This document shows positions 1 to 31,086 of a stretch of 31,086 bases of DNA, in pieces. Within the stretch, counting starts at the first letter, position 1; every line of letters begins with the position of its first letter. Made by a program: the position numbers and the translations under genes. The notes beneath the pieces were generated by a model. That model had not been told where the DNA came from and did no database searches. It worked only from the letters and a program-made list of their open reading frames with translations. This stretch comes from a virus (lineage: Duplodnaviria; Heunggongvirae; Uroviricota; Caudoviricetes). Where the stretch lies: IMG/VR virus record IMGVR_UViG_2540341091_000008. The stretch is one strand, 5' to 3'.

Positions 1-1284
1 TTACAGACTTCTGGAAGGTTGCGCAGCTCTTACAACACGCGGTTGATCTTCCGCAGCGTCTTCCAGCGCACTTAAATCACGGTCTTTCACCTCTGGCATT
101 TTCAGCGCAGAGATTAAACCAATTACTGAATATGCCATGATCATAATGGCGATCGGATACCAGGATTCCGTCATGGTGCAGAAAATACCCGCCAGGATAG
201 GACCAAAACCGGAAGCGATAAGACCACCAATTTCTTTAGAAATAGCCATCCGGGTAAAGCGGTTTTTACAGCCGAACATTTCTGCCATGGTAATGTTTTC
301 CAGAGCAAATAATCCCAGCACCGCACAGTTATGAATCACAATCAGTGCAACCATAATGGTGCTCGGGGCATAGCTTTTATCTACAATGATAGAAAGCATT
401 GGCCATGCCAGCACAATCGCGGAGGTATTCATAATAATATACGGGATCCGGCGACCAATTTTATCGGATAACCAACCAAGGAACGGAATGGTCATAAAGC
501 CGAGAATCGAACTAATCATCAATGCATCTGTTGGAATTGCTTTGTTAAACAATAACGTCTGCACTAAATAGCCTGCAAGGAAAGTCTGAATTAACCCGGA
601 GTTACCCGCCTGACCAAAACGCAGCCCTGTTGCCAGCCAGAAGGATTTGCTCTGGAACATGCTACCAGCAGGTGCAGGTTTTGCTGTGGGTTGGTTGCTG
701 TCATTAACCTTCTCAAAGACCGGGCTTTCTTTCAGATTCATACGTAACCAGATAGCAAAGACCATCACGACAACGCTCGCCAGGAACGGTATACGCCATC
801 CCCACGCCAGCAGTTCCTCTTTACTGAGAATGAAGAACATAAAGGCCCAGATTGCCGTTGCGCTCAAGGTTCCGCAGTTAGTTCCCATAGCTACAAATGA
901 GGAGATAATTCCGCGCTTACCTTTTGGTGCATATTCCGCCAGCATCGTACCGGCACCGGAAATTTCCGCACCTGCACCCAACCCCTGAATAATACGCAGC
1001 GTCACCAGCAAGATGGGGGCAAAAACACCAATCTGTGCATAGGTCGGTAACACACCAATTAAGGTGGTACAGATCCCCATCATGGTGATGGTAATAAAGA
1101 GCACTTTTTTACGCCCTATTCTGTCGCCCATTTTGCCGAAAATAAATGCTCCGACAATACGCGCCACATAACCTGCACCGTAGGTTCCCATTGCCAAAAT
1201 TAACGCCATTGCCGTTGATGATTCAGGAAAAAATATTTCATGAAACACTAACGCTGCGCCGAGCGAATATAACTGGAAATCCAT
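1..1284 (-). CDS. ydfJ: MFS (metabolite:H+ symporter type) transporter, 427 aa; its 5' end abuts the prophage
   Basis: Long hydrophobic ORF with MFS signature (GKMGDRIGRKK loop, 12-TM pattern). The conserved N-terminal motif sits at the very first residues and there is no SD before the ATG, consistent with a 5' end displaced by prophage insertion. Confidence 0.85.
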   Translation of the reverse strand: MDFQLYSLGAALVFHEIFFPESSTAMALILAMGTYGAGYVARIVGAFIFGKMGDRIGRKKVLFITITMMGICTTLIGVLPTYAQIGVFAPILLVTLRIIQGLGAGAEISGAGTMLAEYAPKGKRGIISSFVAMGTNCGTLSATAIWAFMFFILSKEELLAWGWRIPFLASVVVMVFAIWLRMNLKESPVFEKVNDSNQPTAKPAPAGSMFQSKSFWLATGLRFGQAGNSGLIQTFLAGYLVQTLLFNKAIPTDALMISSILGFMTIPFLGWLSDKIGRRIPYIIMNTSAIVLAWPMLSIIVDKSYAPSTIMVALIVIHNCAVLGLFALENITMAEMFGCKNRFTRMAISKEIGGLIASGFGPILAGIFCTMTESWYPIAIMIMAYSVIGLISALKMPEVKDRDLSALEDAAEDQPRVVRAAQPSRSL

Positions 1285-1885
1285 AATTCACAGGTGTTTT
1301 TTCCCATCCTGTGGTTTCCTTGGCGTTTTCTAGGTTTTTTCAGATAGTTGCATTTTTTAAAAAGCATCCTAAGTTCGATCTCAGTGTCTATCTGGGGCCT
1401 ATTTCTGTCCCATATATGCCCCAAAAAGACTCCCAACAGATAAGTAGTTTTTCATGGATTTACGCGTAAAATCAATAACGGCTGGAAATCATTCAATACT
1501 CGCACTATCGAAAAATTTACCAGCCAACCGCAGCACGTTCTTGCATAAGGCGTGTCTGCGGTTTTTCAACTATTCAGATACATCACTCCCATCACATTCA
1601 TTCCTCCGCATCAAAGGCATATAGGCTATATCACCTTGATATTTTTCTTCTTCAGATAAAAATTGTTATCTATGTATACTTTTAAACCCAATCCGTGTAG
1701 AGTCTCTGCATAAGATAGTTTGCAGTTGCCGCTTCAGCTTGCGCCATAAACCGCCTGATTTTTGCTGCCACCTGTTAGCATTCCTGTATACCTGAAACGA
1801 CAATGTTTATCTACGAACTTTAAGAACACCCAAGATAAAAATTGTCAACCATATCATATATAACACATTACTAATTCGAGGCTAT

Positions 1886-1999
1886 ATGAACAGCATACTG
1901 ATAATCACTTCTCTCCTTATCATATTCAGCATTTTTAGTCATGCCCTAATAAAATTAGGGATTGGCATATCCAATAACCCAGACAAAACCGATGTATAA
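1886..1999 (+). CDS. hypothetical small hydrophobic protein, 37 aa ([37 protein letters not shown])
   Basis: ATG preceded by GAGG 4 nt upstream; one predicted TM helix. Below the ORF-track size cutoff; found by manual reading. Confidence 0.3.
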
Positions 2000-2067
2000 G
2001 CCAACATATCCTGAATCAGACATACAATATCGCAATGAAAATCAATAATATTTTAAGGAATATCTTC

Positions 2068-2301
2068 ATGAAATCAAAAGACACCCTAAAGTGGTTCCCT
2101 GCGCAGCTTCCTGAAGTAAGAATTATCCTAGGGGATGCTGTAGTGGAAGTAGCAAAACAGGGAAGACCTATCAATACCAGAACATTGCTTGATTACATTG
2201 AAGGAAACATAAAGAAAAAATCATGGCTGGATAACAAAGAATTATTACAAACAGCGATATCAGTTCTTAAAGACAACCAAAATTTAAATGGTAAAATGTA
2301 A
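2068..2301 (+). CDS. ydfK: Qin-type prophage small protein YdfK, 77 aa
   Basis: Internal ATG of the 2035..2301 ORF with AAGGA SD; product MKSKDTLKWFPAQLPEVRIILGDAVV... matches YdfK as recalled. Confidence 0.8.
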   Translation: MKSKDTLKWFPAQLPEVRIILGDAVVEVAKQGRPINTRTLLDYIEGNIKKKSWLDNKELLQTAISVLKDNQNLNGKM

Positions 2302-2618
2302 TATAATAAACTTACTTTTTTACCATTTTTCCACTTTAACAACATTTTGCTCCACTTTTCCACGACCAAACAACTTGAAATCTGGTTAAAATAACACGCA
2401 ACACTATTCTTCTTCCTTGAGTCCGCCCGGAACTCGAAAAACAAACCGAGTTAAAGCCTATTTTTCACAAAATCGATTTTGGGTCTCACCAAAATTACGG
2501 GGTTGCATACGCATTCGTTTATTTTCGAACGTGTACATACAAATATGCACAAAAATAATCATAATTATTTTCTGAGATGCATTATGATATGAACACCAAT
2601 TTCGTATAGAGTCTCACT

Positions 2619-3209
2619 ATGTCTCGAATTTTTGCTTACTGTCGGATATCAACGCTGGATCAGACCACCGAAAATCAACGCCGGGAAATCGAAAGTGCAG
2701 GTTTTAAAATCAAACCTCAGCAAATAATCGAAGAACACATTAGCGGCTCAGCAGCAACCAGTGAGCGTCCTGGTTTTAACCGGTTGCTTGCTCGCCTGAA
2801 ATGTGGTGATCAATTGATTGTGACAAAACTGGATCGCCTTGGTTGTAATGCAATGGATATCAGGAAAACAGTGGAACAACTGACCGAAACAGGTATCAGA
2901 GTGCATTGCTTAGCATTGGGGGGCATTGACCTGACCAGTCCAACAGGAAAAATGATGATGCAAGTAATTTCAGCAGTCGCTGAATTTGAACGAGACCTTT
3001 TACTTGAACGCACTCATTCCGGGATAGTAAGAGCCCGCGGCGCAGGGAAACGTTTTGGTCGACCACCTGTGTTAAATGAAGAACAGAAACAGGTGGTATT
3101 CGAACGAATTAAGTCAGGTGTAAGTATAAGTGCCATTGCCCGGGAATTCAAAACCTCGCGGCAAACCATTTTAAGAGCCAAAGCAAAACTTCAGACACCT
3201 GACATATAA
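2619..3209 (+). CDS. pinQ: serine recombinase / DNA invertase (Pin/Gin/Hin family), 196 aa
   Basis: N-terminal catalytic region ([10 protein letters not shown]...) and C-terminal HTH; resolvase/invertase family hallmarks. Confidence 0.95.
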
Positions 3210-3306
3210 AAAATAATCTCGGTGTGAGATGCTTTACGTCTTCCAAGCCCCCTTCCTTGCCGTAAATGGAAAGATACATCTAATTATAGAATTTATATGT
3301 TTTACC

Positions 3307-3882
3307 CTACGGCAGTGCTGGCCATTCAATATCCTGTGCAGTTGACGTATCAACACGGTTCAGCAATACCCGATACTTTTTCCATGCTTCCAGCAACGAG
3401 ATTTCTTCCTCCGTTGCAATTTCCAGATCTGCAGCATCCTGAAGCGGCGCAATATGCTCACTGGCTACCTGCATCAGGTTGTTTTTTGTTTCTTCCGCCT
3501 CCCGGATCCGGAACAGTTTTTCTGCTTCCGTATCCTTCACCCAGGCTGTGCCGTTCCACTTCTGAAACTCCCCTTCCGGGGATAACCAGGTGACATTTTC
3601 CGGTAATGGGCCAAGTTCAGAAATAAATAACGCGTCGCCGGAAGCCACGTCATAGACGGTTTTACCCCGATGATCTTCAACGAGATGCCACGATGCCTCA
3701 TCACTGTTGAAAACAGCCACGAAGCCAGCCGGAATATCTGGCGGTGCAATATAGGAACTGTTTGCTGGCAGACCTGTATGAGGCGGAATATATGCGTCAC
3801 CTTCACCAATAAATTCATTAGTTCCGGCCAGCAGATTATAAATTTTTATGGTCCGTGGTTGTTCACTCATTCTGAATGCCAT
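3307..3882 (-). CDS. tfaQ: tail fibre assembly protein, 191 aa
   Basis: Tfa-family sequence; ATG overlaps the stop of the upstream tail-fibre ORF (TAATG). Confidence 0.9.
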
Positions 3883-4814
3883 TATGCAAGCCTCACAATG
3901 TAGTTAAATGCGATGTTTTTGACGGTGTTTTCCGCGTTACCAGCAGCGTTAACGGTGATGGTGTGTCCATGTGAGCCAATCGCAACAGAGTGCGTATGAG
4001 CACCAATACCGACAGTATGTGCGTGAGCACCTGCAGATGCAGCTGTGCCGCTGACACTATGAGTGTGCGCTCCTGCAGCACTTGTATTCACACTGGCCGC
4101 AGACACTACCTTATGTACTGACCCATTTTGTGACCACTGGCTGATTGCTGATGCGCCTGTGACACTATGAGTATGGTTTCCGGCACTTGCGGCTGTACCG
4201 CTCACACTGTGCGTATGCGCCCCGGTGTTATTCGTGGATTTAGTGCCGTAATCAAACGACGATGTGGTTTTCGTCCCCAAATCCGTACTGGATGCGCTGG
4301 CGCTGTGGGTGTGCGATTTAATGCCGTCCTGTTCCTGAGACAATACGGCCCGACCACTGGCAGGTTTGCCCTTAATCGTCCAGCCACGCATATCAGGGAT
4401 CACGCCTGACGGATAAGCGGCTGCAAGTTTCGGGTAAGCAGATTTGTCAAAAGTCTGCCCCTGCATCAGGGCATAACCAGACGGAACGGTATCTGATGGC
4501 CACGGGATTGGTGCACCGACTGGATAAAACTCTGCAGGAGGATGAGCCGAGGTGTAAAGCTGCGCCCACGGCGACCAGTTTGCGTCGGTCGTATCCCGTC
4601 GTGAACGAATAAATGCCGGAGCATGAGCACCGCTTGTACCACTCCAGCCGATGAGTAACTCACCTTCGCCAACGGCTGTCATCCCTTTCAGGTGAATGAT
4701 ATTTCCATACGCTGTTGGATATCCGTTGTTATACACCTCGTATAACTCAAGACCTGCTGCCCCCTGCGTATTGTCTGTCAGCGCGGCTAACGCCCGCCAA
4801 ACATGGCAAACAGA
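3882..4814 (-). pseudogene. stfQ: side tail fibre protein, C-terminal fragment (N-terminal constant part missing)
   Basis: Ends with the tail-fibre C-terminus ...[14 protein letters not shown]; repeated [15 protein letters not shown] motifs. The frame is open upstream to 4814 with no credible start and runs into the 3' end of the head protease gene. Confidence 0.8.
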
Positions 4815-5554
4815 TCATTAATACCGTTTGCACGCGCTTTTTGCTCTGCCAGTACCTGCGCACGGATACTGTTTTCATCCACCACGGGTGCTGCTGCCTG
4901 CACTGGCGTCCGGGAGGCTGCAGGTTCATCATCCTGTACGCGTGGAGCACTGTTGCGTGGCGGAGTAATCATGTTTCGAATGGATTCCGGCATCTTTTTA
5001 AATTCCTCTGTACGTTTTGACTGAATACATGCCATTGCCTTAACGGCTGGTGTCACCTGATCAGCAAATCCCTGTGCCAGACATTCGGCACCGGACATCC
5101 AGGTCTCATCCGCCAGCATGGCAGCAATTTCATCGGTGGTTTTCCCGGTTTTCTGTGCATAAGCGGGTAACAGAACCGCCTCAACTTTATCGAGCAGGTC
5201 GGCATAGGTGCGCATGTCCTCCGCATCACCGCCCGTAAATCCAAATGGTTTATGAATCATCATGAAGGAGTTTTCCGGCATAATGACCGGGTTTCCCACC
5301 ATCGCAATGACCGACGCCATTGACGCCGCCACACCGTCGACATAAACGGTAATGGACGCACCATGTGTTTTCAGTGCATTAAAAATGGCGATGCCTTCAA
5401 AGACATCGCCACCCGGTGAATTAATATGGAGATTAATGTGGGTGATATCGCCCAGTGCATTCAGATCACTGATAAACTGCTTCGCCGTAACACCCCAGAA
5501 ACCAATCTCGTCATAAATATAAATATCCGCGTCACTCTGGTGACCTGCCTGCAT
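4787..5554 (-). CDS. prohead maturation protease, ClpP-like (S14 family); 3' end may be non-native
   Basis: Protease core [15 protein letters not shown]...[19 protein letters not shown]...MASVIAMVG...MIHKP. Internal ATG at 5554 chosen just after the portal stop; the ORF-track N-terminal extension overlaps the portal gene. Confidence 0.7.
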
Positions 5555-5567
5555 CCTGAACCAGGAA

Positions 5568-7076
5568 TTATTCTTCGGACTGGTCGTCGGTGTGCTGCGG
5601 CTCCTGTCGTTTCGTTGCGGCACTGCTGCCTCCTTTATCACTGGCCGGATCGGTATCAAATACCAGATCCAGCTTGCGGTTTTCATCAATTTCGGCCTTG
5701 CGCCGACGTTTGACATCATCCGGATTACGACCACCTGCACGTACCCAGTCTGATTCTGTCGCCGCTCCACCACGAATCTGAATTTTCCAGGCCTCAGCCT
5801 CCTTAACAGGGTCAATCCACGGCATCACCGGTCCGGAATACACCGCGGTATACAGTGAAGATCGGTCCAGACCGCGGGGTAGCCTGATAACACCGGATGC
5901 CACAGCCTGTTTCAGCCAGGCACGGTACATCGGGCGGGTGACGGCACCAATAAACCAGTCCTGCAGGATCAGGTAGCCATCAGTAGACTCAACCAGTTCC
6001 TGACGCTGGGCGCTGTAAGTGCCGTTATAGTTGCGTGCCGTACTGGAAAAACTCAGACGACTGCCCGCCGCCACGGCACGCAACTGACCATTACGAAAAG
6101 TTTCAAGGTTAGGATTGGGACGATCCGACTTCACCATTCCGATTTCTTCGCCGGGTTTCAGATCGTCGTAAATAATGCCTGGCTGAATGGTAAGCTCGCG
6201 TTCATTCTCCTTGCTGCCATTACCATCCGATTCATAGCTTTGCCCGTCGCCTTTCCGGATGTACATCCCCAGAGCAGCGGCGATCCTTGCTGCAGTCAGC
6301 TCAGAATCTTCATACTCTTTCAGGGCACTGAGGCGGATCAGCACACCGGACAACAAAGACGTCCCGCGCATCTGGTGCAGACGGCGAACAAATTTAAGAT
6401 GCAGCATTCGCTCTGCATCCACTTCTTTGGTTTCCATCTGCCGTCCGGATACAGGACGACTTTTATACACCAGATATTTTTCGGGACGCCCCCAGTCATC
6501 AACAAACACGCCCTGATTCAGCCTGTTGCTCTCATCACTGGTCATGGGAATAAAGTCTGGCTCGAGCGCCTCCAGCCAGAAATGAACACCGGCAGAAGGC
6601 GTCAGGCTGTTTATGCGCCCGGAAACCATCTGGGCAAACACCTCACCATCGCGCAGCCAGGTACGCAGCATCAGACGTTCCAGCATCGGACGGGTAAACT
6701 GCCCGGTGACTTCCGGACTGACAGACCATTCACTCCATCGGGTGCGTATCTCCGCTGCCAGATCACGGGCAATGGCCCCATTGCGTAATACCGGATGTGG
6801 CTCGACAATAATCCCGTTTTTCCCCACCACCCGTTCTTCCAGCTTGTCAAATACACCAATGACCAGATCGTGGTTGTTATCAAGGTAACGGGCCTGCTCA
6901 CGTAACGACACGGCCCCGTACTGGCTTAACTGGTCGGCAGTTCGGTTCTCCCGTCGGGCTTTGTGTGTCCGCGTCGTTTTTACGGCCTCATAAGCCTGGA
7001 TCACCGCACGGGAACGCAGCCTTGCCGCTTTCCATCCTGGTGAAAAAACGCCAATCACATCATCAAGAATTGCCAT
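5568..7076 (-). CDS. phage portal protein (lambda gpB-like), about 502 aa
   Basis: Size, position between gpW and protease, portal-like sequence; ATG at 7076 overlaps the gpW stop (TGATG). Confidence 0.85.
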   Translation of the reverse strand: MAILDDVIGVFSPGWKAARLRSRAVIQAYEAVKTTRTHKARRENRTADQLSQYGAVSLREQARYLDNNHDLVIGVFDKLEERVVGKNGIIVEPHPVLRNGAIARDLAAEIRTRWSEWSVSPEVTGQFTRPMLERLMLRTWLRDGEVFAQMVSGRINSLTPSAGVHFWLEALEPDFIPMTSDESNRLNQGVFVDDWGRPEKYLVYKSRPVSGRQMETKEVDAERMLHLKFVRRLHQMRGTSLLSGVLIRLSALKEYEDSELTAARIAAALGMYIRKGDGQSYESDGNGSKENERELTIQPGIIYDDLKPGEEIGMVKSDRPNPNLETFRNGQLRAVAAGSRLSFSSTARNYNGTYSAQRQELVESTDGYLILQDWFIGAVTRPMYRAWLKQAVASGVIRLPRGLDRSSLYTAVYSGPVMPWIDPVKEAEAWKIQIRGGAATESDWVRAGGRNPDDVKRRRKAEIDENRKLDLVFDTDPASDKGGSSAATKRQEPQHTDDQSEE

Positions 7077-7294
7077 CAGAACCTCGCCAGCCGGTACCCG
7101 GGATGCCCCCGTCGTCGTGTAATCAGAGCCGCAAGGCGGCGCTCCCACTCCTGCCGCCCCTGCCGGATCTCAGATAAGTTTTCCATGGTCATCTGCTGAC
7201 CATTAAAAGTGACGGATTTTCCGTCCAGCACCGCCATTTCAGCTTCCGTATAACGCTGAATCATGGCTTCGATATCATTCTGGTTCATAACCAT
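7076..7294 (-). CDS. head-tail joining protein gpW-like, 72 aa
   Basis: Small ORF between terminase and portal; C-terminal RRRGHPGY resembles lambda W C-terminus RRRGPAGF. Confidence 0.7.
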   Translation of the reverse strand: MVMNQNDIEAMIQRYTEAEMAVLDGKSVTFNGQQMTMENLSEIRQGRQEWERRLAALITRRRGHPGYRLARF

Positions 7295-9384
7295 CCTCCG
7301 GAAGTCAGCCAGGGGTTAACATCGTCAGTTACTGTTTTCTTCCGTTTTTGTTTTTTAACAGGCGTGGATACCGGTTCCGGTGAGGATGACGGTTCGGTAC
7401 TGTCCTGGACACACTCCAGCCAGGTTTCCCGGCTCGCCCACTCCGGTGCATCCGGCCAGCGGATCTTTTCGTATCCATGCAGAATGACCAGAGCCTCGGC
7501 ATACACCATCAGGTCAAAAGCTTCGTTGGCACCGCGACCCGGCTTACTCCATTTCCCGTCACGGCTCCGCTCTTCATACGTCAGTTCGTCGTAAAACCAG
7601 CTCCCCAGCCAGTCAGGGAAATGCACATAGCCTGGACCTGGCGAGTCACGCCATAACGCGTTATTCACCCGGTCTTTCAGGGCATCCGTCTGAAGAAGCC
7701 AGAGCGGCACATCACCTGCGGCCTGCGCCCGGCGGCCCGTTCGTCCGGTGTTATCAGGGAATGTACGGCTGATCAGTTTTGCGCGCCGGATGCTGTCACC
7801 CTTAAACAGGTAAATACGTTTACCAAGGCCATCACGACGGCAACGACGCCAGAATTTATAGGCATTATCAGTGACCCCGTCTTCACCGCCGGAGTCCACC
7901 GCCATTGCCATCAGTCGCATTTGTTGAGAAGGATCGGAGGCCAGCGGCCAGCTTTTATGAAAAACATCCGTCAGCAGGACATCCCAGTCTTCCGGATAGC
8001 TGGCCGGATCAATTCGCTGGCTCTCCCCGTCGCAGTCACTGCGCAATGACTGCGTGATGTTGTAACGATCAATAATCCAGCGTTCGCCACGACTGCCATA
8101 GCCCGTTACCTGAACCACAAAACGGCGATGACGTCCCGCCTGCACATCCACTGTCGCCACAAGGAAATTAATGCCATCCGGCACACTGCGGGAAGGAACT
8201 GGCTCTGCCCGCTGCTCAAGCAGTTCACTTTTTCGTTGCTCCATGCTGGCACGAGGAAGATAAGGCAATCCCCAGTCGGTGTTGATAACCGCCCTGAGTG
8301 TTTCTTCGCTTCCTGTCGCTTCATACTCCTGTTCTGCAGTCAGTAATTTGTAAACCAGTTGCGCCCAGGTCTGATACGCAGCAGCTGGCCCTTCCATCCA
8401 GAAACTGGCGATACGGGAGCGGCGCGGTTCACCGGAAACGTTGCCGTTACGATCAATGACCTGACCTTCACGCAACCAGACTCCAGCACTATTGAGCTCA
8501 CGCTTTTTCTCCGCAGTGATAATGCCGCTGCAGTGCGGGCAAAGTAGATACGCCGCCTCACTGGCTTTAAAGGGATCCGGTTCATTACGGTAGCCGGTCA
8601 TGGCATCCATGGCTGGCTGAAAATATTCACCGCAGTGCGGACATGACCAGTACCAGCGGCGGCGGTCACCACGATTGTAAAGGGAAAGAATACCAGTCGT
8701 CGGTGGCGCTTCATGAGGCGACTTACGTCGCCATTTGCTGTCGCAGATGTCACGTCCCGGCGAGCTCTCCACCAGAGTCATCCCGGCGGACATAAATGTG
8801 GTGGTACGTTTTGAGGCCAGGGAGAAACCATCACCCTCGCTGTCGATATTCTCCGGAAAACGGTCGTAATCGGTTAAGGCGACAAACCGGTAATCCGACG
8901 ACGACATAATGTTGACCGAGGGCCAACCAATTTTAAGGAACGAGCCATCCCTGAACGTCTTATCATGGACATTATTGTCGTTACGACGTGGACTCATTCT
9001 TTTCTTTACCGCCGCACTGCTTCTGAACGTTCTGTCGAGGCGCTTTTTAGAATGCTCGCGGGCCTTATCTTCGGTCATCTGCACAACGAGCATGTCCGAA
9101 GGATCGCAAACGATGGTATAGACAATCCATCCATCGATCAGACCAATGGTCTTCCCTGTTCGCGCAGGACCAATAAAAATCACCGCATCGTATTCACGCG
9201 ATGCCAGGCAGTTCATGGGCTCAATGATGTAGGGTGTCAGTTCAGGATCCCATGGCACCGAGTTACCAGCCCCCTTGGGAACACGCATGAATTTTTTAAC
9301 AGCCTCCGAAATCGGCATGCGACGTGGTGGGGAAAATCCTGCCGATATGTCCCTTCCCAAATTTCGGGCTGATGAAAAACCCAT
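7285..9384 (-). CDS. terminase large subunit (lambda gpA-like), 699 aa
   Basis: Walker-A-like FIGPARTGKT, nuclease domain, size; ATG at 9384 preceded by AGGAGG. Confidence 0.9.
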   Translation of the reverse strand: MGFSSARNLGRDISAGFSPPRRMPISEAVKKFMRVPKGAGNSVPWDPELTPYIIEPMNCLASREYDAVIFIGPARTGKTIGLIDGWIVYTIVCDPSDMLVVQMTEDKAREHSKKRLDRTFRSSAAVKKRMSPRRNDNNVHDKTFRDGSFLKIGWPSVNIMSSSDYRFVALTDYDRFPENIDSEGDGFSLASKRTTTFMSAGMTLVESSPGRDICDSKWRRKSPHEAPPTTGILSLYNRGDRRRWYWSCPHCGEYFQPAMDAMTGYRNEPDPFKASEAAYLLCPHCSGIITAEKKRELNSAGVWLREGQVIDRNGNVSGEPRRSRIASFWMEGPAAAYQTWAQLVYKLLTAEQEYEATGSEETLRAVINTDWGLPYLPRASMEQRKSELLEQRAEPVPSRSVPDGINFLVATVDVQAGRHRRFVVQVTGYGSRGERWIIDRYNITQSLRSDCDGESQRIDPASYPEDWDVLLTDVFHKSWPLASDPSQQMRLMAMAVDSGGEDGVTDNAYKFWRRCRRDGLGKRIYLFKGDSIRRAKLISRTFPDNTGRTGRRAQAAGDVPLWLLQTDALKDRVNNALWRDSPGPGYVHFPDWLGSWFYDELTYEERSRDGKWSKPGRGANEAFDLMVYAEALVILHGYEKIRWPDAPEWASRETWLECVQDSTEPSSSPEPVSTPVKKQKRKKTVTDDVNPWLTSGGWL

Positions 9385-9392
9385 TATTCCTC

Positions 9393-9920
9393 CTAGAGAC
9401 TCTCTCCTTCCTCATCAGGAATTAATTCAGCAGCACAAGCCTCGTAGGATTTTTCCTGAAGAGTGTATCGCAGGTCATCAATTGCCTGCTGTACAACGCC
9501 GACGGCCTGAGGAGTCAGGGCGCAATCGCGTTCAAGAACATCCGGAATTGTCTCCAGAACCTGGACGACAGCCTTTCTCATGGACGAATAGACGATGACT
9601 ACTTCATCAACGGGGATGAGTTTTCGCTGCTCCTTTTCCAGCTTGATCCTTTCATTTTCAGACTGGTACCAGTCCTTTCTCTCTTTCGGCTCCATACGGG
9701 ATGGATCATGAACAGAGTCTGCTGCCTCATGCTTCACACTAAACAGGGCTGGCCCGACATGCTGCAGGGCGTAAACGGGGTTCCCCCTGACAGTCGCAGC
9801 CACAGGAGTGTTGGCCGCGAGAAGCCGTTTTTTTACTGTGTCCCGGTGAAGCCCAAAGGCCTCAGCGATTTTAAAAACACTCCAGTAATAAGCATCACCG
9901 ATCCCGCTCACATTTGACAT
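9393..9920 (-). CDS. nohA: terminase small subunit (Nu1-like DNA packaging protein), about 175 aa
   Basis: N-terminal HTH (YWSVFKIAEAFGLHRDTVKKRL), position upstream of gpA. Start at 9920 chosen for GGAG SD; ORF-track start is 9950. Confidence 0.8.
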   Translation of the reverse strand: MSNVSGIGDAYYWSVFKIAEAFGLHRDTVKKRLLAANTPVAATVRGNPVYALQHVGPALFSVKHEAADSVHDPSRMEPKERKDWYQSENERIKLEKEQRKLIPVDEVVIVYSSMRKAVVQVLETIPDVLERDCALTPQAVGVVQQAIDDLRYTLQEKSYEACAAELIPDEEGESL

Positions 9921-10094
9921 AAGCAACTCCATCTGGCAGGTGAAAATCATGTTTATTTATATATTTCAATTAATTGTAAACTGGTCTAATGACAGGGAGA
10001 AAAAAATATTGTACAGGTAAAAAGAGAAATAACTTTTAATTATCAATAAATTACCAAACATGCTGCCGCCGCCATGGAAATGCAAAAACTAGCC

Positions 10095-10125
10095 TTTTTC
10101 CGCGACGCTCCCGCCCCGTGGCAGG
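10095..10125 (-). other. putative cos site (cosN-like)
   Basis: Minus-strand ACGGGGCGGGAGCGTCGCGG resembles lambda cosN region ACGGGGCGGCGACCTCGCGG; GC-rich block in AT-rich DNA upstream of the Nu1-like gene. Confidence 0.3.
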
Positions 10126-10296
10126 GGCCCCCACCGGGAGGACCCGACAGCCTGACAGCCGTGACGAGCATCTGATACAGCGCTTTACATAATGGCATAG
10201 GAATAATTCAGAAGGACATCACAGCATGCCCACACAAATTAGTGTGAGTGTCCTGTTTCTTCCTACGCACAGGACTGACGAGCATGAGGGGAAAAT

Positions 10297-10464
10297 ATGC
10301 GAACCATAAATGCCTCATCTTCAGCAATGCAGCCGGCATCCGAACAGGACGATATTGTAAATTCACCTAATTACGAGGACATTGCAGTAGTTGAATTGCA
10401 GCTCTGTATTAGCCTGACAGTGACAGAATGCGATATTGACTCTGTCACAGGTGAAATAGTTTGA
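10297..10464 (+). CDS. hypothetical acidic small protein, 55 aa
   Basis: ATG preceded by GAGGGG; no recognisable family. Confidence 0.2.
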   Translation: MRTINASSSAMQPASEQDDIVNSPNYEDIAVVELQLCISLTVTECDIDSVTGEIV

Positions 10465-10484
10465 ATGATTAGCAGTTATGGTGC

Positions 10485-10691
10485 TCAGTCAACCACCAGG
10501 GAATAATCCTTCGAATTCTTATCGTGCTTCACCAACGCTGCCTCAATTGCCCTGAATGCTTCCAGAGACACCTGATGTTCTATACATGCAATTACAACAT
10601 CCGGGTAACTCATAGAAATGGTGCTATTAAGCATATTTTTTACACGAATCAGATCCAACGAGAGTTCATCAGCAGATTGTTCTTTATTCAT
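10485..10691 (-). CDS. hypothetical prophage protein, 68 aa (possibly the YnfO-like protein found between nohA and ydfO in Qin)
   Basis: ATG with GGAGCG SD; identity inferred from position only. Confidence 0.55.
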
Positions 10692-10991
10692 TTTGTCGCT
10701 CCATGCGTTTGCTCGTCATCTAGCGGTTAAAATATTACTTCAAATCTTACTGCATAAAAGAGGAAAAGTATGAAAGTTTGAGTACATCGACCTTACATAC
10801 ATCTGTCGGTTGCATATCCCTCCTGGATGCCAGCAAGGCTCAATTTTGTTACGCAATCAACACTATTCATTAAAAACAGGCTTAATATTTGACATAAATC
10901 ATCAACAAAACACAAAGAGGTCAGACCAGATTGAAACAATAAACACGATAATGAAAACTACGCGCCATCGTATCACATGGAAGGTTTACCA

Positions 10992-11402
10992 ATGGCTCAG
11001 GCTGCCATTTTTAAAGAAATATTCGATCAAGTGCGTAAAAATTTAAACTGTGAATTATTTTATTCTGAGCTAAAACGTCACAATATCTCACTTTATATTT
11101 ACTATTTAGCCACAGATAATATTCACATTGTGTTAGAAAACGACAACATAGTGTTAGTAAAAGGACTCAAAAAGGTTGTAAATGTTATATTCTCCAGAAA
11201 CAAACATCTTATAGAGACCTCCTATAATAAGTTGAAATCAAAAGAAATCACATTTCAACAATACAGGGAAAATCTTGCTAAAGCAGGAGTTTTCCGATGG
11301 GTTACAAATATCCAGGAACACCAAAGATATTACTATGCCTTTGATAACTCATTACTATTTACTGAAAGCATCCAGAAAACTACACAGATCTTACCACGCT
11401 AA
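10992..11402 (+). CDS. ydfO: DUF1398-family prophage protein YdfO, 136 aa
   Basis: [16 protein letters not shown]... matches YdfO as recalled; GGAAGG SD upstream; hairpin terminator follows. Confidence 0.85.
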
Positions 11403-11553
11403 ACCATAACGTCCGGCTTCTCTCACTCCTGAGCCGGACTGCATTGGTTTAATAAAAACCATCAACAATTGTGATTTAGATATTCGGAACCATTCAAATA
11501 TAACAAAACCCCGTAAAAACGAGGTTTATGGATAAATTTTATTATTGAATACA

Positions 11554-11730
11554 TCAGATTAAATTAATCTTGACATCATAGCTTTCAAGACCCGTCATTT
11601 TTTCCCGTGCGGTAAACTGAATACTGGTAACTTCTTTCCCGGTCTTTTTCTTAAGTTCAATAATTTTTTTTGTTATATATTCAGAAATATCTGCTTCTGC
11701 TTTTGTTTTTAAGTTTTCAATATTCATCAT
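11554..11730 (-). CDS. gnsB: GnsB-like small protein, 58 aa
   Basis: Manual translation MMNIENLKTKAEADISEYITKKIIELKKKTGKEVTSIQFTAREKMTGLESYDVKINLI; below ORF-track cutoff. Confidence 0.8.
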   Translation of the reverse strand: MMNIENLKTKAEADISEYITKKIIELKKKTGKEVTSIQFTAREKMTGLESYDVKINLI

Positions 11731-11898
11731 TTCCTCTTTTAGTCTGTTATGACTTTCCAGTTACACAGTAAGTCGATTATATGGTGCAAACGTGTAAAAG
11801 ATAAGATGAAACATCGCAATAATCAACATACGATAGTCTAAATTTTACACAAACAGACAAAGAGAATTTTCCTGAATTATCAATACAATAGCATCAAA

Positions 11899-12129
11899 TC
11901 AACTCAAGAGCCTTATTGCTGCTTCCAGAATTTCTTCTGAAGTAACATGTCGATCCGCGGCTACATAAATGACTTTATGATCTCCGGTCAGAGATGGAAA
12001 CCCTGCGGCCATTACAGTAAGGTGTGTTTTTTCGCCATTTGGATATTCACGCATGATGGTGTTAACTCCAGTCATCGCTGGCACTACCACTGCTGGTTCA
12101 GAGTTAAAAAAAACTATGATTTTTTTCAT
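11899..12129 (-). CDS. ynfN: YnfN-like small protein (76 aa from MKKII; alternative 51-aa form from MREYPNG)
   Basis: C-terminal 51 residues match YnfN as recalled; start ambiguous. Confidence 0.6.
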   Translation of the reverse strand: MKKIIVFFNSEPAVVVPAMTGVNTIMREYPNGEKTHLTVMAAGFPSLTGDHKVIYVAADRHVTSEEILEAAIRLLS

Positions 12130-12400
12130 GATGTTACCGTAGTATGTGAGTATCCATCGAATAGATACCAAGCAAAAAAGCTCCCGAAGGAGCCTTCATT
12201 TTCACTTTTTTAAATCCAACGACAGACGGCTGGCATTTAAGTATTGTGAAATATTATCAAATGTAATCATCATTGATTTACAAAAGATACATTTTGCCCC
12301 GAAAGGATTCATGTCAGAAACATCAAAAGATGATGTTCTATACTGGGAACCATGACAACACGGGCATCTAAAGTGAATATGGTTTGTAATATTGTCTACC

Positions 12401-12613
12401 TCAAAGCGCCACTACATGAACAGCGGCAGGACCTTTAGGTCCGTTCTCAATACCAAATTCAACTTCCTGATTCTCAGTTAATGTTTTGAAATCGTTGCTC
12501 TGAATTGCTGAGAAATGGACAAACACATCTTTGCTGCCATCTTTCGGCGTGATGAAACCAAAACCTTTTTCAGGGTTAAACCATTTCACTAAACCAGTCA
12601 TTTTGTTAGACAT
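12401..12613 (-). CDS. cspI: cold shock protein CspI, 70 aa
   Basis: Cold-shock domain with RNP motifs KGFGFI and VFVHF. Confidence 0.95.
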
Positions 12614-12976
12614 AATTATTACCTTTTGAAGAAATTAGCCCTTGGGCAGAATGGTCCGAAAAAAAATATCAGAGAGAAAAACCAACAAGGAAATCTCAAG
12701 AGGTACAAATAATAAAATTATAACAATGACTGCTTCAGATAAATTTGTAACAAACCAGAACACCATTAACGCATGATTAACCACCCATAGCAAGGATTAC
12801 TTTTGTAAAGAAAAACACAGCAATGAAAGAATAGCTTTATTTATTAATAATAACGTGTCATTCTGATTAAGACCTTTTATCTTACCCTTAAGATTTCAGG
12901 AATTTTGGCTCATGGAAGAGTCCTTTTTATTTAAATTTTACATTCCGCGATGTAAATGTTCCGATTTAATATTACC

Positions 12977-14000
<1,024 letters not shown>

Positions 14001-14004
<4 letters not shown>

Positions 14005-14288
14005 ATATATTTATGATGAGGACGCTCGTGCTTATTGGCAGGATTTTCAATCTTAAAGGAGTACTGATGCTGCAGATAAGACTCAACTTTTTCTGACAAT
14101 TTTTCTGCTACTTCCAGGAAGACTTGCCGGACGCTCCTTCTGGCTGCTGCCTCATAAAACTCCAGCGCAGCTCCTTCAACACGGTCCATGGCGACATCCA
14201 GGTCAAAAATTTCACCGTCAAAGCGTTCTTTGTCCTGTAAGGCTACAGTTACCGTAACTTTATTCTCAAAATTACGGACTCCTTTCAC
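14001..14288 (-). CDS. ydfR: DUF1327-family prophage protein YdfR
   Basis: ORF between holin and endolysin; GTG start without clear SD, so the 5' end is uncertain. Confidence 0.6.
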
Positions 14289-14316
14289 AACCAGTTCATA
14301 GTCTTGAGTCGTTGGA

Positions 14317-14532
14317 TTACTCTCCTCTCGCAGCCTTACGCCTGTCTTCTTTAATCTTGAAATAAAGATTTGTCAGATACGTCAGCAGGCCAAAAACCAG
14401 GCTACCCAGCACACCGATTGCAGCCCACTGTGACGGAGTTACTTTATCGAGTAACTGCAATGCCCAGAAACCAGCATTACCCGCCGATGTGCCATAGGCA
14501 ACACCTGTTGTTAACTTATCCATTGATTTCAT
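14317..14532 (-). CDS. essQ: class II holin / pinholin (phage 21 S-like), 71 aa with dual start MKSMDK
   Basis: [29 protein letters not shown]...[22 protein letters not shown] closely resembles S21; two TM segments. Confidence 0.85.
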
Positions 14533-14751
14533 ATCCTCACCCCGATGTACACGGATGGTGCAATATGTTTGAAAAGATCGGAGTCTACGGGGTAGTTTTG
14601 ACAGCACACGCTGTTCTCAACGGCGCTAAAGAAACATACACATTAAAAATGTGAGTAATTATTTTGAAAGAAAGTCATATATAAAATAATAATACGAGAA
14701 ATGTTTTCATATTTAGTGTACTGTATACGGCCATTTATACAGGAAAAGCCT

Positions 14752-14922
14752 ATGTCAGAACGTAAAGACTCAAAATCACGCCGTAATTATCTCGTTAAAT
14801 GTTCCTGCCCAAACTGCACCCAAGAGTCAGAACACAGTTTTTCAAGAGTACAAAAAGGTGCCCTTTTGATCTGCCCTCATTGCAACAAAGTATTCCAGAC
14901 AAATCTTAAAGCTGTAGCCTGA
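14752..14922 (+). CDS. small zinc-ribbon protein, 56 aa (CPNC-x17-CPHC); possibly the Qin small protein YnfU
   Basis: Internal ATG with AGGAAAAG SD; paired CxxC motifs; bidirectional terminator follows. Confidence 0.6.
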   Translation: MSERKDSKSRRNYLVKCSCPNCTQESEHSFSRVQKGALLICPHCNKVFQTNLKAVA

Positions 14923-14981
14923 TTGATTTTATTAGTAACAAGTATTTTTTATATTTTAATAATATATTTAAAGCAGATAAT

Positions 14982-15006
14982 AAAAAACCCGCCTGAGCGG
15001 GTTTGA
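14982..15006. terminator. bidirectional rho-independent terminator
   Basis: AAAAAACCCGCCTGAGCGGGTTT: GC stem flanked by an A-run and a T-run; between convergent genes. Confidence 0.6.
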
Positions 15007-15285
15007 GATTGTGGTGCTTTTTGTGGGAGTCATCCACTTACGCACTTTGTTTTGCCATGCCAGCAGTTAGCTTCTGCTGTAAAACTATTCATGCAGCAAA
15101 CCTGCACTTCACCACAATGGTTAGCATACTTTTCCTGATTAAGATTTTGCCAAATATGCTGGCCATTGTTTCATGTATTGGACCTCCTTAATTTTTATTA
15201 AAGAAATCCAATATTCACTACTCTGTCCGTATCTCTACTCAGGCATCAGCCTTCTTCGTTATCGTATACAGACGAGCGATGAATT

Positions 15286-15501
15286 TTAATCAGTAATGAT
15301 GACATTTGCTGCTGCAGGACCTTTAGCACCACTCTCTATAGAGAAGGTAACCTTTTGACCTTCAAATAAGGTTCGATAATTATCATTCTGAATCGCAGAA
15401 AAATGCACAAACACATCTTTACTACCATCAACAGGAGAAATAAAGCCGAAACCTTTATCAGCGTTAAACCATTTTACTAAACCAGTCATTTTATTTGACA
15501 T
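15286..15501 (-). CDS. cspB: cold shock protein CspB, 71 aa
   Basis: Cold-shock domain; matches CspB as recalled. Confidence 0.95.
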
Positions 15502-15801
15502 TCTACATTCCTTAACTTGAGCCTTTCGGCATAAATGGTTTGCATAACAGAAACGACTTCGTACTTAATTGGAGAGACTCAAAGAAGGAATAAGTGAATA
15601 ACACCTGAAATGAGAACTGCTTTAGTAAACTACTTCGTATATCGTCTGTTCTTCAAACCGACGCAATCATTAACGCATAGTTGAACATATGAAGCAATGT
15701 TTATTTTAGACATCCAGCCATCTTCAACCCCATCAAAAAACTATAGCTTTCTTCAGGAACGTGTGTATAGTGCGCCAAGTTATCAGTATTAAGGAATTTT
15801 T

Positions 15802-16014
15802 TTGTCCCGTAAAATGACAGGAATTGTCAAAACCTTTGACGGCAAAAGCGGCAAGGGTCTTATCACCCCATCCGATGGTCGTATCGATGTCCAGCTTCAT
15901 GTTTCAGCGCTCAATCTCCGCGATGCAGAAGAAATTACCACCGGATTACGCGTGGAATTTTGCCGGATAAATGGTCTGCGTGGCCCTTCAGCTGCCAATG
16001 TTTACCTTTCATGA
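15802..16014 (+). CDS. cspF: cold shock protein CspF-like, 70 aa
   Basis: Cold-shock-domain fold; TTG start 8 nt after AAGGA (alternative ATG at 15814). Confidence 0.85.
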
Positions 16015-16067
16015 GCTATATTAAAGCTTTAATTTCAGGCCCCATCGGATCACACATGGAGAGTTTT

Positions 16068-16157
16068 TATGAATAACCCCGTCTGTCTTGATGACTGGTT
16101 GATTGGCTTTAAAAGCTTATGCTGTACTTTGGCCGTAATAGCTCTGCTAATAATATA
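16068..16157 (+). CDS. hypothetical small hydrophobic protein, 29 aa ([29 protein letters not shown])
   Basis: ATG preceded by GGAGAG at good spacing; one TM-like segment. Confidence 0.25.
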
Positions 16158-16306
16158 ATAAGCAGACTCATTGTGTTTAGGGACATTGTACTGGAAGAAA
16201 ACATTTTAAACATCAGGCAAATAACCAAGTCACCAGCTAAATAATAAGTTAACAGACATGAGTCCCGGGATGAGATTCAACATTACCATTGCCCCATTTA
16301 AAGCAC

Positions 16307-16330
16307 AAAACCCGCTCATCAGCGGGTTTT
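16307..16330. terminator. bidirectional rho-independent terminator; candidate tR'-like terminator for the late promoter
   Basis: AAAACCCGCT-CATC-AGCGGGTTTT perfect 10-bp stem with a U-tract on both strands. Confidence 0.65.
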
Positions 16331-16375
16331 CTACTTTTTCTTAACGTCGGGTATACAAAGCCCATCGTTGAAAAA

Positions 16376-16404
16376 ATTTTATCCATATTTTTTGAAAAAT
16401 GCAA
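16376..16404 (-). promoter_or_regulatory. candidate late promoter (pR'-like) downstream of the Q gene
   Basis: Minus strand: TTGCAT, 17-bp spacer, TAAAAT, about 30 bp past the Q stop and about 45 bp before the terminator hairpin. Confidence 0.5.
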
Positions 16405-16435
16405 ACATCATGTCGCCATCTTCAGCAAAAATCAT

Positions 16436-17188
16436 TTATCTCGTCACCTTCCTCAATTGCGCTTCCGCGTATGCTTCTTCCTGCCAGCACTTTGTTACCA
16501 GTTTACCAATGACGTCCGCATACCCCTTATACCACTGATAATCGGTCAGGTCTGGTACCAGCTTCTGGACATGACGTCGTGCCAGCGTGGTCGGTAAACG
16601 ACTAAACCGGTTTCCATTACAACGCCCACAAATCTTATATACCGGTACGCCATGAAACCGGGTTCTTTTTTCATCCAGAACAATCCCTTTACCCTTACAC
16701 CCTCTGCACGCTGTGCTGGCTTCGCCCTTACCATGGCAATGCTGACATAGTTCCTTCACCCATTCTTCCTTGATTACAGATTCCCCGCGTCTGTAGTGTT
16801 TCACCACTTCGCGCAATACATTATAAAATCCCGTACCTGAACAATGCTCACAGCGAGCTTTACTTGCCGCAGACCTGGAGTAATCAGCAAAGGCAAAACT
16901 CACGAGGTAAGGAATAATCTGTAACCGGATTTCTTCACTCAATTTGTTCAATGTCGGGTTATCCAGTGCCATCGCGTAATTTAGCAGGCCTTCAATCGCA
17001 AACTGAGGGTCCTGAACACCAACTTTTGCCAGAAATAAGGCCAACCCAAGTGGTGCTTTCGACTGCACCATCCCCTGCGCTGCCATTACATCCGTAATTG
17101 TTAAACAACCGGTGCCTGTCGCTGGAGCGTCATCGCTCAATTTTGGAGATTTTGGGGAGTAATATTTTGGTAAGGCTTCAAGGTTCAT
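16436..17188 (-). CDS. quuQ: late-gene antiterminator Q, 250 aa
   Basis: Cys-rich zinc-binding region (CEHCSGTG...CQHCHGKG...CRGCKGKG); internal ATG with GGAGAA SD; sits upstream of the lysis cassette. Confidence 0.85.
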   Translation of the reverse strand: MNLEALPKYYSPKSPKLSDDAPATGTGCLTITDVMAAQGMVQSKAPLGLALFLAKVGVQDPQFAIEGLLNYAMALDNPTLNKLSEEIRLQIIPYLVSFAFADYSRSAASKARCEHCSGTGFYNVLREVVKHYRRGESVIKEEWVKELCQHCHGKGEASTACRGCKGKGIVLDEKRTRFHGVPVYKICGRCNGNRFSRLPTTLARRHVQKLVPDLTDYQWYKGYADVIGKLVTKCWQEEAYAEAQLRKVTR

Positions 17189-17201
17189 GCTCGTTCTCCA
17201 C

Positions 17202-18251
17202 TTACGCCAGTACGCCAATTGCCAGCGCGCGATCGATAAAACGAAATATCAGCTCCAGTTGGGAGCCATACTTCTCTTCAAATGCCACTGTATCCGTATG
17301 CAGCTTGTTGTGATGCTTTCTGCACAAAGGCAACACAAAGAGATCATGTGCTTTTGTTCCCATTCCGCCCTGCCCGTGACCAATCAGATGATGCGGATCG
17401 TCGGCTGGCATACCGCAGCAAGCACACGGCTGTGTCTTAACCCAACGTGTGTATTTCTCCTTAACCCAGCGGCGACGTTTAGGCAGCTTCATGAAAGATT
17501 CCGGAGACTCTGGATCAACGGTGATGCTTACCACCGTCTTTTCCTGTGGTAGTTTTTGTTGCTGGTGGGCGTAAGGCAACGGTGCAAGATTTTTTGTGCG
17601 TTGTTTCAATATGCTGGTGGCGGTCTGCTCTCCCGGTACGATGTCGCTTTCGCGGTACACCGAGCAGATTTTTTCCGCTGGTAATCCCAGCGAACGACGC
17701 GATACAGCCTCAGGTAGTGCATCCACCACCTGATTGCAGACCGCCCACCAGGATAATTCAGCCAAAGATAATTCCCGCTCCTGCGTACCGCTTATTGCGT
17801 GACGGATGACGTCAATCACCCATGCTGTCAGATTTTGTTGAGCAAGCAGCTCCAGTGATTCCGATGTCTGGTCACGCAGTTGGTTGTCGCAGTGCCAACA
17901 CAACACCATTGCGCCGGTACCATAACGGTGAATGACTGTTTCAGTGTGATGGTAATCGCCATTAGGCCACTGGCAGGATGTAACATGACGTAATAGCCAG
18001 TCAGACAATGAGCCAACGCCGCCAGCAGCACGAATCACCCGTGCGTTACTGAAAAACGGCAGCAATGTTTTGTCTTCCACCAGCGGCTGGCGAGCGGCAG
18101 GAACGACCCCGGACGGCAGATTACGCATGCTTTTCGGTTCCGGCTCCACCAGTAACCGGGTATTGTGGAATACCGGCATGGATTCACGGCCCGGCTTAAC
18201 GATCACCAGCCCGAGTTCCGGTACCAGAACAGGTCGAAGTAATACCCGCAC
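17202..18251 (-). CDS. ydfU: DUF968-family prophage protein with C-terminal HNH-like motif, 349 aa
   Basis: Matches YdfU as recalled; C-terminal CxxC...HH...HNKLH motif. Confidence 0.8.
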   Translation of the reverse strand: MRVLLRPVLVPELGLVIVKPGRESMPVFHNTRLLVEPEPKSMRNLPSGVVPAARQPLVEDKTLLPFFSNARVIRAAGGVGSLSDWLLRHVTSCQWPNGDYHHTETVIHRYGTGAMVLCWHCDNQLRDQTSESLELLAQQNLTAWVIDVIRHAISGTQERELSLAELSWWAVCNQVVDALPEAVSRRSLGLPAEKICSVYRESDIVPGEQTATSILKQRTKNLAPLPYAHQQQKLPQEKTVVSITVDPESPESFMKLPKRRRWVKEKYTRWVKTQPCACCGMPADDPHHLIGHGQGGMGTKAHDLFVLPLCRKHHNKLHTDTVAFEEKYGSQLELIFRFIDRALAIGVLA

Positions 18252-18252
18252 G

Positions 18253-18531
18253 TTACCTCCAGATGCGTTGCTGGAATGTGTGGGACGGACGCGGTGGACG
18301 TTCGGAGTAAGGCAATCTGACTGAGATTATCCAGTGACGGTAGTCGAGGCTAAGGGCTTTTTTAACCTCGTATCCGCGCCTGCGGTAACACTGAATTATC
18401 CATTCAGCCTGCTCTTCAGTGCATGGTGGATGCTGGAACCAGTCCGATTTGAATGCATGAAAACGCCGTCCGCACCTGCTGGCAAAGACGGCAGAATCAT
18501 CAGAATTGTGTAATTTGGTATCGTGCGCCAT
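18253..18531 (-). CDS. rem: Rem-like small prophage protein
   Basis: MAHDTKLHNSDDSAVFASRCGRRFHAFK...; start uncertain (ORF-track start is a TTG at 18642). Confidence 0.6.
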   Translation of the reverse strand: MAHDTKLHNSDDSAVFASRCGRRFHAFKSDWFQHPPCTEEQAEWIIQCYRRRGYEVKKALSLDYRHWIISVRLPYSERPPRPSHTFQQRIWR

Positions 18532-18900
18532 CGGTTGTCTCTGCTGGCGCAGCAGGTGCCAGTTGTTCAGGCTGGCGTATAAAGTATAAATAAACTGGTT
18601 CCAGTGTAAAGCCCCTACATTAATGGAATAAAAGTCAAACAACAGATTGTTGGGATAAACACAACGCTTATTATTAAAAGCGATTAGATAAATTAAATTT
18701 TAATGTTATGCAATTTTACCAGATCACCATAACATCTCGTTTGAAACCACCGAAACAACAACCATATCAATATTGATTATGTTAAAGTGAGTAAATATGG
18801 AAAACAACAAATCTGCACATTACGCTCCTTCTTTATCTGTGATACTTTTTGTTTTATGCTGTGTGTGGGCATTATTTTTATAAAAATATTTACAGATAAA

Positions 18901-18925
18901 ATAAACCCGCCGAAGCGGGTTAAGT
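18901..18925 (-). terminator. rho-independent terminator downstream of hok
   Basis: Minus strand CCCGCTTCGGCGGG followed by TTTATTTTA; a second hairpin GGCGAGGGAGAAATCCCTCGCC directly follows the hok stop. Confidence 0.6.
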
Positions 18926-18989
18926 GCGGGTGCATTGAGGATGCCTGACACATCAGAGGTGGCGAGGGATTTCTCCCTCGCCAAGTCTC

Positions 18990-19145
18990 TTACTCCTCAG
19001 GTTCGTAGACTGTGAAGACAGCGACCTCCGTCTGGCCGGTTCGGATTCGTACCTCGCAGAGGTCTTTCCTCGTTACCAGTGCCGTCACTATGACGGTTAA
19101 ACAGATGACGATCAGGGCGATTAACATCGCCTTTTGCTGCTTCAT
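18990..19145 (-). CDS. hokD: Hok-family type I toxin (HokD/RelF type), 51 aa
   Basis: MKQQKAMLIALIVICLTVIVTALVTRKDLCEVRIRTGQTEVAVFTVYEPEE; one TM plus conserved C-terminus. Confidence 0.9.
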   Translation of the reverse strand: MKQQKAMLIALIVICLTVIVTALVTRKDLCEVRIRTGQTEVAVFTVYEPEE

Positions 19146-19356
19146 AGCCTGCTTCTCCTTGCCTTTTGGCACGTAAGAGGCTAACCTAGATTTGCCGTTC
19201 ATAGATTGAGCCTCAGATTAATGTTAAGCGTCTTGCAGGACGCGTAATGTTAACTGGGGCTTTTCTCTATCTGCCTTTGGTGTTCATGCCTGAGACAGAT
19301 AGCCTCAAGCACCCGCAGCCATTCTACTTAACTCCCGTCACCTGGCCAATATAAAA

Positions 19357-19446
19357 TCAATCAGAAAGGCGATCCATAAGAACAACAGCAAGACAATAAA
19401 TTGCCATTACAGCTGCAATAGCCAGCGCACATTTGAGAACCAGCAC
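19357..19446 (-). CDS. hypothetical small hydrophobic protein, 29 aa (MLVLKCALAIAAVMAIYCLAVVLMDRLSD)
   Basis: GTG start 5 nt after a perfect AGGAGG; single TM; located where relE/relB would be expected upstream of hokD. Confidence 0.3.
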   Translation of the reverse strand: MLVLKCALAIAAVMAIYCLAVVLMDRLSD

Positions 19447-19731
19447 GACAACCTCCTGTATTGGACGTACACCAGTCCTGATAAATATGAGGCTCTCTCA
19501 TCATTGATGAGATACAACTATTGGGTATAGTTTCTGTGATTTTGTTCTGTAGAAATGGAACACAACAACCAGTAACCACCAGCGATTCTTTAAATACGCC
19601 AAATCCGACGCAAGCTAACCTTCTAGTCCGCTTTGGGCGAAGACCGGACGTTCGATAGGTGTGAACTAGTAACTTTAAAAACATTTAATTACCAGTAAAA
19701 AAACAAGAATATACTATCACTTTTCCAATTT

Positions 19732-20757
19732 TTAATTACCCTTATCAATTTTAAGAAATACATTTCCAATCTCATCAGAATAATCCTGTATTATTTTTGA
19801 AATGACGGCATGATCAATGGTTGGTTTTAAGAATAAAAGTGTCACAGTAATCTGCATCAAACTAATAGCAGTAGCATGGGCTGGATCAGCCATTCCTGAA
19901 TCACTTTGCCCGACCAATAATATATCATCACCAGTTTCACAGAGACCAAGCCTATTTCTCATTGCCTTGGAACCGGTGTGTACATTCTGACTCGCCCACT
20001 TATAATAAGGGCGCATGTGTTCTAACTGAACATCTTTCTCAATAGCTCCAAACCCCACTTTATTATGGTTAGGGAAAATATAAGATGCCCACCCATAATT
20101 ATCTGCATATTTTTTGCCGTATTTTTTTATTAATAGATCAAATTGAACTTTACACTCAGCTATTTCTTCAATAGTTGGACCTTTTGCTTCTAACCGGTGC
20201 TCGTACTTTTTGTGTTCCAACATTCCAGTATATGAATCAACCACTTCATGGTAGTAAAAGCGCTCAGCACACTCTTTTCCATGCTTTGCTATAAACATAG
20301 CTGTGGCTGCTACCTCATGAAGTGCTCGCCATCTCGCTTGGGCAGCATCTGCAAATCCATTCTTTAAGAGACACAAAATTTCGTTGGCGATGTGGCAAGC
20401 TCTTGCGTGATGCCGAACGACTAAATCAAAAACCACATCCTCTTCAGAGGCAGCTTGTGGTCTATAAGAACGATTGAACTCTTCACCGGACTCCGTGCAT
20501 ATCACTATAAGTGTTTCGAGCAAATCAAAAGCCTCTGCCCATCTTGAAATATTTCTCTCAACAAATTCATCACAAAGAGAACGATGTTCTCTAAGCATTG
20601 CATTGGCCGAGCCAATAAGAGATTTTTTAACGACAATGGCTATTTTGGGAATTAGGTTATTAATTTCTTTTTCGATATCAGCGTCACCAGATAAATCAAG
20701 TCTCTCTTTTAAAAGGCTGTCTATGTGCTCAAGCAAAATATTATGAAAAGTATCCAT
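19732..20757 (-). CDS. hypothetical protein, 341 aa (345 from the upstream TTG), AT-rich moron; candidate accessory or defence gene
   Basis: Long clean ORF in a markedly AT-rich island flanked by AT-rich intergenic DNA; no family recognised by eye; contains RWRALH (Rx4H). Confidence 0.7.
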   Translation of the reverse strand: MDTFHNILLEHIDSLLKERLDLSGDADIEKEINNLIPKIAIVVKKSLIGSANAMLREHRSLCDEFVERNISRWAEAFDLLETLIVICTESGEEFNRSYRPQAASEEDVVFDLVVRHHARACHIANEILCLLKNGFADAAQARWRALHEVAATAMFIAKHGKECAERFYYHEVVDSYTGMLEHKKYEHRLEAKGPTIEEIAECKVQFDLLIKKYGKKYADNYGWASYIFPNHNKVGFGAIEKDVQLEHMRPYYKWASQNVHTGSKAMRNRLGLCETGDDILLVGQSDSGMADPAHATAISLMQITVTLLFLKPTIDHAVISKIIQDYSDEIGNVFLKIDKGN

Positions 20758-20862
20758 ATCATATCTCAATAAGTTTTAAATCCATGTGGCACACCCATAA
20801 TATAAAAATAAACAGCATGCCAGTCTAAGTCTGGCTATTTGTATATCATATCACCTGAAACA

Positions 20863-20891
20863 TTGACAGATGTAACCCACCAAAATATTAT
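20863..20891 (+). promoter_or_regulatory. near-consensus sigma-70 promoter, antisense to the IS2-split gene
   Basis: TTGACA, 17-bp spacer, TATTAT on the plus strand. Confidence 0.4.
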
Positions 20892-20984
20892 CAATGACCA
20901 CTCTTGGCACAAAGCGAACAACCACGCTAGCTCTACCTTGTGCCATGAAAATGTCAATGCATATCTGAACTAATGCCCTTTAAT

Positions 20985-21367
20985 CTAGTAACGTCTAAAA
21001 TACCTAACATTTCCCTGATAAAATGCCATAATGCGCTGCATAACTTCGCTCTTCCGGCACTCGCGACAGATTATGTTTAGACAACTATCGTAGCGACGTA
21101 TTTCTCCGTCAGGTAATGACCAGATAAGGTCCGGATCAACCGCAGATGGTTTTTTCAGCTTTGCCCTTGAGAGCTTTTTACGGGCATTTTGCCAGTCCTT
21201 ACGCGCCTGTTCAGACGGGAATAACCCGTAACCAGAGTTGTATACATCGCCACTGGCAACCAGCTCTCTGGCCAGAACGCTCATCAGATATCTTGTTGCC
21301 CCAGTTTTAGTTTCCAGTTGTCGTAACGTCTCGCGCCCACTCTGGCGTACGAGTTCAACAACCTGCC
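20985..21367 (-). pseudogene. 3' part of a roughly 140-aa HTH-like gene split by IS2
   Basis: Frame continues across the IS2 and target duplication from the 5' part at 22699..22746; reconstructed N-terminus MAKVFTQEEREKIKGQVVELVRQSGRETLRQLETKTG... Confidence 0.6.
21363..21367. repeat. IS2 target-site duplication (CTGCC), right copy
   Basis: Identical 5-mer immediately flanks both IS2 ends. Confidence 0.85.
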
Positions 21368-21378
21368 TGGATTTGCCC

Positions 21379-22284
21379 CTATATTTCCAGACATCTGTTA
21401 TCACTTAACCCATTACAAGCCCGCTGCCGCAGATATTCCCGTGGCGAGCGATAACCCAGCGCACTATGCGGATGCCATTCGTTATAATGCTCGAACGCCT
21501 CTGCAAGGTTCTTTGCTGCCGTTAACCCGTCTGGTTTGGGCATGATACTGATGTAGTCACGCTTTATCGTTTTCACGAAGCTCTCTGCTATTCCGTTACT
21601 CTCCGGACTCCGCACCGCCGTGTTCTTCGGTTCAAGTCCCAACATCCGGGCGAACTGGCGTGTTTCATTAGCCCGGTAGCATGAACCATTATCCGTCAGC
21701 CACTCCACTGGAGACGACGGAAGATCGTTGCCGAAGCGGCGTTCCACCGCTCCCAGCATGACGTCCTGTACTGTTTCACTGTTGAAGCCGCCGGTAGTGA
21801 CCGCCCAGTGCAGTGCCTCACGATCACAGCAGTCCAGCGCGAACGTGACACGCAGTCTCTCTCCGTTATCACAGCAGAACTCGAACCCGTCAGAGCACCA
21901 TCGCTGATTGCTTTCTTTCACGGCCACTCTGCCTGTATGTGCCCGTTTCGATGGCGGTACAGCAGGTTTTCGCTCAAGCAACAGCGCATTCTGGCGCATG
22001 ATCCGGTAAACACGTTTGGCATTGATCGCAGGCATACCATCAAGTTCTGCCTGTCTGCGAAGCAGCGCCCATACCCGACGATAACCATACGTGGGCAGCT
22101 CTCCGATAACATGGTGTATACGGAGAAGCACATCCGTATCATCAGTGTGACGACTGCGGCGGCCATCCATCCAGTCATCGGTTCGTCTGAGAATGACGTG
22201 CAACTGCGCACGCGACACCCGGAGACAACGGCTGACTAAGCTTACTCCCCATCCCCGGGCAATAAGGGCGCGTGCGCTATCCAC
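21379..22284 (-). CDS. insD: IS2 transposase OrfB (InsD), 301 aa
   Basis: Matches InsD as recalled; DDE integrase-like core. Confidence 0.95.
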
Positions 22285-22607
22285 TTTTTTGCCCGTCCAT
22301 ATTCAACGGCTTCTTTGAGGAGTTCATTTTCCATCGTTTTCTTGCCGAGCAGGCGCTGGAGTTCTTTAATCTGCTTCATGGCGGCAGCAAGTTCAGAGGC
22401 AGGAACAACCTGTTCTCCGGCGGCGACAGCAGTAAGACTTCCTTCCTGGTATTGCTTACGCCAGAGAAATAACTGGCTGGCTGCTACACCATGTTGCCGG
22501 GCAACGAGGGAGACCGTCATCCCCGGTTCAAAGCTCTGCTGAACAATTGCGATCTTTTCCTGTGTGGTACGCCGTCTGCGTTTCTCCGGCCCTAAGACAT
22601 CAATCAT
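22242..22607 (-). CDS. insC: IS2 OrfA (InsC), 121 aa
   Basis: [26 protein letters not shown]...; overlaps insD as expected for frameshift-produced OrfAB. Confidence 0.95.
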
Positions 22608-22698
22608 CTGTTCTCCAATGACTAGTCTAAAAACTAGTATTAAGACTATCACTTATTTAAGTGATACTGGTTGTCTGGAGATTCAGGGGGCCAGTCTA

Positions 22699-22703
22699 CT
22701 GCC
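22699..22703. repeat. IS2 target-site duplication (CTGCC), left copy
   Basis: Identical to 21363..21367. Confidence 0.85.
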
Positions 22704-22746
22704 CTTTAATTTTTTCCCGCTCTTCTTGTGTAAAAACTTTTGCCAC
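22699..22746 (-). pseudogene. 5' part (16 codons) of the IS2-split gene
   Basis: GTG start after CAGGAGGG; frame joins the 3' part once IS2 and one duplication copy are removed. Confidence 0.55.
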
Positions 22747-22786
22747 AAGCCCTCCTGAAAATTACCTCATGACCAGAAATTAACAC

Positions 22787-23857
22787 TTACCCCCTGAAGC
22801 CCGGCGGAATTTCGTTATCCGGTTCAGAAATATGATTCACACAACGCTGGTTGTTCGTGCCGCTTACCGGGAGCAACCAGGGGTTCTCAAAATTCCGGTC
22901 CGGTCCAAAAAACGTCGTCGCTCGCTGAACAAATTCCGTTCCCGTTTTCCCGGTAGCCACCAAGTATCTTGCGTAACGCCTCACGCCATCCAGCATGGCC
23001 TCTGGTGGCACCCCCTCGCGTAATCTGGCCTTCCAGGCACTGAAAGCGGATTTCTTCGGGTTTGCTCCGGCACGCAACGGGTACTCCCGCCAGACCTGTT
23101 CGAACACATCCGGATAATCCACTCGTCCCACAGACAGCCCGGTGTTTTCCGGGACTACCCGATCGGCTTCCCGCTGAATGGCGGAATCGGCTTCAGGCTG
23201 CTGCAGTTGGTGTGATTGTTCCGGCCTTTGGGTCATCACCTGCTGCACAGCGCCCGAATCGGCTTTCAGCGCATACGCTGAATCGGCTTCCGGTGTCGTG
23301 CCTGCTGGCTGACCAGGATTGACGGTCTGAACATCCCCTGCCTGGTTCGTGGCGTTTTTTACGCCATGGACCATAGTGTTTTGATCTTCTTGATCTGTAT
23401 CTTTATCTGTATCTTTATCTGTCGTGACTCGTCGTGACATGTGCGTGACATTTCGTGATGCGCCGTGACAATCGCCATTTTGTTCCCGCTTTCTTTCCCT
23501 CTCTCGCTGCGCCCTCTTGCGCTCTGCAGGAGATTTTGCGGTTTGCGAAATATTGCCGTTGTCCTCTTTAAGCACCTGGCGTTTTTCCCATCCAGTGATT
23601 AAATCACCATCAAGTACCCGCCCCTGCATCGTCTGCAAAATTGAATCAATTACCTCTTCTGTCACGTCGAGCGCACTTGCCAAATCTTCTGTCGTGACAT
23701 CAATGTGACCTCGCGTGACATTTCGTGACGCGCTCACCAGGAGGTGGATATACACTGCCATCACTGTTGCAATTGGCTGCCCTGACACCCTGGCAATTGT
23801 TCGCCACTTAGGGTCATTTGGCATGTCATGCCATAATCTGAGCCAGGCGTTAGCCAT
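22787..23857 (-). CDS. replication initiation protein (lambda O-like N-terminus, DnaT-like C-terminal domain), 356 aa
   Basis: ATG with GAGGTG SD; repeat-encoded linker (TDKDTDKDTD); C-terminal region resembles primosomal DnaT-like domains; lies downstream of the Cro-like gene. Confidence 0.75.
   Translation of the reverse strand: MANAWLRLWHDMPNDPKWRTIARVSGQPIATVMAVYIHLLVSASRNVTRGHIDVTTEDLASALDVTEEVIDSILQTMQGRVLDGDLITGWEKRQVLKEDNGNISQTAKSPAERKRAQRERERKREQNGDCHGASRNVTHMSRRVTTDKDTDKDTDQEDQNTMVHGVKNATNQAGDVQTVNPGQPAGTTPEADSAYALKADSGAVQQVMTQRPEQSHQLQQPEADSAIQREADRVVPENTGLSVGRVDYPDVFEQVWREYPLRAGANPKKSAFSAWKARLREGVPPEAMLDGVRRYARYLVATGKTGTEFVQRATTFFGPDRNFENPWLLPVSGTNNQRCVNHISEPDNEIPPGFRG
23423..23730. 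repeat. iteron-like array (candidate replication origin) inside the O-like gene
   Basis: About 10 copies of CGTGAC and variants in two clusters phased at roughly 10-bp intervals, including two near-identical 18-mers GCGTGACATTTCGTGA(T/C)G at 23443 and 23713. Confidence 0.45.
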
Positions 23858-23928
23858 ACTCACCTCTTCTGATACCGAATCTTTTTACTCACGAGTTGCC
23901 GGAAGCGATTCGATATGGCTATTATCAC

Positions 23929-24354
23929 TCAATGCACTGCCACAGCATTTCCTGCCGGGCCACCACGGTTCATCTGATTGAAACCGGCGATTGCCACTGC
24001 GACAAAATCATCAGCGTCTCTCACCAGTCGCTCCCGCGTCTCCACCAGCTCCCGAAAATAAGCTGAACTGTGGCTGCGCATTCTGGCCACCAGCAAAGGT
24101 GGCATTGCCTTTTCGATCGCTGGTAACAACGCCTGAATTTTTTCAACTGCATCAGGGGTGTCTTTCTCTACCCAGCGGAAAATTTTCTGGGTATTGCGAG
24201 CCAGGGCTTCCGGATGGCTGTCGTCATGCAGTTCTGGGAACGTCATACCCAGTTCAAAATAAGCCCTGGTTATTTCAGCTGCCGGAACTTTTTCACCGTC
24301 CGGATGCGCCCAGGCATTCATCGCCATGCGGATGTGTTCATGCTTGATTTTCAT
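23929..24354 (-). CDS. YdaT-like (CII-like position) prophage protein, 141 aa
   Basis: MKIKHEHI... N-terminus and position after the Cro-like gene; AGGAG SD. Confidence 0.65.
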   Translation of the reverse strand: MKIKHEHIRMAMNAWAHPDGEKVPAAEITRAYFELGMTFPELHDDSHPEALARNTQKIFRWVEKDTPDAVEKIQALLPAIEKAMPPLLVARMRSHSSAYFRELVETRERLVRDADDFVAVAIAGFNQMNRGGPAGNAVAVH

Positions 24355-24619
24355 GAATCAAGCTCCTAGAAAGTGGTTGTGTTAACGTTTTGGTATCTTC
24401 CAGCTCGGGCCAAATATTCATCCAATCAAAAGGCCTTAGTTGCTGACGTGTAACTTCACCATTACTGGCTCGCTCAATAAGGACACATAACGATGCCCCT
24501 AACACTTGACCTTTACTCAATGCCTTTCTTAGATAACCGATGCTGGTACCACACTCGCATGCAAACATACGCTGTTCATCTGACGAAAGAGAATTGAGAA
24601 ATATTCTTAATTCTTCCAT
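24338..24619 (-). CDS. Cro-like HTH regulator (YdaS family), 93 aa
   Basis: Divergent from the repressor gene; AAGGAG SD; HTH (CGTSIGYLRKALSKG). Confidence 0.7.
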   Translation of the reverse strand: MEELRIFLNSLSSDEQRMFACECGTSIGYLRKALSKGQVLGASLCVLIERASNGEVTRQQLRPFDWMNIWPELEDTKTLTQPLSRSLIHENQA

Positions 24620-24631
24620 AGCTACTCCTTA

Positions 24632-24690
24632 GTAAACACAGCAAAGAATACCTACAGGTAAACAAAAGTCAATACCCACAGGTTGTTTAC
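24632..24690. promoter_or_regulatory. immunity-region operators between the divergent repressor and Cro-like genes
   Basis: Three copies of GTAAACA-type half-sites, including inverted pair GGTAAACAA (24657) and TTGTTTACC (24682), plus direct repeat CC(T/C)ACAGGT. Confidence 0.5.
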
Positions 24691-24719
24691 CTTGCAGTAA
24701 TCGCATCTATTATTTACCT

Positions 24720-25139
24720 ATGGACAAATATGAATTTAGACGACAGCAACTCATCAAAATTCGTGATGAGAAATGCGATGGTAAAGCGGTTAACGTGGCC
24801 AGAAAGATCGGGCGCGAGCCTTCTTATGTATCAAGAATGTTGTACCCAGAGGGGAAAAAGGGAAAAAAACGGATCGCTGATGATATGGTGGAGATTATCG
24901 AAGAGTCCTTTGGGTTACCCCGGGGATGGATGGATGGTATCGTTTCATCATCAACGAACACAGCCTCCAGTTATGAAACAAGGGTTCTAACGCCACGACA
25001 ACGTATTTTTTTAGATCTCTTAGACGAACTGCCAGAAAGTGAAGCGGATAACTTATTAAAAACTCTTGAAGAGAAAAAACAGTATTACAATATGATCTAC
25101 GAAGAAATCCGTAAAAAGAAAGCACAAAACGCATCATAG
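24720..25139 (+). CDS. prophage repressor (DicA/CI-type HTH), 139 aa
   Basis: HTH (AVNVARKIGREPSYVSRML); divergent from the Cro-like gene; no SD before the ATG, compatible with leaderless translation as for lambda cI. Confidence 0.75.
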   Translation: MDKYEFRRQQLIKIRDEKCDGKAVNVARKIGREPSYVSRMLYPEGKKGKKRIADDMVEIIEESFGLPRGWMDGIVSSSTNTASSYETRVLTPRQRIFLDLLDELPESEADNLLKTLEEKKQYYNMIYEEIRKKKAQNAS

Positions 25140-25181
25140 CTCACCAAACAACTAGTCACCAGTTAAGACACCGCAAAAAGT

Positions 25182-25218
25182 TACCCATGGGTATTTACTT
25201 TTTAAATACCTATGGGTA
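25182..25218. promoter_or_regulatory. pair of 12-bp palindromic sites (TACCCATGGGTA and TACCTATGGGTA), candidate operators of the dicB-operon promoter
   Basis: Perfect and near-perfect palindromes 25 bp apart, overlapping a possible promoter (TTTACT, 17 bp, TATCCT). Confidence 0.4.
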
Positions 25219-25404
25219 TCCTTCTTTTCATACCAACTCACCCCGCTCCACAGAATGCAGGGCAATACTTCGAGTTACCAGGCAGTGGTCAGGGGTTAAG
25301 TAGCCAGCCCGAGGCGTAAGAACATGACGGCAGGGTACAACTTTAATAACTATGCAGCAGGTTTTTGTTCCGCTACCCCGGCGTTAAGGGGAAATGAGGT
25401 CAGC

Positions 25405-25560
25405 ATGGATACTATCGATCTTGGCAACAGTGAATCTCTGGTATGTGGCGTGTTCCCCAACCAGGACGGTACGTTCACCGCAATGACGTATACCAAAAGC
25501 AAAACGTTTAAAACCGAATCTGGAGCGCGTCGCTGGCTGGAAAGAAATTCAGGTGGGTGA
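25405..25560 (+). CDS. ydfA: YdfA-like small protein, 51 aa
   Basis: Internal ATG with GAGG SD; size and operon position match ydfA. Confidence 0.7.
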   Translation: MDTIDLGNSESLVCGVFPNQDGTFTAMTYTKSKTFKTESGARRWLERNSGG

Positions 25561-25561
25561 T

Positions 25562-25690
25562 ATGGATTTCGACACAATCATGGAAAAGGCTTACGAAGAA
25601 TACTTCGAAGGCCTTGCCGAAGGCGAAGAAGCTCACAGCTTCAACGAATTTAAACAGGCGCTTTCCAGTTCGGCAAAATCTAATGGCTGA
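25562..25690 (+). CDS. ydfB: YdfB-like small acidic protein, 42 aa
   Basis: ATG overlapping the ydfA stop with GGTGGG upstream; below ORF-track cutoff. Confidence 0.65.
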   Translation: MDFDTIMEKAYEEYFEGLAEGEEAHSFNEFKQALSSSAKSNG

Positions 25691-25719
25691 TAAGCGAAAC
25701 AGCACCGCGAGGAATCAGT

Positions 25720-25938
25720 ATGCAGAAACGAGAACCCGTCATCATCGCGCCAGACTATACCAATGATGAACTTTATGAGTGGATGCGCCAGAAAATTAAT
25801 GCAGCGCAGGATCTGAAATGGGCTAATGAAGTCAGGGCTAAGCAGGCTGAAAATCTGTCCTCTCTGGAGCAGGATATCACCAATCTGGAAAAAGCAGCGG
25901 CATTAACCATTGCCAGAATGATTACATACCCGCGTTAA
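25720..25938 (+). CDS. ydfC: YdfC-like protein, 72 aa
   Basis: AGGAA SD; size and position match ydfC. Confidence 0.7.
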   Translation: MQKREPVIIAPDYTNDELYEWMRQKINAAQDLKWANEVRAKQAENLSSLEQDITNLEKAAALTIARMITYPR

Positions 25939-26279
25939 TAGCTAACCAACGAAGCTAAGGTTGGTAATTAAGGAGTTCTCCACGGGTAAGGTGGAGTGCT
26001 TGCGCCGGACACGGGTGAGCATCCGGCACTGACAGTTTACTGAAAGGATATTTCCCTGAAAAGTCAGACCATAACGCGAAAGCGCACGGCGAGGTAGCTG
26101 GTTCATAGATAGCCTGTCGTTAAATTTTCGTCGACCGTGCGCTTCCGGTTGTGGCAATCCGCGAAATGGCGCGGCGGTAAGTATGGCGGGGTTATTCCTT
26201 CCCCCGTTGAGGACACCGGGTTGTCAGGTTGACCATACGCTTAAGTGACAACCCCGCTGCAACGCCCTCTGTTATCAAT

Positions 26280-26332
26280 TTTCTGGTGACGTTTGGCGGT
26301 ATCAGTTTTACTCCGTGACTGCTCTGCCGCCC
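26280..26332 (+). ncRNA. dicF: DicF small regulatory RNA (53 nt, U-tract to about 26337)
   Basis: UUUCUGGUGACGUUUGGCGGUAUCAGUUUUACUCCGUGACUGCUCUGCCGCCC matches DicF as recalled; ends in a GGCGG/CCGCC hairpin plus U-run, immediately upstream of dicB. Confidence 0.8.
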
Positions 26333-26342
26333 TTTTTAAAGT

Positions 26343-26488
26343 GAATTTTGTGATGCGGTGAATGCGGCTGAGCGCACGCGGAACAGTTAAAACCAAAAAC
26401 AGTGTTATGGGTGGATTCTCTGTATCCGGCGTTAATTGTTAACTGGTTAACGTCACCTGGAAGCACCAGGCACCGCATCACAAAATTC
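26343..26488 (+). repeat. 18-bp perfect inverted repeat (GAATTTTGTGATGCGGTG / CACCGCATCACAAAATTC) enclosing 110 nt between DicF and dicB
   Basis: Exact reverse complements at 26343..26360 and 26471..26488. Confidence 0.8.
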
Positions 26489-26506
26489 ATTGTTGAGGAC
26501 GCGATA

Positions 26507-26695
26507 ATGGAAACGTTATTACCAAACGTTAATACGTCTGAAGGTTGTTTTGAAATTGGTGTCACTATCAGTAACCCTGTATTTACTGAAGATGCCATTA
26601 ACAAGAGAAAACACGAACGGGAGCTATTAAATAAAATATGCATTCTTTCAATGTTGGCCCGTTTACGTCCGATACAAAAAGGATGCTGGCAATGA
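26507..26695 (+). CDS. dicB: cell-division inhibitor DicB, 62 aa
   Basis: METLLPNVNTSEGCFEIGVTISNPVFTEDAINKRK... matches DicB as recalled; GAGGA SD. Confidence 0.85.
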   Translation: METLLPNVNTSEGCFEIGVTISNPVFTEDAINKRKHERELLNKICILSMLARLRPIQKGCWQ

Positions 26696-26883
26696 ATACA
26701 GCATTTGCACTTGTTCTGACAGTTTTTCTTGTTTCCGGAGAGCCAGTTGATATTGCAGTCAGTGTTCACAGGACAATGCAGGAGTGTGTGACTGCAGCAA
26801 CCGAACAGAAAATTCCCGGTAACTGTTACCCGGTCGATAAAGTTATTCACCAGGATAATAACGAAATCCCGGCAGGTCTTTAA
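26692..26883 (+). CDS. ydfD: YdfD-like small membrane protein, 63 aa
   Basis: ATGA overlap with the dicB stop; N-terminal TM segment. Confidence 0.75.
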   Translation: MNTAFALVLTVFLVSGEPVDIAVSVHRTMQECVTAATEQKIPGNCYPVDKVIHQDNNEIPAGL

Positions 26884-26975
26884 AACAGTTCCGTAATAAA
26901 CATCCGATTTCATTCTTATATGCCAGCAATGGCAGGGATTTGTTCACCCTTAAATCTGTAATGAGGTAAAACAAA

Positions 26976-29447
26976 ATGAGTAAAGTCTTTATTTGCGCCG
27001 CCATTCCGGACGAACAGGCAATAAAGGAAGAAGGTGCCGTCGCTGTAGCCACTGCCATTGAAGCCGGTGATGAACGTCGCGCCCGCGCAAAATTTCACTG
27101 GCAATTCCTGGAACATTATCCGGCTGCTCAGGACTGCGCTTATAAATTTCTTGTTTGCGAGGATAAACCCGGTATACCCCGCCCTGCCCTCGATTCCTGG
27201 GATGCTGAATATATGCAGGAAAACCGCTGGGATGAGGCGTCTGCTTCCTTTGTCCCGGTCGAGACTGAATCCGATCCGATGAACGTCACTTTTGACAACC
27301 TAGCCCCTGAAGTACAGAACGCTGTCATGGTTAAGTTCCACACATGTGAAAACATCACTGTTGATATGGTGATTAGCGCACAGGAATTGTTGCAGGAAGA
27401 CATGGCAACATTCGACGGCCATATCGTTGAAGCGTTGATGAAAATGCCAGAAGTTAACGCTATGTATCCGGAGCTTAAGCTGCATGCCATCGGGTGGGTT
27501 AAGCATAAATGTAAGCCTGGTGCCAAATGGCCCGAAATTCAGGCAGAGATGCGCATCTGGAAAAAACGTCGCGAAGGTGAACGCAAGGAAGCCGGAAAAT
27601 ACACGTCTGTTGTTGATCTCGCCCGCGCCAGAACCAATCAACAGCACACTGAAAATTCAACAGGAAAAATCAACCCGGTCATTGCTGCCATTCATCGCGA
27701 ATACAAGCAGACATGGAAAATACTGGATGACGAACTGGCCTACGCTCTCTGGCCTGGTGATGTGGATGCCGGAAACATTGACGGCAGCATCCATCGCTGG
27801 GCAAAAAATGAAGTTATCGACAACGACCGCGAAGACTGGAAGCGTATCTCGGCATCAATGCGCAAACAGCCTGATGCCCTTCGCTACGACCGCCAGACTA
27901 TTTTTGGCCTTGTCCGTGAACGTCCGATCGACATTCACAAAGACCCTGTGGCACTGAACAAATACATTACTGAATACCTGACTACAAAGGGCGTGTTTGA
28001 AGATGAAGGAACAAATCAGAGCGCAACTGATACTCTCTCGTCGCCAGTACCAGAAACTGATGCAGTGGAAACGGCAATTCCGGACAACGAAAAAACCGAA
28101 TGCAAAGTGGAAGTCGAACCATCTGTAGAACGTGAGGGGCCGTTCTACTTCCTCTTCACCGACAAGGATGGCGAAAAATACGGTCGCGCAAACAAACTTT
28201 CTGGTCTGGATAAGGCGCTGTCTGCTGGGGCTACTGAAATCACGAAAGAAGAATATTTCGCCCGCAAAAACGGTACATACTCAGGTTCACAACAAAATAC
28301 TGGTGCATCTGACACGACCGCACAACCAGGGTCAGTAAAAGTTACCGCTGACGAAGTAAACAAAATTATGCAGGCAGCCAATATCAGCCAGCCTGACGCC
28401 GATGAACTGCTTGCAGTATCACGTGGTGAATTTGTTGAAGGGATTAGCGACCCGAATGATCCGAAATGGGTTAAGGGGATCCAGACCCGCGATTCTGTGA
28501 ACCAGAACCAGCAAGAAACGGAACAGAACGACCAGAAAGCGGAACAAAACAGCCCAAATACGCAACAAAACGAGCCAGAAACGAAACAACCTGAACCAGT
28601 AGTGCAACAGGAACCGGAAAAGATCTGCACCGCCTGCGGTCATAGCGGTGGCGGCAACTGCCCTGATTGTGGTGCGGTGATGGGTGACGCAACATACCAG
28701 GAAATATTCGATGGAGAGAATCAGCCTGAAGTTCAGGAAAATGATCCGGAGGAAATGGAAGGCACTGCGCATCAGCACAAGGAGAACACTGGCGGCAATC
28801 AGCATCATGCCAGCGATAGTGAAACTGGCGAGGCGTCAGATCCCTTAATTAAGGCGAACGGTCATCATAATCTCACATCCACCAGCAGAGCGGGGATTCA
28901 TCTGATGATCGACCTTGAAACCATGGGAAAAAATCCCGATGCCCCGATTATCTCAATAGGTGCAATATTTTTCGATCCGCAAACCGGAGATATGGGACCG
29001 GAATTTAGTAAGACTATCGATCTGGAAACTGCTGGCGGAGTCATTGATCGGGACACCATTAAATGGTGGCTTAAACAATCACGCGAAGCGCAATCTGCCA
29101 TTATGACCGATGAAATCCCGTTAGATGATGCACTGTTACAATTGCGGGAATTTATCGACGAAAACTCCGGTGAATTTTTTGTTCATGTCTGGGGAAATGG
29201 AGCCAACTTCGACAACACGATTTTGCGCCGTTCATACGAACGGCAGGGGATCCCCTGCCCGTGGCGTTACTACAACGATCGCGATGTACGCACAATCGTT
29301 GAGCTGGGGAAAGCCATAGACTTCGATGCCAGAACGGCTATTCCATTCGAAGGTGAGCGCCATAATGCACTTGATGACGCCCGTTACCAGGCAAAATACG
29401 TTTCAGCTATCTGGCAAAAACTGATCCCGAGTCAGGCTGATTCTTAA
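26976..29447 (+). CDS. ydfE: full-length YdfE-like protein, 823 aa, with C-terminal DEDDh (DnaQ-like) 3'-5' exonuclease domain
   Basis: GAGGT SD; C-terminal motifs IDLETMG (Exo I), WGNGANFDNTIL (Exo II), HNALDDARYQAKY (Exo III); internal CTACGH...CPDCG zinc-ribbon-like segment and Q/E-rich linker. Confidence 0.8.
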   Translation: MSKVFICAAIPDEQAIKEEGAVAVATAIEAGDERRARAKFHWQFLEHYPAAQDCAYKFLVCEDKPGIPRPALDSWDAEYMQENRWDEASASFVPVETESDPMNVTFDNLAPEVQNAVMVKFHTCENITVDMVISAQELLQEDMATFDGHIVEALMKMPEVNAMYPELKLHAIGWVKHKCKPGAKWPEIQAEMRIWKKRREGERKEAGKYTSVVDLARARTNQQHTENSTGKINPVIAAIHREYKQTWKILDDELAYALWPGDVDAGNIDGSIHRWAKNEVIDNDREDWKRISASMRKQPDALRYDRQTIFGLVRERPIDIHKDPVALNKYITEYLTTKGVFEDEGTNQSATDTLSSPVPETDAVETAIPDNEKTECKVEVEPSVEREGPFYFLFTDKDGEKYGRANKLSGLDKALSAGATEITKEEYFARKNGTYSGSQQNTGASDTTAQPGSVKVTADEVNKIMQAANISQPDADELLAVSRGEFVEGISDPNDPKWVKGIQTRDSVNQNQQETEQNDQKAEQNSPNTQQNEPETKQPEPVVQQEPEKICTACGHSGGGNCPDCGAVMGDATYQEIFDGENQPEVQENDPEEMEGTAHQHKENTGGNQHHASDSETGEASDPLIKANGHHNLTSTSRAGIHLMIDLETMGKNPDAPIISIGAIFFDPQTGDMGPEFSKTIDLETAGGVIDRDTIKWWLKQSREAQSAIMTDEIPLDDALLQLREFIDENSGEFFVHVWGNGANFDNTILRRSYERQGIPCPWRYYNDRDVRTIVELGKAIDFDARTAIPFEGERHNALDDARYQAKYVSAIWQKLIPSQADS

Positions 29448-29519
29448 TGTTCAACTGTCGCCGGTTGTGACTGGTATTCTGCAACCGGCGCTCGTCTGAT
29501 GTAAGAGATAAAGAAATCG

Positions 29520-29771
29520 ATGAGCGAAGTAATCATGATTGTCTCTCCCGGCAAATGGGTATCCGAAGAGCAGTTAATTGCGCTGAAAGGAATAAAAAAA
29601 GGTACGTTAAAAAAGGCCCGGGAAAAATCGTTTATGGAAGGAAGGGAATATAAGCATGTCGCTCATGACGGTATGCCATGGGATAACAGTCCATGCTTTT
29701 ACAACCTGGAAGAAATTGATCGCTGGATTGAGCGCCAGGCATCAGCAAGACCAAGACGTCATCTTACTTGA
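29520..29771 (+). CDS. excisionase-like protein, 83 aa
   Basis: Small basic ORF immediately upstream of the integrase; typical Xis position. Confidence 0.6.
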   Translation: MSEVIMIVSPGKWVSEEQLIALKGIKKGTLKKAREKSFMEGREYKHVAHDGMPWDNSPCFYNLEEIDRWIERQASARPRRHLT

Positions 29772-29805
29772 CTAAAAGCCACACTAACTAATGAGAGAAG
29801 TTGAA

Positions 29806-31086
29806 ATGAAATATCCGACAGGCGTGGAAAACCATGGAGGGAAATTACGTATCTGGTTTGTTTATAAAGGCGTAAGAGTCAGGGAAAACCTGGGGGTTCC
29901 TGACACAGCAAAAAACAGGCGCGTTGCAGGTGAGCTACGCGCCTCTGTTTGTTACGCAATAAAAACTGGTGTTTTCGACTATGCAAAACAGTTTCCCTCC
30001 TCACGCAATCTGGAAAAATTTGGTGAGGCCCGACAAGATTTAACCATAAAAGAACTGGCTGAAAAATTTCTGGCACTGAAAGAAACTGAAGTCGCAAAAA
30101 CATCACTCAACACATACCGTGCCGTCATCAAAAATATCCTGAGCATAATCGGTGAAAAAAATCTTGCCTCATCGATTAATAAAGAAAAATTACTGGAGGT
30201 TCGTAAAGAGCTACTGACTGGATACCAGATCCCCAAAAGTAACTATATTGTTACACAACCAGGGAGATCGGCTGTAACTGTAAATAATTACATGACAAAT
30301 CTTAACGCCGTGTTCCAGTTTGGTGTTGATAACGGTTACCTGGCAGATAACCCGTTTAAGGGGATCTCGCCATTAAAGGAATCAAGAACCATTCCGGATC
30401 CTCTTTCGCGGGAGGAATTCATCCGTCTTATCGATGCGTGCAGAAATCAGCAAGCCAAAAATTTATGGTGTGTTTCTGTTTATACTGGCGTTCGCCCTGG
30501 TGAGCTGTGTGCACTTGGATGGGAGGACATAGATCTGAAAAATGGAACAATGATGATCAGGAGAAATTTAGCAAAAGACCGTTTCACGGTACCAAAAACA
30601 CAGGCGGGAACCAATCGGGTCATTCATCTTATTAAGCCAGCAATCGACGCTCTCCGGAGTCAGATGACATTAACGAGACTGAGCAAAGAGCATATCATTG
30701 ATGTTCACCTCAGAGAGTATGGCAGAACAGAAAAACATAAATGCACCTTTGTTTTTCAACCTGAAGTGTCAGCGAGAGTAAAAAATTATGGTGACCATTT
30801 TACCGTTGACTCAATAAGGCAGATGTGGGACGCAGCGATAAAACGTGCCGGACTCCGCCATCGAAAATCATATCAGTCGAGACATACTTATGCCTGCTGG
30901 TCGCTGACAGCTGGTGCTAACCCAGCATTTATAGCAAACCAGATGGGCCATGCAGATGCGCAAATGGTATTTCAGGTATACGGAAAATGGATGTCTGAAA
31001 ACAATAATGCACAGGTAGCTTTGTTAAATACACAGTTAAGCGAGTTTGCCCCAACCATGCCCCATAACGAAGCAATGAAAAATTAA
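29806..31086 (+). CDS. intQ: phage integrase (tyrosine recombinase), about 426 aa; stop codon is at the window edge
   Basis: N-terminus MKYPTGVENHGGKLRIWF... typical of lambdoid integrases; C-terminal catalytic region with R...HxxR...Y motifs. Symbol assigned by position at the prophage end. Confidence 0.85.
   Translation: MKYPTGVENHGGKLRIWFVYKGVRVRENLGVPDTAKNRRVAGELRASVCYAIKTGVFDYAKQFPSSRNLEKFGEARQDLTIKELAEKFLALKETEVAKTSLNTYRAVIKNILSIIGEKNLASSINKEKLLEVRKELLTGYQIPKSNYIVTQPGRSAVTVNNYMTNLNAVFQFGVDNGYLADNPFKGISPLKESRTIPDPLSREEFIRLIDACRNQQAKNLWCVSVYTGVRPGELCALGWEDIDLKNGTMMIRRNLAKDRFTVPKTQAGTNRVIHLIKPAIDALRSQMTLTRLSKEHIIDVHLREYGRTEKHKCTFVFQPEVSARVKNYGDHFTVDSIRQMWDAAIKRAGLRHRKSYQSRHTYACWSLTAGANPAFIANQMGHADAQMVFQVYGKWMSENNNAQVALLNTQLSEFAPTMPHNEAMKN

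Follow-up and report, generated by a model that had tools for sequence, protein, structure and literature searches.

How is the toxin gene hok kept silent in a Qin-like prophage that carries no relBE pair, and does the small membrane peptide encoded upstream of it act as a second toxin? Both questions were raised by an earlier note on a viral stretch of DNA of 31,086 nucleotides (IMG/VR record IMGVR_UViG_2540341091_000008; hereafter the window), which had taken the K-12 order relB-relE-hokD as the reference state. Our analysis suggests that this region of a Qin-like lambdoid prophage very probably comprises two modules that are adjacent yet separable, namely an intact hok/mok/sok unit and a 29-codon gene for a membrane peptide (Table 1). 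Both are located on the minus strand, as are the replication genes and the Q gene.

Table 1. Features of the hok region in the window, with the basis of each assignment.
Feature	Positions	Strand	Description and basis
Complete hok/mok/sok type I toxin-antitoxin unit, as read from its elements	about 18897..19349	-	
hok toxin CDS	18990..19145	-	51 aa, HokD/HokW type; ORF list
mok frame	18990..19202	-	70 aa; hok plus 19 in-frame codons, from ATG 19202
hok mRNA 5′ leader	19140..19314	-	tac element, Sok target and mok translation start; Rfam match; predicted 5′ end 19314
hok promoter	19321..19349	-	TTGGCC-17-TAGAAT; predicted, promoter scan
Predicted Sok antisense RNA	19194..19266	+	single-stranded 5′ tail across the mok start codon, long hairpin, then GGGGCUUUUCUCU; putative ends
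Predicted Sok promoter	19159..19187	+	TTGCCT-17-TAACCT; read from the letters, by analogy with the R1 Sok promoter
fbi (fold-back inhibition) element	18928..18940	-	CCUCAAUGCACCC; pairs with the mRNA 5′ end GGGUGCUUGAGG (19314..19303)
Intrinsic terminator of the hok mRNA	18904..18921	-	AACCCGCTTCGGCGGGTT, then T run; terminator scan and fold
29-aa single-TM ORF	19357..19446	-	MLVLKCALAIAAVMAIYCLAVVLMDRLSD; GTG start at 19446; ORF list
Shine-Dalgarno sequence of the 29-aa ORF	19452..19457	-	AGGAGG, 5 nt 5′ of the GTG
Promoter position of the 29-aa ORF	19484..19512	-	predicted; family consensus TTGAA[T/G]-17-CATATT, -35 in the window TCTCAT
Conserved non-coding block moving with the 29-aa ORF	19447..19650		variable cargo genes adjoin it at its upstream junction (about 19640-19660)

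Elements of the hok unit

The toxin gene is intact, as the earlier note had stated. Its product matches the Hok/Gef family (PF01848) with an E-value of 6.4e-22 and 77 bits against a cut-off of 22, and PHROG 251, 'MokW-like host killing', with an E-value of 8e-32; the match to the NCBIfam Hok subfamily (E-value 1.3e-11) stays under the curated cut-off of that model. The identical sequence is named hokD by PGAP. As a small correction to the previous description, the ATG start codon of hok occupies positions 19145..19143. The in-frame extension upstream of hok, which had likewise been noticed, comprises exactly 19 codons and reaches the ATG at 19202. Judged from its sequence, this extension is mok. 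The motif GAGG is located 8 nt 5′ of its start codon, and a CDS of 213 nt that shares the stop codon of hok is annotated as mok or mokW in the records of the phages Rac-SA53 and Min27, where the layout is identical. Moreover, the extension is kept at the protein level (residues 1-70; 91-94% in other Escherichia species and 67-69% in Photorhabdus), and the mok start codon falls within the predicted Sok complement.

The leader preceding hok matches the Rfam family RF01794 ('sok') over the full length of the model (positions 1-157) with 109.3 bits against a gathering score of 59 (E-value 2.5e-25). The -10 hexamer of the predicted hok promoter is positioned 7 nt 5′ of model position 1. The predicted Sok RNA is antisense to this leader and folds into a 5′ tail, a hairpin and a U run with an energy of -31.5 kcal/mol (z -5.3). 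Its putative promoter, modelled on that of R1 Sok (TTGCGC-17-TATCCT), matches the consensus at 7 of 12 positions and is under the threshold of the consensus scan. When the hok mRNA was folded as a transcript of 418 nt, nucleotides 1-12 paired with the fbi element in both the MFE and the centroid structure; the fold energy of -173.1 kcal/mol (z -7.5) was equalled by none of 100 shuffled sequences. In a comparison with 62 relatives, homology of the unit is bounded at about 19330..18903, and no IS element or rearrangement is found inside it.

Taken together, the locus is, as far as its letters tell, an ordinary, complete hok/mok/sok module in a Qin-like E. coli prophage. Because it is such a module, the silencing of hok, which the earlier note had left as an open question, is already explained; what had been overlooked is the leader and Sok region, with its RF01794 match of 109 bits, the identity of the mok frame and the predicted fold-back pairing.

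The 29-codon ORF and its promoter

The small ORF is situated 212 nt upstream of hok, with the GTG start, the Shine-Dalgarno sequence and the 5-nt spacer found as previously described (Table 1). The encoded peptide has one hydrophobic stretch (A7-M24) and a charged C-terminus. Among 5426 complete E. coli genomes, 1895 (about 35%) carry the ORF. It is separable from the toxin gene: hok is missing from 10 of the places that have the ORF, and prophage Sp5, K-12 and the loci L005-L009 have hok but not the ORF.

Is this ORF a gene, or does conserved DNA with a regulatory or linker role, located ahead of the hok promoter, happen to contain an open frame? We consider the second possibility rather unlikely. 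It would agree with the annotation record, since nearly all RefSeq genomes leave the ORF unannotated and PGAP calls one of its variants (WP_000960667.1) a hypothetical protein. It would also agree with the homology searches. A phmmer search with the in-frame translation of 31 residues against 1.84 billion representatives returned only copies of 86-97% identity, which are contained in longer gene calls, and no match was obtained in Pfam, NCBIfam and PHROG at E-values up to 10 except for one PHROG of unknown function (E-value 0.74). The ORF is furthermore dispensable, being truncated by the QueH cargo in some prophages (L008, L011 and L072) and absent from Sp5. The ORF was compared in 126 places, which yielded 31 distinct DNA variants; of these, 30 are intact, one has its stop codon changed to Cys and none carries an indel. 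For the sampled mutations, the expected number of changes that create a stop is as low as 0.16, and the intact frame by itself is therefore weak evidence for a gene.

Against a chance frame stands the pattern of substitutions. Synonymous changes account for 24 of 50, whereas 15.8 +/- 2.6 would be expected (P = 0.0024); the variants were fetched with a pattern that fixes 8 codons, which were left out of this test, and the signal is based on about 50 point differences between closely related E. coli prophage copies. A dN/dS-like ratio of 0.43 was obtained in the frame of the ORF, while the two alternative frames gave 1.06 and 1.34, and the variation by codon position is 9:5:17 in one set of variants and 16:10:26 in the other, which holds the 31 variants. 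With 0.40 alleles per site the ORF varies 2.5-fold less than the 46 nt upstream (1.0), and it is below both flanks. The GTG and a purine-rich Shine-Dalgarno sequence (GGAGG, GGAGA or GGGGG) are kept in all of 42 distinct variants, while the spacer varies. Likewise, the locus L169 encodes at the same position a divergent homologue of 34 aa that retains a similar peptide at 78% DNA identity, with a different start codon (ATG) and its own Shine-Dalgarno sequence; a second degenerate pattern designed for further divergent homologues yielded L169 only. Finally, a conserved promoter is located at the right distance. These data argue for a real gene, and the 29-codon ORF looks like one that encodes a single-pass membrane peptide. 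A full-text search for the peptide sequence returned no paper, and the supplements of the O157 Sakai Ribo-seq study on small genes contained no match to it.

In 115 of 132 places, the upstream region comprises TTGAAT, TTGAAG or TTGATT, a spacer of 17 nt and CATATT, in three unrelated spacer families. This promoter is weak (8 of 12 consensus matches), and from its predicted start site a 5′-UTR of about 30 nt would result, in which the strong Shine-Dalgarno sequence is moderately accessible. Most copies would accordingly be expressed from a sigma-70 promoter of their own, with a short 5′-UTR, a strong Shine-Dalgarno sequence and a GTG start. The window belongs to the 13 of 132 places with a -35 hexamer TCTCAT, an allele confined to the lineage with the CAATGATGAGA spacer. 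The palindrome allele is also that of strain APEC O78 E19057, which is identical to the window; E. coli SE11 carries TTGAAT. Since the -35 hexamer is changed in this way, the ORF of the window is probably expressed mainly by read-through of upstream phage transcription.

The near-palindrome to which the earlier note had drawn attention is present in the same region, as TCTCATCA-T-TGATGAGA at 19496..19512 (17 nt), 50 nt before the GTG. Rather than a conserved element, it represents an allele of the promoter region of the small ORF that a minority of copies carry. The window contains six perfect inverted repeats of 8 bp with a loop of at most 3 nt, compared with about 2.1 in shuffled sequences, and the palindrome is therefore not exceptional by chance alone. 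The change from TTGAAT to TCTCAT, a cluster of three nucleotides that perfects the inverted repeat, looks like a quasi-palindrome templated mutation. An operator or terminator was rejected, as the palindrome is not conserved, is AT-rich and is not followed by a U tract.

Two further candidates in this region were discarded. RNAalifold assigned the non-coding block -21.3 on the minus strand, compared with -9.0 +/- 3.0 for column shuffles; with this modest signal and no Rfam match, we do not regard the block of 200 nt as a structured RNA. An overlapping ORF of 107 aa (19361..19684) is interrupted in relatives by indels of 1 and 14 nt.

Possible functions of the two modules

By analogy with known systems, the hok unit may operate as follows. 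A weak promoter would give rise to a hok mRNA of about 415 nt, in which pairing between the 5′ end and the 3′-terminal fbi element, as predicted here, would hold the full-length RNA closed until slow trimming at the 3′ end, a step taken from R1, opens it. Translation of Hok would then require translation of the overlapping mok frame. Sok, presumably an abundant and short-lived plus-strand RNA that spans the mok start, would block mok translation, and its duplex with the leader would be marked for RNase III; both steps are modelled on R1 and hokW-sokW. Upon loss of Sok, Hok would enter the inner membrane and cause depolarisation or lysis. For hokW-sokW, Sok is lost after RecA-dependent prophage induction (PMC8621323).

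Chromosomal hok loci have been reported to be incapable of post-segregational killing, and therefore an intact sequence is no proof of activity. It is nevertheless unlikely that the unit, although intact in its letters, has no function and decays as a passenger, in the manner of the chromosomal hok loci of K-12. The weak consensus match of the predicted Sok promoter would fit such a decay, whereas every structural element is present and the leader scores far over the Rfam threshold, the unit is free of IS elements and rearrangements, and 4964 of 5426 complete E. coli genomes retain it. In addition, the hokW-sokW locus, which is 92.6% identical, is active and increases phage release about two-fold (PMC8621323). 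We therefore retain a complete module as the preferred reading of the hok locus.

As to the peptide, our best guess is a tolerated accessory (moron-type) inner-membrane peptide of the prophage and not a second toxin, since its own conserved promoter and strong Shine-Dalgarno sequence are easier to reconcile with a tolerated peptide than with a toxin. It seems quite improbable that it is an inner-membrane factor tied to Hok or to lysis timing (perhaps a peptide that modulates Hok or confers immunity, perhaps another membrane-active effector), the promoter of which has been turned off in some lineages by the quasi-palindrome mutation. If true, however, a classic toxin locus would have a widespread, uncharacterised partner in about 35% of E. 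coli genomes.

In our view, it is very improbable that the peptide acts as another type I membrane toxin, comparable to TisB, ZorO and DinQ in size and hydrophobicity, and is silenced by an unrecognised antisense or divergent sRNA. The idea of a second membrane toxin, raised as a question in the earlier note, found no support: the peptide matches no family, has no conserved antisense promoter, possesses its own promoter together with a strong Shine-Dalgarno sequence, and is separable from hok. It does resemble TisB (29 aa), ZorO (29 aa), DinQ (27 aa) and ShoB (26 aa) in size, in its single hydrophobic helix and in polar or charged ends, here a charged C-terminus, and in 108 of 117 places its neighbour is a known toxin locus. 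Yet there is no sequence similarity to these toxins and no match to a Pfam, NCBIfam, PHROG or Rfam family. Moreover, the 5′-UTR of about 30 nt with its moderately accessible Shine-Dalgarno sequence and the conserved promoter of constitutive type are unlike the long, Shine-Dalgarno-occluding leaders of type I toxins, and no sRNA partner was found. An antisense promoter-like site (TTAACT-18-TAAAAT) does abut the stop codon of the ORF, but it is present in just 31 of 66 variants and is lost from the copies without hok. Similarly, a divergent plus-strand promoter ([G/T]TGAT[T/G]-16-TATAGT) is arranged back-to-back with the promoter of the ORF in 48 of 66 distinct variants, whereas the terminator scan revealed no terminator on the plus strand. 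Sok has no significant complementarity to the translation initiation region of the ORF, and cross-regulation of the ORF by Sok was rejected with a duplex energy within 1-2 standard deviations of shuffled sequences.

A degenerate tandem copy of hok was likewise dismissed, as neither a second RF01794 match nor a HOK_GEF match was found and the similarity to the TM segment of a Photorhabdus Hok is compositional (E-value about 0.1 in a 1-Mb database). Pas sRNAs map near Q and the lysis genes and not to the region of hok and the 29-aa ORF. For the neighbouring DUF5677, DUF977 and 129-aa proteins, PADLOC reported nothing.

These results have different implications for the two modules. The hok/mok/sok module is of an already known kind and poses no silencing puzzle. 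The 29-codon gene, with its own promoter in about one third of the complete E. coli genomes, almost no annotation and signs of purifying selection, could be studied cheaply as a well-defined candidate small protein, with the palindrome variant, a natural promoter-down allele, as a control.

Comparison with known hok loci

The K-12 Qin prophage shares with the window the flanking genes ydfU, ydfT and csp, and its hokD (relF) is 97.3% identical over 18903..19159, that is, the CDS, fbi and the terminator. However, hokD of K-12 is devoid of the promoter, tac, the Sok gene and the mok start: homology ends some 18 nt ahead of the hok ATG, and relE abuts there instead. Conversely, relB, relE, ydfV, flxA and rem are absent from the window, and a tblastn search of all 31 kb with the K-12 RelB and RelE proteins gave no match at E-values up to 1. 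The lack of relBE reported in the earlier note is therewith borne out, and the breakpoint agrees with it. By contrast, the use of the K-12 arrangement as the reference state did not hold, as the breakpoint and the literature identify it as derived: the relBE-hokD locus is a rearranged, 5′-truncated derivative that keeps only the hok CDS, fbi and the terminator. The inactivation of hokD by rearrangement was described by Pedersen & Gerdes 1999, as cited in PMC12214031 and PMC7232551.

Plasmid R1 hok/sok has the same architecture as the unit in the window, comprising hok, an overlapping mok, a Sok RNA with a single-stranded 5′ tail, the tac-fbi pairing and a terminator, and this likeness is backed by the full-length match to RF01794. 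The mok frame is in frame with hok in mokC/hokC of K-12, whereas in R1 it is in another frame; in this respect, the window resembles mokC/hokC and differs from R1. The context differs as well, R1 being a plasmid and the window a prophage, and the identity between HokW-type toxins and R1 Hok is about 44% (PMC8621323).

The closest counterpart with a known activity is hokW-sokW of the Stx2 prophage Sp5 (VT2-Sakai) of E. coli O157:H7, with 92.6% nucleotide identity over 96% of the 436-nt unit. [quoted passage not shown] While the Sp5 locus has been tested by experiment, the allele of the window is known from its sequence. The copy of the window resides in a Qin-type prophage and is preceded by the module of the 29-aa ORF, which Sp5 lacks; common to both are the 51-aa Hok, the 70-aa Mok frame and the lambdoid position between the replication and Q modules. 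Taken together, it is the relBE-hokD layout of K-12 that is exceptional among E. coli prophages, in which an intact hokD/hokW-type locus with its own Sok is the norm.

A conserved small reading frame upstream of hok

The 29-aa open reading frame (small ORF) upstream of hok, whose GTG start, AGGAGG motif and spacer had been described correctly in the earlier note, probably represents a genuine gene, encoding a membrane peptide with a single transmembrane pass. The peptide matched no family in Pfam, NCBIfam or PHROG, and a phmmer search of 1.84 billion representatives returned only copies of it that are 86-97% identical. Protein collections list the product as 'hypothetical protein', and PGAP calls a variant, WP_000960667.1, in a few genomes. 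Of the 5426 complete genomes of E. coli, 1895 carry the ORF together with its SD sequence (coverage at least 80%), nearly always without an annotation.

Related loci were retrieved from IMG/VR using a degenerate DNA pattern over 8 codons, which yielded more than 120 loci, every one of them containing the small ORF. The 126 copies comprised 31 distinct DNA variants free of indels, 30 of which are intact and one of which carries a stop to Cys change. Computed outside the pattern-constrained codons, the dN/dS-like ratio was 0.43 in frame as compared to 1.06 and 1.34 in the other frames. Moreover, 24 of 50 distinct changes were synonymous, as opposed to 15.8 ± 2.6 expected under random placement of these base changes (P = 0.0024). 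Variation was distributed over the codon positions as 9:5:17, and we observed 0.40 alleles per site within the ORF versus 1.0 in the 46 nt upstream. The SD core and the GTG are invariant in all 42 distinct variants, with a variable spacer between them. The single clearly divergent homologue, in the retrieved locus L169, has the product MSDDILLAMEGALAVVAVMAIYCLVVFLIDRRGG, starts at an ATG of its own preceded by AAGGAGG, and likewise sits just upstream of a hok promoter. Taken together, the small ORF is a credible, widespread and uncharacterised small-protein gene.

Features of the hok region and its upstream neighbours
Feature	Position	Strand	Remarks
Small ORF, 29 aa	19357..19446	-	GTG start; AGGAGG upstream, 5-nt spacer
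hok CDS, 51 aa	18990..19145, ATG at 19145	-	PF01848, E 6e-22
mok frame, 70 aa, in frame with hok	from ATG 19202	-	exactly 19 codons added upstream of hok
hok promoter, sigma-70-like, TTGGCC-17-TAGAAT	19349..19321	-	7 nt upstream of leader 5′-end
Intrinsic terminator of hok	18921..18904	-	
Predicted Sok promoter, TTGCCT-17-TAACCT	19159..19187	+	precedes Sok fold
DUF5677 cargo slot	19732..20769	-	between replication module and small-ORF/hok modules

The predicted small-ORF promoter and the palindrome

The near-palindrome noted previously upstream of the small ORF is present; it is 17 nt long (19496..19512) and one of 6 such repeats in the window, where about 2 are expected. The other variants scanned contain a promoter-like site whose position is constant, its -35 hexamer beginning 66 nt upstream of the GTG; in 115 of 132 copies it consists of TTGAAT, TTGAAG or TTGATT, 17 nt and CATATT. 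Three unrelated sequence families can be distinguished among the spacers, all of them with a length of 17 nt, and such fixed hexamers and spacing around a free spacer are, in comparative terms, the signature of a functional promoter. The predicted transcription start near 19476 would result in a 5′-UTR of ~30 nt beginning with the hairpin GGACUGGUGUACGUCC.

In the window and 12 other copies TTGAAT is replaced by TCTCAT, an allele limited to the lineage with a spacer beginning CAATGATGAGA. Through this change of three neighbouring bases (TGA to CTC), a formerly imperfect inverted repeat has become a perfect 8+8 palindrome, as would be expected of a quasi-palindrome templated mutation. Since the palindrome is restricted to this lineage and made by this change, it represents a derived allele, carried by a minority of copies, in which the -35 consensus is lost, and we rejected its interpretation as a conserved operator. 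Expression of the small ORF in the window thus probably depends chiefly on phage transcripts that read through from upstream. The terminator scan revealed none between the small ORF and hok, and transcription of the small ORF may therefore extend into the hok unit.

In addition, a divergent plus-strand promoter (19504..19531, [G/T]TGAT[T/G]-16-TATAGT) lies back-to-back with the small-ORF promoter in 48 of 66 distinct variants. A possible transcript (19538..19650) would run through a conserved block of 110 nt as far as a GC-rich hairpin of 9 bp (19627..19650) without a U tract. It has no match in Rfam and could be an unrecognised sRNA.

Mosaic modules in a Qin-like prophage

In 108 of 117 informative copies hok follows the small ORF in the same orientation, starting 211-213 nt downstream (192 nt in a single copy). 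In 10 copies the small ORF occurs without hok; here, homology ends at 19342, followed by a TehB/DUF1971 gene on the opposite strand. In L169, mok and hok were lost to a C5-methyltransferase gene. Conversely, many hok units lack the small ORF, including those of Sp5, K-12 and the loci L005-L009, and in L008, L011 and L072 a QueH cargo gene has cut it to its last ~25 nt. As each occurs without the other, they are neighbouring mosaic modules linked mainly by descent. Their junction falls within the spacer of the hok promoter; the small-ORF module supplies the -35 hexamer and the hok module the -10 hexamer.

The possibility that the small peptide is a second membrane toxin found no support, and we regard a type I toxin as very improbable. 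Such a toxin would be expected to come with a partner sRNA and with an SD that is occluded; no clear sign of either emerged. An antisense promoter-like site at the small-ORF stop codon occurs in only 31 of 66 variants, the scan revealed no terminator on the plus strand, the complementarity of Sok to the small ORF is not significant, and its SD is moderately accessible. Moreover, the conserved constitutive-type promoter and the strong SD favour a tolerated peptide. The small ORF, read as a gene for such a peptide, merits note for small-protein work without being surprising, and the window holds a natural promoter-down allele of it.

Other small hydrophobic or membrane ORFs were observed near hok. 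A 28-aa hydrophobic ORF (MENNKSAHYAPSLSVILFVLCCVWALFL; 18797..18883, +), convergent with hok and just past its terminator, was seen intact at 26 places, where its product comes in 6 variants, and also occurs in hok-less prophages (e.g., L107, 6234..6320); it is unannotated, varies little and has no PHROG match. A 27-aa transmembrane family (MTWPEAFTTVGIAMAVALVVYSICRWG and MSWPDAFAIVGITMAIAIIVYSICRWL; L005/L006, ~1930..2010; L169, reverse strand, ~663..746) lies upstream of hok units in other prophages, overlapping the stop codon of the preceding gene and preceded by GGAGGTGA. L009 and L018 contain further small membrane ORFs at the same position.

The prophage represented by the window is lambdoid and Qin-like and comes from a non-K-12 E. 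coli. Several chromosomes (e.g., APEC O78:H4 E19057) contain the 841-nt region at 100% identity, and PGAP annotates only hokD and a DUF5677 protein there. All relevant features are on the minus strand, as are the replication genes and the Q gene ydfT. Alignment with K-12 Qin covers 14947..18548 (cspB to ydfU, 97.4%), 18903..19159 (hokD, 97.3%) and 25367..25897 (ydfA onwards), and the sequences between these blocks differ. From the neighbour of ydfU to the hok terminator the sequence is unlike K-12 Qin; the K-12 rem gene and its surroundings are missing (18549..18902), and PGAP annotates a 92-aa hypothetical protein (18253..18531) in their place.

The cargo upstream of the small-ORF block, joined to it at ~19640-19660, varies by prophage: DUF5677 in the window is replaced elsewhere (including L003, L067-L072, L193 and L194) by DUF4145, QueH, an HNH endonuclease with an AAA ATPase, an alpha/beta hydrolase, a Kiwa KwaB-like gene or DUF7167. 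The slot looks like a moron or defence hotspot; PADLOC recognised no system among the neighbours in the window, DUF5677 included. An IS2 element (IS3 family, programmed frameshift; 21379..22607, -) lies between the DUF977 gene (20985..21404), whose start it overlaps, and the replisome-organiser gene.

The hok/mok/sok unit and its relatives

In line with the earlier note, the hok toxin gene is intact; RelB and RelE homologues are absent throughout the window. In an Rfam scan the hok strand at 19314..19140 matched RF01794 ('sok') over its full length (109.3 bits versus a gathering score of 59, E 2.5e-25); the model spans the leader of hok mRNA, from the 5′-end GGGUGCUUGAGG through to the hok start. 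In the predicted fold of the 418-nt transcript (-173 kcal/mol, z -7.5, no shuffle as stable) the first 12 nt pair with CCUCAAUGCACCC (18940..18928) just upstream of the terminator, which corresponds to the tac-fbi fold-back of hok mRNAs. The plus strand at ~19194..19268 is predicted to form a single-stranded 5′-tail and a long hairpin followed by GGGGCUUUUCUCU (z -5.3), and this folded RNA corresponds to the predicted Sok antitoxin. Its predicted promoter resembles that of R1 Sok. The 5′-tail covers the mok start codon at 19202..19200; therefore, the upstream extension of the hok frame, likewise described before, is mok. The same 213-nt CDS, sharing its stop codon with hok, is annotated mok or mokW in phages Rac-SA53 and Min27, and the extension is kept at the protein level in other Escherichia species and Photorhabdus. 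Homology among 62 relatives (GTDB genomes) is confined to ~19330..18903, which delimits the unit.

At hok codon 47 (19004..19007, -) Tyr47 is UAC followed by G, in the context CUACGAA in the window and UUACGAA in K-12; residue 46 is Val in the window and Ala in K-12. L169 (reverse strand, 938..1065) retains a remnant hok promoter and the first ~110 nt of the leader, with the cytosine-C5 methyltransferase gene in place of the mok/hok part.

The K-12 Qin order relB-relE-hokD, previously taken as reference, is in fact the rearranged one. Similarity between K-12 hokD and the window begins only ~18 nt before the ATG and extends to the terminator, and in K-12 relE lies upstream of that point; thus, the promoter, tac, Sok and the mok start have been lost in K-12. 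In agreement, published work regards hokD as inactivated through rearrangement of the genome (Pedersen & Gerdes 1999, as cited in PMC12214031, PMC7232551).

Alignment revealed 92.6% identity over 96% of the unit length to hokW-sokW of VT2-Sakai/Sp5. In that system the toxin was shown experimentally to be neutralised by sokW RNA, with partial dependence on RNase III and Hfq; upon RecA-dependent prophage induction sokW vanishes and HokW builds up in the inner membrane, and deletion of hokW-sokW halves phage release (PMC8621323). All elements of the unit are present in the window with the predicted folding, and homology suggests that they are active. The silencing of hok, which had been considered open, is hence explained by the well-known Sok mechanism, given the RF01794 match, the folds and the likeness to hokW-sokW. 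hok shares the strand of the replication and Q genes. Provided that early-right transcription follows this direction, as it does in other lambdoid phages, read-through upon induction would pass along hok in the sense orientation and meet the Sok promoter head-on, which could account for the unexplained loss of sokW upon induction. The hok part of the window is ordinary and already known.

Follow-up and report, generated by a model that had tools for sequence, protein, structure and literature searches.

A defective lambdoid prophage of the Qin type in Escherichia coli carries, in the region from the replication genes to Q, a 341-codon gene that forms a genuine self-contained moron cassette together with its own flanks. 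The gene product clearly belongs to DUF5677, a family that is listed in Pfam but uncharacterised and that is widespread in both Bacteria and Archaea. The gene is under purifying selection, functional and constrained, as indicated by dN/dS values of 0.12–0.19 against homologues of 77–86% protein identity. These properties make it a reasonable, though unproven, candidate for a new phage-exclusion gene.

A variable prophage slot and its mobile cassette

The window, i.e. the whole 31,086-nucleotide stretch of viral DNA analysed here, is collinear with the genome of E. coli APEC O78 (NC_020163.1), with 100% identity over the 1.7 kb tested. On its minus strand, an open reading frame covering positions 19732–20769 encodes 345 aa if read from a TTG codon and 341 aa if read from the ATG at 20757. 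The ATG is the start shared with the homologues, all of which begin MDTFH, and with the RefSeq annotation; the 341-aa product is identical to WP_000379313.1, a ‘DUF5677 domain-containing protein’.

The initial annotation of this DNA placed the gene between the replication genes and Q, in an AT-rich island unlike the hok, Q and replication genes and with AT-rich intergenic DNA on either side. Computation bears out each of these points. The gene has the replication-region genes on one side and hokD/ydfU/Q on the other, and its GC content is 38.5% (51, 34 and 31% at the first, second and third codon positions; GC3 30.7%), a value not typical of its neighbours at 48–54%: Q has 47.8%, ydfU 52.9%, the hokD region 51.2%, the DUF977 gene 47.6%, IS2 53.5%, and a 358-aa replication-region gene 53.7%. 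The intergenic DNA has 36.6% GC on the 5′ side (20758–20984) and 38.4% on the 3′ side (19560–19731). The GC content of the window as a whole is 46.3%, with a standard deviation of 6% across 1026-nt sub-windows, and 12% of sub-windows of that size are as AT-rich as the gene; the island is therefore real though not unique. It is one of about four, the others lying at about 1000–3200, 10150–12900 and 15000–16400.

The slot occupied by the gene is bounded by a DUF977-family gene and hokD, and its surroundings (hokD, ydfU and Q to one side, DUF977 and the replication genes to the other) are shared by related lambdoid prophages whose cargo in the slot differs. K-12 Qin carries relBE, ydfV and flxA at this place, and other related prophages carry an alpha/beta hydrolase gene, QueH or small ORFs. 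In one relative, an unannotated stretch of ~1.5 kb separates the hokD and DUF977 genes. The sok antisense RNA next to hokD (Rfam RF01794) is matched with 109 bits at 19140–19314.

Comparison of the different occupants of the slot sets the limits of the mobile unit (Table 1). Lambdoid prophages without the gene align with the window up to 19653 and again from 20901–20904, whereas copies of the gene in P2-like and other backbones align over 19667–20915. At this one position the gene is thus either present or absent, and the junctions (19653/19667 and 20901/20915) are sharp; the breakpoints on both sides define a unit of ~1.25 kb, in which the gene is flanked by ~140 nt on the 5′ side and ~70 nt on the 3′ side. 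Short two-copy matches were the only flanking repeats that could have marked a recombination site, and they were judged to be due to chance. One of these matches, beginning CTAGTAAC, lies at 19666 and 20985, off the junctions.

Table 1. Features of the DUF5677 cassette and its surroundings (coordinates in the window)
Feature	Position	Strand	Basis
CDS, 341-aa DUF5677-family protein	19732..20757	-	ORF, Pfam PF18928, PHROG 27456, RefSeq, dN/dS
Whole mobile cassette, gene with its own flanks, ~1.25 kb	19655..20900	-	Homology breakpoints; junctions good to ~±15 nt
Conserved 5′ flank travelling with the gene	20758..20900	-	Alignment of six other contexts
Conserved 3′ flank of the cassette	19655..19731	-	Alignment of 3′ flanks
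Most conserved motif of the family, R142-W-R144-A-L-H147-E148	20314..20334	-	Alignment of 81 representatives
Codon of invariant H260, start of the low-confidence segment 258–282	19978..19980	-	Conserved in 81/81
DUF977-family backbone gene, upstream, left edge of the slot	20985..21404	-	RefSeq; adjoins different cargo in relatives
hokD toxin gene and sok antisense-RNA region, downstream backbone, right edge of the slot	18990..19314	-	RefSeq, Rfam

The 5′ flank contains promoter-like hexamers, namely a tandem CAGACT/TAGACT at 20822–20833 and a TATATT ending at 20799, as well as a weak GAGA Shine-Dalgarno sequence. A sigma-70-like pair (TAGACT-17 nt-TATCTT/TATATT) is found at a conserved position, 39–47 nt before the ATG, across contexts; these matches are at the level of the consensus, and this flank may function as a promoter. 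The 3′ flank shows no conserved RNA structure (−0.28 kcal/mol) and no convincing terminator. An Rfam scan of the cassette flanks returned nothing save the neighbouring sok, and no tandem repeats were found in the flanks beyond the TAGACT doublet.

The cassette is independent of any one backbone: it is borne by chromosomes and by mobile elements of four or more kinds, and it moves between backbones. Homologues of 77–86% protein identity have a GC content of 35–41% whatever the host. At this level of identity, the same cassette is found in a second lambdoid backbone (L111–113), in which it lies between the genes for a replication initiator and activator and those for UmuD-like and DUF968 proteins. 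P2-like prophages have it as well, flanked by the tail-completion gene phrog_26 (S-like) and the baseplate gene phrog_9992 (V-like). In the P2-like prophages L120, L121 and L123 the gene is on the strand opposite the tail operon, and this antisense placement implies that it has its own promoter. In Enterobacter and relatives, a homologue of 69% identity (P0032) lies in an integrase/AlpA/D5-primase island, at the end that holds the cargo, where it adjoins the gene for a 777-aa SEC-C protein. A homologue of 59% identity from Photobacterium (P0115) is a lone insert amid housekeeping genes, and a relative of 29% identity is present in SPR, an SPbeta-like Bacillus phage. The gene is present in only 73 of 5,426 complete E. 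coli genomes (1.3%), and it is very rare in phage data: 1 of 50,697 phage records has it, as do 35 contigs of IMG/VR. Copies disrupted by IS elements or frameshifts persist without an obvious companion gene. The proposal of the initial annotation that the gene is a horizontally acquired moron is therefore well founded: the cargo of the slot varies, few genomes carry the gene, the junctions are sharp, the base composition is foreign, and the same cassette occurs in unrelated backbones.

The DUF5677 family and its conserved residues

The protein had been regarded as a member of no assignable family, and on this point the initial annotation is superseded. A Pfam search matches residues 112–274 to positions 3–162 of the 166-position DUF5677 profile (PF18928) with 118 bits, against a gathering cut-off of 27.1 bits (E = 5.8e-34), and PHROG 27456, annotated as ‘unknown function’, matches the protein end to end; a search of NCBIfam gave no match. 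The protein shares its length, motifs and architecture with hundreds of relatives in PF18928 and PHROG 27456. A word-index search recovered 553 relatives, and an exhaustive profile search recovered at least 3,558 DUF5677 clusters at 50% identity, 1,608 of them below 1e-30. Full-length identity of ~60% is kept in copies from Vibrio, Colwellia, Sulfurovum, Nitrospirae and Desulfuromonas. Relatives also reside on plasmids of Spirosoma, Caulobacter, Planctomyces, Planococcus, Haloferax and Haladaptatus, in many metagenome-assembled genomes (MAGs) of Chloroflexota/Dehalococcoidia and in one Methanobacteriota MAG. In the source records, cluster members are named only ‘DUF5677 domain-containing’ or ‘hypothetical’, and a search of the literature for DUF5677/PF18928 found mentions, none of them functional.

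About 60 of the best 150 representatives are longer, at 400–440 aa, and carry an unannotated N-terminal extension of ~90 aa; no Pfam partner domain was found fused to the longer relatives. Two of these long proteins (P0157 and P0177) have hydrophobic N-terminal segments that by eye resemble membrane anchors.

Conservation was assessed in 81 representatives with 27–54% identity to the query, all 81 of which match Pfam DUF5677. Seven residues are invariant (L130, G134, R142, R144, E148, W223 and H260), and a further eleven are conserved in at least 90% of the set (E126, D137, W143, H147, Y221, E240, R249, Y252, G283, S285 and G288). The motifs of the family are distributed over the full-length alignment as RLHARAC, ARWRxLHE, YGWA, RPYYKxA..H and GxSxxG..DP. 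The RWRALH string to which the initial annotation drew attention is indeed present, at residues 142–147 (nucleotides 20317–20334). The pattern of conserved polar residues suggests an enzyme active site or a ligand-binding site, in which R142, R144, E148, H260 and their neighbours would have a catalytic role.

An AlphaFold2 model built from a 35-sequence alignment is all-helical (pLDDT 81.5, pTM 0.78), and the protein is most likely soluble and all-helical as predicted. The model features a long N-terminal helical hairpin (residues 28–104), and the RWRALHE motif is placed within the first two turns of a helix spanning residues 136–159. Confidence is low over residues 258–282, with pLDDT values below 50 at 258–269 and 273–282. 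The conserved polar residues, namely R142, R144, E148 and H260, which never vary, and E126, D137, H147, E240 and R249, which are nearly invariant, are predicted to map to helices 108–132 and 136–159 and to the flexible segment past residue 258. Foldseek searches with the model gave no match at E < 0.2 in the PDB or at E < 0.1 in BFVD, and searches of the PDB by sequence (phmmer and two profile searches) gave nothing meaningful. Profile and fold searches against the Pfam HEPN clan, the PDB and BFVD thus lend no support to any particular chemistry. No relative of the family can be recognised by fold, and its chemistry may hence be novel.

Weighing the candidate functions

The initial annotation noted that RWRALH fits the Rx4H pattern of HEPN nucleases. 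If so, the protein would be an RNase of the HEPN superfamily, with R142-x4-H147 as the catalytic Rx4-6H motif of a dimeric, composite and metal-independent site. We regard this assignment as unlikely, and equally so its corollary that the protein cleaves tRNA, rRNA or mRNA upon infection, in the manner of HEPN Abi proteins. The motif does fall in the part of the protein that the family conserves best, with R142 kept in 81 of 81 representatives and H147 in 79. In HEPN domains the motif opens a helix that is preceded by three long helices, and in the model RWRALHE is predicted to occupy the first turns of a helix following three long helices. The protein is also all-helical, stand-alone, AT-rich in its coding sequence and borne by mobile elements, as are HEPN Abi proteins. 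However, while the motif itself stands, HEPN-clan profiles, PADLOC models and fold comparison do not support the assignment. No HEPN-clan Pfam family matched the query at E ≤ 1 or any of the 81 members at E ≤ 10, and no HEPN-containing PADLOC model recurred among the 81 relatives. The only chain described as HEPN among the best 60 in the fold comparison (2hsb) ranked 18th, below Rop, rhodopsins and the C-terminal bundles of acyl-CoA dehydrogenases, and such a rank below unrelated bundles suggests generic helical-bundle similarity; the empty Foldseek search of the PDB also speaks against HEPN. H147 is replaced by Tyr in 2 of the 81 representatives, while R144, E148 and H260, which lie outside the HEPN dyad, never vary. 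The residue directly after R142 is Trp, whereas HEPN motifs usually have a polar residue after the Arg. Finally, a search of the protein for an internal duplication corresponding to two HEPN-like halves revealed no second repeat.

Two further readings concern the role of the gene in the prophage rather than its chemistry. A core function of the nin/replication region, e.g. as a replication accessory, recombination or regulatory protein, would agree with the position of the gene in the early-right operon between the replication genes and Q, with its orientation, which is that of the operon, and with its equivalent place in the second lambdoid backbone. Against this reading, the gene is missing from most related prophages, which carry other cargo in the same slot. 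It is also found in P2-like tail operons, islands, plasmids, archaea and as lone chromosomal genes; PHROG 27456 has no assigned function, and the composition of the gene is foreign to the backbone. The pattern of presence and absence effectively refutes a core function, which we hold to be extremely improbable. An accessory gene without a role in defence is a more serious alternative, and one that we consider possible though doubtful. Such a gene could be addiction- or toxin-like, could serve counter-defence or competition between mobile elements, or could encode a hitch-hiking enzyme for host fitness, in stress or metabolism. Conservation across phyla and the low dN/dS would be in keeping with an enzyme whose substrate in the cell is conserved, and many chromosomal copies lie amid housekeeping genes, with neither a mobile nor a defence gene next to them. 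Moreover, the slot elsewhere holds relBE (in K-12), QueH or a hydrolase gene, and hok/sok adjoins it. Each version nevertheless encounters an objection. An addiction role is opposed by the lack of an antitoxin partner gene or a conserved RNA, and a strongly toxic addiction module also by the persistence of IS-disrupted and frameshifted copies without a companion. Counter-defence genes are typically phage-borne, whereas this gene is very rare in phages, and a housekeeping enzyme would not be expected to show so patchy a distribution and so unameliorated an AT-rich composition.

A survey of 80 DUF5677 loci from many phyla, in which ORFs were called and clustered anew within ±5 genes, bears on whether the protein has a partner. 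No neighbour family recurred in these loci, the gaps flanking the DUF5677 genes are mostly longer than 50 nt, and neither an adjoining conserved partner gene nor a repeat RNA, as expected of a toxin-antitoxin system, was found in the 80 loci and the flanks. The protein is most likely a stand-alone one that works without a partner gene. Among the families listed for immediate neighbours of DUF5677 genes are type II/IIG restriction genes, PD-Lambda-1, Old, a DrmC-like PLD nuclease, LA2681-type HEPN, Uma2, FRG (PADLOC candidate PDC-S15), AbiEii-like AAA_21 ATPases and transposases. Many of the listed neighbours in the 80 loci are ordinary metabolic genes, and this counts against a conflict role.

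Comparison with known systems reveals likenesses of lifestyle. The lactococcal proteins AbiD/F, AbiJ, AbiU2 and AbiV, which Anantharaman et al. reportedly described in 2013 as HEPN-containing, are likewise stand-alone, all-helical, encoded by AT-rich genes and carried on mobile elements. The 341-aa protein has an R-x4-H near the start of a helix and may act in a similar way. It differs from the lactococcal proteins in that it has no similarity to HEPN or PADLOC Abi profiles and its His is not invariant, and the fold similarity of its model appears no better than that to generic bundles. Classical prophage exclusion genes such as lambda rexAB and P2 old/tin/fun, as well as Qin relBE and hok/sok, are morons with the same features of an independent insert, foreign GC content and patchy presence. 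The slot of the DUF5677 gene elsewhere holds toxin-antitoxin loci, and the gene has no sequence relation to any of these morons. Old and tin have been named as exclusion genes of P2, and within the P2 defence hotspot, located between gpA and gpQ, a DUF4238 protein was demonstrated to be a potent single-protein defence with an anti-T7 phenotype (PMC9122126). DUF4238 resembles DUF5677 as a DUF-only, single-protein cargo of temperate phages; the anti-T7 phenotype belongs to DUF4238. The likeness of the DUF5677 protein to the lactococcal Abi proteins and to DUF4238 is one of lifestyle only, not of sequence or demonstrable fold. The novel systems of a 2026 study of P2/P4 hotspots were also compared with the 341-aa protein on the basis of their descriptions, and none matched.

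A conflict effector as the leading candidate

Our best guess is that the gene encodes a single-protein conflict effector or enzyme expressed in the lysogen, a reading to which we give somewhat less than an even chance. The gene would be transcribed in the lysogen from its own promoter, apart from the early and late operons of the phage. Expression of this kind is suggested because the gene is antisense to the late operons of P2-like prophages and because IS2 (21379–22652) separates the DUF5677 gene of the window from the early promoter region, where it probably stops transcription of the early operon from reading through. The protein would then act alone, by superinfection exclusion or abortive infection. 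The trigger might be the entry of a competing element into the cell, and the target a conserved nucleic acid or nucleotide.

The support for such an anti-phage or inter-element role is contextual, and part of it comes from the restriction, nuclease and other defence-type genes and the transposases that directly adjoin DUF5677 genes elsewhere; these settings are suggestive. In a 2025 preprint, DUF5677 was found to be significantly enriched in Bacillota beside serine recombinases that mark defence loci (PMC12632615). In that study one Bacillota DUF5677 ORF was among nine assayed against six Enterococcus faecalis phages, and it was not among the five reported as protective; this assay, the sole published test of a DUF5677 gene, counts against a conflict role and in favour of an accessory gene without one (PMC12632615). 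Profile searches of PADLOC-DB v2.0.0 identified no defence family for the query at E ≤ 1 and none matched by more than 1 of the 81 relatives. The slot in P2-like prophages, between the S-like and V-like genes, differs from the gpA–gpQ hotspot, and the conservation of the sequence is unusually high for a defence gene; both observations count against a defence role. A bolder form of the conflict reading would make DUF5677 the founding member of a structurally unmatched family of single-protein immune or abortive-infection effectors in Bacteria and Archaea, with a non-HEPN R-x-R-x3-E/His260 site, a lysogen promoter of its own, and a 1.25-kb cassette that shuttles among lambdoid prophages, P2-like prophages, satellites and chromosomes. 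We offer this form tentatively, as an idea that may well prove wrong.

With a small cassette of 1.25 kb and defined targets for mutation (R142, R144, E148 and H260, along with H147 as the discriminator for HEPN), these readings are directly testable in E. coli. If DUF5677 should have no role in conflict, it would still rank with the larger families of uncharacterised proteins that temperate phages carry, and it would caution against taking every AT-rich moron for a defence gene. If it is a conflict effector, its 3,558 or more clusters at 50% identity would make it a very widespread single-gene addition to the catalogue of defence systems.

The cargo slot and its surroundings

The DUF5677 cassette, a mobile unit of about 1.25 kb that comprises the 341-aa gene and its flanks, occupies a slot between the backbone genes DUF977 and hokD, the cargo of which differs among Qin-like and other lambdoid prophages. 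In K-12 this interval holds relBE, ydfV and flxA, and elsewhere it holds an alpha/beta hydrolase gene on the opposite strand, the epoxyqueuosine reductase gene queH, or small ORFs; in strain P393-F10 it consists of approximately 1.5 kb without annotation. The points at which homology breaks at this slot are not uniform, falling at 19160, 19334, 19388 and 19653.

Features of the window surrounding or bordering the DUF5677 cassette
Feature	Window position	Basis or remark
Truncated MFS-transporter ORF, 427 aa	left end, within 1-4736	by eye from translation and K-12 Qin analogy
Pin-like serine DNA invertase	2619-3209	by eye from translation and K-12 Qin analogy
Tail-fibre assembly gene	within 1-4736	by eye from translation and K-12 Qin analogy
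Tail-fibre C-terminal fragment	within 1-4736	by eye from translation and K-12 Qin analogy
hokD toxin gene and sok antitoxin RNA	18990-19314	directly downstream of the DUF5677 cassette
sok antitoxin RNA	19140-19314	strong match to Rfam RF01794, 109 bits
Variable cargo slot DUF977-hokD	19334-20985	comparison with the prophages L012-L016
Tandem hexamer (C/T)AGACT-TAGACT	20822-20833	aligned 5' flanks of the prophage contigs L108-L117
IS2 element	21379-22652	InsC/InsD ORFs; programmed frameshift in RefSeq

On the 5' side of the gene, the tandem hexamer is kept across backbones and could function as an operator or as the -35 element of a promoter. The window copy also forms a 5-bp hairpin; this hairpin is not conserved elsewhere. 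Further upstream, the IS2 element is inserted between DUF977 and the gene for a 358-aa replication-region protein, with its end overlapping the annotated start of DUF977, and it probably interrupts read-through of the early-right operon into DUF977, the cassette, hokD and Q.

Three more AT-rich islands (GC 0.33-0.40) lie in the window. Those at about 10150-12900 and 15000-16400 contain gnsB, ynfN, cspI and cspB/cspF according to the APEC O78 annotation, and the one at about 1000-3200 takes in the invertase gene, a stretch without ORFs at about 1285-2618, and the 5' end of the MFS-transporter ORF. This truncated ORF, by analogy with K-12 Qin, is probably ydfJ-like. The prophage is defective, since most of its tail genes are missing per RefSeq.

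The cassette in other prophage backbones

In five P2-like prophages among the IMG/VR contigs (L109, L117, L120, L121 and L123), the cassette is situated, in either orientation, between an S-like tail-completion gene and a V-like baseplate gene, a site different from the gpA-gpQ interval that constitutes the defence hotspot of P2 (PMC9122126). In L109, an additional gene for an unassigned 234-aa protein adjoins it. In another prophage contig (L110, 9821-13169), the gene for an 816-aa protein adjoins the cassette, and next comes one for a DNA methyltransferase, either type II or orphan (E = 6e-96); a search with the PADLOC models of defence proteins returned no match for the 816-aa protein, which may form a restriction-modification pair with the methyltransferase.

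Chromosomal loci and variant or broken copies

DUF5677 is also found in an integrase/AlpA/D5-primase island (approximately 8001-11533) in five chromosomes of Enterobacter and related bacteria (L002-L006), where it is followed by a gene for a 777-779-aa protein in which nothing is recognised apart from a SEC-C motif at the C-terminus. This second gene is split in one genome into ORFs of 264 and 464 aa, and the host genes bordering the island vary by genome. In Kushneria konosiri (L007, 6485-9029), DUF5677 is directly preceded by two genes, one of them MtlR-like and the other coding for an FRG-domain protein; the FRG gene matches the PADLOC candidate PDC-S15 (E = 1e-63), and YoeB/YefM is encoded nearby. 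A second locus likewise has FRG as the immediate neighbour of DUF5677. Among the defence systems of the P4 hotspot, one named 'Aernus' in a 2026 study has a mannitol-repressor-like protein as a component.

The protein itself varies in architecture. Approximately 60 of the 150 best-scoring DUF5677 representatives are 400-440 aa in length, with an extension of about 90 residues at the N-terminus that has no annotation. In two family members, P0157 (840 aa) and P0177 (671 aa), DUF5677 is fused to a long N-terminal region, hydrophobic segments of which, by eye, look like membrane anchors. Inactivated copies persist as well: an ISVsa5 insertion interrupts the gene in E. coli GPEC1054 (NZ_CM142793.1, match H1), and the annotation of some Enterobacter hormaechei genomes shows it as two fragments, of 82 and 260 aa.

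Follow-up and report, generated by a model that had tools for sequence, protein, structure and literature searches.

A complete IS2 inserted in a Ren-family (DUF977) gene of a Qin-type cryptic prophage of Escherichia coli

The stretch of DNA considered here (31,086 nucleotides, hereafter the window) contains a Qin-type lambdoid cryptic prophage of E. coli, located in ydfJ. This prophage is defective: a truncated head-protease remnant abuts a tail-fibre remnant, and no capsid or tail genes are left. A pR-like promoter candidate was found by promoter scanning at 24672..24645, and a replication initiator or replisome organizer of 358 aa (phrog_3729), the gene of which has internal repeats at 23388-23458, occupies positions 22787..23863 (minus strand). 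This initiator is the upstream neighbour of a second gene, the start of which lies 40 nt past the initiator stop and which was found in two fragments. The 5' fragment (22699..22746, minus strand) consists of a GTG and 15 further codons (VAKVFTQEEREKIKGQ), and the 3' fragment (20985..21367, minus strand) comprises codons 17-141 and the stop, read from 21362 downwards. Between them lies an insertion sequence, and further downstream are found an AT-rich gene of the DUF5677 family and hok.

The inserted element is a complete IS2 (21368..22698, minus strand), the transposase genes of which are codirectional with the split gene. Its 1331 bp are exactly the length of the reference IS2. IS2 belongs to the IS3 family and transposes by a copy-out-paste-in pathway via a minicircle. 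On the plus strand, the left flank ends with ...AACAACCTGCC at 21367, the element begins with TGGATTTGCCCC at 21368 and ends with ...GGGGGCCAGTCTA at 22698, and the right flank resumes at 22699 with CTGCCCTTTAA. Read on the minus strand, it opens with TAGACTGGCCCCC (IRL) and closes with GGGGCAAATCCA (IRR), displaying 5'-TA and CA-3' at the respective tips. The left repeat, IRL (42 bp, 22657..22698, minus strand), starts with TAGACTGG, and its first triplet is a TAG that stops the 5' gene fragment in frame. The right repeat, IRR (41 bp, 21368..21408, minus strand), ends with ...GCAAATCCA and holds the stop codon of orfB (TAG, 21379-21381) as well as a GTG at 21404. Inverted repeats of 41 and 42 bp are those described for IS2 (PMC3299598). 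An imperfect terminal inverted repeat was also detected independently at these ends (21376-21408 versus 22657-22689, 79% complementary).

Both reading frames of the element are intact. The first, orfA (22242..22607, minus strand), codes for an InsC-like protein of 121 aa with an HTH_Tnp_1 domain, and its coordinates map to insC1 of K-12. The second, orfB (21379..22284, minus strand), codes for an InsD-like protein of 301 aa with the rve integrase core or DDE domain (Pfam matches to rve, rve_3 and HTH_21). The two genes overlap, as in other members of the IS2 group, at an intact A6G slippery heptamer, AAAAAAG (22284..22290, minus strand; cttttttg on the plus strand). Such a heptamer is the programmed -1 frameshift site that gives the OrfAB transposase. 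Likewise, the RefSeq annotation of the same copy describes an IS3-like element IS2 family transposase with programmed frameshift.

Immediately outside the element, two identical copies of CTGCC (GGCAG on the gene strand) were observed at 21363..21367 and 22699..22703, i.e. the 5-bp target site duplication typical of the IS2 group. The left copy is the GGCAG that precedes codon 17 in the 3' gene fragment. Comparison with IS2A of K-12 (NC_000913.3 381260-382590, in yaiX) revealed the same length, the same arrangement of orfA, orfB and A6G site, a duplication of the same size and 1329 of 1331 identical bases. The two mismatches were found at IS position 32, in IRL, where the ends of both elements are otherwise the same, and at position 606, in orfB. 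The duplicated targets differ, being ATTAC around IS2A and GGCAG in the window. The first-pass annotation had described a complete 1331-bp IS2 with recognisable termini and identical 5-bp flanks, and had taken it for a relatively recent and unrearranged insertion. The first point is borne out by the sequence, and the second agrees with the near-identity to IS2A and the perfect duplication.

Removal in silico of IS2 and one CTGCC copy produced, on the minus strand, an open frame of 141 codons free of stops and frameshifts. It starts at a GTG (22746) preceded by a Shine-Dalgarno-like AGGAGGG (22750..22756, minus strand), and the restored protein of 141 aa reads VAKVFTQEEREKIKGQ up to the insertion point and VVELVRQSGRETL...NVRYFRRY* beyond it. 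The continuous frame of roughly 140 aa that had been predicted upon excision was thus recovered exactly. The empty site also exists in nature. When positions 20700-23900 were compared by megablast with 5426 complete E. coli genomes, many genomes gave a two-part match with an exact span of 1865 bp (3201 minus 1336). In KD602, the empty site differed from the excised window by one mismatch in 1865 bp, and the DUF977 protein annotated there (WP_001151208.1) is identical to the restored one. With a junction query of 600 bp over the excised site and a required coverage of at least 80%, an uninterrupted junction was recorded in 1546 of the 5426 genomes.

A match of five bases such as CTGCC has a probability of 1/1024 by chance alone. 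Yet chance is no serious alternative here, since the match flanks a known IS of exact length and the empty site occurs naturally. As for an assembly artefact, short-read assemblies are classically prone to errors at IS copies, which is all that could be said in favour of this explanation, as the data themselves gave no sign of one. Against it, the same junctions were found with 100% identity in eight independently assembled complete genomes, and the element has the exact length of IS2, a perfect duplication and matching natural empty sites. We consider the probability of an artefact or a chance resemblance to be negligible.

The occupied site is rare. It was found, identical, in only eight of the 5426 complete E. 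coli genomes. The carriers, among them GPEC1054 and APEC E19057, were mostly chicken or avian pathogenic (APEC) O78:H4 isolates, to which two human isolates are added. In a South Korean carrier from chicken and a Swedish one from a human, the prophage was the same, occupied one and the same locus and had identical protein accessions. APEC E19057 differed from the window at 4 of the 26,387 bases compared. The most parsimonious reading of this distribution would be a single insertion that was then inherited vertically.

The restored protein belongs to a known family. Its sole Pfam match was DUF977 (PF06163; E 4.8e-29, 101.6 bits for a gathering cut-off of 22.1), with residues 1-135 aligned on positions 1-133 of the 134-position profile. 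Among the PHROGs, it matched phrog_142, named 'Ren-like exclusion protein' (E 4.3e-45, residues 1-137), a profile that was also matched by the Ren protein of lambda along its full length (E 1.6e-41, residues 1-95). Direct alignment with lambda Ren was restricted to the C-terminal 20-23 residues (BLASTP E 5e-6; hhalign probability 78%), where both proteins display the motif ECRxSxxMxRvlAxY (NIICRECRKSEVMQRIMAFY versus NLVFKECRQSAAMKRVLAVY), and beyond these ~23 residues the link to lambda Ren rests on the PHROG profile. Among the sequenced phages of Escherichia and Shigella, 24 were found to carry homologues, labelled LygF, DUF977 or Ren-like exclusion protein. A large protein collection yielded 866 cluster representatives at E <= 0.001, and the best 120 of these 866 carry PF06163.

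Other sources were less informative. No match was obtained for the restored protein in NCBIfam or PADLOC, and the PDB, searched by sequence, yielded no more than a meaningless match at E 0.19. In the literature, the name 'LygF' led to papers on goose-type lysozymes and to two Salmonella genome announcements, and 'Ren-like' combined with prophage to annotation mentions only.

Besides phrog_142 and the C-terminal motif, two further traits are shared with lambda Ren (NP_040633, 96 aa, encoded after P in the pR operon): both proteins display winged-helix or MarR-like signals at their N-terminus, and both are encoded directly past the replication genes. The main differences are the size (96 versus 141 aa), the presence in the window protein of an additional basic, low-confidence middle segment (residues ~85-113) that is absent from lambda Ren, and the lack of a Pfam DUF977 match for lambda Ren.

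At the structural level, an AlphaFold2 model of the restored protein, built from 26 close homologues, displayed pLDDT values above 90 for residues 11-70 and above 85 up to residue 80; it was poor at residues 87-113. The modelled topology consists of a helix (7-24), a strand, two helices (29-36 and 40-53), a two-stranded wing (57-64) and a last helix (67-83). The top fold matches in the PDB were all winged-helix proteins or domains (GntR, IclR, MarR, ArsR/CadC, the AraR DNA-binding domain, the Rpa2 winged helix and SelB), with probabilities of ~0.99 but weak E-values (0.02-0.07). DUF977 had previously been classified as winged-helix by profile methods (COMPASS) by Kinch et al. (PMC2686095). The predicted N-terminal winged helix of H1-B1-H2-H3-B2-B3 topology is therefore supported by the model, the fold matches and this earlier classification, in agreement with what had been suspected from the sequence at first sight.

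From its position, the split gene had further been proposed to stand where a P or helicase-loader gene would be expected. Taken to its end, this proposal would make it the functional counterpart of lambda P, and IS2 would then have ended the autonomous replication of the prophage. It does follow directly on the initiator, and the prophage contains no gene resembling P or DnaC. Moreover, in a preprint (bioRxiv 10.1101/2021.04.19.439022), lambda Ren itself is called 'likely involved in DNA replication' and is said, alongside O, to interact with Rex proteins. On the strength of this description a replication-associated role is possible, but a role as loader is not supported. Apart from DUF977, the restored protein displayed no match to any loader family: neither Phage_lambda_P (PF06992), nor IstB/DnaC, nor AAA+ was found, although Pfam comparison recognised PF06992 in the P gene of a related prophage and IstB_IS21 in YdaV of K-12. 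It is also small and, judging from the model, would be a winged-helix protein devoid of an ATPase.

In the related prophage just mentioned (E. coli 2017.17.03CC, locus L006), an O-like gene with a DnaT domain, a P gene (PF06992), a DUF1627 gene and a DUF977 gene follow one another. P and DUF977 thus occur together, and mutual exclusion of DUF977 with another loader was not observed. The location of DUF977 downstream of P parallels that of ren in the O-P-ren-ninB series of lambda. The Rac prophage of K-12 was also considered, with YdaW as a putative DUF977 gene downstream of the DnaC-like YdaV, and was dropped as positional evidence because YdaW is a DUF1627 protein.

The initiator provides a further argument. 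It matched phrog_3729 with an E-value of 8e-256, PHROGs of DnaD-like loaders and primosomal proteins (phrog_1701, E 2.5e-62, and phrog_9327) were matched by its C-terminal half, and a faint DnaT-like signal was found in its tail. Loader or primosome contact could thus plausibly be built into the initiator itself, which suggests recruitment of the host primosome by a single phage protein. The module in the window consists of an initiator with a loader- or primosome-like C-terminal half and no separate P, a layout that is common in E. coli, as the 1546 genomes with adjacent initiator and DUF977 genes and no P between them indicate. Altogether, we regard a P-like function of the split gene as highly improbable. 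From its profile matches and its position, it is rather a member of the Ren family (DUF977/phrog_142) than a helicase loader. The slot after the initiator is ren-like, not P-like, and the initial functional guess is corrected in this sense.

What remains of the gene is a stub of 16 codons on one side of IS2 and, on the other, a promoterless piece of 125 codons, so that the gene has most likely been inactivated. The 3' piece is nevertheless in frame with the GTG (21404) located inside IRR, and together they form a chimeric ORF of 139 aa. PGAP/RefSeq lists this ORF as an intact DUF977 protein (WP_000627167.1), while its first 14 codons belong to IS2. The annotation should be corrected accordingly: WP_000627167.1 is a 3' fragment preceded by IS2 codons, not an intact gene. 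The chimeric ORF has no obvious ribosome-binding site, is deprived of the first half of helix 1 and is most likely non-functional. Since it is open from the GTG in IRR, a shortened DUF977 product may conceivably be made by read-through from the transposase genes.

Because the element lies between the pR-like promoter and the genes downstream, effects on the latter have to be considered as well. The first-pass annotation had noted that the insertion puts IS2 between the early-promoter region on one side and the AT-rich gene and hok on the other. In physical terms this is so, but a functional consequence need not follow. The DUF5677 (AT-rich) gene is preceded by a hairpin (20819-20835) and, according to a consensus scan, by promoter-like sites at 20827..20799 and 20769..20740 (minus strand), and a sok RNA belonging to hok was recognised (Rfam). 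These features suggest that both neighbours may be expressed independently, in which case they need not fall silent when cut off from the pR-like promoter. The insertion may exert a polar effect on the genes downstream, and less read-through might reach the Q gene upon induction. In PADLOC, no match was found for the DUF5677 neighbour.

IRR of IS2 is known to carry an outward -35 element able to form fusion promoters (PMC9330008; PMC3299598). A hybrid promoter composed of this -35 and the flanking DNA was examined and rejected: the would-be -10, 17 nt away, reads GCAGGT, and a promoter consensus scan did not reveal any promoter-like site at the junction between IS2 and its flank. This bears directly on the idea that the insertion was adaptive or regulatory, either by silencing a costly Ren-like gene or by changing the expression of the 139-aa ORF, the DUF5677 gene, hok or Q. 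The outward -35 would speak for it, as would the orientation of IS2, codirectional with the operon, and the chimeric ORF that starts in frame within IRR. Yet the junction lacks a recognisable promoter, the DUF5677 gene has promoter-like sites of its own, hok/sok is autonomous and the allele is confined to eight genomes. A further argument in its favour, that IS3-family elements have entered Ren-family genes at least three times (in the window, in 2017.17.03CC and in renD of prophage DLP12), deserves closer inspection.

In the cryptic lambdoid prophage DLP12 of K-12, renD is split near its 5' end by IS3C. Here too, an IS3-family element interrupted a gene in the ren position, just past the replication-gene region. 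The differences are that the element is IS3 and not IS2 and that the prophage is another one. The comparison is one of gene position, and the first fragment of renD (31 aa) displayed no Pfam match. Closer still is the DUF977::IS2 of 2017.17.03CC, which displays the same IS in the same orientation in a homologous target. There, the insertion occurred around codon 55 with a GGTGA duplication, in a prophage that also has P and DUF1627, and it is an independent event. In all, four IS2 copies besides that of the window were recorded in related loci or prophages, each with its own 5-bp duplication. A hot spot for IS2 in the DUF977 gene was considered and rejected, the insertion sites being all different (in 2017.17.03CC, another codon and another duplication).

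An orientation bias of IS2 was not supported in the related prophage regions. When loci were oriented like the window, all five IS2 copies (5/5) lay on the same strand; one of them (locus L003) is located in a leftward operon region, and the pattern is therefore mixed relative to transcription.

As to frequency, the gene is ~430 bp long and was matched in ~4000 of the 5426 genomes, which each carry many IS2 copies. By a rough estimate, two or three IS insertions in a gene of this size would be near the neutral expectation. An adaptive or regulatory origin of the insertion appears highly improbable to us. The more general proposition, that IS3-family elements recurrently and selectively knock out prophage DUF977 genes, or that the IS2-DUF977 chimera is functional through an altered N-terminus and IS2 read-through, seems very unlikely. 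Were selective knockout real, a possible reason would be that a winged-helix protein with an anti-exclusion or replication-associated role burdens the lysogen or weakens the defences already resident in it.

The reading we prefer, with a probability of roughly 0.92, is that of a recent IS2 transposition into a Ren-family gene of a decaying Qin-type prophage, selectively neutral and vertically inherited since. A single event would have placed a functional-looking IS2 at codon 16/17 of the 141-codon gene, a predicted winged-helix member of DUF977/phrog_142 directly downstream of the initiator in the ydfJ prophage, and would have generated a duplication of the usual 5 bp (GGCAG when read on the gene strand), leaving behind the 16-codon stub closed by the TAG of IS2 and the promoterless 125-codon piece. 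The capsid and tail genes had been lost before the insertion, which is why the event is best read as neutral decay, i.e. one more step in the degradation of a cryptic prophage. Likewise, in a prophage without these genes, the insertion is probably irrelevant for particle production. The occupied allele would then have been passed on vertically within a small, mostly avian lineage of E. coli. Neutrality and single origin are what we infer from sequence comparisons.

The feature is known in kind, being composed of a known IS, a known gene family and a known type of cryptic prophage, and it already figures in the RefSeq annotations of public genomes. As such, the insertion would be an instance of ordinary prophage decay and would matter little beyond bookkeeping, although it may be used as a lineage marker for a small, mostly avian clade of E. 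coli.

The window prophage is of the Qin type and sits in ydfJ, which was found truncated at 1-1284; pinQ, tfaQ and ydfK are common to K-12 Qin and the window prophage. Within 1-5815, a tail-fibre remnant directly adjoins a truncated ClpP-like head maturation protease, an arrangement which indicates that the prophage is defective through deletion of its major capsid and tail genes. RNA features, recorded as Rfam matches at the gathering threshold, consisted of IS009 sRNA (3341-3539, minus strand), a cspA-type thermoregulator leader in front of each of cspI and cspB (12374-12759 and 15270-15662, both minus strand), the sok antitoxin RNA adjoining hokD (19140-19314, minus strand) and DicF sRNA (26281-26332, plus strand). 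As expected, this set fits a Qin-type prophage.

The 3' fragment of the DUF977 gene split by IS2 forms an ORF of 139 aa (20985-21404, minus strand), which RefSeq/PGAP presents as an intact 'DUF977 family protein' (WP_000627167.1). Yet codons 1-14 come from the right inverted repeat of IS2 and, on that account, the ORF reads as chimeric; the proper label would be pseudogene fragment. Two further insertions, independent of the one in the window, were recorded in genes of the ren slot: an IS2 at about codon 55 of another DUF977 allele in strain 2017.17.03CC (2503-3833 of the locus, with duplication GGTGA), and an IS3C in renD of K-12 DLP12 (2778-4035 of the locus). Disruptions of ren-position genes by IS3-family elements thus amounted to three in total.

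The replication initiator gene (22787-23863, minus strand) gave no Pfam match at E <= 0.01. The C-terminal half of its product matched PHROGs annotated as DnaD-like helicase loader and as primosomal protein. Over the final 24 residues of the product there is a weak similarity to the C-terminus of DnaT. A separate P or DnaC gene was not found downstream of it in the window prophage. Replication modules of this kind, with the initiator alone, are common among E. coli strains, the same uninterrupted initiator-DUF977 junction occurring in 1546 of 5426 complete genomes (600-bp query, at least 80% covered). Within the gene, the stretch DKDTDKDTD / RRVTT...SRNVTH is encoded by two short tandem repeats, TCTTTATCTGTA (x2.9, 23388-23422) and TCGTGACATGT (x2.5, 23432-23458), which are plausible candidates for iteron-type origin repeats, comparable to those of lambda O. 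A single base of the initiator gene (22959, A) sets the window apart from strains KD602 and APEC E19057, and GPEC1054 matched 20700-23900 perfectly; this strain is the probable source of the window or else the nearest relative of that source.

The ren-nin slot is occupied by a DUF5677 gene of 345 aa (19732-20769, minus strand; phrog_27456, labelled 'unknown function'), whose protein had no PADLOC match. An Enterococcus preprint tested nine candidates including a DUF5677 ORF, which is absent from the five reported with antiphage defence (PMC12632615). The window gene is AT-rich (GC 0.33-0.45) and is preceded at 20799-20835 by a hairpin and its own predicted promoter-like sites, which give it the look of an autonomous moron. 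Among related prophages the cargo of this slot varies, being methyltransferase/DUF551, DUF7167, ParDE or an alpha/beta hydrolase.

Follow-up and report, generated by a model that had tools for sequence, protein, structure and literature searches.

The spacer between ydfC and dicB is very probably an intercistronic processing region of the polycistronic dicBF mRNA, assembled from four modules: an upstream hairpin (module A), a structured domain (module B), the DicF sRNA and an element closed by a long helix. All coordinates below refer to the window, the whole stretch of 31,086 nt that was analysed. In the mechanism we propose, transcripts from dicBp would end at the DicF terminator (26333-26337) or continue past it. 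RNase III would cut module A (26069-26154) to leave a stable 190-nt precursor composed of module B and DicF, and an RNase E cut at 26279/26280 would then give the active 53-nt DicF. In read-through RNA, 26333-26360 would pair with 26471-26499 over about 28 pairs, including a 19-bp perfect core, and enclose a folded domain of 110 nt. A left-arm RNase III cut near 26351 would generate the 72-nt DicF, and a right-arm cut near 26481 would detach the dicB-ydfD mRNA, with about 25 nt of leader, from the RNA upstream. The DicF terminator would act as the attenuator for dicB, and the repeat as an RNase III substrate specific to read-through transcripts; a consequence of the helix for dicB translation or stability may follow.

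RNase III sites are familiar from phage polycistronic mRNAs, as in the T7 early region and the lambda N-leader, and long-range processing stems are familiar from pre-rRNA. The proposed dicBF arrangement resembles the T7 and lambda sites in placing a duplex of at least 20 bp between cistrons, whose cleavage frees functional RNAs and sets the next 5' leader, and it resembles pre-rRNA in building the duplex from sequences that flank a folded domain. It would differ from all of these in that the upstream product is a regulatory sRNA and that the duplex needs terminator read-through. The original prediction is correct apart from small details, and its interpretation repeats what is published for the 97.6%-identical K-12 locus. 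The DicF mechanism has been textbook material since 1990, and the earlier reading is confirmed as sound. Our comparative additions are modest: cross-genus covariation, kinship with STnc100, a fixed place before toxic genes and the unannotated module B.

The region corresponds to the dicBF operon of a Qin-type lambdoid prophage, with the gene order ydfA, ydfB, ydfC (25720-25938), DicF, dicB (26507-26695), ydfD and an 823-aa exonuclease-like ORF. The ydfC stop lies at 25938 and the dicB ATG at 26507 (not 26508), with 568 nt between them. Subtracting 1,623,102 from an MG1655 coordinate gives the window coordinate, which places MG1655 dicF (1649382-1649434) at 26280-26332 and the dicB start (1649609) at 26507. 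Over 25900-26560 the sequence is 100% identical to the chromosome of the bovine E. coli EC42405, and a match is present in 4737 of the 5426 complete E. coli genomes. The Qin dicBF spacer of E. coli K-12 is the same locus, sharing gene order, DicF, the hairpins and the repeat. The two differ in the repeat core, which is a perfect 19 bp in the window whereas it contains two G-U pairs in K-12, and in the downstream 823-aa ORF, which is intact in the window whereas its K-12 counterpart is cut by IS2. This ORF (26976-29447, plus strand) is annotated ‘exonuclease’, and its C-terminus appears DEDDh-exonuclease-like by eye.

Several other features of the window were recorded in passing. A 16-pair palindrome, TACCCATGGGTATTTACT...AAATACCTATGGGTA, spans 25182-25218 (plus strand) between a repressor-like gene (24720-25139) and ydfA and may be an operator or a terminator. 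The annotation of the immunity genes in the window differs from K-12 dicA/dicC. Further Rfam matches on the minus strand (3341-3539, 12374-12759, 15270-15662 and 19140-19314) represent IS009, two cspA-type thermoregulator leaders and the sok antitoxin RNA, which is typical Qin-prophage content.

It had been proposed that the roughly 560 nt between ydfC and dicB hold no convincing ORF. Plus-strand ORFs within the gap reach at most 31 aa, except for a 97-aa in-frame GTG extension of dicB, in which the Pfam DicB domain is confined to the last 62 aa. On the minus strand, an ORF of 71 aa (25942-26157) is called in part by PGAP in EC42405 as a 54-aa hypothetical protein (WP_001700701.1; 25942-26106, minus strand, antisense to the spacer). 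A Pfam search gave no match for the 71-, 51- and 201-aa minus-strand ORFs, and among 16 distinct homologues of the 71-aa ORF nearly every DNA variant alters the protein. We therefore find that the claim stands; a protein-coding gene in the spacer was rejected on these two grounds, and the antisense ORF WP_001700701.1 is probably spurious. The description of the segment as GC-rich holds only mildly: its 50.8% exceeds the window mean of 46.3% but reaches just the 73rd percentile of equal-sized windows, and only 25990-26300 attains 54.7%. RNA folding bears out the structured character that had been predicted, with z = -4.8 for 25939-26510, well below shuffled sequences. ARAGORN detected no tRNA-like or tmRNA-like RNA in 25900-26600, and Rfam searched at E up to 10 returned no family for 25940-26280.

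The spacer and its flank resolve into the following features, all on the plus strand.

25939-26058, plus strand: 5' part of the spacer, with predicted hairpins only (about 25945-25965, 25990-26026 and 26029-26067, in MFE and centroid folds).
26069-26154, plus strand: module A, a long hairpin whose lower stem comprises about 22 bp; fold of -37.4 kcal/mol.
26158-26270, plus strand: module B, a conserved structured RNA and the body of the 190-nt precursor; no Rfam family.
26280-26337, plus strand: DicF sRNA and terminator; the 53 nt are 26280-26332 and the U-run 26333-26337 (Rfam RF00039).
26342-26360, plus strand: left arm of the repeat; the helix extends outward to 26333, and the published 3' end of the 72-nt DicF falls at about 26351 (PMC5069750).
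26361-26470, plus strand: interior of the element, 110 nt, with a weak hairpin (26364-26379), a variable middle and two 3' hairpins.
26471-26489, plus strand: right arm; the helix extends to 26499, with a predicted partner cut by RNase III near 26481/26482.
26495-26499, plus strand: GAGGA, the Shine-Dalgarno sequence of dicB, paired in the fold with the U-run of the terminator (26333-26337).
26507-26695, plus strand: dicB, 62 aa, from the annotation (Pfam DicB, E = 6e-37); the gene served by the spacer leader.

The 5' part, 25939-26058, is a mosaic and the variable portion of the spacer. Homology in other E. coli genomes starts at 25958/25959, 26001 or 26059, and these breakpoints indicate that the conserved unit begins just before the upstream hairpin 26069-26154.

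The presence of DicF with its terminator, as predicted, is confirmed by Rfam: RF00039 matches 26281-26332 over its full model (positions 1-52 of 52) and, at 76.7 bits, clears the gathering score of 48, and the interval agrees with the position of MG1655 dicF. The 3' intrinsic terminator, GGCGG...CCGCC followed by CUUUUU, occupies 26294-26337, and the RNase E-type 5' end at 26279/26280 lies in an A/U-rich single-stranded stretch, between AUCAAU and UUUCUGG. In K-12, the 53-nt DicF results from Rho-independent termination together with an RNase E cut at its 5' end. Two accounts (PMC5069750, PMC9438474) state that RNase III acting on the full-length operon mRNA creates an alternative 3' end and thereby a 72-nt DicF, for which both cite Faubladier et al. 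1990; a literature search on the 72-nt species found nothing besides PMC5069750. Ragunathan et al. 2023 confirmed both a 190-nt form of DicF, for whose 5' end RNase III is required, and a 53-nt form that requires RNase E, and found no internal promoter (PMC10448788).

From the 3' end of DicF (26332-26337), 190 nt reach back to 26143-26148, in the 3' strand of the hairpin 26069-26154. Module A is therefore likely the RNase III substrate that provides the 5' end of the 190-nt precursor, with a cut that this arithmetic places near 26143-26148. Its lower stem is kept over 20 pairs in 36 variants, with a hypervariable apex, and in Rac-SA53 and phiSTEC1589 the module is joined directly to a DicF-like terminator. 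The ends calculated for the 72-nt and 190-nt species together imply that DicF is flanked by two RNase III substrates, with the inverted repeat downstream of it and, upstream, a hairpin to which the original prediction drew no particular attention. Termination and RNase E, not the inverted repeat, account for the abundant 53-nt DicF. That the segment is a hub releasing DicF thus agrees with experiments on the near-identical K-12 locus.

Ragunathan et al. also report a cut at 813/814 and transcripts of 1,146 and 1,608 nt (PMC10448788), which we placed on the window by assuming one common origin. If that origin is shared, simple arithmetic would end the 1,146-nt species at about 26475-26480, inside the right arm, whereas an end at the DicF terminator would give about 1,003 nt, and the 1,608-nt species at about 26937-26942, at a terminator-like hairpin (26921-26934) after ydfD.

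The original prediction described an 18-bp perfect inverted repeat enclosing 110 nt in front of dicB. The repeat and its spacing were right, and the length was one pair short: the perfect core is 19 bp, TGAATTTTGTGATGCGGTG, in which 26342-26360 pairs with 26471-26489 across 110 nt. With loops of up to 300 nt allowed, no other perfect inverted repeat in the 31-kb window is as long, the runner-up measuring 13 bp; the best repeat per shuffle was typically 11 bp and at most 16 over 200 shuffles. Once G-U pairs are admitted, the helix grows to about 28 pairs (26333-26360 with 26471-26499). Folding of 26333-26520 gave z = -6.4, and the repeat is paired in both MFE and centroid structures. The two 3' hairpins of the interior comprise a 10-bp stem at 26428-26454 and a 5-bp stem at 26456-26470 (CCUGG-AAGCA-CCAGG).

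Its length suits the helix to RNase III, which acts on about two turns (at least about 20 bp) of near-uninterrupted dsRNA: 19 perfect pairs lie within about 28. The module A hairpin, at about 22 pairs, is of suitable length as well. Counted from 26280, 72 nt end at 26351, the tenth nucleotide of the 19-nt left arm, so that the 72-nt DicF, by arithmetic on its published length, would end inside the 26342-26360 helix. RNase III products usually carry a 2-nt 3' overhang. From this usual stagger we predict the partner cut in the right arm at about 26481/26482, which would leave dicB a leader of about 25 nt. In the RNA-seq data of Gordon et al. 2017, an rnc-dependent site at MG1655 1649470, labelled ‘dicF-dicB’ and marked as known, has 26 reads in the rnc mutant against 0 in the wild type, at coarse resolution (PMC5371410, Table S1). 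This position, where the rnc-dependent ratio of reads is highest, converts to 26368, just inside the element. The proposal that the long duplex is an RNase III substrate thus agrees with both the K-12 72-nt DicF and the rnc site, and with the compensatory variation of the helix. Of the ‘processing and attenuation hub’ that had been envisaged, processing is supported; attenuation is the job of the DicF terminator, and no U-run comes after the repeat.

A second terminator or attenuator before dicB would place a stable helix immediately upstream of a toxic gene, just where this one is found. However, the right arm is followed by TTGTTGAGGA (UUGUUGAGGA) rather than a U-run, the terminator scan reports none there, and an interior of 110 nt is far beyond intrinsic-terminator geometry. 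The sequence itself contradicts this reading, which is highly implausible, and it likewise contradicts any reading in which the repeat acts as DNA.

The latter would make the 19-bp perfect arms around 110 bp either the terminal repeats of a miniature mobile element or a protein-binding palindrome, and the occurrence of the element in many phage contexts would suit it. The pattern of variation is that of an RNA helix, however. Viral contigs and phages supplied 21 distinct copies of the Qin and Rac types, in which pairing of the 28-pair helix is 96% complete. Where only one side has changed in these close copies, U-A alternates with U-G or C-G with U-G, so that pairing is kept only in the plus-strand RNA, and two pairs show double changes. 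Such G-U-type and compensatory variation preserves plus-strand pairing and not the identity of the arms. When genomes were scanned with a pattern, the element turned up in Escherichia, Shigella, Citrobacter, Klebsiella, Raoultella, Enterobacter and Pseudescherichia. The arms differ strongly in sequence among these genera, yet pair over about 19-24 bp; in a Klebsiella example, CAGGCUUUGCAAU.CGGUG pairs with CACCG.AUUGCAAAGCCUG. Nor is the element flanked by a direct duplication, with TTTTTAAAG on one side and TTGTTGAGG on the other. The mobile-element reading was rejected on the lack of a target-site duplication and of arms conserved as DNA, and an action of the repeat at the DNA level can scarcely be credited.

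Covariation was assessed in an alignment of 13 diverse Enterobacteriaceae copies. The outer helix shows changes on both sides in 11 of 21 pairs, with 93% of cells paired. Over the whole structure, 18 pairs carry double changes, compared to a shuffle mean of 11.0, and none of 500 shuffles reached 18; slid-register controls gave 2-8 such pairs. Both hairpins directly before the right arm covary as well. The comparative sequence data thus indicate clear selection on the structure of the long helix in different genera. Sequence conservation is strong within the interior of the element too, which tells against the processing reading, since a plain RNase III site would have no need of it.

What follows the element shows a constant arrangement. 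Wherever the downstream ORF of a copy was read out, it begins 36-48 nt beyond the first nucleotide of the right arm, and the genes in this position are small and often toxic. The downstream gene is dicB in Qin types, kilR in Rac-SA53, Shigella phage 75/02 and others, and the TerB-like tciA in P7 and D6, with other small ORFs elsewhere. In phiSTEC1589 the downstream ORF is kilR-like, and the GenBank record mislabels it as ‘cell division protein FtsZ’. At locus L076 it is an Ash/Rha ORF preceded by isrK and C4 RNA matches. We note that this combination of isrK and C4 antisense-RNA matches with an Ash/Rha ORF after the element (L076, 5482-5912, minus strand; also L242 and L267) forms a P1 immI-like antirepressor module. 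The element is preceded by a DicF-type terminator in the E. coli phages, but not in Klebsiella, Raoultella and Pseudescherichia.

The position next to the ribosome-binding site raises the alternative that the helix is mainly a translational gate, hiding the dicB Shine-Dalgarno sequence in read-through mRNA with RNase III incidental. The toxic DicB would then be made only once the structure had opened, and the toxic or regulatory nature of the downstream genes (dicB, kilR, the TerB-like tciA, the Ash/Rha ORF) would suit such control. GAGGA (26495-26499) indeed pairs with the U-run 26333-26337, and in partition-function folding of the Qin type its probability of being unpaired rises from 0.18 in read-through RNA to 0.79 after the predicted cut (0.72-0.79 without the left arm). 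These pairs are weak, however, three being G-U and two A-U, and the dicB AUG stays in a local hairpin in both states. In the Rac/kilR leader, moreover, the Shine-Dalgarno sequence lies outside the helix and the prediction reverses, from 0.50 to 0.11. Masking was therefore rejected as a conserved role of the helix, being predicted for the Qin type and reversed in the Rac type. What is conserved is the long helix itself, together with its constant placement immediately 5' of the ribosome-binding site. We regard a primarily gating function as unlikely, and favor the processing of read-through transcripts.

The element also has relatives among known RNAs. A permissive Rfam scan (1-kb search) aligned 26330-26539 with STnc100 (RF02076) over model positions 1-206 at 38.7 bits and E = 1.1e-6, short of STnc100 membership at a gathering score of 47. 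Rac-type, P1, P7 and D6 copies likewise score below the gathering score, and other loci reach 52-165 bits. A motif scan of viral contigs revealed a large superfamily with a GGUG...CACC closing stem and a CACCNGGAGGCACCNGG hairpin, and we compared the architecture, that is the motif and the closing stems, over 116 distinct copies. Similar to STnc100/PasD, the window element has the GGUG...CACC closing stem, an AGGCA-loop hairpin before it and a further hairpin 5' of that. It differs in its closing helix, of about 20-28 bp against 7-10 bp in bona fide STnc100, and in its setting: it lies directly on the ribosome-binding site in an early operon, whereas STnc100 copies occupy non-coding stretches, where many are arranged in tandem close to phage tRNA genes. 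Bona fide STnc100 closing stems covary among themselves (GCAUGGUG/CACCAUGC, UUGCGGUG/CACCGCAA and others). The window element belongs to a GGUGAAUGCGGCU subfamily that includes the long-helix copies, and the members of this subfamily in P1, P7 and D6 have closing stems of only about 8-9 bp. A 2026 preprint ties STnc100 to the PasD prophage sRNAs and does not mention DicF (bioRxiv 10.64898/2026.05.13.724894).

This kinship is the ground for another alternative, in which the repeat-bounded element is a trans-acting sRNA of the STnc100/PasD type, either excised as about 130 nt (26352-26481) or separately expressed. The helix would then be the closing stem of the family and its processing the way in which the sRNA is made. 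The match to STnc100, although sub-threshold, is full-length; the GGUG/CACC closing stem and the CACCNGGAGGCACCNGG hairpin are shared; and the interior is highly conserved in sequence. STnc100 and PasD are moreover reported as prophage sRNAs, with Hfq/RIL-seq targets for PasD (bioRxiv 10.64898/2026.05.13.724894). Against this, the match remains below the Rfam gathering score, true STnc100 closing stems measure only 7-10 bp, and the element always abuts a ribosome-binding site, the dicB ATG following the right arm by 18 nt. No promoter-like or terminator-like site was found on the plus strand of 26333-26520, and no U-run follows the right arm. Finally, interior reads appear in the rnc mutant and none in the wild type, which, at low counts, is the opposite of what a stable excised product would give. 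Together we judge such an sRNA quite improbable, and retain the processing element as the preferred reading.

Module B (26158-26270) is the least described part of the spacer. Its proposed elements are P1 (26159-26174), a variable hairpin P2 (26187-26206) and P4 (26218-26254), with a possible pseudoknot between 26176-26186 and 26233-26241, modeled around a core of GUAUGG (26181-26186) and CCAUAC in the P4 loop (26233-26238). In alignment A4, which holds 57 distinct copies, the model is 96% paired. P4 and the loop pairing have one covarying pair each, and P2 differs in sequence by clade and is self-complementary in each; since the search pattern fixed part of the 3' strand, this covariation evidence is moderate only. 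An apparent compensatory change in P4 of one copy (L151) was out of register and was discarded.

Module B is also present in Stx2c phages, cdtI, Ayreon, 2H10 and P1/P7, with copies at L004 1510-1600 (P1), L007 90-207 (P7) and L009 1501-1623 (an Stx2c phage). The copies in P1 and P7 directly follow the C1-controlled ban promoters, and the P1 record marks a ‘dicF-like region’ that overlaps module B. In 47 of 48 distinct contexts, a GGCGG...CCGCC terminator with a U-run follows 50-90 nt after module B, and the intervening ‘seed’ varies. In the MFE structure of the 190-nt RNA, module B pairs long-range with the DicF terminator, a pairing that seems, from an alignment judged by eye, not to be conserved in P1. 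We also considered a HK022 put-like antiterminator, and HK022 is not among the best 60 of 61 BLAST phage records. The lack of a HK022 match among these records and the apparent non-conservation in P1 led us to drop the antiterminator idea as unsupported.

Taken together, these comparisons allow a broader reading, which we put forward tentatively as a possibility rather than an expectation: the DicF locus could be a portable three-part phage RNA cassette, with module B as its 5' domain and the long-helix element described above. Module B may then be an undescribed, possibly pseudoknotted domain placed before DicF-like terminators with varying seeds, and could be a scaffold for a phage sRNA family or a cis element that affects read-through. 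The long-helix element, for its part, may be a diverged branch of STnc100/PasD specialised as an RNase III-cut leader, which may couple terminator read-through to toxic early genes (dicB, kilR, tciA, Ash/Rha) across the Enterobacteriaceae. The comparative findings, if followed up, could explain how phages keep division inhibitors silent before terminator read-through, and could give a function to a widespread and uncharacterised RNA family.

We also note that bona fide STnc100 copies occur beside phage tRNA genes in tandem arrays of 2-5 units per approximately 1 kb (L020, 2265-3380; L088, 4349-5513 and 8357-8555; L102, 4210-4887). Their arrangement points less to single sRNA genes than to repeated units that serve in processing or punctuation.

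Follow-up and report, generated by a model that had tools for sequence, protein, structure and literature searches.

In the Rac prophage, a kil-type gene is followed by a large nuclease gene and, further on, by xis-int. The large gene encodes RecE (exonuclease VIII), in which a long scaffold bears a C-terminal catalytic head, a 5'-3' nuclease of the PD-(D/E)XK type, and the gene next to it encodes the RecT annealase. A different kind of nuclease is represented by DexA of phage T4, Rv2179c of M. tuberculosis and EcD of E. coli, which are standalone proteins of about 170-230 aa carrying the five catalytic residues of a DEDDh domain. T4 DexA is documented as a 3'-5' DNA exonuclease. The T4 genome record annotates it as involved in host DNA degradation, and the same link is made in PMC12153337, where the plasmid-borne EcD (GenBank HAK9828821.1) is presented as a standalone E. 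coli homologue of the PF16473-type domain.

In lambdoid phages, DnaQ-type nucleases occur beside int, according to a recent article (Genome Res 2025, PMC12315714), which names LLS as the prototype of the lambdoid phages that have no "Rec module", this being a contiguous cluster with a single-strand annealing protein, either alone or together with a nuclease, SSB or anti-RecBCD function. The text examined treats the DnaQ-type nucleases near int and the "RecE-2" proteins separately, and a fusion of the two is not described in it.

Here, we analysed a viral DNA of 31,086 nucleotides (Caudoviricetes; IMG/VR record IMGVR_UViG_2540341091_000008), referred to below as the window, in which all positions are counted. 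It represents a defective lambdoid prophage of the Qin type, and one gene of its early left operon encodes a modular protein of 823 aa, a RecE-family scaffold fused to a predicted DEDDh exonuclease of the DexA/Rv2179c/EcD family. Unlike those standalone enzymes, the exonuclease is the C-terminal head of the larger protein. In E. coli K-12, this locus holds the same gene as an annotated pseudogene (ydfE, b1577, in Qin), which corresponds to aa 1-256 at 95% identity, ends where IS2E starts, and is without domains 2 and 3, the zinc ribbon and the nuclease described below. An earlier note on this DNA had described the K-12 gene as a truncated fragment beside an IS2, and this was accurate, the pseudogene being cut by IS2E after codon 256.

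The intact ydfE gene and its operon

The ORF listing gave a single frame at exactly 26976..29447 on the plus strand, which agrees with the intact 823-aa ORF claimed in the earlier note; it starts with ATG and its end includes the TAA. A Shine-Dalgarno sequence, GAGG, is located at 26963..26966 (+), with the ATG 9 nt further downstream. Upstream and on the same strand lie the DicF sRNA (26281..26332), a member of the early-left (dicB) operon, dicB (26507-26695) and, immediately before the ORF, ydfD (26692-26883), and no convincing promoter or terminator was found in the interval from dicB/ydfD to the ORF. Downstream, xis (29520-29771, +) begins 72 nt after the stop codon and is followed by int (29806-31086, +). 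The gene adjoins dicB/ydfD and xis-int and occupies the same slot as recE-recT in Rac, as had been proposed. The recombinase partner reported as missing is indeed missing: tblastn with RecT, with lambda Bet, Exo and Gam, and with two further RecT-like proteins returned nothing in the window, and xis is the next gene. Judged by the definition of a Rec module in PMC12315714, neither the early left operon nor the window as a whole contains an annealase, Gam or SSB homologue, and the gene fits a separate category of that paper, the DnaQ-type nuclease genes "very near int".

The idea that the ORF is a fusion artefact of two genes, raised earlier as a possible objection, can be ruled out by its recurrence and by its dN/dS values. 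The same ORF of 816-830 aa recurs in thousands of 90%-identity clusters in a homologous-protein search, and is intact in independently sequenced, viable phages. Purifying selection acts on every folded domain, with dN/dS values of 0.03-0.15 as against 0.4-0.7 for the linkers. Since the gene is also intact in viable phages, its function appears to have been retained. At Met644, an internal start that would yield a free nuclease, no convincing Shine-Dalgarno sequence was found.

The gene is very common and already widely annotated, and Pfam holds the families YdfE_N and YdfE_C. At least 80% of its length was covered in 3,533 of the 5,426 complete E. coli genomes, often with several copies per genome, and the carriers include pathogens bearing Stx phages. 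In addition, 738 phage records matched the query, nearly all through the DEDDh domain.

Domain organization of the YdfE protein

The first ~625 residues are predicted to form a non-catalytic scaffold. In overall build YdfE resembles RecE, since its scaffold is long, with disordered stretches in the structural model, and the catalytic head comes last. Domain 1 (aa 1-225; 26976..27650, +) has a YdfE_N-type alpha/beta fold (PF27430), with a model pLDDT above 90 and a dN/dS of 0.09; RecE differs here in having an Exonuc_VIII domain (PF06630) at its N-terminus, and this RecE module also stands in place of Domain 1 in some relatives of YdfE. Domain 2 (aa 245-345; 27708..28010, +) is helical and of the YdfE_C type (PF27432), is common to YdfE and RecE (about RecE residues 278-360), and has a pLDDT above 93 and a dN/dS of 0.15. 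Together, aa 1-345 fall within these two Pfam families by precomputed assignments, which were made on cluster representatives 90-95% identical to the window protein. Domain 3 (aa 388-435; 28137..28280, +) is small and built from beta-hairpins and helices, with a pLDDT of about 90-95 and a dN/dS of 0.03, and is unaligned in Rac RecE.

Beyond these domains lies a highly conserved motif (aa 471-500, LLAVSRGEFVEGISDPNDPKWVKGIQTRD; 28386..28475, +), nearly identical in RecE, with a dN/dS of 0.12. The linker that follows (aa 501-545; 28476..28610, +) is rich in Q, E, N and P and predicted to be disordered, and its composition of 17% Q and 12% E matches the Q/E-rich linker of the earlier note. The Cys4 zinc-ribbon-like element, also claimed there, was located at aa 546-575 (28611..28700, +), with C551, C554, C562 and C565 in the pattern CTAC-x7-CPDC (CxxC-x7-CxxC); it is kept in RecE, and model confidence is only moderate. 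An acidic, His-rich disordered linker (aa 576-641; 28701..28898, +) then leads to the nuclease. The view that the N-terminal region is of unknown function stood in part: a search of solved structures gave no match for the scaffold domains, but aa 262-625 are homologous to RecE residues 278-591.

The DEDDh exonuclease head

The last 182 residues (aa 642-823; 28899..29444, +; dN/dS 0.09) are a predicted 3'-5' exonuclease of the DexA/Rv2179c-type DEDDh family with a complete active site. PF16473 (Rv2179c-like) matched aa 642-813 with E=1e-66 and 224.5 bits, against a curated cut-off of 27 bits, and model positions 2-177 of 177 were covered. In an alignment with T4 DexA, gp34 of phage LLS and the fusion protein of phage 813R8, D646 and E648 (Exo I, 28911-28919), D746 (Exo II, 29211-29213), and H796 and D801 (Exo III, 29361-29378), all on the plus strand, are invariant. 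The earlier proposal of a C-terminal DEDDh domain with three Exo motifs, to be abandoned if these residues were not conserved on alignment, is borne out by the Pfam match and by the retention of all five catalytic residues. RefSeq often names the protein a 3'-5' exoribonuclease, and PF16473 is itself named after such an enzyme.

T4 DexA was the sole solved-structure match, with 29% identity to the head. The insertions of DexA and its "5hmC" residues W152 and D169 are absent from the YdfE head: W152 corresponds to Y765, and D169 lies within a DexA-only insertion missing here. An identity as HREX, a 5hmC-recognising enzyme of the DexA type, was rejected on these grounds. HREX enzymes are further characterised by loss of the S87/D90 tetramer contact; in the YdfE head, D718 corresponds to D90, and Pro takes the place of S87. 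EcD differs from YdfE as well, since, by its primers, it begins MIDTET and ends TIPETY. A 20-mer from an EcD primer found a chance match in one viral contig, with neither an exonuclease ORF nor a forward-primer site.

Kinship with RecE and the exchange of the head

BLASTP aligned aa 262-625 with RecE residues 278-591 (E=2e-60) at 38% identity overall, rising to about 78% in the blocks 481-520 and 561-600, and both the GISDPNDPKWV motif and the Cys4 ribbon lie within the homologous region. At the nucleotide level, only nt 1425-1874 resemble recE, with an identity of 76% that starts in the motif at aa 471-500. The NCBIfam RecE model (equivalog PRK09709) matched aa 248-626 only, through model positions 273-603 of 877, and its score of 271 is below the cut-off of 1269. 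No significant BLASTP alignment was obtained past RecE residue 591, and YdfE lacks the C-terminal, RecB-like PD-(D/E)XK domain that acts in RecE as a 5'-3' dsDNA exonuclease.

Domain 2, the motif at aa 471-500 and the Cys4 ribbon share, as judged from these alignments, common descent with RecE. Given the homology of aa 262-625, the positional analogy with recE reflects true shared ancestry together with a swapped nuclease head. Compared with Rac recE-recT, the cassette of a PD-(D/E)XK 5'-3' nuclease and the RecT annealase has given way to a single DEDDh 3'-5' head, with the swap junction at about aa 625-642. The linker at aa 576-641 holds this junction because RecE homology stops at about aa 625. 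The junction linker contains a Chi octamer (minus strand, GCTGGTGG, 28879..28886), which all four examined DEDDh fusion genes keep and Rac recE lacks, and which may mark the route of head exchange.

Modular relatives and Rec-module-less phages

A homologue search with the full protein returned only E. coli copies at least 90% identical and thus no diversity; relatives were taken from a search of 50%-clustered representatives with aa 1-640. The 47 long representatives that were typed combine YdfE_N or RecE_N scaffolds with a DEDDh, a PDDEXK or a third C-terminal head, and phage 813R8 carries the combination of RecE_N and DEDDh. The type of head goes along with the neighbouring gene. An adjacent RecT-type annealase follows the PDDEXK heads in four of four cases (Rac, P0132, P0189 and P0219) and the DEDDh heads in none of six (the window, Tritos, PPompW, 813R8, P0251 and P0122), where xis/int is directly next, the six DEDDh contexts being phylogenetically non-independent.

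A standalone version of the head is found in LLS, whose gp34, a DnaQ-like exonuclease, is 58% identical to the YdfE head and has the same position in the early left operon, immediately upstream of xis-int. The phage context also matches, with no Rec module and with Chi sites present. The two differ in that gp34 is a free protein of 190 aa, whereas in YdfE a RecE-type scaffold precedes the domain in the same protein. Homologues of RecT, Bet, Exo, Gam and the RecE nuclease were found in none of the window, Tritos and HannyBb, and their Chi sites number 6, 9 and 5, respectively, on the top strand and 2 each on the bottom strand. With 8 Chi sites in 31 kb, the window is about as dense in Chi as the E. 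coli chromosome and, for this reason, its Chi content may reflect amelioration and not selection. HannyBb, with five top-strand sites, is below the threshold of 8 given in PMC12315714.

Proposed function and alternatives

We see an even chance that YdfE is an early-left-operon 3'-5' DNA-end exonuclease of lambdoids that lack Red, RecET and Gam but carry oriented Chi. The protein would be produced once DicA/CI-type repression ends, on induction or infection, and its flexible scaffold would place the Mg2+-dependent 3'-5' exonuclease at DNA 3' ends or 3' tails. Trimming of 3' ssDNA ends would then let linear phage DNA be handled by the host RecBCD-Chi/RecA pathway and, unlike RecE, the enzyme would generate no 3' tails for a phage annealase. 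Such trimming seems the most likely activity because there is no annealase, Exo or Gam and because Chi is biased to the virion top strand. Several considerations weigh against this role. According to PMC12315714, 3'-5' exonucleases generally inhibit recombination, and other DEDDh exonucleases of bacteria or prophages have been assigned roles in defence (PMC12153337, PMC13344964). Moreover, the sequence does not reveal whether the substrate is DNA or RNA. A wider reading, which we regard as conceivable but rather unlikely, is that the N-terminal and middle region of the RecE family is a head-independent targeting platform into which lambdoids plug alternative effector cassettes, the DEDDh version being the end-processing factor of Rec-module-less lambdoids that makes phage DNA ends substrates for recombination-dependent growth through host RecBCD-Chi. 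The cassettes would be PD-(D/E)XK with RecT, DEDDh alone, and the third C-terminal module.

The same head could serve in prophage defence or superinfection exclusion, degrading incoming phage nucleic acid to which the scaffold directs it, either modified (5hmC) DNA, which has been claimed as the target of EcD, the E. coli homologue of DexA ("HREX"), or RNA-phage genomes attacked from their 3' ends, as demonstrated for TONDO/ISG20-like exonucleases. E. coli prophages, defective ones included, carry the gene extremely often, and DicB, from the same operon, is reportedly protective against some phages when expressed. Furthermore, EcD digests T4 DNA and blocks T4 (PMC12153337), and prophage-borne DEDDh exonucleases with auxiliary domains block MS2 and Qbeta (PMC13344964). 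However, EcD is another protein than YdfE, the 5hmC-recognition residues of DexA are not preserved, and the scaffold is common to a recombination enzyme and not to a defence protein. A catalogued defence system was likewise rejected, as the sole match in PADLOC-DB 2.0 was to a Cas-associated generic DEDDh domain and was weak (E=1.4e-5, 23.8 bits). Since the operon is repressor-controlled and no promoter of its own was detected, the gene should also be silent in the lysogen, and on balance we consider a defence role improbable. 

The early position of the gene in the lytic phase is also what would be expected of an anti-defence or host-takeover nuclease, which would destroy host immune nucleic acid, such as retron msDNA, ssDNA made by DRT systems or oligonucleotide signals, or break host DNA down to nucleotides for reuse like T4 DexA. 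The annotation of DexA for host DNA degradation (T4 genome record; PMC12153337) points the same way, as do the accessory genes known to occur near int in the early-left region of lambdoids (PMC12315714). Such a role, though, would leave the purifying-selected RecE-type scaffold of 640 residues without a role and the strict alternation with the PDDEXK and RecT cassette unexplained. Degradation of host DNA is also not known from temperate lambdoids, and this role is very doubtful. It is equally hard to credit an exoribonuclease that, like Rv2179c, trims phage or host RNA from the 3' end, for example dicB-operon transcripts or DicF precursors. The best Pfam family takes its name from the M. tuberculosis enzyme, many RefSeq copies are named accordingly and DicF shares the operon with the gene, but the enzymes credited with maturing DicF are RNase III and RNase E, and the sole solved-structure match, T4 DexA, is a DNase. 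In addition, a dsDNA exonuclease has the scaffold in common with YdfE, and in place of the head other relatives have a cassette of DNA nuclease and annealase.

Implications

Roughly two out of three complete E. coli genomes encode YdfE, and no functional work on the protein was found in the literature on ydfE, Rv2179c and PF16473/DUF5051. Were it a defence nuclease after all, few others in E. coli would be as prevalent. The head exchange amounts to a natural experiment, in which the scaffold was kept while a 5'-3' nuclease and its annealase were exchanged for a 3'-5' nuclease. That the scaffold was retained suggests that its role is independent of RecT and of the polarity of resection, and makes the role of the first ~600 residues of RecE, which matter for direct cloning with full-length RecE, directly testable. 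For the lambdoid phages that grow via host RecBCD and Chi without a recombinase of their own, YdfE is a candidate for the missing factor.

Domain architecture of the intact YdfE protein

The intact ydfE gene is a single plus-strand ORF of 823 aa at 26976-29447, coordinates that the ORF listing reproduced exactly from the earlier note, and a Shine-Dalgarno sequence (GAGG) lies 9 nt 5' of its ATG. The protein is spanned end to end by PHROG 2082. As had been proposed from the sequence alone, it ends in a DEDDh exonuclease domain (aa 642-823, hereafter the head) with all Exo motifs and an intact active site: the domain matches PF16473, the Rv2179c-like 3'-5' exoribonuclease domain, over the whole model (E=1e-66; 224.5 bits, cut-off 27), and when it is aligned to T4 DexA, gp34 of phage LLS and the fusion protein encoded by phage 813R8, D646, E648, D746, H796 and D801 are the same in all four. 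T4 DexA (PDB 8KEL) was the sole relative with a solved structure found by sequence. The zinc-ribbon-like Cys4 element (CTAC-x7-CPDC; C551, C554, C562 and C565) and the Q/E-rich linker (aa 501-545; 17% Q, 12% E) of the earlier note are both present in the translation. The note also correctly described K-12 ydfE as a truncated fragment beside an IS2: this annotated pseudogene (b1577) corresponds to aa 1-256 of the full-length protein, to which it is 95% identical, and is cut off at the start of IS2E.

The N-terminal region had been described as being of unknown function, which overlooked a kinship to RecE at aa 262-625. Against the NCBIfam RecE equivalog model, aa 248-626 score 271 bits, far below the cut-off of 1269 and with only model positions 273-603 of 877 covered, and BLASTP aligns aa 262-625 with residues 278-591 of K-12 RecE (E=2e-60). 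The two proteins are near-identical in the motif LAxSRGEFVxGISDPNDPKWVKGIQTRD and in the CxxC...CxxC ribbon; at the nucleotide level, likeness to recE is confined to nt 1425-1874 of the gene (76%). In RecE, the nuclease domain comprises residues 564-866, while the N-terminal part, to which no function is assigned, is dispensable for basic recombination and boosts linear-linear recombination (reviewed in PMC11611040). The RecE homology of YdfE ends just inside this nuclease boundary, and the DEDDh domain starts 17 residues on. As the protein has neither the RecE nuclease domain nor a RecT partner, it is not a RecE family member; judged by its sequence, it belongs to the DexA/Rv2179c DEDDh family and is carried on a RecE-family scaffold, and it is thus a naturally head-swapped form of a known type of phage recombination nuclease.

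A Chi octamer is located on the minus strand at 28879-28886, in the linker between the end of the RecE homology and the head. It is kept at the same codons in the fusion genes of Tritos, PPompW and 813R8 and is missing from Rac recE; it could be a trace of head-swapping recombination or a coincidence.

Module shuffling and the annealase partner

A search with the 640 non-catalytic residues among 1.84 billion representatives clustered at 50% identity gave just 249 matches (56 with E<=1e-30), many of them fragments. The 47 that are 450 aa or longer were typed with module probes and Pfam, and several combinations were found. Besides classical RecE and the window type (YdfE_N, middle, ribbon and DEDDh), RecE_N is joined to the middle, ribbon and DEDDh modules in P0128, P0251 and phage 813R8, among others; the 813R8 gene is 94% identical to the window gene in DNA from aa ~453 on, and the protein shows 59% identity to RecE at its N-terminus. 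YdfE_N and the middle module are joined to a PDDEXK nuclease in P0132 and P0189 (both with Pfam DUF3799) and in P0219. In P0125 (locus L014, 5001-7109), P0129, P0133, P0139, P0151, P0167 and P0184, they precede a C-terminus of ~250-350 aa with no Pfam match, and the only PHROG match of P0125 is phrog_26058, a family without assigned function. This C-terminus is a third type of 'head', and such proteins may be the 'RecE-2' proteins without recognisable nuclease mentioned in PMC12315714. Newer Pfam releases already assign YdfE_N (PF27430) and YdfE_C (PF27432) on these proteins. In P0121 (527 aa), a natural internal deletion has removed domain 3, the zinc ribbon and the conserved motif, so that scaffold aa 1-369 are joined straight to DEDDh; this variant may be in decay, or may be a pared-down version that still functions.

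The genomic neighbors divide according to the head. A RecT-type annealase directly follows all four PDDEXK genes (Rac RecE, P0132, P0189 and P0219; Pfam RecT at 2e-36 beside P0132, RecT-like phrog_561 at 1.5e-97 beside P0219), whereas xis/int directly follows all six DEDDh genes (the window, Tritos, PPompW, 813R8, P0251 and P0122). The difference (4/4 versus 0/6) gives a Fisher's exact p of ~0.005, with several of the DEDDh loci closely related. P0125, with the no-Pfam head, likewise leads to xis/int, in a kil-to-xis slot without annealase, and nearly every context examined has a kil-type gene (KilR or DicB) on the upstream side. By this split, nuclease and RecT act as one cassette to which the DEDDh head is the alternative. 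For genes built like the window gene, the missing recombinase partner remarked on earlier is the norm.

For aa 1-640, an AlphaFold2 model based on a 50-sequence alignment of relatives (mean pLDDT 75) predicts three confident domains (pLDDT >90): alpha/beta at aa 1-225, helical at 245-345 and a small beta-hairpin/helix at 388-435. Residues 470-500 are of moderate confidence, the ribbon is weakly defined and the linkers are disordered. Between the window gene and its 92% identical Tritos copy, dN/dS is 0.09, 0.15 and 0.03 for domains 1 to 3, 0.12 for the 471-500 motif, 0.09 for the head and 0.4-0.7 for the linkers, indicating that all folded modules are kept by selection.

The prophage setting

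The window, 100% identical to chromosomes of APEC O78:H4 strains, spans an entire defective prophage of the Qin type, which occupies the ydfJ/rspB locus. Its genes run from truncated ydfJ, pinQ, tfaQ and truncated tail-fibre and protease genes, through portal, terminase, lysis genes and antiterminator Q, to hokD/sok, an IS2 in a DUF977 gene, a replisome organiser, YdaT, a cro-like gene and the repressor, followed by ydfA/B/C, DicF (Rfam), dicB, ydfD, the window gene, xis and int. As no convincing promoter or terminator was found between dicB/ydfD and the window gene, the latter is read as the last large gene of the repressor-controlled early-left operon. In the gap between its stop and xis, a perfect 8-bp inverted repeat, GCCGGTTG...CAACCGGC (29460-29467 and 29482-29489; loop 14 nt), lacks a T-run and is thus not a typical intrinsic terminator.

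The IS2 (21379-22607, minus strand; programmed-frameshift transposase) lies in the replication region. This insertion and the truncation of the tail-fibre, head-protease and ydfJ genes show that the prophage is defective; the exonuclease gene is nonetheless intact. A DUF5677-domain gene (19732-20757, minus strand) is flanked by hokD and the replication genes, whereas K-12 Qin carries relBE, ydfV and flxA between hokD and the dicC/dicA immunity region; it may represent a swap of accessory or defence cargo. Rfam matches on the minus strand comprise IS009 inside tfaQ (3341-3539), the cspA-type thermoregulator leaders of cspI and cspB (12374-12759 and 15270-15662) and the sok antitoxin RNA of hokD (19140-19314).

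A possible role in DNA-end processing

No homologues of RecT, Bet, Exo, Gam or the RecE nuclease were found in the window or in the complete phages Tritos and HannyBb. Chi occurs 6/2, 9/2 and 5/2 times on the virion top/bottom strands of the window remnant, Tritos and HannyBb, respectively, the top being the late-gene strand. RecBCD requires blunt or near-blunt ends. PMC12315714 describes a lambdoid class without Rec module and with at least 8 active-orientation Chi, whose prototype, LLS, grows better with RecBCD. All three genomes match this class as one of Chi-bearing phages without Rec module, and Tritos also has the specified number of Chi. LLS carries a standalone DnaQ-like exonuclease, 58% identical to the window head, in the slot near int.

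Our favoured hypothesis is end-processing in a phage dependent on host recombination, given the absence of Rec genes, the top-strand Chi bias, the fit of Tritos to the Rec-less class and the blunt-end need of RecBCD. The gene would be expressed on derepression, and its product would act as a 3'-5' exonuclease on DNA 3' ends, trimming single-stranded 3' tails so that phage ends become RecBCD substrates. Against this hypothesis, the density of Chi in the window is about that of the E. coli chromosome. A further counterpoint is that 3'-5' exonucleases are usually anti-recombinogenic (PMC12315714).

A defence nuclease is an unlikely alternative, although it has precedents: the E. coli DexA homologue EcD is said to degrade only 5hmC DNA and block T4 (PMC12153337), and prophage-borne DEDDh 'TONDO' exonucleases with auxiliary domains stop RNA phages (PMC13344964). 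However, the window gene lies in a repressed lytic operon, and EcD is not the same protein: it is standalone, and its primers encode MIDTET...TIPETY. HREX or defence protein status is not demonstrable for the window protein, since neither DexA W152 (Y765 here) nor D169 (in a DexA-only insertion) has a conserved equivalent and the PADLOC match is weak and generic only. Anti-defence or nucleotide scavenging, conceivable for an early gene, would leave the conserved RecE-type scaffold without a role and is improbable. The Pfam family name and the RefSeq product name would favour an RNase, but the DNA-enzyme context makes this equally hard to credit.

At least 80% of the gene was found by megablast in 3,533 of 5,426 complete E. 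coli genomes (median of 2 matching places per genome), where copies are annotated 'exonuclease' or '3'-5' exonuclease', and the protein collection holds >7,800 clusters at 90% identity, one with 23,183 members. Among phages that are viable or were induced, full-length copies occur in mEp460, Tritos, HannyBb, PhiR42_1, Evi and the PPompW family. Not every copy is intact, however: according to its annotation, a deletion has shifted the frame of the one in PPompW_EH1846, an O26-type prophage (L011, 7001-9468). The literature search, which covered the main text of PMC12315714, found no functional study of ydfE and no description of the fusion or of the RecE head-swap relationship. This protein type is present throughout the catalogues but characterised nowhere, and its chief value is as a way into what the RecE N-terminal region does and into DNA-end handling by lambdoids without a Rec module.
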